A DNA stretch of 59,531 nt, filler included, from Asterionella formosa (taxonomy: Eukaryota), in NCBI GenBank assembly GCA_002256025.1. It is 12 parts of 12 records of this genome, joined end to end, with 100 filler letters (N's around TTAATTAATTAA, not from the genome) between each part and the next. Parts side by side here need not be neighbours in the genome. Positions count along the whole stretch, not along the records: positions 54,661 to 59,531 come from NKIB01013317.1; 11 more parts are not named here. One strand, 5' to 3'. Shown piece after piece: positions 1 through 59,531 of the stretch. The first letter of the stretch is position 1; each line of letters starts with the position of its first letter. The notes beneath the pieces are model-generated. The model saw nothing but the letters and a program-made list of their open reading frames with translations, was not told the DNA's origin and did not search any database. A program made the position numbers and the translations under genes.

Positions 1-555
1 GGAAAAGGAATTATTTGTTCTGTGTCTACGAAACACAAGAAGTTTGACTGAAGCAGAATTGGTTGGTGTTGACGACATTATTTAGAAGGGGTTGTGGACA
101 AAATTGTTAATATTGAAGTGAAATGACATAAAGTGACAACAAACATGATCTACCATGACAACACTAGCTCATTGAAGCTATAAGAGAACGAAAAAGCAAG
201 TTCAGGAAATCTCACATGATATTTCAAGATTAAGTATTTTTACATCACTGATCTTATTGAAAGAAAGCAAGTAAAGATTGAGTAGTGTTAAATGGATGCA
301 ATGATTGCAGAATGCATGACAAAACCATTGGTTGGTACGAAATTTATTCATTTTTGTACACAAATTATGGACTAAAAGTAAGCATCCTTGTCCAGCAGGA
401 GTTTCTCGGAGAAAATATTTTAGGAGACATCCTGGTATGAAAATAACCTACTATCTCTATACACATTGAATCAAATGTATCAGATTCAATTTTTCATCCT
501 ACAATCTCCTGTACGAAAAAATCCATTGTAAGTACCCTATTCGCAAAATTATTTT
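1..555 (+). mobile_element. Old, degenerate 3' end of a Ty1/copia element (RNase H remnant, PPT and partial LTR), related to Copia family A
   Basis: Stop-riddled homolog of 58175-58620 (GKGIICSVSTK..., MTKPLVGTKFIHF), then tccagcaggag and an LTR-like ggagaaaatattttagg. Confidence 0.85.
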
Positions 556-599
556 GATTGCTAAAGTTCAATTACTTACCAATATTTGACAGGCTCGGT

Positions 600-2744
600 T
601 TGCGCAGTCTTTCAAAGCCGCTGGGCACACTGGATGCACACATAACATATTCTTGGGTGTTGGCTACCTGGTACAATATCCATAGTAGAACCGGTAGTTC
701 CCTGATCATCAGTGATTGTACGCATTTCAGTCATACTAGCAGTAGAATGCACTTTGCCTCCATTGAATGGACAGAGTCTGCTGCTTTTCTTTTGATGATC
801 ATTGTGGCCACAATGATTGCAGACATTTGTTCAATTTTTTATTTTTTCTGATGTTCCCCTCTTAACGCAACACCAGAACCATAAGTGCTGACATCTGGAT
901 TCCACATTGCTCATATACTTCCCTTGTGTATTGTGTTGTTCCTTGTGTGTGTTGCCCTGCAACTGAAGCCACCGGATTCTGCAAACACCTTGTTTTTCGG
1001 TTATTTTTGCTGTTCAGTGCCTCATAAATCTGTGCGTCAAAGTAATGATGCAATGATTGCAGCTTTTCGCCTTCGACTTTTGTTGAAGCATGCAACATCA
1101 ACCATTTGTATAACTTCTTCCTAAACCATGTCATGATTTTTCCCATTACAAACCATTTTTCCTGATTTAACAGGGCACCATGTTTCAGAGCAGTAATCAT
1201 GGCAGCCAAATAAATTGTTGATTGGTGCCTTGGAGGAATTACTAAATTTGGTCAGAGAGAGTCTCCGATTTTTTTAATCCAAGCGCCATAGTAAACTTTC
1301 AAATGGAGGCAATCAGCTTTTTGTAGGACGCTCGAGGAAGACCAGGCCATTAGATTTCAGAAAATCAGGNNNNNNNNNNNNNNNNNNNNNNNNNNNNNNN
1401 NNNNNNNNNNNNNNNNNNNNNNNNNNNNNNNNNNNNNNNNNNNNNNNNNNNNNNNNNNNNNNNNNNNNNNNNNNNNNNNNNNNNNNNNNNNNNNNNNNNN
1501 NNNNNNNNNNNNNNNNNNNNNNNNNNNNNNNNNNNNNNNNNNNNNNNNNNNNNNNNNNNNNNNNNNNNNNNNNNNNNNNNNNNNNNGAAGGTTTCATTGT
1601 TCTGGGCCAATGAAAGGATGGCTGTAGTTTCAATAACTCCTTATAGGACCATTTAGAAACAGATCAAATAGTAGAATCATCATCACAGATGATTGTGGAG
1701 TGGATAACATCGTTTTTCATAACTGCATCAATCATCATTTCCACACTGGCGTCTGGTTCCATTGCCTTCAAACTACCAGTTACATGGTTCTTATGACAAA
1801 GATGTTTCTTGGTTGATTTCTTCTTGCACCATATAGCTCTGTCGCACACATTACAGACCTTAGATTTCACTCTGTAGTCTAGTAGTAATCTTTTCGTGAA
1901 GCCGTCAATACAAAAAGCATGCTGTCCACTTACTGAGTTAACCGCTGCTGCCATCCCATATTGCAACTAAATGTGAGTCGCAGCATATTCAGTATAAACA
2001 AGCAGTCTGTACCAGTAAGACTATTCCACCACTGAAAATCACATCCTTTGTCAACCAAGTCTCCTCATTCATGCACATTGACTGTCTGATATATTTCTTC
2101 TTGACACACCTCTTTCATTGCAAGAGCAGTTAGAGCAAATTCAGCCTTTCCAACTAGTTCCTCTACAACACCGAAATTACCTTGTTGCGTAGACCAAAAT
2201 CCAAGGTAAGTGGTAAGTCCATTGCGGAGCAGATGATATCTGCATCATCTGGTCCCATTCCAGCTTTTTGACAACCCAAGAAAAACTGTTTCTTGATAGA
2301 AAAGTCTTTTGCTTCTATTGCATTATTTCCTATCTCAACATTTCTGTCTCCATCGCTGTTGCTTCTTGCAGATTCAATTTTAGAAATCAGTTTCTGACAG
2401 GTCAACCAGGAGACTTTGAATTCGCTTGCCAAGCTGTAATATGCAGGAGAAACAACAATCAACGGTTGGTTCATTGTTGAAATCGGATAGTCAAACACAT
2501 CCTGGTCTAGAAATGCTTCACATTGCTGTTCGATGGACAGCTTTTGCTTTCGATTTGATGTATAGTAAGTTACAAAGTAAAGTGATTGTTTGCAATATTC
2601 TTTTACAAAATTGGTCACACAACTTTTGCAATACATATCTTCCTGCAGCAATTTCGATAATGAATTAAAGTCGAATATATGATCGACATTCAGTTGAGAG
2701 TTTGTTTTAATTGGTGATGTGGTTTTTGGGGGAAGAAATGGCAT
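600..2744 (-). pseudogene. Mutator-like (MULE, Phantom-type) transposase, fragmented
   Basis: Frameshifted pieces in MULE order: GMGPDDADIICSAMDLP; LTFSCNMGWQQR (about 1940-1978, DxGWQ motif); KSKVCNVC...CHKNHVTGSLKAME...IICDDDS; HYFDAQIYEALN. Confidence 0.75.
1370..1586. other. Scaffold gap (N run without linker)
   Basis: 217 N. Confidence 0.95.
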
Positions 2745-3996
2745 TTTAGAGGTCCACCAATTCTGATTTTCGTTGGCGACTATATTTCGTCCTCCTTTAC
2801 CACCAACTCCAATTTTGAAAATGTGCTGGCCACCACTGACACATCGCTTAATTTCTCTTTAGTTGTCGGTGTTGTTTTTGTGGTTGATTTGTTAGAAGGT
2901 GTAAAAATATAATTTTATTTGTTATTTCATGCCACCTTGCTTGCTCATTTCTAGAAGTTTTTGAAATAACGTACATAGGTAGTAGATTGAAGTTGATTTT
3001 CTAATAAAATGAATAAAAACAGTAAAAACACTAATCACTAGTAGATTAAGAATGTTTAGAGTTTGGGATTTGGTTTGAAACCAGAGTCCTGGGGGTCATC
3101 GGTTTTCAAGAGGGATCGAACCCCTTTCAAACAACAGTTAGGGAGATCCTGCCAAGCACCTTTACCCAATGGTCCACAAAAAGTTCTTATCAAAACTTTG
3201 TAGACTTGCGCGCTTTTGATGACGTGATGTCTTCATTCTTCATTCTTGTGAGAATGAAATTATCTTCCAAAAACTTCTCCACCAACTCTTCAACTTCATC
3301 CCATTGACACTGACATTCAGGGCAACCAAAATTGCAGCATCTGCAGAAGATACATGCCTCACAACCCTTCAATTCCAACTCTACAATTAACCAGTCTTGA
3401 CATGTTCGACATATATAATGACTGTTGTTAAATTCGAAGATGCCATTGTTATCCAAATGGTGTGTATTTTTACTCATGGTGGATTGTTGTAAAATCAGTA
3501 CCATATTTAATTTACAAAAGCAAACACAAGGCCCATTGCAAATTCATGATGATGCACTTGTTACTATCATATATATCTCGCGAAAGAAATTTCCAATGAT
3601 TCCCAGTCAAGGAAACAAATTCATTGATAAAGACTGTGTGAGATTTGAAAACGACTTTCTTTTGTTTGCTACAGTTTTCCCCATAATTTCAGCAACAACG
3701 AGAATGTCTGTACTAATTTTTTGACACACCATCCTGGAACTAGTAACAAGGACTTCAACAAAAAAAACTTGCTAAAAACTTGCCAAAACCTGTCATCGGA
3801 TTAGTCTTGGAGGTCAAAACATCTCTTGATTGTGTATAACTTCTAATTTCTAATATATTTATTCGCGAGAGGCAATGTTCCAATCACAAATGGGAAGATT
3901 TGGAACGTGTTTTGATACATTTTGTGCTGAGTAAACTCGTGTGGAAAAAGTATACTCAAGTCATGACATGAATGCGAAATCAACGTCTGCGAAGCT

Positions 3997-4897
3997 TTAT
4001 TCATCCTTTTGAACTTTAGCAGCAGATTTGATATTCTCAGATAAATCCGAATCAAGTCCGAATTTGACAAGTACTTTTCGGCTGCCTGGTGCTCCTCTAT
4101 TAAATTTGAATCCAACCCTTCGATCAGAAATATCCACCAGCAATCCCAAAGAATTTTGCTTCAGCAGACGCTTGGCTTCGCGTCGCCTGTAGTTGAACCA
4201 TGCATTCGAGATAGTACGTACAGATTGAAGAATGACTTGGGTAGCCTTCATTGTTGCGATGCGCTCGCGAACATCAGCTCCAGATACTGGAGAAGCTGTG
4301 GTTGCTATCCGCATCATGCTATGAGTTCGATCTGTACTGTAACCTAGATATCCAAGGGAAATCGCGGGGAAGAATTTCTGAACATTGGTACCAAGCTCGT
4401 GGAACATTACTGTCATGGCGACAAATCTCTCCAACGAGGCTATGCGTCCCTCATACAGCTCCATGCTCAAGTTCTGGTTCAAGCAAAGGGGGAATTGGTC
4501 GTTTCTTGAAGCAAAACCCTTAACAAGCTCCTCGCCGAAATAAAATTCTTGGTTCGCAGTGACGTTCCTAAGGCCCCGGCTGCCACGATTCGAATACCGG
4601 TTGCCGATCTGGTGGAGTGAATCAAACGAAACAAAGGGAAAGGGTTGAGCGTGGATAACAAACAAAGGTGATTTCGAGGTTTACGAGAAATATATATGAT
4701 GGTCTCACCTTATCGGTTGTTTGGTCCGATATCGCAGAATGTTCAACTTTCCTTCCAACCAAGCTGTCACCATTATTGAACTCTTGGCTATCGTTTCTGG
4801 GAATGGAAGAATTCAACTTCTGGTATGGATTAACGATTTCGTCAACCCCGAGTTTAAGATCAGACGAGTTGACGTCAGAGTTGTATTTGTGTATACG
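3997..4897 (-). CDS. 3' part of a host gene, hypothetical protein; intron 4609-4708
   Basis: ORFs 4622-4816 and 3997-4665 join in phase 0 through a 100-nt GT(GAG)...CAG intron (TTDK|IGNRYSN); 5' end cut by the contig edge. Confidence 0.7.
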
Positions 4898-4997
4898 NNN
4901 NNNNNNNNNNNNNNNNNNNNNNNNNNNNNNNNNNNNNNNNNTTAATTAATTAANNNNNNNNNNNNNNNNNNNNNNNNNNNNNNNNNNNNNNNNNNNN
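4898..4997. other. Artificial contig linker; identical linkers at 9899, 14893, 19884, 24879, 29869, 34605, 39595, 44587, 49576, 54561
   Basis: 100-nt N runs with a central TTAATTAATTAA (stops in six frames) about every 5 kb. Confidence 0.98.
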
Positions 4998-5951
4998 GCA
5001 GGAGAATTGTTGAATGCATTTTCAAACCAAGTCGCAGAAGTTACTTCGTCATATATGCGTTCTCCACAAGTTGTAAGTTTCACTTGTGGGTGACATACAA
5101 AATGTAGCATGATATCGGAATCACGTAGCAATCCTGCCATGAGCTGTACTGGTTCGAAATAATGGAGTGTGCGTGGGATGATCATATTTGAATTGTTATC
5201 AATCTTTATTTGTTTGGTCAACAGTTGACCACCAGCTAATGTTGGTGGAAATGAAATATCCATGCGTTTTTTCAATGTCTGATAGGATGGAGCTTGATAC
5301 CTTCCATCAAAATATTTCATTGCTTTTGCCTTGAACAGCCATTTCATTAGATGATCAAAGTAAACTGGTGGAAGGTAGGTAATTCTCGTTGAGGAATAAC
5401 ATGAGTTCTTATTCAATTGGATGCATGTTCAGAGAATGTTTACTTGGAAGTTGAAATTGAGGAGGAAGGAACATTTCCATTGCATTTTCAGGAAGAAAGC
5501 CGGTGCAATCTTGAAAATCTGAATATTGCATGGTTTCTGAATTCAACCCTTGGAGAGTTTTTAGTCTCAATTGTTCGTCCTGTTGTGACTGAATATTGTT
5601 ATAAACTGAATCGTCGCTGTCGTCATGAAGAGGATGATTGTGGTCACTTGATTCAAGGATAGGACACATAGTAATCTCTTCTTGTCTAATCTCCCTAAAT
5701 GCTGCAGCAGTCACACTGCCATCATTAACTTCTTTCCTTGAATGATTAGATGCACTACCGCAATACATAGTTTCACTATGTATTCCAGGAACTCGATGTT
5801 CCTGCATGCAATGTCGACAGTGACCATATGCATAAAGAACACGGTTGCTACAATTTCGATTGTGAGACTCAGATGGGGATTTGTTCTTCCGAAATTTGTA
5901 GTTACACAGAAAACACCATTGCAATGTCCGCAAAGACATTGCAAATTGCAA
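4998..5951 (-). pseudogene. N-terminal part of a Plavaka-like (CACTA-related) transposase, frameshifted and truncated
   Basis: Cys/His-rich N-terminus (CFLC...HNRNC...HCRHC), then LLRDSDIM...GERIYDEVTSATWFENA, resembling the Plavaka ERxYxExxTGxWW motif. Confidence 0.5.
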
Positions 5952-6539
5952 ATGATGACCAAGTCAGGATATGAAAAGGATATAATGAAAATGAATAAAT
6001 ATATAATAATAAATTGAGCGCCACTTCGAACATGCTGTGCTGGAAAATACAGAGTCGTGAAATTATCACTCCACCATAGTAGTAAAAATGGAGGTATACC
6101 GCTACATGTAGTACAGGCGGCACTAATAGTAATAGTAGTATAGAGCAGAATCAACGTTTTCCTATCATCTATGATATGGCTTGCATTTGTAGAAGTCTCA
6201 CACTAACTATAATTATTATGTAACTACTAAGTATGCATTGCTGGATTCTATTAGATCCATTCAAAATCAACATCGTCATCAATGTCCCGTTGATTAATGC
6301 GGTCATTATAATCAATATTCTTTTCATGAACATTTGGTTGAAGTGATTCAACAAATTGATGCATATCCTCTTTACTTACGTTGGGAAATGAGAAGTATGA
6401 GTGTGGGTAGATGATATTTGTGGTGGGAGTAGCAATTCCACTAGGATTCCTTCCATATTCAGATCGATTCTTTTGTGAAAGTCTAGTGTAGATTTCCTTA
6501 TAATAACCGATTAAATCAATATCATCAGTCCATTGGTGA

Positions 6540-8066
6540 TCAGTAAGACCATTTGAAACTTAACTTTCTTTCCTCACACTTTTTTAATAAGTGGTTTCCC
6601 ACCAATGTCGACAAAATGTTCTCTGAAATTTCATGGGTATCTGGATTGAAACCCAAATATTTTTGTTGCAATCGGAATTTTCCTTTCATCAACAAGTGGC
6701 AAAATGCTTCTGTACTGGCATTGATCAGCAAACCAACAAAACTTGTTTGCAATTCACAATGTGAAATTTGGTCACACCAGATTTGTCTCCTGTTAAAAAT
6801 GATTCTCCACGGCTTCTCCTGCCTGTAAAATACACTGGACCAAGAACATCACGCCAGACATGGTATCCTTGGCCTACCCTGTCAATGTCCTTTGACTGCG
6901 CAAAACGATAAAGCGTCAACGCCTACCTTATATAGTCATCAATACCCATAGTCTGGAAGTTAGTTACATTCTGTTAGACCAGCTGGTGTGTCATGAATTA
7001 TGTTAGCATTTTTTAATTGAAACATATTTGATAAAAATATAATCACCAACTCAAAAAATCATGCTTTCGGAGCATCTCCCTGCAAGAACTTACTTAAGAT
7101 TCCATTAAATTGATTATTTAATACGTTCTGACATTCTTTTGCTCAACTTTTTAATGCACATGCCACCAAATGTTGATTTAATATAATGTAAACTTGCCTT
7201 GTTGGTATGTTCAATAGTCTGATTCATCGGAAGTAGTGCATCAGAACCATTCCATATGAAATCGGCAAGCTCTGGGTCACTCTCCAATTCTTTGCCTAAC
7301 TTCGGTTTCACTGTGTATAGCCGAGTTAGGCAGGTCAACATTGGGCAAACCAATCCTGTTTTTGATTGGAAATGCCTTTCATACTACTTGGAACAGATAG
7401 GGCGGGATGTTTGATTCTCTTTTGGGACCAGAAAAAAGCACATTTGATTGATATTCTGTTTTACAGTACCTGCAATTCACAAACTATAACATCAAACTTA
7501 CATGTTCACAGCAAAACTTCTTGGTCTTGAATATAAAACTCACAACCTTTGTGACAATTGATGGTTCAATTTTAGCTAAGCGAGAACGACGTTCTGATAA
7601 GGCTGCTGAAATTGAAGATTCTTGATAACCTCGTATGGACGAGTTTTGAACCGAATTACGACCTTTGTAGTGATTGAGTTCATTGACCAATTGATAAATT
7701 CCTTTGGCAAGTGCAAAATGTTTTTTCCTCAGTTTGTCATGTACATGTTGGTCCGTGCAATTAGAAAATTTGTGATATGGTACCATGTCGTCCATCTGCA
7801 TCCGGGAGTTATTAATGGTATCATCGACAGGAGCCATTTTTCTTGTATCATTAACTGAAGTAGAAACGTCGCTCATTATCGCTTTCAGTATCAATTACGG
7901 GATCCTGTGTACTAGTAGCTGATGGTGTCCCCATCGACGATGGGGTAGTACCCCCAACGTCTCCCAATCGCCGATTGGGTTCCTTTGGATAATCACCTAT
8001 TCGCTTTTTCTTTGTTAACTCATTTTGGAACTTGATTCTTTGTTCCATACCGGCATTATTTGCCAT
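6540..8066 (-). pseudogene. Degenerate ORF fragments upstream of the Plavaka-like gene, possibly accessory ORF(s) of the same element
   Basis: Series of short co-oriented ORFs with no recognisable domain. Confidence 0.25.
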
Positions 8067-8339
8067 ATGTCGCTTGTTTCCATGAACCTGCCTCTTTATG
8101 GTTTTTTGAAGACATTGCTTGTACTACTAGATAACTGTTGTCGTTGTCTTCCTTAAAGTTCGATGATCTTAAATCAGGTGTTGCAAGCTACAATGAAATG
8201 AATCATCAGCCACTACATATAATATTTTACGCTGTCAAGATATGATACCATAAAACCAACAGTGCTATTTACATTATCATATACAAAATCAGAACCGAGT
8301 TTGAGTAATAGCATATCTTGTTTTCAATTATACAATTAT

Positions 8340-8463
8340 ACAATCCTAAAAATATGATGATTTAATGTCCTTCTGCAGTAGCAGCAGTCATGAACATATG
8401 GTGTTCTGTTGCTCTGCTTACTACTCCGACTACACTCTTTCAATTTTACGATTGTACAATCCT
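8340..8463 (+). repeat. Single long-variant unit of the 92-bp repeat arrayed at 53369-53870; 8136-8177 also matches 53328-53365
   Basis: caatcctaaaaatatgatgatttaatgtccttctgcagtagcagcagtcatgaacatatggtgttct matches the array unit. Confidence 0.85.
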
Positions 8464-8794
8464 TCACAGTAGCATTATAAGTCCTGGCTGTACAAGGAAG
8501 TTTTGATGATATATGCTGGTTCCGAAGCCGATTGAAGCATCGCTCTATTGACATATGTGTAGCATATGTGGACCCAAGACATCCAGGGAAACCTGCCTGT
8601 GTCATATCAAACATGTGATGCTCTGCTTCCAATGGGTTTGTTGGAGTTCTAACATATTTTTTGTAAAGGATGGTACTTCCAACTTCAATAAAGGCATGGA
8701 AGAATTGCCTGTGGGTCTCTTGACTGATACCAGTATTCTCCTCAATGTCATCAAAAGTCCATCCTCTCCCAAGGTACCTGAATGCTCCTAAAAC
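8464..8794 (-). pseudogene. PIF/Harbinger transposase fragment
   Basis: VLGAFRYLGRGWTFDDIEENTGISQETHRQFF...AGFPGCLGSTYATH (GFPGxxGSxDxTH motif, Asp mutated). Confidence 0.85.
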
Positions 8795-9254
8795 CGGGAT
8801 GATGGATTGTTGGAACAAGGAGAGTGTTAAAGTGAGCTCATCTACGTAGTTAGGACTCGGAGTCAAACGAGTCAAACGATTCGAATGAGTCAACTTTGAT
8901 GTACCAAGCTCTCATCAACCACACATTATACCTTGTTACTCCGACTATAATGAGCCGGACAATATACCGTAAGCTATTTCGGAAGACCGATAGTTTGAAA
9001 TGAATGATCATGGTTAAATACCTATGATCAGTAAGTGTGAGATAGACATGGGTCTATCTATGATTGTATGTTCCTAGAAATGCAAACAGCATTTGGAGAA
9101 TAGTTCGTTTGTTTTGTTCAAACAGAACAACCTAAACTAGATTAGCTAGTAAACTCACAATAAGAATATAGAAACGGAAAGAGAAACGAACGTCTCTATC
9201 TATAGTCTTCTTTGTCTAACGATATAGATCTATACAAAAGGTAATACTTTAACA
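8795..9254 (+). mobile_element. Copia family B: last ~30 nt of pol, PPT and complete 3' LTR (8825-9254)
   Basis: Near-identical to 20748-21201; LTR termini TGTTAAAGT...ACTTTAACA; PPT ggaacaaggagag. Confidence 0.92.
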
Positions 9255-9273
9255 CACTGTTAGCAACGGCCTA

Positions 9274-9898
9274 AACACTCTCTGCAACTGCATGTATATA
9301 TACCCTAAAAATACGATCAACATATACCGGTATGCATGGACACTCTATACTCCGATTAACGATCTTATATGCTATGCATTGAATCCGTTCGACATATTCA
9401 AATCACCTAGTATATATATATATTTAGATTCTACATCGCTTAATGTGCATATACTAGTACTACAATCTATACTCCGATCGACGACTATGTGTCATGTATA
9501 CAACCTGGCGGCTTGGCAAATATTTGAAAGTGCACTCAAGGAGCGGTACGCGTATGCCCAATGATGATCAGCTACTGGTACCCGTCGTGAATATAGCACC
9601 GGACTGTCAGTTCACCCAAGAAAATGTTACATGTTAATCCAATGTGGCTGGCGTGGGTTTGCACGACCTCGCAAACCAGGGCAATCAAACAGAGGAATGT
9701 AGTTCACGTTCACCAATCATATTATAAATGTGGAAGCGGGTACTTACAATGGATATTTTCGGACAGGAGATTTTTAGGACTAAAAATTCCGGCACACGAC
9801 TGCCATTCTGGTGATCACGTTTTGGCACCTAATAACTCTGATTCCGATATTTTGGCGACCGTAGAAAAGGCCGGATTTGTCGAGTTTTTGGACGACGA
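9274..9898 (+). repeat. Non-coding interspersed repeat, paralog of 17993-18612
   Basis: Colinear similarity over about 620 nt (tatgcatggacactctatactccgatt ... gagtttttggacgac). Confidence 0.9.
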
Positions 9899-10535
9899 NN
9901 NNNNNNNNNNNNNNNNNNNNNNNNNNNNNNNNNNNNNNNNNNTTAATTAATTAANNNNNNNNNNNNNNNNNNNNNNNNNNNNNNNNNNNNNNNNNNNNTG
10001 CAGAATACATTTGCTTCCCAATCATCTCATCATGATTGATAAGATGATACTGTGATATCATGATAGGGTTACATCGATGCATACATCACCAAAGTATGAT
10101 ACGTAATATTGAATAAAGCACATCACATAGCTATGATACATTGATCATAAAAATATGATGATTTTATGACATGTTTATGATATAATTTTGATCAAAATAT
10201 GATCATGTTAAAATAATACAATGACAATAAAATACGATAAAATATGTACGCAAGTGTTACCAAGACATCATAGAAAATAAATCAAGCAATCATAAAGTAT
10301 GTTAATTAATATATGTGTTTGTCGTTTAATGTATACACTTAAAGTCAACAGTTAATATGATAGTATTATACAGTGGATAGGATCTAAGTATACGGATGCG
10401 TTGATATGTACATCACTATAATATGATCTGTGACATGATGGATTGATGCATATCACATACCGGTATCCTCAACAACCAGCCATCACGTTCATTGTTGTGT
10501 CGTCTTTCCTTGTTTTAGCTATATACCGGTATATG

Positions 10536-10727
10536 CTCAGATCCGTTCTTCCATTGCAAATCTTCCTTCAATAGGTCAAACTTGTCATCCTTGAGCATTT
10601 GCCTTCCAGTGGCATCGTAGGACTGAAGCGCGTCCAGAAAGATACGCTCCTTTTCGGCTACTGTGAGACGAATGAGTTCCCCACTTTCCGGATCGACGAC
10701 ACAGTATTCCTTGTCAGGACTACTTTC
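10536..10727 (-). pseudogene. PGRL1: Isolated fragment of a PGR5-like 1 (PGRL1) gene
   Basis: Manual translation ESSPDKEYCVVDPESGELIRLTVAEKERIFLDALQSYDATGRQMLKDDKFDLLKEDLQWKNGSE resembles the PGRL1 motif ExEFLxALQSxYxxGxxxMxxxEFDxLKExLxWxGS; no start codon or downstream exons. Confidence 0.75.
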
Positions 10728-11034
10728 GTTTTTGCTTGATTCCTATGGGGAAAGATGGAAGTAAGAATTTTTATTTACTCATAAATAGTTACTAACAAAA
10801 TGGTTATTTGTTTTTATTCAAGTACAGCCATTTGCAAATAACCGGACGCTGGTGTCATTTCTTTTGCTCCATCGACCGAGTCGGACAGAAGTGTCATGTT
10901 TATGTCAGTTCTTGTCACATCTCTTCGTTCCAACTCTTCTTATTCGAAACCGTTTGATACGGCGGGATACAACCTTCCTCGCTGTTTCCCAAGTCCAATG
11001 GTACCACCAGAATGCAGCAAAGTTTTCTTCCCAT
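10724..11034 (+). repeat. Interspersed repeat, paralog of 41988-42408
   Basis: tttcgtttttgcttgattcctatggggaaagatggaagtaagaa ... cagaatgcagcaaagtt shared by both loci. Confidence 0.9.
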
Positions 11035-11503
11035 TGCATCCATGTCGCAAGACTATTGCGTTCTCCTTGCCTTGGCTGTTCATCTTGAGACAGAATGTAT
11101 GGAACAAGGCGCATCACCCGAAAATCCATGGGTGTTTTCGCTACAAACCAACAATCCATCAAATGCAAAAAGAAAGGCCTATACAATTCTGCGTGATGAT
11201 GTATGGGAAAGTAGTGAGTTCAAACGAATCAACAATGGTTTGATTGGCACACACAGCCTTCGGAAGTACCCATCAACACATGCACATCGAAATGGCTGCT
11301 CCCGGGATGATGTTGCCTTCTGTGGACGCTGGAAACGGCGCACAGAACAAGTTGACACTTAAATTGATGTTGAGCTACCTTATCCAGACGCCAAGGTTGC
11401 GGCAGCCCTTTGTATTGGCGGCCCATGCAAGTATGTTCTGAATGAAGAAAGCGGTGTGTCTGATGATTGGCTTCTGCAATATGTAGTGCCAAATATATGC
11501 ATC
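11035..11503 (+). pseudogene. Tyrosine recombinase C-terminal fragment (Crypton-like)
   Basis: DYCVLLALAVHLE...GTHSLRK (HxxR)...GRW...VDT*IDVELPYPDAKVAAALCIGGPCKY; interrupted by the Copia LTR at 11504. Confidence 0.75.
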
Positions 11504-11770
11504 TGTTGAAATTGCGTCCCGAAGCACTCTATGCTTTCTTGTATCCTGTAAGGACACGACAGAGACCAAATAGGCTGTAGATATGAACAACGATGTCTCC
11601 GTGATCGATTGTAATCGTTCCTAAGAGTTTTAATAGAATTATGGGTTTTTACTGTTGGCGTAGATTGTTTCCGAATTCTCTGGTACCATATTCTTTCTTG
11701 ATTCATTTGACTCAATATGTAGTAGGTAATTTATACCGGGATTTTCTTTCCTAAAATATTTTTTCCAACA
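11504..11770 (-). repeat. 3' LTR of Copia family A (267 bp)
   Basis: Minus strand TGTTGG...TTCAACA, preceded by purine-rich ccagcaggagtg; homologous to 55159-55433 and 58585-58864. Confidence 0.93.
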
Positions 11771-11792
11771 CACTCCTGCTGGACACGGATGC

Positions 11793-14700
11793 TCACTTTG
11801 AATTCATAATTTGCTGACGAAAATGAATAAAATTCGTTCCAACCAGTGGTTTCGTCATGTAGTCTGCTAACATTGCATCCGATGGACAGTACTTGATTTG
11901 TAATTCCTTTCTTTCAATAAGATCAGTAATATAAAAATATTTGATGTTGAAATGTCGCGTGCGTTTTCCTGAACTTGCTTTTCCATTTGCTTCTAGCTTC
12001 ATTGCGCTAGTGTTGTCACGGTAAATGAGATTCATAGTTACCTTGTGTCCTTGTGCTTCAACAAATAATTTCGTCCACAACACCTTTGATATGATGTCAT
12101 CGACACCAACCAATTCTGCTTCAGTCGAACTTCTAGTGTTCACTTTCTGTTTCGTAGACATAGAACAGATAATTCCGTTTCCAAGTGACATTGTAGCTCC
12201 TGTGTGACTTTTAAAATCTTTGTGCACTGCAAACGCCGCATCAACGTACCATTTAATGCTCTGAGTGTCATCAGCACTCATAGATGCAACCTCATTTCGA
12301 GTTGCTTTCAAGAAATTCATGATCTTGACTAATTTTGCCCAATCGCCTTCATTCGGTTCGGTAGTTTGGGTTGCCAGAAATGCAATTCCTGGTTGAATGT
12401 CCTGTCTTTCTCGCTTACATAGGAACATTCCTTTCATAACAAAAGTATGAAATAATTTTGCTTTTTCATATTCAAGCTTCTTTGATTTGGTATCAACTGT
12501 GAACAATTTATCTGTCCATGGGAATTTTCCAACACCTTCAAGTTTCACTGGAAAATCATCAATCATTGATTTCACATATTTGGTCATGTCCACCCTCAAC
12601 ACTCCTGGAATAGAGTAATCTAGCGTCATCGCCAAATAATCATGCTTCTTTCCACGCATGACCTTGACTTCACCAATTTTGTCAGAAGCGTATTTCTGTT
12701 TGAGCCATTCCAAAAATTGATCATTCACTTTGCTGTTCACGTGACTTGATTTCAAATCGTCTACGTGCCAAGTAACTGTGTGCTGTTTGCCATTAACAAT
12801 GCGATTTGCAACACATGGATCACATGGGTTTACCTTGAATCCAATTGACTCAATATCCTTCCGAAATTTCTTGTAGTATAATAATGATGACTGTAACATG
12901 CCATATAATGCCTTGATCATCCTAACATATAGGACCTTGTTGTTCCCTTCATAAACAACATATTTTTCATAAGTCTCGGGGCTGAGTTCTGTCAACATAT
13001 TGACAAGTAAACCTCTAATCTTCATAATGATTCGCTCCCCTTTTTCTTTCTCATCGATATCCACTTGCACAAATGCATTTGGTATATCCGCAGTCATAAC
13101 GTCGCGATTTTGCTTCGCATCAATTGTTGCTGTTATCATAACAGATTCAGTCATGGTGGTTGGACTAGCTGCTTCATCTCTTTCCATGTATTCACATTGC
13201 GAGCTGCCATTGGCACATGCTCTGCCTTTAATGCTCTTGTCTCTTTTTTCAACCAAAAAAATTAGACTTTCCATTGCACGTCGCTTTTCGATATCAGTTA
13301 GGTCTTCAATCCTAATCGGTTCAAATACAACTCTATCATGTAGTTGTTTCATTTCTTTATAGGCAGCGTCTCTTCCTTTCTGTCCAAAATTCTTGAGGCC
13401 TTTCCTTAAGCCGTATCACTGAACAAAGTGAAATGCTTCTTTATCGATACACATCTCATTCATATAACACATTGTCTTTGCGATCACTTTCGCATATCAG
13501 TCGTGTATTCTTCTCGACAGTGTGCTTGGGTATGCAAATGATTTTGGACCATAGTTAGTTTTGATGGTGGTCTTGAGACTCTTCCAGACCTTGTAGTTCT
13601 AACATTTGTGTCTGAGTCATCCTGAGTGCTTGGATTGACTTCTAACAATGCCTCTTCATTTTCAGTTTCATTTGCTGGCTCTTCATCCTCATCTTGGATT
13701 TCATCTGCATTCATTTCAGTATTATTATCGTTGTTACCCTCAGGTTCAGGGTCATCCTCTTGGATATTGTTTAACTCAAGCTGTTCTGCTTCATATATTT
13801 CATCCGGAGTCATTTCGTCATAGTCTTCTTCTCCGAGAATTTCATCATTGCTTTCGTTATCACTAGCGTCTTGATCTTCATAATCTTCATCTTGTGCATC
13901 TTCAAATGCTTCAATTTCATAATCCACTCCTGCAATCCAAGCACTATCATAAAATTGTTGTCCCGTTCGATTTGATATCGTGAGACCATCTGGCATATTT
14001 TCCTGCAAAGAAAGGGCGTGTACTTGATTCATGATTGCTGGGGTAAGTGGTAGAGGAGTAATTGTTCGTCTAGTGATCAATGAATTTGTAGGTAGGTGTA
14101 ACAATTCATGACCTCCTTGCATGTTGTCATTGTAGCGTAGAAAAATGCAATCTATGCTGCGTGGTGCATTAGTGTTTGAAAACACAGGTTCTTCATGTGC
14201 TTGGACATAAGTGCCAAATGTATACTGGCAATGTCGAGCAAAGTCCAGGTTTCGTTGATGTAAAATCATACGAGGACTGTTATACAGGGATATCCCGTTC
14301 TTTGCCGGAAAGAAATTCAGTTTCCTTGCAGATTCTGTCACTAGAGTCTTAATCATCAGTCGCGGCAAATGTTTGAAAGGTAATCGATGATAAGCTGCGC
14401 GCACGCGTTCTTTAATCACTCGATTATTTCGCTCCGCTTCAGGAACATGTTCTTGTGGGTTTGCGTAGTTTATAGTGACTTGAAATTCATTGGAAATTTG
14501 TTCCATCAAAGGTTGAAACTCGTTGTCACAGTGGATTGTTGTAATTTTAAATCCTACGGTATTATAAACACGGAATACTTGAATCAAAGCATCTCGATAA
14601 ACTTCAGCTGTCTGATTCTTGACCCATTGCGCTGTCCTATACATAATGTTTCGAGAAATTGTGGTGAGAAATAATTGTCCGTTGACTTTCATTCCATCCA

Positions 14701-14892
14701 TGCACAGTGTTACTTCGCGTTGAGCTTGAATAAGCTCCTTAGGAATCTCGATGTAGTCGTTCACAACTGGCAGCGGCTTGCGACGAGTTGTCTTGCCTTT
14801 TAGTGTTCCGATGTCAGGTCCAAAAATTTTCTCTGCAATTTTGATATCATCGGTAGTCACTGGATTATTGTTGATCGTATTCATACGAATTA
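11793..14892 (-). mobile_element. pol: Ty1/copia (CoDi-like) pol: integrase, RT, RNase H; one 1-nt frameshift near 13495; 5' end cut by the contig edge
   Basis: Integrase D-D-E (CMDGM, HCDNEF, PEAERNNR) precedes RT (ADIPNAF, KALYG, WHVDD) and RNase H (YVDAAF, SSTEAE, DNTSA, ADYMTK). Confidence 0.97.
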
Positions 14893-14992
14893 NNNNNNNN
14901 NNNNNNNNNNNNNNNNNNNNNNNNNNNNNNNNNNNNTTAATTAATTAANNNNNNNNNNNNNNNNNNNNNNNNNNNNNNNNNNNNNNNNNNNN

Positions 14993-15214
14993 AGCCATTA
15001 TAGTGCTGAGCCACTTCCAGCACCGAACGAAACCGGGAAGCGAGTACAGACCTTGAAGCTTACCGACTTGGGTCAAGACCTCCCAGCTAATATGGACGAT
15101 CAAGTACATCCCGGTTTACTGAAGCGTTTGGAGAAGTGTCACCAAGAGGGTTTCATTGATTGTGTTCGAGAGCATGTATTGGCCCTTAAAAAGAACAATT
15201 CTCGAAACAGCTAA
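14993..15214 (+). CDS. Possible 3' end of a host gene truncated by the contig edge
   Basis: 73 open codons from the contig start to TAA (...HPGLLKRLEKCHQEGFIDCVREHVLALKKNNSRNS*). Confidence 0.35.
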   Translation, partial: SHYSAEPLPAPNETGKRVQTLKLTDLGQDLPANMDDQVHPGLLKRLEKCHQEGFIDCVREHVLALKKNNSRNS

Positions 15215-15428
15215 GACACAAAATCTAGGGATGCTGTGAACAAAATTTCGAGTGGATGAAATAATCATGGTGACAACTACGACGAGGCCAAGGATGACAG
15301 CAGTATCGAGCTGGGATTACTGTGCATAGAATACGGCGAAAAAGCAAATGCCAGAAGTATCTAGTAGCGCATTTTGTTTCACAAAGCATCAAGCCTCCTA
15401 TGGATGAGTACAGTACCTGTGTATAAGT

Positions 15429-16328
15429 CTACCACCTTTGATTGGGCGCTAGACTCCTAATATCAATGCTCATGATATCAGGGCTTGAAGTTGAAAGCTT
15501 TGTTCGCCGACAATAGAAATAGGCTTTAGTTCCACCAGACACGCCCAAGGCACCTCCAACTCCTTCCTTCACAATCAAATTGAAGATTCGATTGTATCCA
15601 TCGTCTCCGTTCTCTGGGTGAATGAAGGTTTTCGCTGTTCGGTCAGAGTTGTAAAGCAACATTGGCAGTCTTTCACCATTAGGTGCAGAGGCAACTTGAA
15701 TCTTAACAATCTCCCCACGTTCACTACCACCAGCATCGTTCTCTTCTGCATCGCCACTGTCATTGTTTTCTTTAAAATTAATCACAGCCTGATGAGGTCT
15801 CGACCCACTTCTATCAGCAGGAACATCCAAATAGACGTGAACAAATTCATCGATCGGTCCACACTGTATCGTCCTGGGATCAAGTCCTCGATTCTCCAGA
15901 GCTTTCTTCGCAGCTTCCCGGCTATATTGATTGGCAAGTGTGCTAACAGTTCCATCTCCCACCGTAAAGAGTTTGATCACATCAGCCCCACTTGCTTCGC
16001 TAGCTGTTGACGCTGCAGTGACAGCCTTTTTCCATACTTTCTTGACATCATTTAAGTGAATGTCGCTCAAGCACGGTTCTGTTTGCGACAGAACTTGGGT
16101 AATCTCTTCATGAACAGCGCGCTGACTCGCATCAGGTTTGGCAAACTTTATGGCTCGGACAAGTTCCATCAATTCATCCTTGGTGCAGCCTGCTTAGGAG
16201 TCGAGTCAGTCAAGGCGGAGCCACAAGGCGATTCCTTCAGCATCACTCATTTGACGATATCAAACTACATACTTTGGATTCGTCGTACCTTCGTGCTTCG
16301 CTTTCTCGGTGGTGGTTCCTTCCGACAT
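15429..16328 (-). CDS. Hypothetical protein, two exons (16289-16328, 15429-16189)
   Basis: ATG at 16328; a 99-nt GTACGA...CAG phase-1 intron joins MSEGTTTEKAKHEG to CTKDELMELVRAIK... and the 247-aa ORF. Confidence 0.75.
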
Positions 16329-17992
16329 GGCTAAATTGCTATGCAGTTAAGGAGTCTATGTTATTCAATTGCTCGCATCCAAATGGTGAACTGTGTAGCT
16401 TTTTCGATGATCTTAATTGATTTTTGCATATCAAGACGTCGTTGGAGTACCGGTAATGATTTAATATGCCAGCAATTCCCGCTCCAGCTATCGTCTTGCC
16501 ATTCGGGTACTTCTAAGTAATTTTTAGTCTCTAAGTAATTTCTTAAGTAATTTTTATTTAAGGGCAATATGGGGCACATCGAATTTTTCGGCAATAAAAT
16601 TGCCGATTTTAGCATGACAACCAAAATAACGGTAATATGCATAGAGATGGTACAACAAGCGTAAAACACACGAGAATGATTGTAACATGCAACATCAACG
16701 AAAATTGAACATGATGTTTGGAGCAACCAAAGTATGAAATGCAATGTAATAAGTAGCATCAAATGAGAAATAGAAAAAATTGTTTTGGGTTAGAAATGAA
16801 ATAAAAAATAAGAGTTGCAATGGAGCAAGACGTATGCATTGTCAACATTTCAGGTCTCGTAAAAATAATACCGAGTCTACAGAGATAATATCATAACGTG
16901 TTCAAAGTAAGCGTTAAAGCATAGCTTAAACCATGCATGGTTGTTTTTAGTACCACGTACGTATGTAGACTAGATGACTGCCGGTAACGGTAGAATATCC
17001 GTTAAGCATCATTACATACATGACCGGAGCAAAAACTTGCCACCAACATCAGATGTATCGATATCATCGTTCGTCCGACGAAATATGGACGATGCGACTA
17101 CATGAATACCTCAAGAAGACAAGCAATCCAACAGCCAAGCAACCGCATGCGTTAGGCAAAGAGTCGCTACTGGCGTCATCGCAGAACTGATTTCGCTTCA
17201 AACCGGTAATGATGGCTGGACGACGATTGGCATGGTGAAAGGTGAATTGCCGGAGTCCACTTTTCAGGAGACGAACAAAAACGAGGTGAATTCTAGATAT
17301 AAATTATTAGAATCTGTATAGTATATAAAATGGTTTCCTGAAGTAGACCCCTTGCCGATTTCGGCAATCCCAGGGCTGGAAAACAGAGGGGCAATTGGCG
17401 TCTGTTGTCTTGCCAAAATGCGAACATAAGAAATATACAAAATATTTTTTTAATGATGGGCAATATCGGACCTTTGGCAATTTTCGAGGTGAAGATAGGA
17501 AATATCCAAAATATATTTTATATGATGGGCAATAGTAGGCTAAAATTGACATTTATGCTAAATTTGTGGGCAGTAGGTAAGCGAATGAGGCGACGATAGC
17601 TAGAGCAGGAATAAGTAAACCAACGGAATGATGCCGACATGAGCAATGTGATTTTAACAAGAAGGGTTTTAAGGTTGCGGCCCCGGCTTAACCCTAGTTT
17701 GGAGAAAATATCGCTAGGGTTGTAAAAATGGCGTGGAACAGGGAGTTCCCTACTATGAATTCCCATGATTCGAGTGTCCATTTGAATGTTTGAATTAAAC
17801 AGCAACCTTAAGGTTGCTATATTTGAGTTCCTAGGCAAAAATTATAATATTGCTTAGGGTTGCCAAAATTCCCTGGAATTAAGAATTTCATTAGCTATTT
17901 TCGAATAATGTGATTCCATTTGAAATATTAAAATCAGTGGAAATTTGCGAATACGTACATAGATTCCTTGTCGAAATCGCTAAATATATATA

Positions 17993-18643
17993 GACACTCT
18001 CAGTCGCTGTATGTATATATATGCTAAAAATATGATCAACATGTATGCATGGACACTCTATACTCCGATTCACGATTTTATATGCTATGCATTGAATCCG
18101 TTCCACTTATTCAAATGGTTTAATATAGATATATATATATATATTTACATTCTACATCGCTTCATGTGCATACACCAGTACTACAATCTATACTCCCATC
18201 GACGACTATGGGTAATGTATACGACCCAGCGGCTTGGCAAATGTTTGACACTCAAGGAGTGGTACGAGTATGTCCAATGATGATCATCAACTGGTACCAG
18301 ATACCCGTCGTGAATATAGCACCGGACTGTCAGTACACCCAAGAAAATGTTACATATTTATCCAATGTGGCCGGCGTGGGTTTGCAAGACCTCGCAAACC
18401 AGGCCAATCAAACAGAGGAATGTAATTCACGTTCACCAATCATATTATATATCTGGAAGCGGGCACTTACAATGGAATTTTTTGGACAGCAGAGACTAAA
18501 AATTCCGGCACAAGACTACCATTCCGATGATGACATTTTGGCACTTAATAATTCTGATTCCGATATTTTGTCGACCATAGAAAAGGCCGATTTTTTTGAG
18601 TTTTTGGACGACCATAGCTAAACGTTGGCTGGGTCTGACGGTG
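17993..18643 (+). repeat. Non-coding interspersed repeat, paralog of 9274-9898
   Basis: Colinear similarity. Confidence 0.88.
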
Positions 18644-18654
18644 ATTTAGATACA

Positions 18655-18849
18655 TAGGTAACTTTCAAATAGCATCAGTATATAACTTCTGGCGAGAAAC
18701 TGCAGAAAGGAACTTCGGGTTTTTTACTATGCCAAATAAGCGGATTTCCCCCGAAATTTCGAGTCTTTTTAGCCTAGTTAAAAAACCGAAGTTCCTTTCT
18801 GCAGTTTCTGACCAGATCCTATATACTGACATTATATATAGTGGACCTA
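18655..18849. mobile_element. Palindromic MITE-like element, copy 1
   Basis: Perfect 24-bp inverted repeat agaaactgcagaaaggaacttcgg (18695-18718 / 18786-18809) inside longer imperfect arms; ends TA-GGT...ACC-TA. Confidence 0.8.
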
Positions 18850-19983
18850 CCGGTACACCCCTACTTTGTCCGAAGGCTGTATGTAAGCATATTGAGGGGT
18901 GTATTGGTGAGAGCTCCGTTTAGCGTTATACAATTTTAATTTGTTTGTGAAAAGTATGTACTTGATTAGTCTGACTCAATATTGTTTTATTAACCCTACC
19001 TCGAGTTAGGGGTTCAGATGCAGCAACCTGAAGGCGCAAATTATTATTCTATGCCCCTACGGAGTCTACCTCGTGGGCCAAGAAATTGCCAATGAGGCTG
19101 CCGCGTACCAGCCCGTTGGCCCAACCAGGACCACTGCTTCCAGCCAGCATGATATAGTGCGTATGTATGATTACACATGTACAAAATACACATCTTCTGA
19201 ACGATTACATACAGCATAATATTTGTACGGATGGTCCTTAACACCTACATAGCTGCATGTACTGACCATCAAGGTCGTACCTGCGTATTTGTCATCCATT
19301 AAAACGTATATACGTTTTGTTGGCTTACGTGGGCCACCAAATCAGCTGTTAAGGGGCAATTGAAAACGATTCGTGCAATTACATTGCGGAGTTGAAGGAA
19401 AAGCTCAATGAGGAACAAAACTTCCGGGCACTTGACACAAAGTAGCAGGTACCTGGTACTACCGGCAGGTACTGGTCGGTATGCATCAATGGACGATGAC
19501 ATGTACGTACTCAGCATGACCACCAGGTACCGGTAGAGCAAACGATGAAATGTTTCATCAGTGTTAGAAACCTATCGTATGAGGAGCTTGTTTCATAAAA
19601 TGGTCGCAATATACATGTATCTTGAAAAATATCTGAATAAATCTTTAAAAAATTAAATGATGTGAAGGGAATGTAGCTTAAGGCGTCCACACCTCAGGAG
19701 TCCGGATTACCAGGGTATTCTGCAAGTTTGAAAGTGAGGGAAGAAATCTAAGTTATAGATTCTATTTTTTGTATTTTGCAGGAATCCTGGCTCACTGAGA
19801 GCTTTAAGGAGCACTGACGGCTTTGAGATAGGCATCGCGCAATAGCGACTTGTAGACGATGAGCCTTTCCCTTTCTTCCCAATNNNNNNNNNNNNNNNNN
19901 NNNNNNNNNNNNNNNNNNNNNNNNNNNTTAATTAATTAANNNNNNNNNNNNNNNNNNNNNNNNNNNNNNNNNNNNNNNNNNNN

Positions 19984-21201
19984 ATGACTACACGACTATA
20001 TTTGGAAAGGAACCAAAGAAAGCCTCAACGCCGGGATTCCCGGGAACGGTCCTAAGTAAGAACCGAGGAGAGACGATCAAGAATAAGGAATATCGCTCCC
20101 TCGTTGGAAAGATACTTTACTTCGTGAAGAAAATATCGCCAGTATGCGCCAACGCATGTCGTGAATTGTCACAGCACCTCGACAACCCAGGCGAAACGCA
20201 CTGGCAAGCATTGGAACGCCTACTCGGGTATTTGTGTCTACATGGGGACATTGCATGCAGAATGAAACTACGTGCGCCCAACGAGCTACGTATAAAAGAT
20301 GTCGTGGACAGCGCCTTCGCCTCTAATCCTGATACACGAAAAAGTGTCAGCGGTTATTTAGGCACGATCGGAGGGTGCGCCCTAATTCACTGGATATCAA
20401 AAGGACAGGATATCGTAACGCAATCAAGCACCGAGTGTGAATATGTCGCACTCAGTAACGGCTCAAAGGAAACTGTCTTCGCAACGAATCTACTGGGCGA
20501 AATAACCACTATCGTGATGCCTAGTCTAATGGGTGAGGACAATACCGGTGCGATTTATTTAACGAAAAATCATCAGGTCGGGGCACGTACAAAACACATC
20601 GACGTTAGATACCACTATGTACGAGAACAAGTCGAAAACGGAACGATTAAGGTTGACTACGTCAATACGGAAAAGAATCCAGTAGATGTTCTAACTAAAA
20701 ATGTCACGGACAAGATTATGAACATGCACGGATATGCGATCCAAAACGGGATGATGGATTGTTGGAACAAGGAGAGTGTTAAAGTGAGCTCATCTACGTA
20801 GTTAGGACTCGGAGTCAAACGAGTCAACCGATTCGAATGAGTCAACTTTGATGTACCAAGCTCTCATCAACCACACATTATACTTTGCTACTCCGACTAT
20901 AATGAGCCGGACAACATAAGCTATTTCGGAAGACCGATAGTTTGAAATGAATGATCATGGTTAAATACCTATGATCAGTAAGTGTGAGATAGCTAGACAT
21001 GGGTCTATCTATGATTGTATGTTCCTAGAAATGCAAACAGCATTTGGAGAATAGTTCGTTTGTTTTGTTCAAACAGAACAACCTAAACTAGATTAGTAAA
21101 CTCACAATAAGAATATAGAAACGGAAAGAGAAACGAACGTCTCTATCTATAGTCTTCTTTGTCTAACGATATAGATCTATACAAAAGGTAATACTTTAAC
21201 A
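19984..21201 (+). mobile_element. pol: Copia family B 3' end: RT C-terminus/RNase H (stop at 20801), PPT and 3' LTR 20777-21201
   Basis: VDSAFA..TRKSVSG, QSSTECEY, EDNTGAI, RTKHIDVRYHYVRE, NPVDVLTK; LTR TGTTAAAGT...ACTTTAACA. Confidence 0.95.
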
Positions 21202-21241
21202 CCAGGTTCCATCGACAAGCTTGCGACGATGATCATACGTG

Positions 21242-21505
21242 TTACCATCTTCACCTATTTTTATAATTTTTTGTATTTCAATGTTAGCTGAGGCAGAGGC
21301 AGAGTTAGTTCCAGGTTATAACGTGGAATATTCTTCCATGACATTTGCACTATTTTTTTTAGGCGAATATTCGAATATGTTATTAATGTCAGCTTTTTCT
21401 GCAAATTTATTTTTAGGAGGTTGGCTTCCATTATTTAATTTTTTTCCTGGGAGTTTTTGGTTTAGTTTTAAGGTAGCTTTAGGGGTTACATTTTTTATTA
21501 TAACT
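21242..21505 (+). pseudogene. nad1: NUMT: fragment of mitochondrial NADH dehydrogenase subunit 1
   Basis: [35 protein letters not shown]...LFLGGW; T-rich organellar composition; conserved TNRxPFDLPE missing. Confidence 0.93.
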
Positions 21506-23289
21506 ATACCATTGCCGCATGCTACATCGTGTATTTTCCTTCTCCATGTACCGGTACATAGGCCGAAACCAACTTACAGTACTTGATATACGAAGATCGA
21601 AGATTGAGAAGCTATTGCAGCAAAATCGTTGTAGGGAAATTTCATGGCCTCCATATGGTCCCAAAGATTAATAAATAGTACATCAATCCATTTGTACGTC
21701 AAATGACCCGATATCATGATTTGAAACTTATTAGTCTACATGAAAATATGGTACCGGTAGTCTCATTCAAATGTATCTTGATGGTACTAATTAATTATAA
21801 TGAAAATTGTTAAGACTCAACATTGCCATCATCATCATTGCTGTTGTTGTACTAATGAGATCAGGCTTCACATTGGCCCATCTCCTTTCTCTTCTTCTCA
21901 CCACCAGAATCACCATACAATCCCAATGGCAGCTCAAGGACCAACTGAATGCTCAACTAAGGAGCAGTATTTCTTTTCCGATTGAGTTCAATATTGGATA
22001 GGTGGTCCCCCCATTCCTCCAATGCACTGATTTGAAGTGTGCAGATTGCCATTATATTTGCTGCTGGTTTTGAAATTCATTCACAGGTTTGCATCAAGGA
22101 AAATGAAGAAATTTCGAGATATGGCTGAAGCGTATTATCGAATTCTGGATGAAAACATTGAGGATGATATGTGTGATATGCATGCTGGGGGTCCAAGGAT
22201 AAATCGAGATTCCCTGTTGAGAAAGTTGCAGGAGATTAGGAACAAGCTTCACAAAAGTATCATTTCTAGTTCAAACATCACCCAGGATTTGTACAAACTT
22301 CCAATTGGACAAGGCTTAAAGGATGCATTCTTCAAATTCATCTGCAATATGTACAAGCTAAATTTTCAGAAGAAAAATCCAATGTGTCAAATCATGCAAT
22401 TGATGGAGTAGATTTACCTGATCAGTCGCCTCGTTGTTCCAAGCCCATCAATTCAATGGGAATACAGTGACCCAACATTGTGCTATTTGCTTACTTTAAA
22501 GATTTTTCAGAAGAACATACAATTGGTTCCAGATGTGAAAGAAAGTGATCTTGTTTAAATTAGTCGATGAGAGATGCAGCTGGCAGATTGAGAAGAGAGG
22601 AGGCATAAGGACCATGGAAGGAGCAGCAAAGAACGAAAAAATCATGAATGAAAGCACCATCATGATAATGACAATTTATCACCAAGCAAAACGAAGAACG
22701 CAACCATGATGGATAGGTCGCTGCTCAATTTTAAAGCACCAGCATCACAAAATCGAAAAGGTAAAAAATATAACACGTAAAATTACAATCCATTTCAACC
22801 TATTTTCAACATTTTTTTCGATTAGAATTAACATCATGTTAAGATAGATGTATGATAAAAGAAGATAATGTTTTGATAATTACATTCGTTAACTAAAGCT
22901 ATAAAAATGATGAATATATATAGAACTATTAGAAGTAGTAGTAGAATAAACTGATGATGATTAAAATTATATTTATAAGACCAGAAAATAGCTCGAGACT
23001 CAAATCTCCTGTGAATTTGTACCGAAAATCACTCCTTGCCCCGTCGGAAATTTGAGTTTTCCGGGTTTTGAAGTTCCAAAACTCAAACCATATTCAGTCA
23101 CGTCGAAAATATCGTCGAGTTTTTGAGACGCAGACGATTTTCCTTTGGAAACTTAAGCCACCTTCGGAAACATTTATTTCAGACCCATTAACAACAGAAT
23201 CTGACAAAATGATTGCGGCTGCAGAGACTATTCCATCGAAGCTGACACCAGGCTTAAGTGACAATATGGGACAAGAATGTGATTTTCGC

Positions 23290-23610
23290 ATCCTTTTCTT
23301 AGATATAATGCCAGTTCTGGCAAGGCATGTACCATTGATTCACTTGAGGAACTCACTTTAATCAGCAGAGAGAAACAGGGATTTTTTCTTAGATTTGTAG
23401 AAAGGATGAAGTTGAAACAGAACAAATGGATTGTGTTCCCTGAATCTCCTGATTCTATCCAGCACTATCGCAATCCTAGATTTTCTGGTTGCATTGGATC
23501 TATTGGTTGTGTTCATTTATATTGCAATTACTGTCTTGCTGGACTGCTCACTCAATGCAAGGGAAAGAAGGCGAAGGATTCAACTCTCATCTTTCAAGGC
23601 TCAATGAAAT
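23290..23610 (+). pseudogene. PIF/Harbinger transposase fragment
   Basis: RFSGCIGSIGCVHLYCNYCLAGLLTQCKGK corresponds to GFPGCIGSxDCxHxxWxxCPxxxxxQxKGK. Confidence 0.7.
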
Positions 23611-24036
23611 TAAAAATTGACTAGAACTAACCAACAAAAAAATTTTTTAGGTCAACATACCAATTATTCTATATTTCGACCTCATCAATGATTTAACTAT
23701 TGATGAAAGGCTTATTAATTGCTCTTGCTGAACTAAAAATGCTTCTAGAATGCATACACTCTGAAGTGGAACTCTGTGAGGCACTCTTTCCCATTTACTT
23801 GCTGTTTTCCTTCCTGTTGGTCACTTTGCGAGACGAAATTGACACGCCATAATGGTACTAGGAGTTATTAAGCAAACGATTCCACCTTGTTGCAGCACCA
23901 GTTTACAAATTCTCCTGTTACTTGGGCAATAATAAGTGACAGCAATAGGCATATAACATGAATATGACACCATATTGTTCAAATCCGATTGGACACCCTT
24001 TCCATATGTTAGATACAGTCATTGGTCAAAGTAGGA

Positions 24037-24207
24037 TAGGTCAATGCAAAGTAACGTCAGGATATAGGATCTGGAAAGAGAGTGCAGACAGGAACTTCTG
24101 TATTTTTACTATGCTAAAACAATTGGCCGCATAGTAAAAACCGAAGTTCCTTTCTGCACTCTCTTGTTGCCAGAAGGTATTATCTGATGCTATGTAGAGT
24201 TGCCCTA
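24037..24207. mobile_element. Palindromic MITE-like element, copy 2 (opposite orientation to copy 1)
   Basis: Arms agagagtgcag...tttttactatgc / gcatagtaaaaa...ctgcactctct; ends TA-GGTC...GCCC-TA. Confidence 0.78.
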
Positions 24208-25710
24208 GTATGTATTCAATTGTCCTTCAAACCCAGCTAATGCTGAGTAATTATTGTCCAAAAATTCGACAAAATTGGGTCATAAACATGACACCATATA
24301 ATTCGAATCCGATGTATAACGGTACAATGTATCGGGATTTATTTGAGCTACCTGGTATTCCGAGTACCAGGTATCTATTTACAGCTGCTTTTATGACACA
24401 TTTCAATGAATCCTACATTTATTAATTTATATCAAACGCTACGTTACCTGACATGTTAGAATGTAGCGACATCGCATGCTCAAGAATGGGGTAAGCAACG
24501 TCAAAATTGACAGATCGGTATCTGTATTCTGCTCAGAAAGATGGGGTGAGAAACGTGTTTTTCAGGTCATCGAAGTGATAGTTCCAAATCTTCTTCGTGC
24601 GTCACAGCAGTGTTTTACTGGGGGTCGTGCAGTAACTGCTACCCGTACTACCGGTATCCTATGTATTGACTCCCTCTTACCACACATTCGTATCCCGGAT
24701 TGACGATGCCATTGCGAGCGTATTCTTTCGCGCATAAATGATCAAGGAAGGGCTTTTTACGCTTACAATACCGGGAAATTATTTATTTTTTGCGTAATTA
24801 AAATATATTTGTCCTTCATTAATTCTGTCCTGTATCGAGACAATTCACAACAAGACCATGTCAAGCAAGAATAACAACNNNNNNNNNNNNNNNNNNNNNN
24901 NNNNNNNNNNNNNNNNNNNNNNTTAATTAATTAANNNNNNNNNNNNNNNNNNNNNNNNNNNNNNNNNNNNNNNNNNNNTCCTAACGAGCTCTACTCGTTC
25001 GACATACTCAGACACAATAGGAGCATCACGCTGATGGAGGGCTGGGGAGAGTGTAGCATTGATATTCGCCATGTTTGATTTGTTCGTTGTGATTTGGTTC
25101 TTGTTTGAGGGAAGGCGCCATCAGCAAGAAGTGATGAAACGCCTTGTTCTCTTGAGTCCTGCTGCCTACCAGTAATACAGTACACATACCGGTATTAAAC
25201 CTTTTGTTTCTACATATTGGGTGCTTCGAAGAATTTGTAACAAAACTATATCACAAATATTCCATTGTGATTTGCTGTAAATGTTACCAGGTACCGTTAT
25301 GCACATGAAGCACGTGTCGTGACGGAGCGACATGATTTTTGCTCCTGCATGTTGCCTACGTGAATGTCATTAACCTTCTTTTTTTTGTTTATCGAATCTC
25401 AACTTTTTCTGATACCGGTAGTCGACTACCGGTAATCATTTAGTAATTCCAAATTCGTAGAATTGAATTTGTACCGGTAATTGCTTCTCTCTTGCATTGA
25501 GTTCAATATATGTGCGTATAAACTTAGTGTGGTATGGCTATCATATCCCTTAAATTACAGCGGTAAATACAAACGGACACCAGTATGCATATACATACAG
25601 GTAGCTATCATACCGGCAGTCCTTTCTCGCGACATGCCACTTAATAATTTCCAAATAGTACAGAAGGACACTTTTTCCCTCCAACAACCAAATCAACGAA
25701 CAAATCAAAC

Positions 25711-26570
25711 ATGGCGAGTTTCAGTTTTGCATACAATCATACCATTACCGACATTCATGCTCCAATAACCAATGAGTATGGTGAACGAGTAGAGTACTTT
25801 AGAAATGGATACTGTCGTTATCACCCAGAGATTCAGCTTCGTAAAAAGAAATTGTTTGGACGATGGAAGCCTTTGCTGACGAGCTGCCCTAATTGCGATC
25901 ATATGAATACCCAAGTGCCTAGTACTGGTCCTATTGGTGCAATTATTTCAGAAATGCAGCTGAATGAGAGGGAGGCTAGCATTCAAGAGGAAGGTCTCAT
26001 TAAGCTTCAGGCTTTGGCTGCTATTAACAACCAGGATGAGATTGCTAAGCATGGAGGTATCACGAGGATTGTGTCTGCCATGACGGAACATTTATCCAAT
26101 GCAACTGTGCAAGAATCTGGTTTTGGAGCACTTTGGAGTTTGGCTGTGAATAATTGCACTAACAAAGAGAAGATTGTAAGAGAAGGAGGTATTGCTGCGA
26201 TTCTGTCTGCTATGACTTTTCATCGATACAATGCTACTGTACAGCACTATGGTTGTCGAGCACTTTTTGACTTCGCTGTGGATAAAAAACAAGGGATGAG
26301 ATTGATCTGGAAAATAGTATCACTGGGATTCTTACTGCTATGAAGGATCATCCACTCAATGTTCATGTACATCATTATGGTTGTGCAGCACTTGGGAACT
26401 TGCATGTGAATGAGAACGACAAGGCGGCGACTATAATTGTGTATGCTAGTATGATGAATCATTTATCCAATGCTAATGTTCAATACTATGGTTGCGGAGC
26501 ACTTTGGAACTTGAATACTAACAACAAGATGGCGATTTCCAAAGCTAGTGGAATAGTCGCAACTATCTTT
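25711..26570 (+). pseudogene. Armadillo-repeat protein with an N-terminal CxxH...CxxC domain; frameshift near 26290, apparently truncated near 26570
   Basis: Repeated GGIxxIxxAMxxHxxxxxVQxxGCxALxxL units; CRYHPEIQLRKKKLFGRWKPLLTSCPNC. Confidence 0.75.
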
Positions 26571-27949
26571 TTGTTCATATTTCTGTATTTGCGGAAGAAA
26601 TCATGGCCAGAAGTTCCCATTCCATTTGATGTGAATATCATTTGCTACAGTCATGCACATGCAGCTTTTTGTCCTCCAAATATTTGTAAACGAATGGCTG
26701 TAGGCTATAGAAAATCATTGTAAAAATTATATTAATTAATCCTTTGTTTTCTAAGCAAAATTAATATTGTTTTGTGATGCCAATTGAGTGATGAAAAATT
26801 AGGGGTTGATCACTGTTGTTTTATTTCTAAACTTCTTCATCTCAACGAATATGAAATGCTGCCGAGATTTGCTGAGATAAAGAATGGGAAATTCCCAAAT
26901 CAATTGTGGCAATAACATAACTTTGGATTCATTAATCCTATATTCTTCTGTAGAAATCTTCGTAGACTTTGCTCTCCATCTGATAAAAACATGGAATAAT
27001 AAACTTTCTTTACAAAAAAGGGGGGGGGGGGAAGGGGCGTTCTTATCATTTTGGATAGGGTATCATAATATTTGAAAAAGCATCATGCAATGGCTACCGT
27101 ACTCAATTTGCTTATACTGAAGATATTCATTCTCCACATTAAAAAACCCAATTTGTAGCACCCAAAGTATCGCGTATTCGGATAGTTGACTAATGTATCA
27201 GGCTTCTTCAAGACCCCTGTTTTTGATGTCGTCTGAACCTCAGACTTGCTACCATGGTATTTCACCATATAAATGGCGTCTTACTGTTTGTTTATCATGA
27301 GAAATCTCATCCAGAATGATAGCTAGTAAAGATGTGTTGCTTTGTTGCTAGTCAAAAAGCAGCTAATGCGCTAGTCAACAGTAGGAAAACTATATTTGTA
27401 GAAGCTTTAACGGAAGTTAAGTGTCCATCATATTCATGCAATGATGCATAAGAAGCACCAAAAGGAAAGATAATGAAAGAAACTTGGCATCATAAAGAGA
27501 AAAAATAGAGGAGTCAATCTTGAACTAAGAGATTTGACTATGTTGGGTATTTGCGTGTAGTGTAATGAGCAATGATAGTTCATCCCTCCTTGAGATTTCA
27601 TGCCTTTTTTTGTTAATATTCTTCGATTTTTTCATTGTATTCTGATTGAGAAATTGTATTTTCCTGCCATTATGTAACACAGAATTTCTTTTCTTCCAGG
27701 CGCTGTGCATCCTTTAATTAAGAGGCTTCCACTACCTACATGTTCCAAGTAGGGATATGCAGAACAAAAACCCTATCTACACATGAGAAGTGCTCCATAG
27801 GTAAATATTTATATATGTAACAGGAAATCATTAAACAAAACATTCAGTTGCAAGACTCATGTACCAATGATGATGTTTCTTTTTATACAAAATCTGATTC
27901 CAAAGTGCAATCCTGCACTCATTCGTTTGTGTGTGTCGATTGGCTGCTG

Positions 27950-28700
27950 CTTGTGATGTTCGCTTTCTTTTCCTGGCATCATGTTCTGCTGCATCATCAC
28001 CAATTTTCGCACATCTTCTCTGTTAAGAATAGATTCAATCATTTGATTTGCAAGGGTTCCTGAAAGTCCATCTTGCAAGTCGAGCTGGTCAGGTGTAATA
28101 GATGTTCTGTGGTTGCTGTGAGGGATTCTATTCGTCTCAATTGGACGACAGCAAATTTCGTCAGCTGCATTTCAGGATTCAACAAACAATTATAGTTCAG
28201 GGGTCCTAGCCTTGCTCTCCTGTTACCGCCATTTTGTTTGTGCGTAATCTTGCAAAGAAATTCCCAAGCATGTCTGTACAACAATTCCGACTACACCTGG
28301 TGTTCTCAATTGCAAATGGAAGATGGTGCAAAGACTTCTTGGTAAGTAAGTCTCTCTTCGCTTGTGTGAGCTGCATCTTGAAATATCCATTCTGTTCTGA
28401 CAAATCCCCAACTTGCCAGAATAAAATACAATGCTTACTTACTACAATGCCAGATTTGAATGTTTTCCATGAACGACTTTCCATTTGAAAGTGAATGTGC
28501 AAGTTGCAGTCCCTCTTGGCATGTGATGGGAAAATGCATTTTACCCAACTGATCAATGAGCTCCACAATGTAAGGTTCCACTTCGGTGAGATGCGAGCTG
28601 TGATTGTTCCATGATTGTTTTTTCTTTTTGCACAGCCATGTTCTAACTGTTTCGAAATTAAAATTGACAGCAGGAGGAATACCAAGTGACTTCTTTTCTA
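27950..28700 (-). pseudogene. pogo-like DDE transposase remnant
   Basis: WQVGDLSEQNGYFKMQLTQAKRDLL and GPLNYNCLLNPEM motifs in shifted frames. Confidence 0.6.
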
Positions 28701-29968
28701 ATCAATATTATACAGGTAAGTGTATTCCGCTTCACTTGTGATTCTCCTCCTCCTTTTCTTTTAGCTAAAAATGTAGTATATCAGTATGTACACATTCCCT
28801 TTCCAGTGTATGGGCAATAATGATATTTGGTGGGTCTACCACCCACCACCTTGTTGGCATTCCCATTTAGCTATGAATGCTCAAGGTACTTAGGCAATTT
28901 CAGGTGACAGGGATAGGGATATGACATGAATCAGACACCAAATGAATTGATTACAACATTTTTACATATAGCTGTGTATATCATACAACAATGAATCCTC
29001 AAAATGTGGAGTAATCCGTGTTCTGACAATATTTTCGTTGATTGCACTTTTCAACCAATATTTTAAGAGAAACCAATTGCAATAAACTTTTATCTAATTG
29101 CATAGCTAGCCTTAAAGCGTTCATGCTCAAGATTTGGGTCAAAGTTTTAAAATTAACATATCGGCATTTGGTGGGGTCGAACTGTATTTTTCTCCTGTTC
29201 AGCGGGTCACGGCGGTGGTTCCAAATTTTTTGAGTGGGTGGTCAAGCACAGCAGTCTTTTTACTGGTACCTATATACTTGAAAAACAATATACTGGTACA
29301 TACCAGGTACGAGGTACTCATTCACACTTCACAATTTAGTTACTGGCGCTATTGAGCCGAGCAGGAGTTGTGACGTGTATCAAGAGTGTCGAGCTCCGTA
29401 AATTTGTCGAACGAACGCTCATGATCGGTGCATCATGCTTATAGGAAGGAGGAGGAGAATCCTTCCCAGATGCACAGGCACGACTGAAGATAAAAATAGG
29501 GGAAGTAATATATAGACACCGACAAACGGATTGTGATTCATTCGATGTCACAGCATCTTGTGCAGGTACCAGGTACCGTTACGTTCGTTACTGCTGTTGC
29601 TTGGTCGTGTTTCTTGCTGCGCGCAGAAAGGAGTTCTTGAAATGTCCTATGTATATGTCTTATGTACATTCTTTTGGAACCTGGCCGATCAAACCAATAG
29701 CCCCACCAAGCGAGTTGCTACATTTTTCGACTGAGTCGAGCTAGGTCCCTACACAGATTTACACGTGGGCAACGCTAACAATGTATACCACCGGTACTAG
29801 TAAACCGGTACAAACGGCTGCATGTGGCTCGTTTAGTATTGTTCTGAATGTGCAAGATCGCTAGTAAGNNNNNNNNNNNNNNNNNNNNNNNNNNNNNNNN
29901 NNNNNNNNNNNNTTAATTAATTAANNNNNNNNNNNNNNNNNNNNNNNNNNNNNNNNNNNNNNNNNNNN

Positions 29969-32900
29969 CTGTAAATCATTTACCCCATGAACTATGTATC
30001 GTAGTCATGATTCGGGAAATTTGTCCATTGTCCATTTATATTTATATACATAAGTATTTGTATGATACTTTCTACTATTACCGGTTTTCTACACCCACTA
30101 CCCGGTATGGTTGAAAATAGCTGCGTCAATTTGACCCGGCTCAAATGGCGAGCAGCGAATTTTTACGACGGCTAACGAAAAAAAATACAAAATATCTACT
30201 GGAGGGTCAGCTTACTCGCGAAAATTCTTTTTTGACGCTTGTACACAGCGGCCGGCCAATCAAATTTTTGCCGGAGGACGAATTAACATGTCGCTATCGT
30301 AATTATGACCGGAAAAGCATGACAGTCGTTACATTTACATTCAACGGTACCAGTTGAATTTGTTTTCGAGCCACTAAACGATACATATAATATGGACAGT
30401 GTAGTACCTATAGCAATAAATGAATCGATTAGTCACTTTTACCATTGAGCCGGCATCTCTCTAGAATATACATAGACAATTGTGTAGAAAACTGAATATC
30501 ACATATTTACCAAGTTGCGTTTAACCGCCATGGACCATGTACTAAAGCAATAATTGAATCAATTAGTCACTCTTAAAAAATGAATACAATATTTCTAGAA
30601 GGCCAAAAATCGAACCCAATTTTATTTCAGATAGTCTACCGTAATTCACATCAGAAATTGCTTCTGACACACCACAAAATGAAGCAAATTGCAGTCATCT
30701 CATTAACAACAATGAAACCTATAGCAAGAAAACAGCCTCAACCATCCAAAAAGTACAAGGTGTTACCTAATGCTTTGGATAAGACTGTCGTGTCACTTCT
30801 TTAGAATAATATAGTTATGGAATTAGAAATTTTGAAAGGCTAATAACAATAGCAAATTTCCATACAGTGCAATATCAAATATTGTTGTGCGCATCAAAGG
30901 CAGCTACACTGGCTTTACTAACAAAACCTATGGTCCAGTAACATTTGCAGAAACTAATAAATCAGCTGGGAAAGGCAACTAATTCACTAGGCTAGTACAA
31001 TTACCTGCTACTATGACACTAAAAACAGCCAGTCATTGGCAGGACAAACAACAAATTCAAGTTTAAATATCTAACTCAAAAATGCAAGAGAGACTTATTC
31101 ACCCCAAAGGAAAGGCGTTGTGCTGCATTTGCTGCTGAAAAGGAGGATGACATTGTTGATCTGGTGTCAAAAGCTTGGGATGAATCCTTTGCCCATATCG
31201 CTACAAACCGAAAAGTTGTTGCTGAACAAGGTTGGGATCCATAGAACTACAACTTGTTGCTCCATCTGGAAAATCAACTGAAAAGTAGCTACCTCAAATC
31301 TGCAAACAGAAGCAAACAATAATCCACCAGTCACTTCCATTCCCCCAACCGAACTAAACTTGAGGCAAGGCATCACTGGAACCCTTGCTGATCAGGTTGT
31401 GCAGTATTACAATCATGAGGATGCTAGAAATAGAATAAATCTTGACAAACTTCTTGCCCGCCAACGAAAAGGACAGCACTAAGGGTGATCGCAAGCAATA
31501 AACGATACACAGCCAGTCTTCATGTCCCTGCAGGCAGGTACTTCAACTCCTGAAGTGGTCGATGACCAGCTTAGAAGGAAGAGGCATGCAGAAGAAGTGC
31601 AGAGTGAGTGAGAGAATAAGAAAATAGATGCAAACATGGCGCTTGCAAACAAGGTTTATGCGATCAGATCTCTAAACAAACAGCCTGCAGAGCTGAGAGT
31701 GGCGCAAACGAGAACAATGACAACGGGGTACAAGCAAGCAGGCAATCTTACTTTACCAACAACAAAGCAACTTCTACTTACCAGATACCGTGACACCATG
31801 ATGCGTGGCTACACTGCAGTACCAGTTGCAACTGCAATGGTGCCACTTCCTCACCCTTCGGTCGCTCCAATTACATCATGACAAGATATGATTGGACAAA
31901 CACCAGTCTAGTAAGAACGATACAACGACTATTAATAAAAATGCAAGGAGTCTTTGATTGAACTGACAAGATAAAATAGGAACACCACCAGTATAAGAAC
32001 GATGCAACTACTTCGAAAAAACATGCAAATGATATAATATGTTCTAACTGTGGCCTATAAAGCAAAATAACAGCATAAAGATCACCGACGTTGTGTACTC
32101 TCCGGTTTTGCATTGAAACAGTCTAATGAAAACAAAATTGTTGATTTCGGTTCATCTTCTCCCAATTCTATTCCAAGAAGTGATGATCTTCGGCCTTCTG
32201 TGCCCGTGGTAGATTTTGTTTTCACTTCCTCAGAGCGTCTGGACGACTCTACAATCGAAATTGATAGACTTGATATGAATTCTCCTCCTTCCACAGCAAA
32301 AGCAAAAGTTAAATTAAAGGCAACTCCAGACTTGGTTGCCAATCCAGAAAAAGTAGTCCATGACTTGTCACTAAAGAGTTCCGAAAATGTTGGAGTGAAT
32401 GGGAAAGTAAATGAAGAAAAGGTAGAGGAGCAAAGAAGTGATTTATCTCAATTATCCAGTAAGGCTTTGGAACTATTGAAACAGGACATGGTTGCCAGTA
32501 CAGAAGTAGTTCATGACTACTTACAAAAGATTTCTGAAACTGTGGGTCACTGGGAAAGTAATTGAATAGGTTGAGGACACAATGGATTTATCCAGTAAGG
32601 ATAAATCACTATTGAAATTTTTCGATGAAGGAATTCATAAAAAATTTCGTGAAAGAGTGACGAAAAATGAAGAAACACATCAATTTTAAGTTAGCTGCTG
32701 CTGTTTCGGGATTTGGTGAAAAATCCTGGAATGTTTCATTGATCACCTTTATAGTGTTTCACAATTTTTTTGTGGAAGGCATGTCCTGCCCATTCTGCGT
32801 GAATTGCCAAGTATTTGACACATAATACTACCGCCCCCCCCCCTCAGAAGTACGTTAATATTGCTAGAATGAATATTCACTTAAATTGTTAGAGAAGCAG

Positions 32901-34604
32901 TTCAGAGAAAAACAAAAGGAACTCGACACTTTTGCTTCTTGGAATCTTGAAATTCTGACCGGGAGTTCATTGTTCATGAACTGCATCTCTCAAGCATTCA
33001 TTTAATTGTTGAATCTCAAGAAAAAAATGACTGGAATACTCAACATCCTTATCCATCTTGTAACAGTCACTATCTCCAACCCTCCATTGAATTCCTCATT
33101 GTGGTTTATTTACAAACAAGACATCATCAACATTATGTACTGTGTGGTTTTGATTTATATAAAGGCAACGTTGAGAAAAACGTGATCCTGAACATGGAGT
33201 GAGTTTGAAAAGTCATTTACCAATGATACGTGGCGTGCACCAAGGATGTGATAACTGGAAGTACATTCAAATTCCTGGTAAGTCTTGAATATTTTATCTT
33301 ATCATCCATACTTGTAGTAAACAATGTTCCTTTGAAATAGGTTATAGACATACAGAGATGTATGTCATACATGCATTTTGAAGAAGAGGAAATGTCGAGA
33401 TATTATTACGAAATTGATAATACTTTCTATTCCACACAAACTGATGAGGTAATGGGGATGTGCTCATTCTGTTACAGAATGCACAGTGGAAAGTATGAGT
33501 GACCAGAAGTATGATTATCAAGAGTAATAAATAGCAATCAATTTAATTCGGTTTTTGTTCATTATTGATCAAACATGCTAATAGGTTTGATCAATGGTAG
33601 GAATTTGTTAGAGCAGTTAAAGTAAAAATAAGATCGAAAGCTAGCAAAATACAATTTGATCACAGCATTCCAAATGTTAGATCAAACGAATAGTTGATTT
33701 GATCTAGTAATGATTACTATCTTTGGATTGTATGCCTAAAAAGTAGTTGATATTAAGAGTAAGAGTGCTGTATTAACGATAAGCGTATAATAAAGGCTGA
33801 TCACTCATTGATGCAACATAAGCGATCGATTTGATATTACAAAATGTGTGTGATCTATGATATACAAGTTTATAATCATATCAATTGCAAAAACGAGTTT
33901 GATCAATGAGTTTTTCTGTATGATCAATCAAAAAATGATATGTCAAACTGCAATATTTTGGGGCAGTGGATAATAGAGTTGCTTGTTAGGCCTATTGGTT
34001 TTTAAATTTACAGATGAGGGAACTTGTACAGATGAGGGTACTTTCGTTTCCTGCTGTGTATGAATGATATGTGAATGATCTGCCCTAGTGGACTACTTAC
34101 ACTAAAACGTAAACCCGGCATTCCTAATCTGTGGGAAAAATCGTCCACATTTTTCCGTCCAGTTGAGGAAGAAAACAATTGCTGTTTTGATGATTGAAAC
34201 CGTTTTATGTCCGATGGTATGGTCTATTCACATTAAAATAATCAAAGTGACATGTTGTACCGGTATTCATTTTCCCGTGAATATTTGACTTTAGCGATAT
34301 TCACATGCAAACAATTTACATACACAAGTTATATTGGTTTCGATTAATTTGTTTAAATGATAACACCATTCAATTAGGGAAACAGAGTTGATACTCACGT
34401 CTATGTAACTCATAAAAATGAATTTTCTCGAGTAAGCCGACCCCCAGGAGAAAATTTGCTTTTTTTCGTCATCCGTCCAAAAATCCGCTGCTCGACATAC
34501 CAATAGTAGAAATTGTCATATACACAACCGGAATATCATATATGTATGATGGACAAATTTACGGCATCATGACTACGGTACACACTTGGGTTAATGATTT
34601 GCAC
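29969..34604. mobile_element. Contig bounded by long imperfect inverted repeats (29969-30235 / 34410-34604); probable non-autonomous DNA transposon
   Basis: cgtagtcatgat..aaatttgtccat, tttctactatt and cgagcagcg...gcttactcg.gaaaattc occur at the left end and reverse-complemented at the right end. Confidence 0.7.
31140..31810 (+). pseudogene. C-terminal remnant of a pogo-like transposase
   Basis: DIVDLVSKAWDESFA...AEQGWDP*NYNLLLH, same motif family as the remnant at 27950-28700. Confidence 0.55.
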
Positions 34605-35898
34605 NNNNNNNNNNNNNNNNNNNNNNNNNNNNNNNNNNNNNNNNNNNNTTAATTAATTAANNNNNNNNNNNNNNNNNNNNNNNNNNNNNNNNNNNNNNNN
34701 NNNNGTACCGGTAGTCGTGTTCGTTTTTCACTATAAGGAGGAGGGGCAGTAAGGTGTCACTCAAGGGGCAGTGGCATACGTGGTACATATAGAGGAAGTT
34801 CACTGGTTCATGAACAAACATACAAATTGAGCAATAACAATTATATCGTATATACACGCAATGTCTAGACAGGTGCAGGTGTTTAATTCCCTTTGGGCCT
34901 TTTGTCATTAACGCTGCACAAGAAAAACAACTATGTACTTGCGTACATTTTGTATCTGTGTATCGATGTGTGCATGTTTGTAAATTTTCATGCTCGTTGA
35001 TACGAACATTTATGATGAAGGAAACGAATCATGGATGATGGGGGCAATTGTCATGACAAATTCCCTGAGAATGTTCCTGATCCTATATTCTGATCGAGTT
35101 CGAGTTTGCTAGAAGAAGGACCTACGGAAACGGCATAAGCGAATTGGGACATATGACTCGCGTTTTGGGGCTGTCCAGGACTCAATTTGGCGTACGTAGT
35201 GCAGGTTACAATGCCTGTAAACAATATGGCATGTACCCCCGGCATGGTGCCGATAGCACATTTTCGTGACGAAACCGACAAATGACCGCAGCTTGCAGGT
35301 ACTGGTAGTATGTACTGACATATGATGATAAATTTTACCAACGCTTCGACACACACGCAGGTCATAACAAACGTTCTCTGATTATATGCTATCAAGACAA
35401 CAGTGTAAAACAAAACGGAATCCTGAATCCGTTTGTTTGATGTCTCACATGATATTGGAATTGAGCATCACACACCAACCTATGTACCGATACAATTCAT
35501 GATGTATAGCTGGACGCAAATTCCAGAAACCCCAGGTAGTCCTGGTATAACAATTAACCGTACCCCTAAATATTATAAATTTCGCGACTAAAATATTGCT
35601 GAAAAATGCCAATCACTATGATGGCATTGCATTCATTGTGCTCAGCTCCTTCGAGGCCCGGTTATAGCATTGCAATAGTCCTGATGAGTAGAAACTTCAC
35701 CTTGAAGGGGCTGCTGCACATTAAAGCAATAGCTTTGACATACTTCGCATTGTTTGTCAGTGCTGCTGATACCTGTATATATGACTCCACATATTGCTGA
35801 TACAATCAATCAACTATCATATAATATATAACTTATTTCACATCTTTTGCTTCAATTAATCATGTTATTGTTTTAGTCCTCATATTGGCTGTTGTGCA

Positions 35899-36312
35899 GC
35901 TAGTGTGAAAGTGTCAAATCTGGTTGAACTTTCATGAAATTAAAAATTGTACATTTCTAAATGACATGAAAAATGTGTCATTGGCAGCTTCAACTTTTGT
36001 TTTCAATGTCAGAGTTATTCGATGTTGTGCTTGATACATTTACCAAATAGGAAAGTGTCGTTCTCAATTTTCGTGGAGATATTTGCTATTTTCATCATGG
36101 TGGTAAAGTCTGTGATGACATGATGAAGGATTCTCAAGCCACTCACAACCAATTTTGGTAACCTCTAGCATGTTATTCTTGTTTTAGTTGTCATTTTGTT
36201 TGTTTTTCAGCTAGTGTGAAAGTGTCAAATCTTGCTGGTTGTAACATTGCCATGTCAAAAATTGTGCATTTCTAAATAACGTGAAAAATTGTGTCATGGG
36301 CAACTTCAATTA
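35899..36312 (+). repeat. Imperfect direct repeat of about 100 bp (35899-35995 and 36210-36312)
   Basis: gctagtgtgaaagtgtcaaatc...aaaattgt.catttctaaat.ac.tgaaaaat present twice. Confidence 0.8.
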
Positions 36313-36415
36313 TTGTTGTCATTATTATAGGGCTATTACAATCATTCTTTAATGATTGTTGCTTCAGTTTCCTTGGTTGACTGCCACTGACAAAAACTGG
36401 GACCAGTACCAGTCA

Positions 36416-38838
36416 CTAGAGGTCATCATCATCAACTTCTTCATCCTCCTCATCTTCATAGAAAAAGTAATTTCCACTTTTCTTCTGTTCTGTATCCTTC
36501 TGGGAGCCTCGCTTGTTGATTCTGCAGTTGGTGAGATAATTCCATTTGTTAGAGGCAGTGATGCAGCATTCTACAAGTTGAAAAAAGACAAGCAGTCCAA
36601 ACTTGGTTGGAAATTAAAACATAAGACTTATTGCTCACAGTGCCAACACCAGTACGGCGCACATTGCTATGAATGAAAAGGCGTAGAGAAGATTTTTTCG
36701 TCATCCCAAGTGATAGGAACGAACAAAAACAGTTTACGTACCGAGGACGAAAGTTCACTGGGTCCCTTCTGAAAGTAACCTCAAGACTCTTCAAGAACTG
36801 GTTCATACCACTCAGCAACGACTGTGGAGCAGTGGCTGTTGCTTCGATACCGGGCTCTCCAGTGTAGACCACAACACGATCAGCAAGGTAGGTTGCCATG
36901 ATAAAATCGTGCTCAACAACAAATGCAGTCTTCTTACTGTGCATGATGAAACGCTTGATGACCTTTGCACAGTTGATACGTTGCTCGGAATCGAGATAAG
37001 CGCTGGGTTCGTCTATTAGATAGACATCTGCAGGGGTGCCAAGAGCTAGGACGATAGCCAATCGCTGAAGTTCTCCACCAGAGAGGTTTTGAACTCCGTT
37101 GTCGATGATGTTATCAATCATGAGAGGCTTCATAACATCAGAAATGAACTGGGGATGGATGCAAGAGTCTCGTATACGTTTGTGAAGCAATTCCATGACA
37201 GTTCCTTCGAACTTCGGAGAAATCTTTTGAGGTTTGTAGCTGACATTTAGGTCAGGGGCACCGGCTTGCGATGCTTCGTACATCAATCCCTCTGCTTCAA
37301 GCTTGACTTGTTCATCACTCTTCAACAAACCAGCAAGCATTCGCACAAACGTGGTCTTGCCAGTGCCGTTCTCACCCAAAAGCACAATAATTTCGGAGTC
37401 GGTGAAGGATCCCTCGTTGACATGCAGAATGAACTTAGAATCTTTATTTGTCTGTGTTTTTGTCATCGCAGGATAGGTGTATTGGTTCATAATATTGTTC
37501 TTTGACCCTTCCTGTTCAGCTTCCGCGCGCTCGGAGACCTGCATGTGTTTGGAGTTAGCGAAAATCGCAAAGATTATAGTAATTTCCACCCCGCAAGAAT
37601 CGTCATACCTTGAACGAGAGTGCGTCTTCGCGAAAACGTAAATTCTCTGTCGGAATGAATCCAGCCAAGAAGGCATTGATACCAATGCGGACACTGAAAG
37701 GCATTGTCACTACACCATAAGCTCCAGGTGATCCGTAAAGAACGCAAACAAAGTCACTGAGGTAATCCAAAACAGCCAAATCATGCTCGACAACCAAAAT
37801 ATAACGTCGGCCACCGTAATCGCCTTCCAACACTTGTCGAATCATGTGAGCAGCAGTCAAACGCTGTTTGACATCTAAATAGGAGGAAGGTTCATCGAAC
37901 ATGTACACATCGCTACACTGCACAGCCACAATAGCGATGGCGAATCGCTGCAACTCTCCACCGGACAAGACCCTAACATCACGATCCATGACGTGTTTCA
38001 GTTCAGCCATATCTGTCGCCCAATCCAAACAGTCCCAGCCTTCGGCTTCCGAACGCTACGAACACCAGTTGAGAACGGTATCTTTTCCGTCACGATATAA
38101 TAATTCCCTTCACCAGCACTTACCTCATCCTTCTGTTTGAGTATATCTGCAACCTTCCCCTTGACAGCCCGAGGAATGTGGTCGACGTATTGAGGCTTGA
38201 TGGTGGCCTTCATTGTATCTTCCAGGATTTTCGTAAAGTAGTTCTGAAGTTCCGATCCTCGGAAGTGGACTAAAATCTCTTCCCAGTCCGGAGGATTATC
38301 AAAACGTCCTAAGTTGGGTTTCATCTTCCCCGCAAGCACTTTGAGAGCGGTCGACTTCCCAATTCCGTTTGTTCCTACCAAACCCAAAACTTGGCCAGGA
38401 CGAGGCATGGGCAATCGATGCAACTTGAACGAGTTTGGTCCAAAGCGATGGGTTGTGTTCCTCTCGAGGTCCTTCGGTAGGTTGATGATAGCAATGGCTT
38501 CAAACGGGCATTTTTTAACGCAAATGCCGCAACCTATTGGAAGGGGGCAGACAAAGAAGAGGTGTGTCGTGTCAGTTTCTGAAGCCTCGACCACACTCAT
38601 CTGTGAGAGTCTTTCCGTTCTATTCCATGCACTTACCGATGCACAGAGGCTCCGAGATGAAGGCAATCTTGCTCTTCGCGTCGGCTTCAATACAAAGCTT
38701 GCCTAGCTTCACGACAGGGCATGATTTTTTGCACTCCTGACGGCACTTCTTGGGTCTGCACCGTTCAGAACTCACAATCGCGATACGACTCAACGCATCG
38801 GGTTCGTCGCTGGCCTTCTTCTTATTCTTAGGAGGCAT
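36416..38838 (-). CDS. ABCE1: ABCE1/RLI1 ribosome-recycling ATPase, 653 aa; exons 38637-38838, 38124-38533, 37609-38055, 36742-37538, 36416-36521
   Basis: Fe-S domain ([27 protein letters not shown]), two NBDs ([30 protein letters not shown]); four GT-AG introns splice in frame (1962 nt total). Confidence 0.97.
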
Positions 38839-39823
38839 ACTTGGACAGGAAGTGAGAGTATTGAGAGCAGTACTCTGTGTGTCCGCTCCTCGCTTTCTGT
38901 CAGTGTGATTCGATTGCTTCACTAGCGGCGGTACCAGTAGCGGGAAAAAGTGGTAAAATTCCTGATGGCAGCAGGGCGCGCGAGGGACAAAATTCGTCCA
39001 GCAAGAACGCACAACAAAGCAAAAGCAGGCAAGCGTTTTTAATAGTTAGACTCTAACACAGCACGGTAAAAAAGTATAAAATGTGTGGCTGATTGACTCA
39101 GGTCAGTACGTCTGTACTGCACTCCCCGAATGGAATCAAACTTCACTGTGAAGAAGTTGTAGGCACTCGGGATTTAGGAACAATGGATATTCAAACTGGT
39201 CGTGTTTGAAGGCCATGGATCCAATTGTATCATCATCTGTGTGCACATTTTTATGTATGTATCCAATCATTTGTCCCATACTGGTGCTTTATGGGGAAAT
39301 TTCCTTGCATCAAGTAGCTCACTCATACTTGGTGAATTACCAAGAAAATCCAAATCATCTTGACAATGTTTCTCATCAAAGAAGACATGCATTGCTCTGT
39401 ATTATGTGCCATGCTTATTATTATATAATATGGAGCAGTTTGCAGCATTTCTTTTCTTCTCATCTTGGGCAATAGGTTGCTGTCCATTTTTATCAATCTG
39501 GGGATATTTCTCAGAGTCATTGTCTATTAAAATGTTGGCAGTCACTGGATATGCAAAAGCAGACAATTGAGAAGGCGATAATTTTGGAATCAGTNNNNNN
39601 NNNNNNNNNNNNNNNNNNNNNNNNNNNNNNNNNNNNNNTTAATTAATTAANNNNNNNNNNNNNNNNNNNNNNNNNNNNNNNNNNNNNNNNNNNNACACAG
39701 CAGTACTAGTTATTTCTTTTAATATATATATTAGCTAGCTATATGTATGAACGTTATAACGTCAATCCTCACATTAAATTGGTAGACTGTAATTTCTTCT
39801 GGATTCGTGCACCTTATTCAATC

Positions 39824-40303
39824 ATGAGTGCCTCCCTAACCCCCAACGCGTTGTCTGCTCGGAATGAAGATGAAGACCTTTCTCTGGAGACGAGTGATCT
39901 TGTTTCCGTATTGAAGGGTAATTATTCTGGCGAAATTGGCCAGTTTGTATGCTACACGAAGGCCAAAGCGTTGGTCAATGTGTACGACAGGGTCTCCAAT
40001 AAATCAGTTCTCGACCATGCCCGGAAGCCTTCCGAAATCAAGAAAATCGTTCCTTGGGACAATACTTCTCCTTTACCTGAATACTTCGAATCCCTTTTGG
40101 AGGATGAGGTCTGGATTAAGAGCAAGATTGATCAGATTGCCGCACAAATCGTTGCTTGTGGTCTAAATCACGAATCGTCCAGCATTCTTCTCGATTATTT
40201 TCGTGATCATCTGTATCCCGCACAACTTGAGTGTACAGAAGTAAGGTACGACGCGTTAGCCGCAACTCTTGCTTCAGAAGAGCAGAATAGTATTAATAAT
40301 TAG
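39824..40303 (+). CDS. Hypothetical protein (~159 aa)
   Basis: Open frame from MSASLTPN...; no recognisable domain. Confidence 0.4.
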   Translation: MSASLTPNALSARNEDEDLSLETSDLVSVLKGNYSGEIGQFVCYTKAKALVNVYDRVSNKSVLDHARKPSEIKKIVPWDNTSPLPEYFESLLEDEVWIKSKIDQIAAQIVACGLNHESSSILLDYFRDHLYPAQLECTEVRYDALAATLASEEQNSINN

Positions 40304-40876
40304 TTGTCCTACCGGTACTTCAAAATTGAATACCAATTCTTTGTTTGTAGGCAAAGAATATATTATATCGGTAAGTATAAAATATAACTCAATGCATTGA
40401 GTCAATGCATTTGCCCCATCCCGCCCTATGAAAACTACCAGATAGCTAGTAGTACTATCCAACTTACATAATCATAAATTTATAATATTGTATATATGTG
40501 GGTGCAGGTCCATCACCAGACCACAATACCAATTTTAGAATACTGAATCAATTTCTTCTTGATTCCCATATGGTTATATTGTATGCTGATCCCTTAGTAG
40601 TACTACCGTAATAGCAGTGATATCTGTCATGTTGTAAATTCTGTGACATACCATCATGCAAAATAACTAACCGACGAGCAACAATGGTGATCTCGAACAG
40701 CCTAAGTGCATCCCGACTTGGGAAAATGATCCCCATTCTTCCAGTCCCACTTCCTGGCTGAGAACACATATCGTGTTGTGGTTAAATGAAGACTTCGAGT
40801 ACTGCTTGATCAGCATTGTGACCACACTCACCGTATTTTACTTCGTCATTTCCTACAAGGTCATGCCGAAGAAACC

Positions 40877-41990
40877 GTGAATGAGGACCTTGATAGTTCA
40901 TTGGACGTCATGTTTAGAGCTAGGAGACTGGAGTCAGTGAATTCGTCAACTTTCATTAAAAAGAAGGGTGGAAAGAAGATTGGATGGCATGCACTTATTA
41001 TTGATCATATCAATGTCAAGTTTGCTAGAAGCTTCGTTGATGAGGTTTGGCCTTCGAACCAATGTGACCGCATTAAACATCTCAACATTTTCCTACCAAA
41101 AGTTGCAGACGTGATGAAAACTGGCTGTTCATTTGATTATTGATGATGATTTCATGCCACAGATTGAAGGGACTCTATCTTCCAAGATATTTTTGTTGAA
41201 TTCGTCTTCCTCCCGGACCAATTTTGGGGCAATGCAGAAATGATGAGGCTACCAATTCACTCATCAAGCACACATTTGGTTCTAAAACTATACTCTGTCG
41301 TGATTGCTATAGGCAAATGACATGCAAGGTAATGTCATTGATTGCCTATGGAGCATTCACTGACAAGATGGTGATCTCGAATACATTATTTTCCAACAAC
41401 ATCGACATGTTTTGGAAAACTTTGTTTATGGTCATTCCCGGTCCTGTCCTGCAATCATTTGTAAGTGACGCAACATATGTCAGGACGATTATGCCTCACA
41501 CCTGCACATTGTTGCACACTGCTGTAAATCACTCTAATGTTCCTCAGGAGCCACATTTTGACTATCAGCACGCAGAACTGGTAGTCAATGACTTCGAAAA
41601 GTGCCTTCCTTGGGAATTGGATATGTCCCTAGGTGCTGGTGGTTTCTCTATAAATGTCTGGGATGGCGAGTCTTTTGAGTCTAACCACATTTTAGATCGA
41701 AAAGGTAAATGTAAAGCGGAATTCAAGCAACATGCCATGGAACATGTCAACCAACATGCGATGCTTCTTCGCATTCCCTTCAAGTACATCTTCTTAATGC
41801 GAGGTGATATGGTTCATGCAGGTGCTATGGGCGGATAATCACCTAACCGATGGTGCATTGAGACTTCACATGTATTTGTAGCCTGGTTCCACCACTCCAG
41901 AGCAAAACTCAGTTGCTATTTGCAAAAGATTCGGAAATGCCATTAACATAAATGCAAATGGTACGGAGCATATCACTCCATCACCAGTTT
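40877..41990 (+). pseudogene. 2-oxoglutarate/Fe(II) dioxygenase-like gene, disrupted
   Basis: QEPHFDY (HxD), RGDMVHAG (distal His), frameshifted LRLHMYL (2OG-binding Arg); stops at 41141 and 41836. Confidence 0.6.
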
Positions 41991-42408
41991 CGTTTTTGCT
42001 TGATTCCTATGGGGAAAGATGGAAGTAAGAATTTTTATATACTCATAAATAGTTACTAACAAAATGGTTATTTGTTTTTAATCAAGTACAGCCATTTGCG
42101 AGTAACCGCTGGTGTCGTTTCTTTTGCTCCATCGACCAAGTCGGACAGAAGTGTCATGTTTTTGACAAATCTCTTCGTTCCAACTCCTCATATTCAAAAC
42201 CGTTTGTTTCGTCGTTGTGGCAAGTTTTGTTGCGCAGAAAGTCACAAATAGGCGGGAAACATCCATCGACCAAGTCGGACAGAAGTGTCATGTCAGTTCT
42301 TGTCACGTCTCTTCGTTTCAACTCCTCTTATTCGAAACCGTTTGATACGGCGGGATACAACCAAGTCCAATGGTACCACCAGAATGCAGCAAAGTTCTCT
42401 TCCCATTC
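41988..42408 (+). repeat. Paralog of 10724-11034 with an internal duplication (ccatcgaccaagtcggacagaagtgtcatgt at 42129 and 42263)
   Basis: Direct sequence match. Confidence 0.88.
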
Positions 42409-42559
42409 ATGATCCTTGGGACTTCGTCATGTTGTGCTGGCGTTCTACCCCCTGCTCCATAACCACTCCTGCCATCCTGTCGCAAGCCGTTGCAACGCAC
42501 GATAATGGGTGATGCAACAAATTTTTCCGGTATGATCGATTCCAGCGCTTTGACTTTCA

Positions 42560-42681
42560 CAGCCTCTCTACAGAGCTGACAGAAAAATAGGGGAAAACAT
42601 CGTACCACCATAACTGTACATCGCAGCCTCTACAGAGCTGCGACAGAAAATAATAGGGAAAAACATAGTACCACCATAACC
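42560..42681 (+). repeat. Tandem duplication of a ~60-bp unit
   Basis: cagcctc(tc)tacagagctg...aaaacat.gtaccaccataac twice. Confidence 0.8.
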
Positions 42682-43072
42682 GTAGGTGCTACTTAAAGGT
42701 GCTGATAAATGACGTAGACATACTACCGGTAGTAACTCGTCAGCCTGGCTAATTATCGCGCCAGTTAAATTTATAAAAGCAATATTAAGATAACTAGGAA
42801 TGCCGTGCATCAACACATCACGAGCATTGATTGTCTCCAATAGTAGTACTTAGAAGTGGTGTCACTAGTAGCAGATCACAATGATTTTGTTGTTTTAACA
42901 AACTAGTACGTGTTAACTTAATTTTTGCCAAACCACCCCCACCATGTGGGCTAATCGACTCAATTCTGCATCGTTGTCTGATACAGACTCCATAACAGAC
43001 AATCCTGCATCGGATGGATACGACGATTATCAACTTGAGTAGTATAATGAATCGGAAGAGAGTGTCAAAGGA

Positions 43073-43800
43073 GATGGGAGGTTGACGGCTGAACAAGAAA
43101 GAGATAAACTCCAAATTCTATTGTCTGAGAGGAGTACACAGGAAATCAAGCGCCTACGTGAAGTAGCAGCTGAAAACAACCGTTTAACAATTGGAGTAGT
43201 AGGTGGAATTGGCCGGTGCAAACATTGGACAAACCTTCTGGCTAGCTGGGTCAGAGAGGAATTGTTTCCAAAAGTTAAATTCGTCACAGGTGATTATGAT
43301 TTGGAAATTAGGGAACCCGAAAGCATTGCTGATGCTGTTCGTTATCATTTCCCATCACTCAGAAATGGTACTGACGAAGAGTTTGAATCATTTTGGTTCA
43401 CATATAAGTGTGACATCAACAAAATTATGTCTGAAAAAAGGAATGCTGTTTAAACATCAATCAGAAAGGGTTTCAAAAGTATGTTCAAAATTAGGTGTCG
43501 TGCTTGCTGTTGGCTTCCTTTTCCAACCAATTGTTAATTATAAAAACAGGAATGGTTGAGGATGGAAAGTTACAGTTCCTTTCCCGGAATACGATTGCTC
43601 AGTCCAAGACAGAACCACCAGAGATGTTGGTTAAGTTGAAGAGCATCCCTTCATTATTCTAGTGAAGTACATTTTTTCTCGGGTAATGAAGTTTGGTGAT
43701 TATGCTAGCCAAAAAACACACAAAAAATATGGCCTCCATCATGACTGTATCGGATGAAGCATATGCCTTGCTCGTCTTAGAAAATAGTTGGGATGTATGA
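43073..43800 (+). pseudogene. Degenerate ORF, probably a transposon accessory gene
   Basis: WVREELFPKVKF...FW...EKRNAV* followed by TVSDEAYALLVLENSW; premature stops. Confidence 0.4.
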
Positions 43801-44864
43801 ACCCAGAACTATACAACTGGGGATACTGGTAATGAAATTGCTGGCAGTGATGGTGCATCTACAACGCCGATTATTGGTACAGCTGCAAGAAAAAAGGCTA
43901 GTCAATTATGATCACCCAAATTAATTTTTTGGGTGGCTCAATATGATGAATTTGGCTAGGTACATAATTTAAGGGTATGTCATCACATATAACATGTGAT
44001 GCATCACATAATATATATGTTAAGAGTGAACTAAAATAGTTTCGACAACTTCCATAATTATTTTAGAAACCCACACAATTTTTGGGGCCAACTAACAATA
44101 TTTTTGTATGTCTGATCACATAATTTCAGGATCAATGACCGCGATTTTTGTTCGCAACTATCAACTATTATTCCTATGAACGAGCAAAGCAAAATGGAAA
44201 TACTACTGCAATATTAATATTTTTGTTGCATCTAACAGAACTATATTTACATTCATGACTAGCTAGTGACACTGCCAATACGAGTGGTTGCATAAATTGC
44301 TGAACAGCATGCTGATATCACTGCTTTGCTTGCTTGTGTGGGCAATCTTCCAATCATTCTCCCACAACTTTCGATCCAAAGAAAACAGCATTAGCTGCTG
44401 TAACACTGGCATCTGGCTGATTGTAGTTGGCTGACAAGCAAAGATTCCTGAAAATAGGCAGGGGAGATATAAAAGCAATATGTTAGAGTGGCTTAATTGA
44501 TAACAACAATGATAAACACGCAAAACTATCTTGTTCTTACCTCGTTTTGCTATATCTGAGCTTCCACGCATAATTTTCAATTCTGTNNNNNNNNNNNNNN
44601 NNNNNNNNNNNNNNNNNNNNNNNNNNNNNNTTAATTAATTAANNNNNNNNNNNNNNNNNNNNNNNNNNNNNNNNNNNNNNNNNNNNCTACGTTCCCGGTA
44701 TACTAGCACAGCCACTGTGCGATACCCTGTACTGTCTTTCTCAAAATAAAGCCCACAGCATTTATACTGCAGGATAATATCACCCTGGTCCCAGGTACCA
44801 GGTACCTCGTTTGGTATGGACACTCTCTTTTAAGGTCAATCCTGCTTCGCCTGAATTATTCGCC

Positions 44865-45893
44865 ATGACATCGCTGTCTACAGCTGTACCACTGGCTCGT
44901 GACTTCCAAGCGAGGCGAGGGAAGGAAAAGCGTTCAACCCAACGTCAAACATCGATTGAAGCGTTCGTTGTCCTGAAAGGTGTCAGGGGAGCGAAAAAGC
45001 AAGCAAAGATGGATCAAGCGGTCTCGCTAAATGATTGCTCTCCTATAATTCTAGAGACTCCTCAGTCAAGCGATTCCTTCAAAGCATCAATTCAAGCACC
45101 CTCAATGTACCAAACATCCAAAAGTGACAATGAGCTAGATCAAGGGAACCACAACCAATTGCAACATCTTGTCTTAGTTCAAGATCAAGGGTCGAATGTA
45201 TTGACACAGAATCGGCCAACTCTTAAAAAATTTAAAAATTTGCAACAGATGTATTTGGATCTAGGCCAAGCCAACTTTGGGAAGCAAATCATTTGCCAGA
45301 CATGTGGAATGCTGTATGTGCATGGCCTATCGGAGGATTCGCTTCAACACGAACGCATTTGCCAAGACTATCGGCGGGGTGTACTGTTTCAACCTCCGTG
45401 GCCTCGAGTGGTAGGGAAATATGGGTGTGACATTGTGGTGGAGGTTCGACCATCTGATAGCTATGCGTCACAAGAGAAAGTCATGCGAGTTCGAACCATT
45501 GTCGACAATGATCTTGGTTTCAATTGCACAGCTTCAAGTGAACAGCGAAGTGCCTTTCTATACATTCGTGAAAAAAGAGTTGTGGGATTAGCAACGGCAG
45601 AAGTCTTGTCAAAAGCATACGTCTTAGAGTCGGCACGCCAGAGGTCACGGACAGCGAGTAAGGCAATGGTGGGTATTCATCAGTTGTGGGTGCATTCGGA
45701 CATGAGGAAACAGGGGGTCGCGACGAGGTTGGTGGATACAATTCGATATAAGTTTGTATTTGGGCTAACCGTACCTGCAAGTTTGCTTGCATTTTCTAGC
45801 CCAACTGAAGCAGGTGCTTGCTTCGCAAGGAAATATGCGCGAGCCAATGTTGGGAGCACGAGCTGTCAAGTACTTGTCTACGACTGTGTCTAA
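44865..45893 (+). CDS. ECO1: Eco1/ESCO cohesin N-acetyltransferase, intronless
   Basis: PIP-like QTSIEAFV, QMYLDLGQ, zinc finger CQTCGMLY...EDSLQHERIC, GNAT motifs GIHQLWVHSDMRKQGVATRLVD and AFSSPTEAG. Confidence 0.93.
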   Translation: MTSLSTAVPLARDFQARRGKEKRSTQRQTSIEAFVVLKGVRGAKKQAKMDQAVSLNDCSPIILETPQSSDSFKASIQAPSMYQTSKSDNELDQGNHNQLQHLVLVQDQGSNVLTQNRPTLKKFKNLQQMYLDLGQANFGKQIICQTCGMLYVHGLSEDSLQHERICQDYRRGVLFQPPWPRVVGKYGCDIVVEVRPSDSYASQEKVMRVRTIVDNDLGFNCTASSEQRSAFLYIREKRVVGLATAEVLSKAYVLESARQRSRTASKAMVGIHQLWVHSDMRKQGVATRLVDTIRYKFVFGLTVPASLLAFSSPTEAGACFARKYARANVGSTSCQVLVYDCV

Positions 45894-46587
45894 TCTTTTT
45901 TGGCCACAAGGGAATTACTAGTGAATTCTTCAACTAGTGGTTGCATTGCAGTCATAGCATTCTTTCTCGCTCCTATTCGGAGTAAGAAAATGCATGCCCT
46001 GAGGTACTAATGGTTCTGAATTACATTCAAACACAAAATATTTGAAGGTCTTGATAGAAAGTGGTGTGTACAGGCGTGGTACTTCTTCTCGGCAACAACT
46101 CGTCGAAAATGCCCCCATCCTCGCCATTTATCCACGAATTAAAACAAAAAAACAGACTCACCCCATGTAAAAACCAAAATGTGAGCATAAAAAAAGAAGT
46201 TTTCATCCACTCTTTGAGTCAGCAGGCAATTGATTACCAATCTGAGCAGTCTGTTTATAATACAAAATTCAAGAGTACAGAAGGCCGTTGATCAGCGAAC
46301 ATGTCGATGTTAAACAGTTCATGCATTCTATAGTACTTTCGATATGAGCAAAGTTGGCAAAGGGGGACAACGTGTTCCTGCTGTATCAGATGTGAGTCTT
46401 TCGCTCACAATAACTTATTAGATTATCACTGAGATCATTCTTGTTTGTTCTTTAAACTACATTTATTTCTACTAATATTCGGTTTCCTCACACTTCCCCT
46501 GCGCTAATACTGACTTCACATCTCCAGACAATTGTCTAACATTCCATGCTGGTCACTCAGACTGCAAGGACTGTCTCCTGCTCCAAT

Positions 46588-47570
46588 CATGGCAAACCCT
46601 CAACCCATTGTTGCACATGCTCTGTTTGTCTTCACTTTGAATCTTGCATTAACTAATCCCATGCCTCTAGACTACAACTCAAGTGAGGACATGAAGCTGT
46701 ACAAGGCCTGGATAGAAAGACTCCATCATACTTTTGAAAGCAAAACCGGAAACCTTCATTTTTCCTCCATACACTTCAGCAACAAGCGGACGCATATGGG
46801 TGGGCCAGAGTGTTGACTATTCCAGATGATCAAGACATCGGCCACAAACTCATTACTGAGTATGGCAGAATCACCATGGCAGATGTGATTGCTCATGCCA
46901 TCACCAATGAGCATATACCAACTCTTGATGCACAAAAGAGTGCACAGCTCTTTACATGTGTCTATGAGTCATTGTCCCTGGAGGCTACTCAAGGTTTCTA
47001 CTGACTCATCAACATAGTACCATCTGCCATCCCCAACCAATGCCGCCATTGTTGTGGCCAGTGGAACCTACTTCCTAAAGTTGATTGTCATGAGGTACAC
47101 AGTGGATACCAGGTCTATAATTGCCACTATCGGACATACACTTCATTCCTTGGATGAGGACATGCTGTCATTCAACTGCAAAATCAAATGTTTCAACCTA
47201 CATGTGCATGTTCAACATAATGCACTCATGTCCTGGGGAGATACCTACTCCAACTTATTGAAAAATTTGTACACCGTTTATGAGGCTGTTGAAGATAAGG
47301 CTTTTCATGATTACATGGTAGGGCGACAGGACCAACATCACAACAGCAGAATCGATTTTGATAAGGATTCTCTCATGGATCTTGCACTTAACAAATTCAA
47401 AATGTGGTCAAATCCAAAAGGTGGAACTGCCCTGCTTGGCTAAGGATGTAAAAATGGAGGCGCAAATTGTTGCCCTGACAGATAAACTAGAATATCTCAA
47501 GAATCACAAGGTCATGGCAATTGGTCGAACAAGAGGAATAAAAAATGGCAAAATGATAAGTGGGGTGTAG
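46588..47570 (+). pseudogene. Degenerate Copia-type gag
   Basis: Frameshifted PLDYNSSEDMKLY; LITEYGRITM; SAQLFTCVYESLS; GTYFLKLIV; FNLHV; DKAFHDYM, resembling diatom copia gag. Confidence 0.6.
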
Positions 47571-47636
47571 TATCTTGAGGACATCTACACATCTTTGAAC
47601 TGACTCACCATGTGTGCATAATTCCAGTATCCCTCC

Positions 47637-48700
47637 TTACTCCATACTCAAAGGAGATTTCTTGAGATTTTTTAGAGCAATTCCATAGACTTCTATAGCA
47701 GCTTCTTCGTCAGCATATTTAAAATTTAGTCTAGAATGATTGACTTGAGTTCTTAAAAGATTAATGTCTAGTTCCCTAATCAGTCCATGTTCTTGACAGA
47801 TCAGGGAACTAAGCATTAAACGGGAGCCCTCATCTTTAAGTAGAAGTTGTTTCTCACCGTTAGGTCCTGTCCACATCTAAGATGGCAGGAGGAATTGCTT
47901 GAAGATGGCCTCATCTTGGCCGAAAAAAAACTACAGGGTCATCGAGGCACTTTCTGACACTTAGGTTGCCGCCATACTGAACATTTGGCATTTTCCCAAC
48001 ATTATCAATGTGATACTCTACCATGTCTACACCAGAAGTGCTGCAGTGATAGCCTGTATCCTTTGCTACATATCCTTGTACCTCTAGTATCTTAGACTCA
48101 TCAATACTGAACTGAATCCATCTGTGTCGTGCCTGTACCTCCAAATCAAGATACCTCTTTGTATATGCTGGTCTATACTCCAAAGATGTGGCCTTCTCAT
48201 GACCATTTACAAAATATTGTTTGGCTCTGTTTTGGTACCTGAATCCAACAACATGCATCCAGCATACAATTGTAGACATGGATACACACTTCAATCCATA
48301 TCTCCTTAGAAAAGATTCATTTGTTGCTGCAGTTGCTTGTTGTGTCTTCGTCAAATGCCTGTCCCTGACTCGTCATTCTTGCTGGAATCAAGCTATCATG
48401 TACATATCTATGCATCAATTCGATGGAAAAATTCTTCTTTTAAATGCATCCATAGTATCTGGGTGCTCCTGGAAAAATGGTGATATTAATTGCTTGGCAG
48501 ATGGACAATTCGACACTGCCATAGCTGTAAAGGTCGCCAGTTAGTGTAAACTTGAACACCAACATCGTTCATTTCACTCATAGAGTGCATGATGCACTTC
48601 TTCCATGTCCATCTCATTCCAGCTTGTTCTTCATTTACAAACTTATGCAATGCAATCACCAAATACATACATTGTTGAATCATAAATATATCATTGGAGC
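47637..48700 (-). pseudogene. IS630/Tc1/mariner-like DDE transposase remnant
   Basis: STIVCWMHVVGFRY...YFVNGHEK...EYR; VFF(G)QDEAIFKQ...MWTGPNGE...KDEGSRLMLS. Confidence 0.6.
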
Positions 48701-49314
48701 TGCATGTATTTTCCTTACCCCTTCCTCAACAGCAAGTCTCCAATTGCTAGAATTCTGATTGACCAAGCCAAGTAGTTCAATTATGTCCATGACGATGTCC
48801 TTCACATTGCAATTATTGTCGAATTTTCAACATGGTGCAAAAAGGAGCAGGGCATCGCCAGAAGTCCACAGATACTCCTAGACTCCTAGTATTACTGAGC
48901 ATACTTACCACTGGGTACTCCAAGTATATCATATGAAAAAATCATATGCTCCAGAGTGCGAGGAACAACATTTACAAAGAAATTTTACTTGGGAACCTTA
49001 CTGGGAGTAATCGAAATCCATCCCAATCCTGCATAGCTGTGTAGTGTGTGAGTCCTGTGAATTTTTTAAATGAAAGATGATAGTGTAATAATTTGGTATG
49101 ATGTACAAAGTTCTGATTTCTGTCCTAAACACTGTGCTCTAAATAGGTACAGTCATAGTAGTAAAAAATGTGTACCAAGTCATTTTACAATACAGGACGT
49201 AATGTTGATGCAAAAGGTGTCATGAGCTACTTATTTTAATAACTTGGAGGCTTTCAGTTTGCATTCTTTATGAGTGCTTGCTCTTAATACATGTATAGGA
49301 AACGAAAATACCTA

Positions 49315-49575
49315 GTATTGGAATCCAATACAAGGTGAAAAAGTAATTTACCAAAACAAGGTTGACCTTGCATTGGCTAGCTTTTTCGTCATAAGGGTTG
49401 CAAATCGGAGCTCTCACCAATACAAGGAAATAGGCTTTTTTTCAATACAAGGTATTTCACGAAATGACCGGAATTTTTTCCAACACAAAGTATGAATAGT
49501 TTCTCCGAAATAGGGTTTAATAACCAATACAAGGTGAACTTTGTATTGGTTTTACTATTTAGCATCCACCTTGTA
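49315..49575. repeat. Cluster of CAATACAAGG motifs in both orientations (subterminal-repeat-like)
   Basis: Copies near 49327, 49418, 49443, 49525; inverted near 49367, 49539, 49569. Confidence 0.7.
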
Positions 49576-50449
49576 NNNNNNNNNNNNNNNNNNNNNNNNN
49601 NNNNNNNNNNNNNNNNNNNTTAATTAATTAANNNNNNNNNNNNNNNNNNNNNNNNNNNNNNNNNNNNNNNNNNNNTCTTTTTCATGTAGTCCATAGGGTT
49701 CCGGGGGGTGCGGCTGACGAAAAGACAGGTCCCGTTGTACCATATGGATGAATAAAACCAGTACTAATTGTGTCCATCTATTTGGTGGGCCCGAGTGCAG
49801 TTGTCTGTACCCTTGTACCGGGGTTCGTCTGTAGGACGAGAAAATATTCTCAATCATTTCCTGAATTTTATTAGGTGCGGAATAACCTAAAATGACCCTC
49901 AGGGGCAGTTAATTTAACCTAAAATTCCCCACCTTCTTTGGTATTATAGTATAAGTACCGGTACCATGGTAATGCACTCCGCTCATTTCCCTGGGATTTC
50001 CGGGAAAGTCCGAATATTGCGAATATTTGTCCGTAAATATTTAATCAAACCAGCCATATGTGATCAAACCCTAAAAATTGCTTACCGTTATGTTCATTAT
50101 GTAGCAGTAGGGCGTTGTTGCACTGGTAGGTAACTTTTGTTCAAATTGTGTACACACCATCGTACTGGGTACCTGGTACCTGGTACCGGTCGTCAGTATA
50201 CATACGTATTCAGTATGCAAGGTAAAATCACATGATATACCGGGACTTACTACCGGTAAATTAAAAATATTTATTACTCTGGGGTATCACGATAAACCCT
50301 CACATAGAACACCACCCCTACCGGTACCTCCAAACCAAACAACCAACTGAAACCTGGTTGTATGCATATGAATATGGCGACATATGACTGTGCCAGGTAC
50401 CGTACCAGGTGAAGTATCTAACTAGAAGTAGTAGTATTTGTTGAATAAA

Positions 50450-50604
50450 TGAGCTTATTAATTAATCCTTATGTACAACTCATTTCCTGAACTGACATCA
50501 AAGTATAGAATGGGTGTTAGTCGAGTTCTCTCATTATTGAATTTCGATATATTTGATATAACCCTAACCCTATATACATCTGTATGGATGTGCAGGATTG
50601 CTCA
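50450..50604 (-). repeat. Putative short (155-bp) 3' LTR of the Gypsy element
   Basis: Minus-strand PPT gggacgagag followed directly by TGAGC; TGAGC...GCTCA terminal inverted repeat. Confidence 0.6.
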
Positions 50605-50633
50605 CTCTCGTCCCACACTTGAGGGAAAACCTT

Positions 50634-53300
50634 TTACCTATGAAAAGGTTTGATACGACAAATATTAATTCGTTCTGTAATGTGCATAGTGCGTTGAAAA
50701 GTAACTGTACCATTGGCATGTACTTGAACAATAGTATAAGGACCTCGTCCACGATTATCCAAAGTAGTAGGATTATCTAATAATATTAAAATCTTGTCAC
50801 CCACTTTGTAATCATAAGATCGACGACGGAATTTAACATGGCATAAACGTTCGTCAATTATCACTTGTCGACATTGACGTAAAAATTGTAAATCTGTAAT
50901 CAAAAGAATATTTAATATCATATCACGTTGAAAAACCCATGCTCCTGGTGAAATACATAGTATTCTATGAATAGTAGCTCGAGCTGCATATGATGCAGCT
51001 GCAAAACATGTATCCACAGTATTTTGGGCTTGAAATTCATTGATTGGAGGATGAGCCTTTAACATCAATCGTAGACTAGTCATCTAAGCCGCGAAATACG
51101 CCACTTTTCGAAATATCATTTATGTAGGAGTGTTAATGATGGGGTACTTCACATGAATTAATGCCACTCTTCCCTTAAAAAAGGTTACTTTTAACGGTTT
51201 CATGTGAAGGTTTAACGGTTTCATGTGAAGTTCTCACAATGAACTTTGAACTCAAGACTGAATTAGTTGATGTTTCAAATATTTCATTTCAAAGTCCAAC
51301 TAATATCCTGCTCTCGTTGCTAATTCATTTACTACACGCATCTTTATTTGTGAAATAGTAAGGATATTTGTAGTGTCTTATTTCATGCATGGACAATCTA
51401 CAGTTTATATTTGTGCACTTCACGTTAATAATATGAACCATTATAGTGAACAAAACTTCTCTTCGAGGTTTTCATGCGATGGTTCAGAATCATACAGTGA
51501 TTTCCAAGACAAAACTAGTTGATGTTACAACTACATATTTTAAAAGTTCAAGATAAAATTGTTTTAGAGGTAGGGTGATAAAAATGTGTAGAAATTGTAG
51601 CATTTAATCTTGTCATACCCACATGAGCTAACATCTGATGATACCAATTAATAATAGGATCCAATGATGATGTAGGAATAGCAATACGCCAAGTATCTCC
51701 TGGGTTCTTCACAAAACATATTAAGAATATATCATGAAAACTGATAGAAGGAAATTGTAGTGGATGTGTTTGTTGATTGAGAATCAATTGTATATCCAGC
51801 AATTGTCTGTCATGTATTAAATAATAATCCAGAGGATATTGAATATTGTCTGTCAATATGGGATGATTAAGGAAACATGTAAGCAAAGGTTCATCATCTA
51901 ATTCAATTGAAAAAGTAGAAGTGGAAGTTGATGTTGGAGATTTCGGTCCAATTTCAATATCATCCCCCACCAAAGACTCAAGCCTCGGGAGGCGAGATGT
52001 GGAATCTGCAATAGCTTTGTCAGTCCCTTTCACATAGTGAAAAGTAGGATGATATTCTTCAATGTAAAGTCTCCATCGTAGAACACGTTGAGTATGTAAA
52101 GTATTATAAATAAGATTTCGATGATCAGTGTGAACATGTAGAACTGCGCCCAATAACATAGAGCGAAATTCTTTGAAAGTTTCTACCACCGAAAGTAGTT
52201 CTTTTTCAATAGTAGTATAATTCTTTTGAGCAGCAGATAATTTGCGAGAATAATAAGCAACTGGGAGATCATTTTGCATAATGACCGACCCTAATTGATA
52301 ATCAGAGGCATCAGTAAAGATATGAAAAGGAAGATTATGGTCAGGATAACGCATGAGTGTATCTGCAACTAACAATGCTTCCATTTCTTCAAAAGCTTGT
52401 TGATGGATAGGTAACCAGACAAAGGGACTAGTTCCAATTAAATCTGTAAGTGGTCCAAGAACATGAGATCGTCTAGGAAACATGTCTCGATAGTAAGTAA
52501 CAGCACCGAGAAATGATCTGACTTGTTTAAGATTGGTAGGTGAAGACATGATATTAATCAATGCTCGGACCTTTTTAGACCAAGGTTTCAGTCGATTAGG
52601 ATTTAACCAATAGCCTTACCAACCTGTTTCTTGGACGGCCCATTCACACTTAGATGGATTAATTGTAAAACCATTTGTCTGTAAACGATGTAAAATAGTG
52701 TCCAATAAATGAAGGCGATCCGAAAAATTCATTGAAAAACAACCCACATCATCAATATAAATTTCCACATCATCTAAATCAAATATTTATTTAAACCAAA
52801 TGGTGTTGAAATAACGCACCAAGTTTTGACTCTCCACATCCAATGCAAAAGTATTGTATTGCACCATGGAAACATCCAATTTGGTGAAAAATACATATCC
52901 AGCACGTTTAGTGAGAATAGTTTGTATTCGAGGCAAAGGGTAAATATAGCAATTGATGACTTTATTGAGTTCACGAAAATCTGATACCCATCGGACACTT
53001 CCATCCTTTTTTGGAATAATAAAGGTGGAGATGCCCATTTAGAAGCACCACATTTTTGGAGGACTCCAATATCACATGCATAATCGTTGTAATTCGGTTT
53101 TGAAAACTTCTAATTGAATATGAGCGACCGGATATGCTTGTTGATGACGAGGGACAGCATTTGATAATAATTCCAAATGTACCTGTTTATGAGGATAGAC
53201 TTTTAATTTGCCATCAAATAATGTTTGATATTTAACCAATATAGTTCGTAAACATGATCGTTGTATTGTTGTCAAATGTATCTGTTTATCCACGACTGTA
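50634..53300 (-). mobile_element. pol: Ty3/gypsy pol remnant (RT, RNase H, integrase C-terminus), frameshifted; integrase core replaced by unrelated DNA at about 51085-51550
   Basis: [57 protein letters not shown] motif; RT-RH-IN order. Confidence 0.93.
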
Positions 53301-53368
53301 TAAAAGTGGACCAGCAACACGACCAGCTGTTGTCGTTGTCTTCCTTAAAATCGATGATCTTAAATTCA

Positions 53369-53870
53369 TTTACAGTCCCGCTGCAGTAGCAGCAGTCATA
53401 GACATACTATGGTGTTCTATTGCTTGCTTATTAGCTTCTCCGACTACCGCTTTTCAGTTTCACGATCATACAATCCTAAAACTATGATGATTTACTGTCT
53501 TACTGTTATAAAAACTATGATAATTTACTGTCCCACTGCAGTAGCAACAGTCCTGAACATATGGTGTTCTTTTGGGATTTAGTTTTACGATCATACGATC
53601 CTAAAACAATGATGCTTTACTGTCCTACGGTAGTAGCAACAGTCCTGAACATATGATGTTCTATTTGGTTTTAGTTTTACGATTATATGATCCTAAAACT
53701 ATGATAATTTACTGTCCCACTGCAGTAGCAACAGTCCTGAACATATGATGTTCTCTTTTGTTTTAGTTTTACGATCATATAATCCTAAAACTATGATGAT
53801 TTACTGTCCCACTCCTGTAGCAACAGTCCTGAACATATGGTGTTCTGTTGCTAGTTTACTACTCGGACTA
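53369..53870 (+). repeat. Tandem array of a 92-bp unit (about 5 copies)
   Basis: tcctaaaac starts at 53599, 53691 and 53783 (period 92); longer variant units at both ends. Confidence 0.92.
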
Positions 53871-55158
53871 CCCCCAGTATATCACTTACTACCTGCTACT
53901 GGTACTCTGCATATATATATGATATATTGCTATTGTCATATGATGTACCGGTACACATGAAGAGCTCCCAACCAAAAAAGGGGCTTAAACAATTTGCCAC
54001 CATAACCCTGGCGGTTATGACTTACAAGGTAAACGTAGTCGTGGAAAACAATGGACATATATTGCATTGAGTATTTTCGAATTATTTATATGCGAGTATG
54101 ATCATCTCAACCATATCAGATGTTCCATATCGAGAGCGCATTTGAATTTTATAAATGTTCAACGCTTAATATATATATATATTTACAAATTTTATTACTA
54201 TATACATGGCATATATATTTTTGAAATCGTTCTGTCTTGTTAACAAACAATGCCTGCTGCTTCATGAAAAGATACGTCGTAGTAAAGCACATGACAAGAA
54301 AAGAAAGTTTTCGCAATACATTACGAAAAACATTGTGACTTCGATACATTGGGCCTTCGAAGGATGGAGAATGTTTAAGGTAATGAAGCCATCAATGTGG
54401 TACTTGGATGACAATCGTTGGGAGGCAGGCAGGACAACAACAAATTGTTAACTAAACGCAGCCACATTTCCTTTTTTCTCAGTTGATTCAACAGCTCGTT
54501 TCGCTTGTTGGGGAGCACCAATGTAAAACAAAACCAAATTGCGTAAGTGCTCTTGTCGCTNNNNNNNNNNNNNNNNNNNNNNNNNNNNNNNNNNNNNNNN
54601 NNNNTTAATTAATTAANNNNNNNNNNNNNNNNNNNNNNNNNNNNNNNNNNNNNNNNNNNNAGAAGATGGTGTCACAAAGAGAATCACACTCACTCAAATT
54701 GCTCCTCTGTATATTCCTGTATACTTATAGGATCGAGTCTGCTGCACAGTTGGCGAAACTATTCCATCGGATTCCTGTCCAGTTCCTATTGCTACATCAG
54801 CCAGTTCAACCATATTCAGAATAATTTTGTGGATGTGGTGCCCCATTTTGTTTCCATTTATTTTGCTTTATGGGTGTGTGGTTAAAGAGGAGTTGTCAAA
54901 GCGACTCACAATAATTCAGTTTGACAAGCAGTCTTCAAACTCCACAAATCCATCATCCACCCACAAAGATGTGAACCAATCAAACCATGAACAGCCCCTA
55001 CAGGTTCCTTGGACGGATGGTGCAGAGCATACTGCTACCATTCACCCAGCAACAATGGTTGTGATGCCACCACCCAGTGCACCTTATCCTGTGGCGTCAT
55101 TGGAACAATGATCATGAAAATATGGTAACAGTTGCTTAGAAACTTAATTAATACATAT

Positions 55159-58100
55159 TGTTGGAGATATTATTTTAGGAACGAAAATCCTGGTATAAAT
55201 TACCTACTACATATTGAATCGAATGAATAAAAAAAGAATATGGTACCAGAGAAAACTCAGAATTTGAAAACAATCTACATTGTCAATAAAACCCATAATT
55301 CTACAAAAACTCTTAGGAATGATTACAATCGATAACTGCAACATCGTTCTTCATATCTACAGCCTATTTGGTCCCTGAGGTGTCCTTACAGGATACAAGA
55401 AAGCATAGAGTGCTTCGGGACGCAATTTCAACAGTTTTAATAGAATTAGCTGACCAGGAAGTGCAGCAAGATCACAATCAACAACAGGTGGACCGTTGAG
55501 AGTCCGGAGACAAGATCTGAGGGTACCAGACCATCCAGAGTCTGAAGAAGTCGCACAAGGCGCATCATGAGTGGCAAAGGAAAGTTTACCAACAAGAAGG
55601 CTCAAGCCAAGGGAGGGAGCAATATTGCTTCTCACACCATCAAGAAGTCAGTTAATGACTATAACTACTACCTTGGATCAGCAAAGCAGGCATCTGACTA
55701 TGAGACTACTACTGAGTATCTCATCAACTACATCAAGAAAGTGTTTGATTATGGCAGCAACATTGGAATCGCGCTCAAGTCATTAGAACCAATCAACACA
55801 TCGGTATGGAAGCCAAGAATGCAAGTGAGCATGGCAACAACAGAAGAAGATCGCGCTGCTGAGAATCGGCAATATGAGATTGAGTTTAAGGCTGATTATG
55901 ACACCTACAGTAAAAGGGTACAGGCCTAAAAAAATAATAATACCAAGGCATATGCGTTGCTCTAGGAAAGATGCAACAAAGCCACAAAGAACAAAATTGA
56001 GGCAAGATCCGATTACAATAGGATCAAAAAAATAACCCAATAACATTGCTTATGGCAATTAAAGAACACACACTGAATTTTCAAGAGAATCGATATTCAA
56101 TGTCGATCATTTTAGATGCGATGAGAACGCTTTTATTTACAAAGCAGGAAGAAGGAGAAAGTCTACAAGACTACACCAAGAGATTTCGTGTGGCACAGGA
56201 TGTGCTCAAGTCACACATGGGAGGACCCATTATCCTCACCAAGTTCGTTGAAGCCATGGATGGATACAATGAGAACGACATCAAGCTACGAGATAAATTT
56301 CGTGAACAAGCTTTCAGTCAATTTATGGCCTATTTATACCTCGATAATGCGGATAAAGCCATATACGGATCAATTATGACCGGGCTGAACACTCAACAGT
56401 CGCTCGGCAACGATCAAAACCCGAAGAGCATCACCGAAACAAATAATGTTCTCAGTCACCACAGGTTCGACATTACAAATAAACCCAACAGTCACAAGAA
56501 ACCAGGAGACCCTAATAAAAACAGAGAACAAAAGGATGCAAGGAATGACTCCGGATGAAACATATGAAGCAGAACAGCTTGAATTAAACAATATCCAAGA
56601 GGATGACCCTGAACCTGACGGAAACAATGAAAATAATGTTGAAACAAATGCAGATGAAATCCAAGATGAGGATGAAGAACCAGTAAATGAAACTGAAAAT
56701 GAAGAGGCAATGTTAGAAGTCAATCCAAGCACTCAGGATAACACAGACCCAAATGTTAGAAATAGCTACAAGGTCTGGAAGAGTCTCAAGACCTCCATCA
56801 AAACTAACTATGGTCCAACATCATTTGCATACCCAAGTACCCTGTCGAGAAGAATACACGACTGATAATGCGAAAGTGATCGCAAAGACAATGTGTTATA
56901 TGAATGAGATGTGTATCGATAAAGAAGCATTTCACTTTGTTCAGTCATACAGCTTAAGGAAAGGCCTCAAGAAATCTGGTCAGAAAGGAAGAGATGCTAC
57001 ATATAAAGAAATGAAACAACTACATGATAGAGTTGTATTTGAACCGATTAGGATTGAAGACCTAACCGATATCGAAAAGCGACGTGCAATGGAAAGCCTA
57101 ATTTTTTTGGTTGAAAAGAGAGATAAGAGCATTAAAGGCAGAGCATGTGCCAATGGCAGTTCGCAACGTGAATACACGGAAAGAGATGAAGCAGCTAGTC
57201 CAACTACCATGACTGAATCTGTTATGATAACAGCAACAATTGATGCGAAGCAAAATCAAGATGTTATGACTGCAGATATACCCAATGCATTTGTGCAAGT
57301 GGATATCGATGAGAAAGAAAAAGGGGAACGAATCATTATGAAGATTAGAGGTTTACTTGTCAATATGTTGACAGAACTCAGCCCCAAGGATTATGAAAAA
57401 TATGTTGTTTATGAAGGGAACAACAAGGTCCTATATGTTAGGATGATCAAGGCATTAAATGGCATGTTACAGTCATCATTGTTATATTACAAGGAATTTC
57501 GGAAGGGTATTGAATCAATTGGATTCAAGGTCAATCCAAATCCATATGATCCATGCGTTGCAAATCGCATTGCTAATGGCAAACAGCACATAGACGATTT
57601 TGAAATCTAGTCATGTGGACAGTAAAGTGAACGATCAATATTTGGAATGGCTCAAAATCAATACCCTTCTGACGAAATTGGTGAAGTCAAGGTCATGAGT
57701 GGAAAGAAGCATGATTATTTGGCTATGACGCTAGATTACTCTATTCCAGGAGTGTTGAGGGTGGACATGACCAAATATGATGTGAAATCAATGATTAATG
57801 ATTTTCCAGATAAAAATGAAGGTGTTGGAAAATTCCCATGGACAGATAAATTGTTCACAGTTGATACAAAATCAAAGAGGCTTGAATATGAAAAAGCAAA
57901 AATATTTCATACTTTTGTTATGAAAGGGATGCTCCTATGTAAGCGAGGAAGACAGGACATTCAACCAGGAATTGCATTTCTGGCAACCTGAACCACCGAA
58001 CCGAATTAAGGCAATTGGGCAAAATTAGTCAAGATCATGAATTTCTTGAAAGCAACTCAGAATGAAGTTGCATCTATGAGTGCTGATGACATTCAGAGCA

Positions 58101-58864
58101 TTAAATGGTACGTTGATGCGGCGTTTGCAGTACACAAAGATTTTAAAAGTCACACAGGAGCCACATTGTCACTTGGAAACGGAATTATTTGTACTATGTC
58201 CACAAAACAGAAAGTGAACACTAGAAGTACGACTGAAGCAGAATTGATTGGTGTAGATGATATTTTATCAAAGGTGGTGTGGACGAAATTATTTATTGAA
58301 GCACAAGGACATAAGGTGACTACAAATGTCATTTACCGTGACAACACTAGCGCCATGAAGCTAGCAGCAAATGGAAAAGCAAGTTCAGGAAAACACGCGA
58401 CATTTCAACATCAAGTATTTTTATATTACTGATCTTTTTGAAAGAAAGGAAGTACAAATCAAGTACTGTCCATCGGATGCAATGTTAGCAGACTACATGA
58501 CAAAACCACTGGTTGGAACGAAATTTATTCATTTTCGTCAGCAAGTTATGAATTCAAAGTGAGCATCCGTGTCCAGCAGGAGTGTGTTGGAGAAATTATT
58601 TTAGGAAAGAAAATCCCGGTATAAATTACCTACTACATATTGAATCGAATGAATAAAAAAAAGAATATGGTACCAGAGAAAACTCAGAATTCGAAAACAA
58701 TCTACGCCAACGCACAGTAAAACCCATAATTCTACTAAAACTCTTAGGAACGATTACAATCGATTACGGAGACATCGTTGTTCATATCTACAGCCTATTT
58801 GGTCCCCGACGTGTCCTTACAGGATACAAGAAAGCATAGAGTGCTTCCGGACGCAATTTCAACA
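55159..58864 (+). mobile_element. Copia family A element with both LTRs (55159-55433, 58585-58864), internally deleted and pseudogenised
   Basis: TGTTG...CAACA LTRs; gag from ATG 55567 (YYLGSAKQASDY) with stops; gag fused at ~56545 to the IN-RT linker; RT/RNase H highly similar to 11793-13810. Confidence 0.95.
55434..55448 (+). promoter_or_regulatory. Candidate self-primer binding site (non-tRNA PBS)
   Basis: GTTTTAATAGAATTA directly follows the 5' LTR and is complementary to the LTR-internal TAATTCTATTAAAAC. Confidence 0.6.
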
Positions 58865-59531
58865 GTATATAATACCCATTGTTTTTATGATGAAATACAA
58901 ATTTACATGCTGATGTCGTTATGATCGGACAATTGAGTTGCACAACCATTTTACCGGACACTGAGGTCGGTGTGTTCCGTTTGTACCAGCCATCTACATA
59001 CGACAAATTCTACACACGAGTATATGGAGAAACGGAATCCAGAATCAGCTTGGATGTAATGCTTGATGTCGAAATCGAGCATCACATCATCAGCATATCA
59101 CTCACACCGAGAGCGATAAGCTGGTATTGCACCTGGTACCTGGTACCACGATGATACATGTCTCACCAGTGTACATACGGCATGTACTAGTAGGTATATT
59201 TTGTGAGGGAGTATAAGGTAATGTACTGAAACTGTGTTTGGATTAAAAATGGAACAGCAATAATTCATTTGGACATTGTAACTGCATAAAATCATACACT
59301 ATTCCTCTTAACTATTACCAGTGCTCTAGAATCCCATGGATAAATGCTTTTCCTCCTTGCAAAGGAGTAACATCAGCAATGTCAACAGTCTCCACTGAAG
59401 GATGGTGGCATATATAATGCTGATTGTTACCATAATTTACAACCATTTTGTCTACTACTGCAGAGTATACTCTTGCCATCCAAGGATCGAGAAGCTCATC
59501 ATCACTGCTCATCCTCAAAACCTGTTAAAAA

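Follow-up and report, generated by a model that had tools for sequence, protein, structure and literature searches.

The window, that is, the whole stretch of 59,531 nucleotides of Asterionella formosa DNA analyzed here, carries an LTR element on the plus strand at 55159-58864, whose two LTRs are approximately 91% identical and both run from TGTTG to CAACA. The 5' LTR (55159-55433, 275 bp) forms a direct repeat with the 3' LTR (58585-58864, 280 bp) and was aligned to three further LTRs of the family. Between the LTRs, and on the same strand, lie gag remnants (55567-56558), present as two ORFs in different frames with internal stops, and RT-RNase H remnants (56753-58562) in which the RVT_2 match (E 2.2e-5) remained under the Pfam cut-off. 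A polypurine-tract-like CCAGCAGGAGTG (58573-58584) directly precedes the 3' LTR, and the same motif was observed ahead of the LTR in three of the relatives described below (L002, L017 and L065). The regions for PR and IN are missing through a deletion between gag and RT. With PR and IN gone and gag broken, the window copy is a dead, internally deleted, non-autonomous element. The sequences flanking its LTRs are mismatched (CATAT versus GTATA) and do not form a clean 5-bp target duplication, and the base following the LTR end is G at 3/3 LTR ends in the window; the exact border between LTR and primer binding site (PBS) is therefore uncertain by about 1 nt.

A second copy of the family lies on the minus strand at 11504-13833, where RT-RH and a 3' LTR (11770-11504) have 92% identity to the window element; homology between the two starts at position 1366 of the window element. 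Upstream of the RT of copy 2 is an ORF (13484-14884, minus strand) with a weak integrase-associated SH3-like domain (SH3_retrovirus, E 0.0049, below cut-off), and this copy retains part of the PR/IN region that the window element has lost. Neither a 5' LTR nor gag of copy 2 was found within the window, which consequently holds a single PBS of the family.

Complementarity between the LTR and the primer binding site

The sequence-only reading of this DNA had claimed that the 15 nt following the 5' LTR are complementary to a segment inside the LTR, with no spacer and no TGG after the LTR end at 55433. Both observations were reproduced. The putative PBS, here termed the right arm, is GTTTTAATAGAATTA (55434-55448, plus strand) and stands directly 3' of the 5' LTR, with TGG absent from the site. 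A search of the window for its reverse complement returned one match with 0 mismatches in the LTR of copy 2 (11627-11641, minus strand), one with a single mismatch in the 3' LTR (58727-58741, 14/15) and one with two mismatches in the 5' LTR (55296-55310, 13/15). Further matches appeared only at 3 mismatches and were considered noise (6 matches overall, with 4.95 expected). When the LTRs were shuffled by mononucleotide, the observed score was reached in 63/20000 cases for the 5' LTR and in 4/20000 for the 3' LTR.

With respect to the length of the pairing, the 15 nt originally claimed were confirmed, but the duplex runs one base further, since the final LTR base, A55433, has T55311 as its partner. 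The putative self-primer, or left arm, thus occupies 55296-55311 (plus strand) and is decayed in the window element. In copy 2 and in L002, a relative with 89% identity, the left arm matches the PBS sequence at 15/15 positions, or 16 when the terminal T:A pair is included, so that the pairing spans 16 nt in intact family copies. The leader of the window copy folded no better than its shuffles (z = -1.46). For the intact leader of L002, both arms are paired in the minimum-free-energy fold (z = -4.1).

ARAGORN predicted no tRNA genes across the window, and the primer/PBS region was without a match in Rfam. A window-wide scan for perfect repeats of like geometry returned no further one flanked by CAAC(A) and CTWAG.

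Inverted repeats in relatives of the element

The gag ORF of the window element had 105 homologues, one of them from the diatom Fragilaria crotonensis. Metagenome contigs were scanned with a gag alignment, by which 218 stretches were matched; gag relatives are encoded by 131 of these, from which the 80 best were taken forward. The zone from 1150 to 300 nt upstream of each gag match was then searched, with no preset motif, for inverted repeats enclosing a loop of 60-320 nt, and the longest perfect one was taken. At least 450 nt of this zone was available for 52/80 loci, which were scanned, while the 28/80 with less than 450 nt were left out.

Perfect inverted repeats were present in 41/52 loci; they were 13-17 nt long, enclosed a loop of 61-175 nt and had their right arm starting at the LTR end. 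Such repeats were found in 0/46 coding stretches of the same size and in 6/1040 shuffles. Tolerating one mismatch added five more loci at 14/15 (L024, L048, L061, L065 and L067), and L052, which lies outside the 52 because it was too short for the first scan, has a 15/15 match. No repeat was observed in 6/52 loci. Among these, L036 has kept the left arm and lost the LTR end and PBS, L059 has kept the PBS next to a truncated LTR, L062 and L063 are decayed, and L033 and L073 are without a recognizable LTR end.

Two of the relatives, L003 (gag identity 74%) and L017, have LTR ends recognizably related to those of the window family, followed by quite different sequences. In each, this post-LTR sequence has a perfect complement in the LTR of its own element, and the complement occupies the same place, immediately ahead of a conserved TCTTAGGAA. 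Two LTRs could be compared to fix the position of the LTR end in two elements, the window element and L065; elsewhere it was taken from the CAAC(A) terminus. For L065, where both LTRs are present between unrelated flanks, the LTR terminus is exactly at the start of the right arm. All relatives come from one gag-defined clade and are accordingly not independent lineages.

Covariation of the two arms

The 41 loci contain 31 distinct arm sequences, each treated as a family, which differ from one another at a median of 7 positions across the inner 13 nt. At each of 13 pair positions, 3-4 types of Watson-Crick pair were found among the 31 families. The arms are 81% A+T, CAAC or CAACA stands immediately 5' of the right arm in 28/31 families, and TGG occurs in the first 9 nt of the site in 0/31. 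All 31 arm pairs are complementary and all abut the LTR end, so that a check of whether the two segments covary in relatives was strongly positive. The absence of a tRNA-type PBS, also claimed from the window sequence, was likewise borne out by the lack of TGG and by the hypervariability of the site.

The covariation analysis was based on an alignment of eight representatives out of the 31, selected because their LTR ends could be aligned. Pair counts were not taken from the MAFFT alignment of the full set of 31, since gaps fell inside the arms there. RNAalifold recovered the arm helix unaided from the eight diverse sequences, and 12/15 pairs were changed on both sides. The covariation score was 0.695 compared with 0.204 in shuffles, of which 0/500 were as high, and with 0.04-0.19 in slid registers. 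A second helix, columns 111-115 with 177-181, showed both-sided changes at 4/5 pairs in the same eight sequences.

Assignment to Ty1/copia

RVT_2 scores were above the cut-off of 31.6 bits for copy 2 (46.2) and L019 (32.9), and under it for the window element (24.6) and L003 (30.6). L003 has an intact ORF of 1646 aa with the RVT_2 RT at residues 1163-1393. Residues 520-880 of this ORF, upstream of the RT and homologous to the copy 2 ORF upstream of its RT, were modeled with 19 aligned relatives (pLDDT 77), and Foldseek matched the model to HIV-1 integrase (E 1.4e-10) as well as to the RSV and MVV integrases. This region is thus predicted to fold as a retroviral-type integrase. By sequence, the integrase core was detected neither with Pfam (rve, E up to 5) nor in a PDB sequence search, the weak SH3-like match being the only one. 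An integrase ahead of RT is the Ty1/copia gene order; the Tf1/sushi group has a gypsy-type RT and the order PR-RT-RH-IN. The RVT_2 RT, together with the integrase fold upstream of RT in L003, places the lineage outside the Tf1/sushi group.

The outer edge of the left arm

The left arm is bordered on its outer side by a CA (55294-55295, plus strand), conserved in the families, that may act as an initiator and mark the transcription start. In 29/31 families the A of such a CA falls at -1 or +1 relative to the arm, and YCA is found at the arm edge in 24/31 against a background of 0.066, although a motif of this kind is low in information. Sequence is A/G-rich upstream of the edge and T-rich downstream. 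The initiator motifs YYA+1NWYY and oomycete YCAYTYY are quoted in PMC3599244 and a diatom initiator TCAH+1W is proposed in PMC4686930; the CA at the arm edge resembles all three. A putative transcription start near CCCAT (about 55295), as earlier suggested from the window alone, would fit this CA. Most probably, then, the left arm would correspond to the 5' end of the transcript, like the primer of Tf1.

At the other end of the arm, a conserved CTTAGG (55312-55317, plus strand) follows directly and is a candidate context for RNase H cleavage. CT[TA]AG or CTAGG begins no more than 1 nt past the arm in 22/31 families. The distance from arm to LTR end was 75-189 nt among the 31 families.

Three candidate signals were considered and dropped. 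A TATA box at fixed distance was abandoned because TATAWA lies upstream in just 3/31 families. A poly(A) signal within the arm was present in the first three families and in 7/31 overall. The AATAAA at 55285-55290 is private to this LTR copy.

Four sequencing runs (of 24 listed) were examined as assembled contigs, the ends of which do not mark transcript ends. Gag was covered in three RNA libraries from three studies, which may include DNA carry-over. In a run that is likely the source DNA, 28774 contigs were placed, with many variants of the family. Two RNA contigs (55078-55221 and 55016-55221) begin in the 5' flank and reach into the LTR, each stopping at the limit of the private variants; these stops at 55221 carry no information on the transcription start.

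Proposed priming mechanism

We consider it quite probable that the window element is a dead member of a diatom Ty1/copia lineage that primes its minus strand with the 5' end of its own RNA, in the manner of Tf1. Self-priming had been suggested from the window sequence, and the relatives, with covarying arms that abut the LTR end and no tRNA-type PBS, support it. In such a scheme, transcription would begin at, or at most one base from, the conserved CA (55294-55295), and the first 16 nt or so of the RNA (55296-55311) would fold back across approximately 120 nt of hairpin-forming R-U5 to pair with the 16 nt straddling the LTR end (55433-55448). The RNase H of the element would nick the RNA between the left arm and the conserved CTTAGG on its 3' side, and the freed 3'-OH, opposite the last base or bases of U5, would prime strong-stop DNA. 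By analogy with retroviral replication, plus-strand synthesis would copy the primer, with the result that the PBS would be rewritten from the primer in every cycle. Primer/PBS pairs could then drift jointly, each family arriving at a private pair of its own. On the evidence of the sequence comparison, a diatom copia clade has a genuine and strongly conserved pair of PBS and putative self-primer. That this whole clade of diatom copia elements is obligately self-primed from its first RNA bases, with PBS rewriting giving rise to private 15-nt pairs, is a rather doubtful extension.

Alternative explanations

The most probable alternative, which we nonetheless consider unlikely, is also one of self-priming, with the primer internal to the RNA and the transcription start farther 5', such as one that follows the TATAAA at 55194-55199. 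A primer of this kind would have a 5' tail, and strand transfer would rely solely on the part of R that lies 3' of the cut. This TATAAA lies about 100 nt upstream of the arm in the window family, and contigs from the RNA runs do cover the LTR upstream of the arm, although they may derive from 3' LTRs, read-through or DNA. The rarity of TATAWA across the families (3/31) argues against an upstream start of this kind, as does the fact that the duplex ends at the conserved CA in 29/31 families, which would not be required of an internal segment. Room for a promoter would also be scant, since in the 18/31 families with a TGTTGG-like LTR start, this start lies 71-350 nt upstream of the arm, hence in some cases as little as 71 nt away.

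It is distinctly improbable that priming falls to some other RNA and that the arms form a long-range RNA structure which instead serves, for instance, packaging, dimerization, 5'-3' cyclization in the manner of Ty1 CYC5/CYC3 or the concealment of a poly(A) signal. Ty1 does have 5'-3' pairing near its PBS, and the left arm is also present in the 3' LTR, hence at the 3' end of the RNA. While A[AT]TAAA occurs inside 7/31 arms, a poly(A)-like hexamer is missing from the other 24/31. Moreover, the right arm abuts the LTR end in 28/31 families, precisely where the 3' end of a primer must sit, and no alternative PBS was found (TGG 0/31).

A primer supplied by the host, be it a tRNA, a tRNA half or a small RNA complementary to 55434-55448 which the LTR segment merely mimics, is very unlikely given the hypervariable PBS and the 0/31 sites with TGG. 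Related families have 31 different site sequences, each matched by its own LTR, and, as noted, the window has neither a tRNA gene nor an Rfam match in the region.

A chance inverted repeat in AT-rich DNA is scarcely credible: the arms are indeed A+T-rich and at 3 mismatches the motif is at the background level of the window, but the shuffle controls for LTRs (63 and 4 of 20000) and loci (6/1040 versus 41/52 observed), the conserved position and the covarying pairs already refute it.

Comparison with known systems

Covarying natural primer/PBS variants, 31 in number and drawn from one clade, provide unusually deep comparative support for self-priming in Ty1/copia. If obligate, self-priming would free these elements from host tRNAs, and could shield them against cross-priming between families and against host small RNAs that target tRNA-type PBSs. 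In practical terms, annotation pipelines based on tRNA PBSs will label such elements as 'PBS-less'.

The window family probably belongs to the CoDi copia-like elements of diatoms (Maumus et al. 2009), a paper whose title describes diatom copia elements as abundant and stress-activated. A search of that paper by term returned no mention of tRNA, and 'PBS' as the buffer only. In a literature search conducted mostly without subscription journals, no report of self-priming or of PBS type in diatom copia elements was found.

The lineage, though outside the Tf1/sushi group, appears to work like it. Self-priming is experimentally proven for Tf1 and, to our knowledge, for this gypsy-type element alone, with predictions for a few other groups. 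As in Tf1, the PBS of the diatom elements directly follows the 5' LTR and finds its complement in RNA derived from the LTR of the same element, the putative primer has its 3' end opposite the end of U5, and a tRNA site is lacking; a U5 hairpin, possibly akin to the U5 stem of Tf1, is predicted between the arms. In Tf1 of Schizosaccharomyces pombe the PBS pairs with bases 1-11, and cleavage by RNase H separates base 11 from base 12 (PMC7175516), whereas the diatom arms are 13-17 nt in length and followed by a conserved CTWAG. The diatom lineage also differs from the Ty3/gypsy elements of the Tf1/sushi group in its RVT_2 RT and in having the integrase upstream of RT, and, where Tf1 offers proof, we infer the start, the cut and the priming.

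Among Ty1/copia elements, those of the copia, Ty5 and Osser type likewise have a PBS that does not start with TGG. Their sites for half initiator tRNA-Met are described as conserved because the tRNA is (PMC6317226); in contrast, the diatom site differs in each family and matches the element's own LTR. The fungal GalEa copia elements also have no tRNA PBS and, as described in PMC5445492, bear at the PBS position a 'Conserved Hairpin Site' that includes the last A of the LTR. According to the same description this 9-bp site is palindromic, with its partner downstream, and no complement in the LTR was found by its authors. Unlike that site, the diatom site is non-palindromic and has its partner in the LTR, which sets the family apart from the GalEa type so described.

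A further parallel is the TAR lineage of plant Ty1/copia, to which Houba and Osr-1 belong and which was predicted to be self-primed by Neumann et al. (2019, PMC6317226), where an earlier proposal for Houba and Osr-1 is cited. The supposition in the sequence-only reading that self-priming was undescribed for Ty1/copia was accordingly wrong, and the diatom elements represent a new lineage of probable self-primers and not the first within copia. The authors of the TAR prediction took as evidence that 10 bp or more, beginning 0-5 bp past the 5' LTR, are complementary to a region of the LTR (PMC6317226), and the window family has a region of this description. Like TAR, it is a Ty1/copia family without a tRNA PBS; unlike TAR, which inhabits land plants, its host is a diatom-like alga, and diatoms would thus join the hosts of self-priming elements. 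Should the two lineages share self-priming by descent, it would be old within Ty1/copia.

LTR ends and flanking sequence

The terminus of the LTR was examined in element 1, the decayed Ty1/copia element at window positions 55159-58864, and in copy 2, a minus-strand member of the same family (13833-11504). A G directly follows each of the three family LTR ends in the window (55434, 58865 and 11503). The 5-bp flanks of element 1 are mismatched (CATAT versus GTATA) and match at 4/5 positions if the end of the 3' LTR is shifted one base later. Taken together, the shared G and the improved flank match indicate that the integrated LTR end in this family may be ...CAACAG. Beyond the LTR, a conserved CCG begins or lies no more than 4 nt past the PBS (right arm) in 16 of the 31 families of relatives, defined as distinct arm sequences among perfect-repeat loci.

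RNA-run contigs over the 5' LTR

RNA-run contigs from two studies cross from the 5' flank into the element 1 LTR at 55016-55221, with 0-2 differences from this LTR copy and, in one case, at high depth. These contigs represent either carried-over DNA or read-through of a host transcript that starts upstream. At 55335-55468, the conserved U5 end was covered in RNA runs at up to approximately 100 times the summed depth of neighbouring bins, and many contigs left the reference exactly at 55433-55435. This excess depth and the common point of departure suggest that related, more highly represented families share the U5 end.

One-LTR contigs and other repeats

In several metagenome contigs the internal 3' end continues through the PPT, a single LTR and the PBS into gag. 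The one-LTR run into PBS and gag was found at loci L019, L002, L008, L017, L028 and L035; in L019 a 3241-nt stretch recurs, 100% identical, at a period of 5266 (1-3241 and 5267-8507). Tandem elements, circles with one LTR or cycles in the assembly could each account for such contigs.

Elsewhere in the window, a 24-nt perfect inverted repeat with a 67-nt loop (18695-18809) is unrelated to the LTR family, and a tandem array of period 92 bp (53368-53849) has about 4-5 copies at 73-90% identity. A fragment at 1-480, 77% identical to the RT/RH region of element 1 (element positions 3017-3496), belongs to a second, related copia family. Runs of 44 Ns occur in pairs at roughly 5-kb spacing along the window, one pair (14893-14992) breaking the pol ORF of copy 2, and a single 217-N run lies at 1370-1586.

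Internal deletion of element 1

Protease and integrase are both missing from element 1, which becomes homologous to copy 2 only from RT onward (56524 in element 1, compared with 13833-14884 in copy 2). By this sequence comparison it is a deletion derivative. It retains the LTRs, the self-primer, the PBS and gag, the parts expected of a non-autonomous rider.
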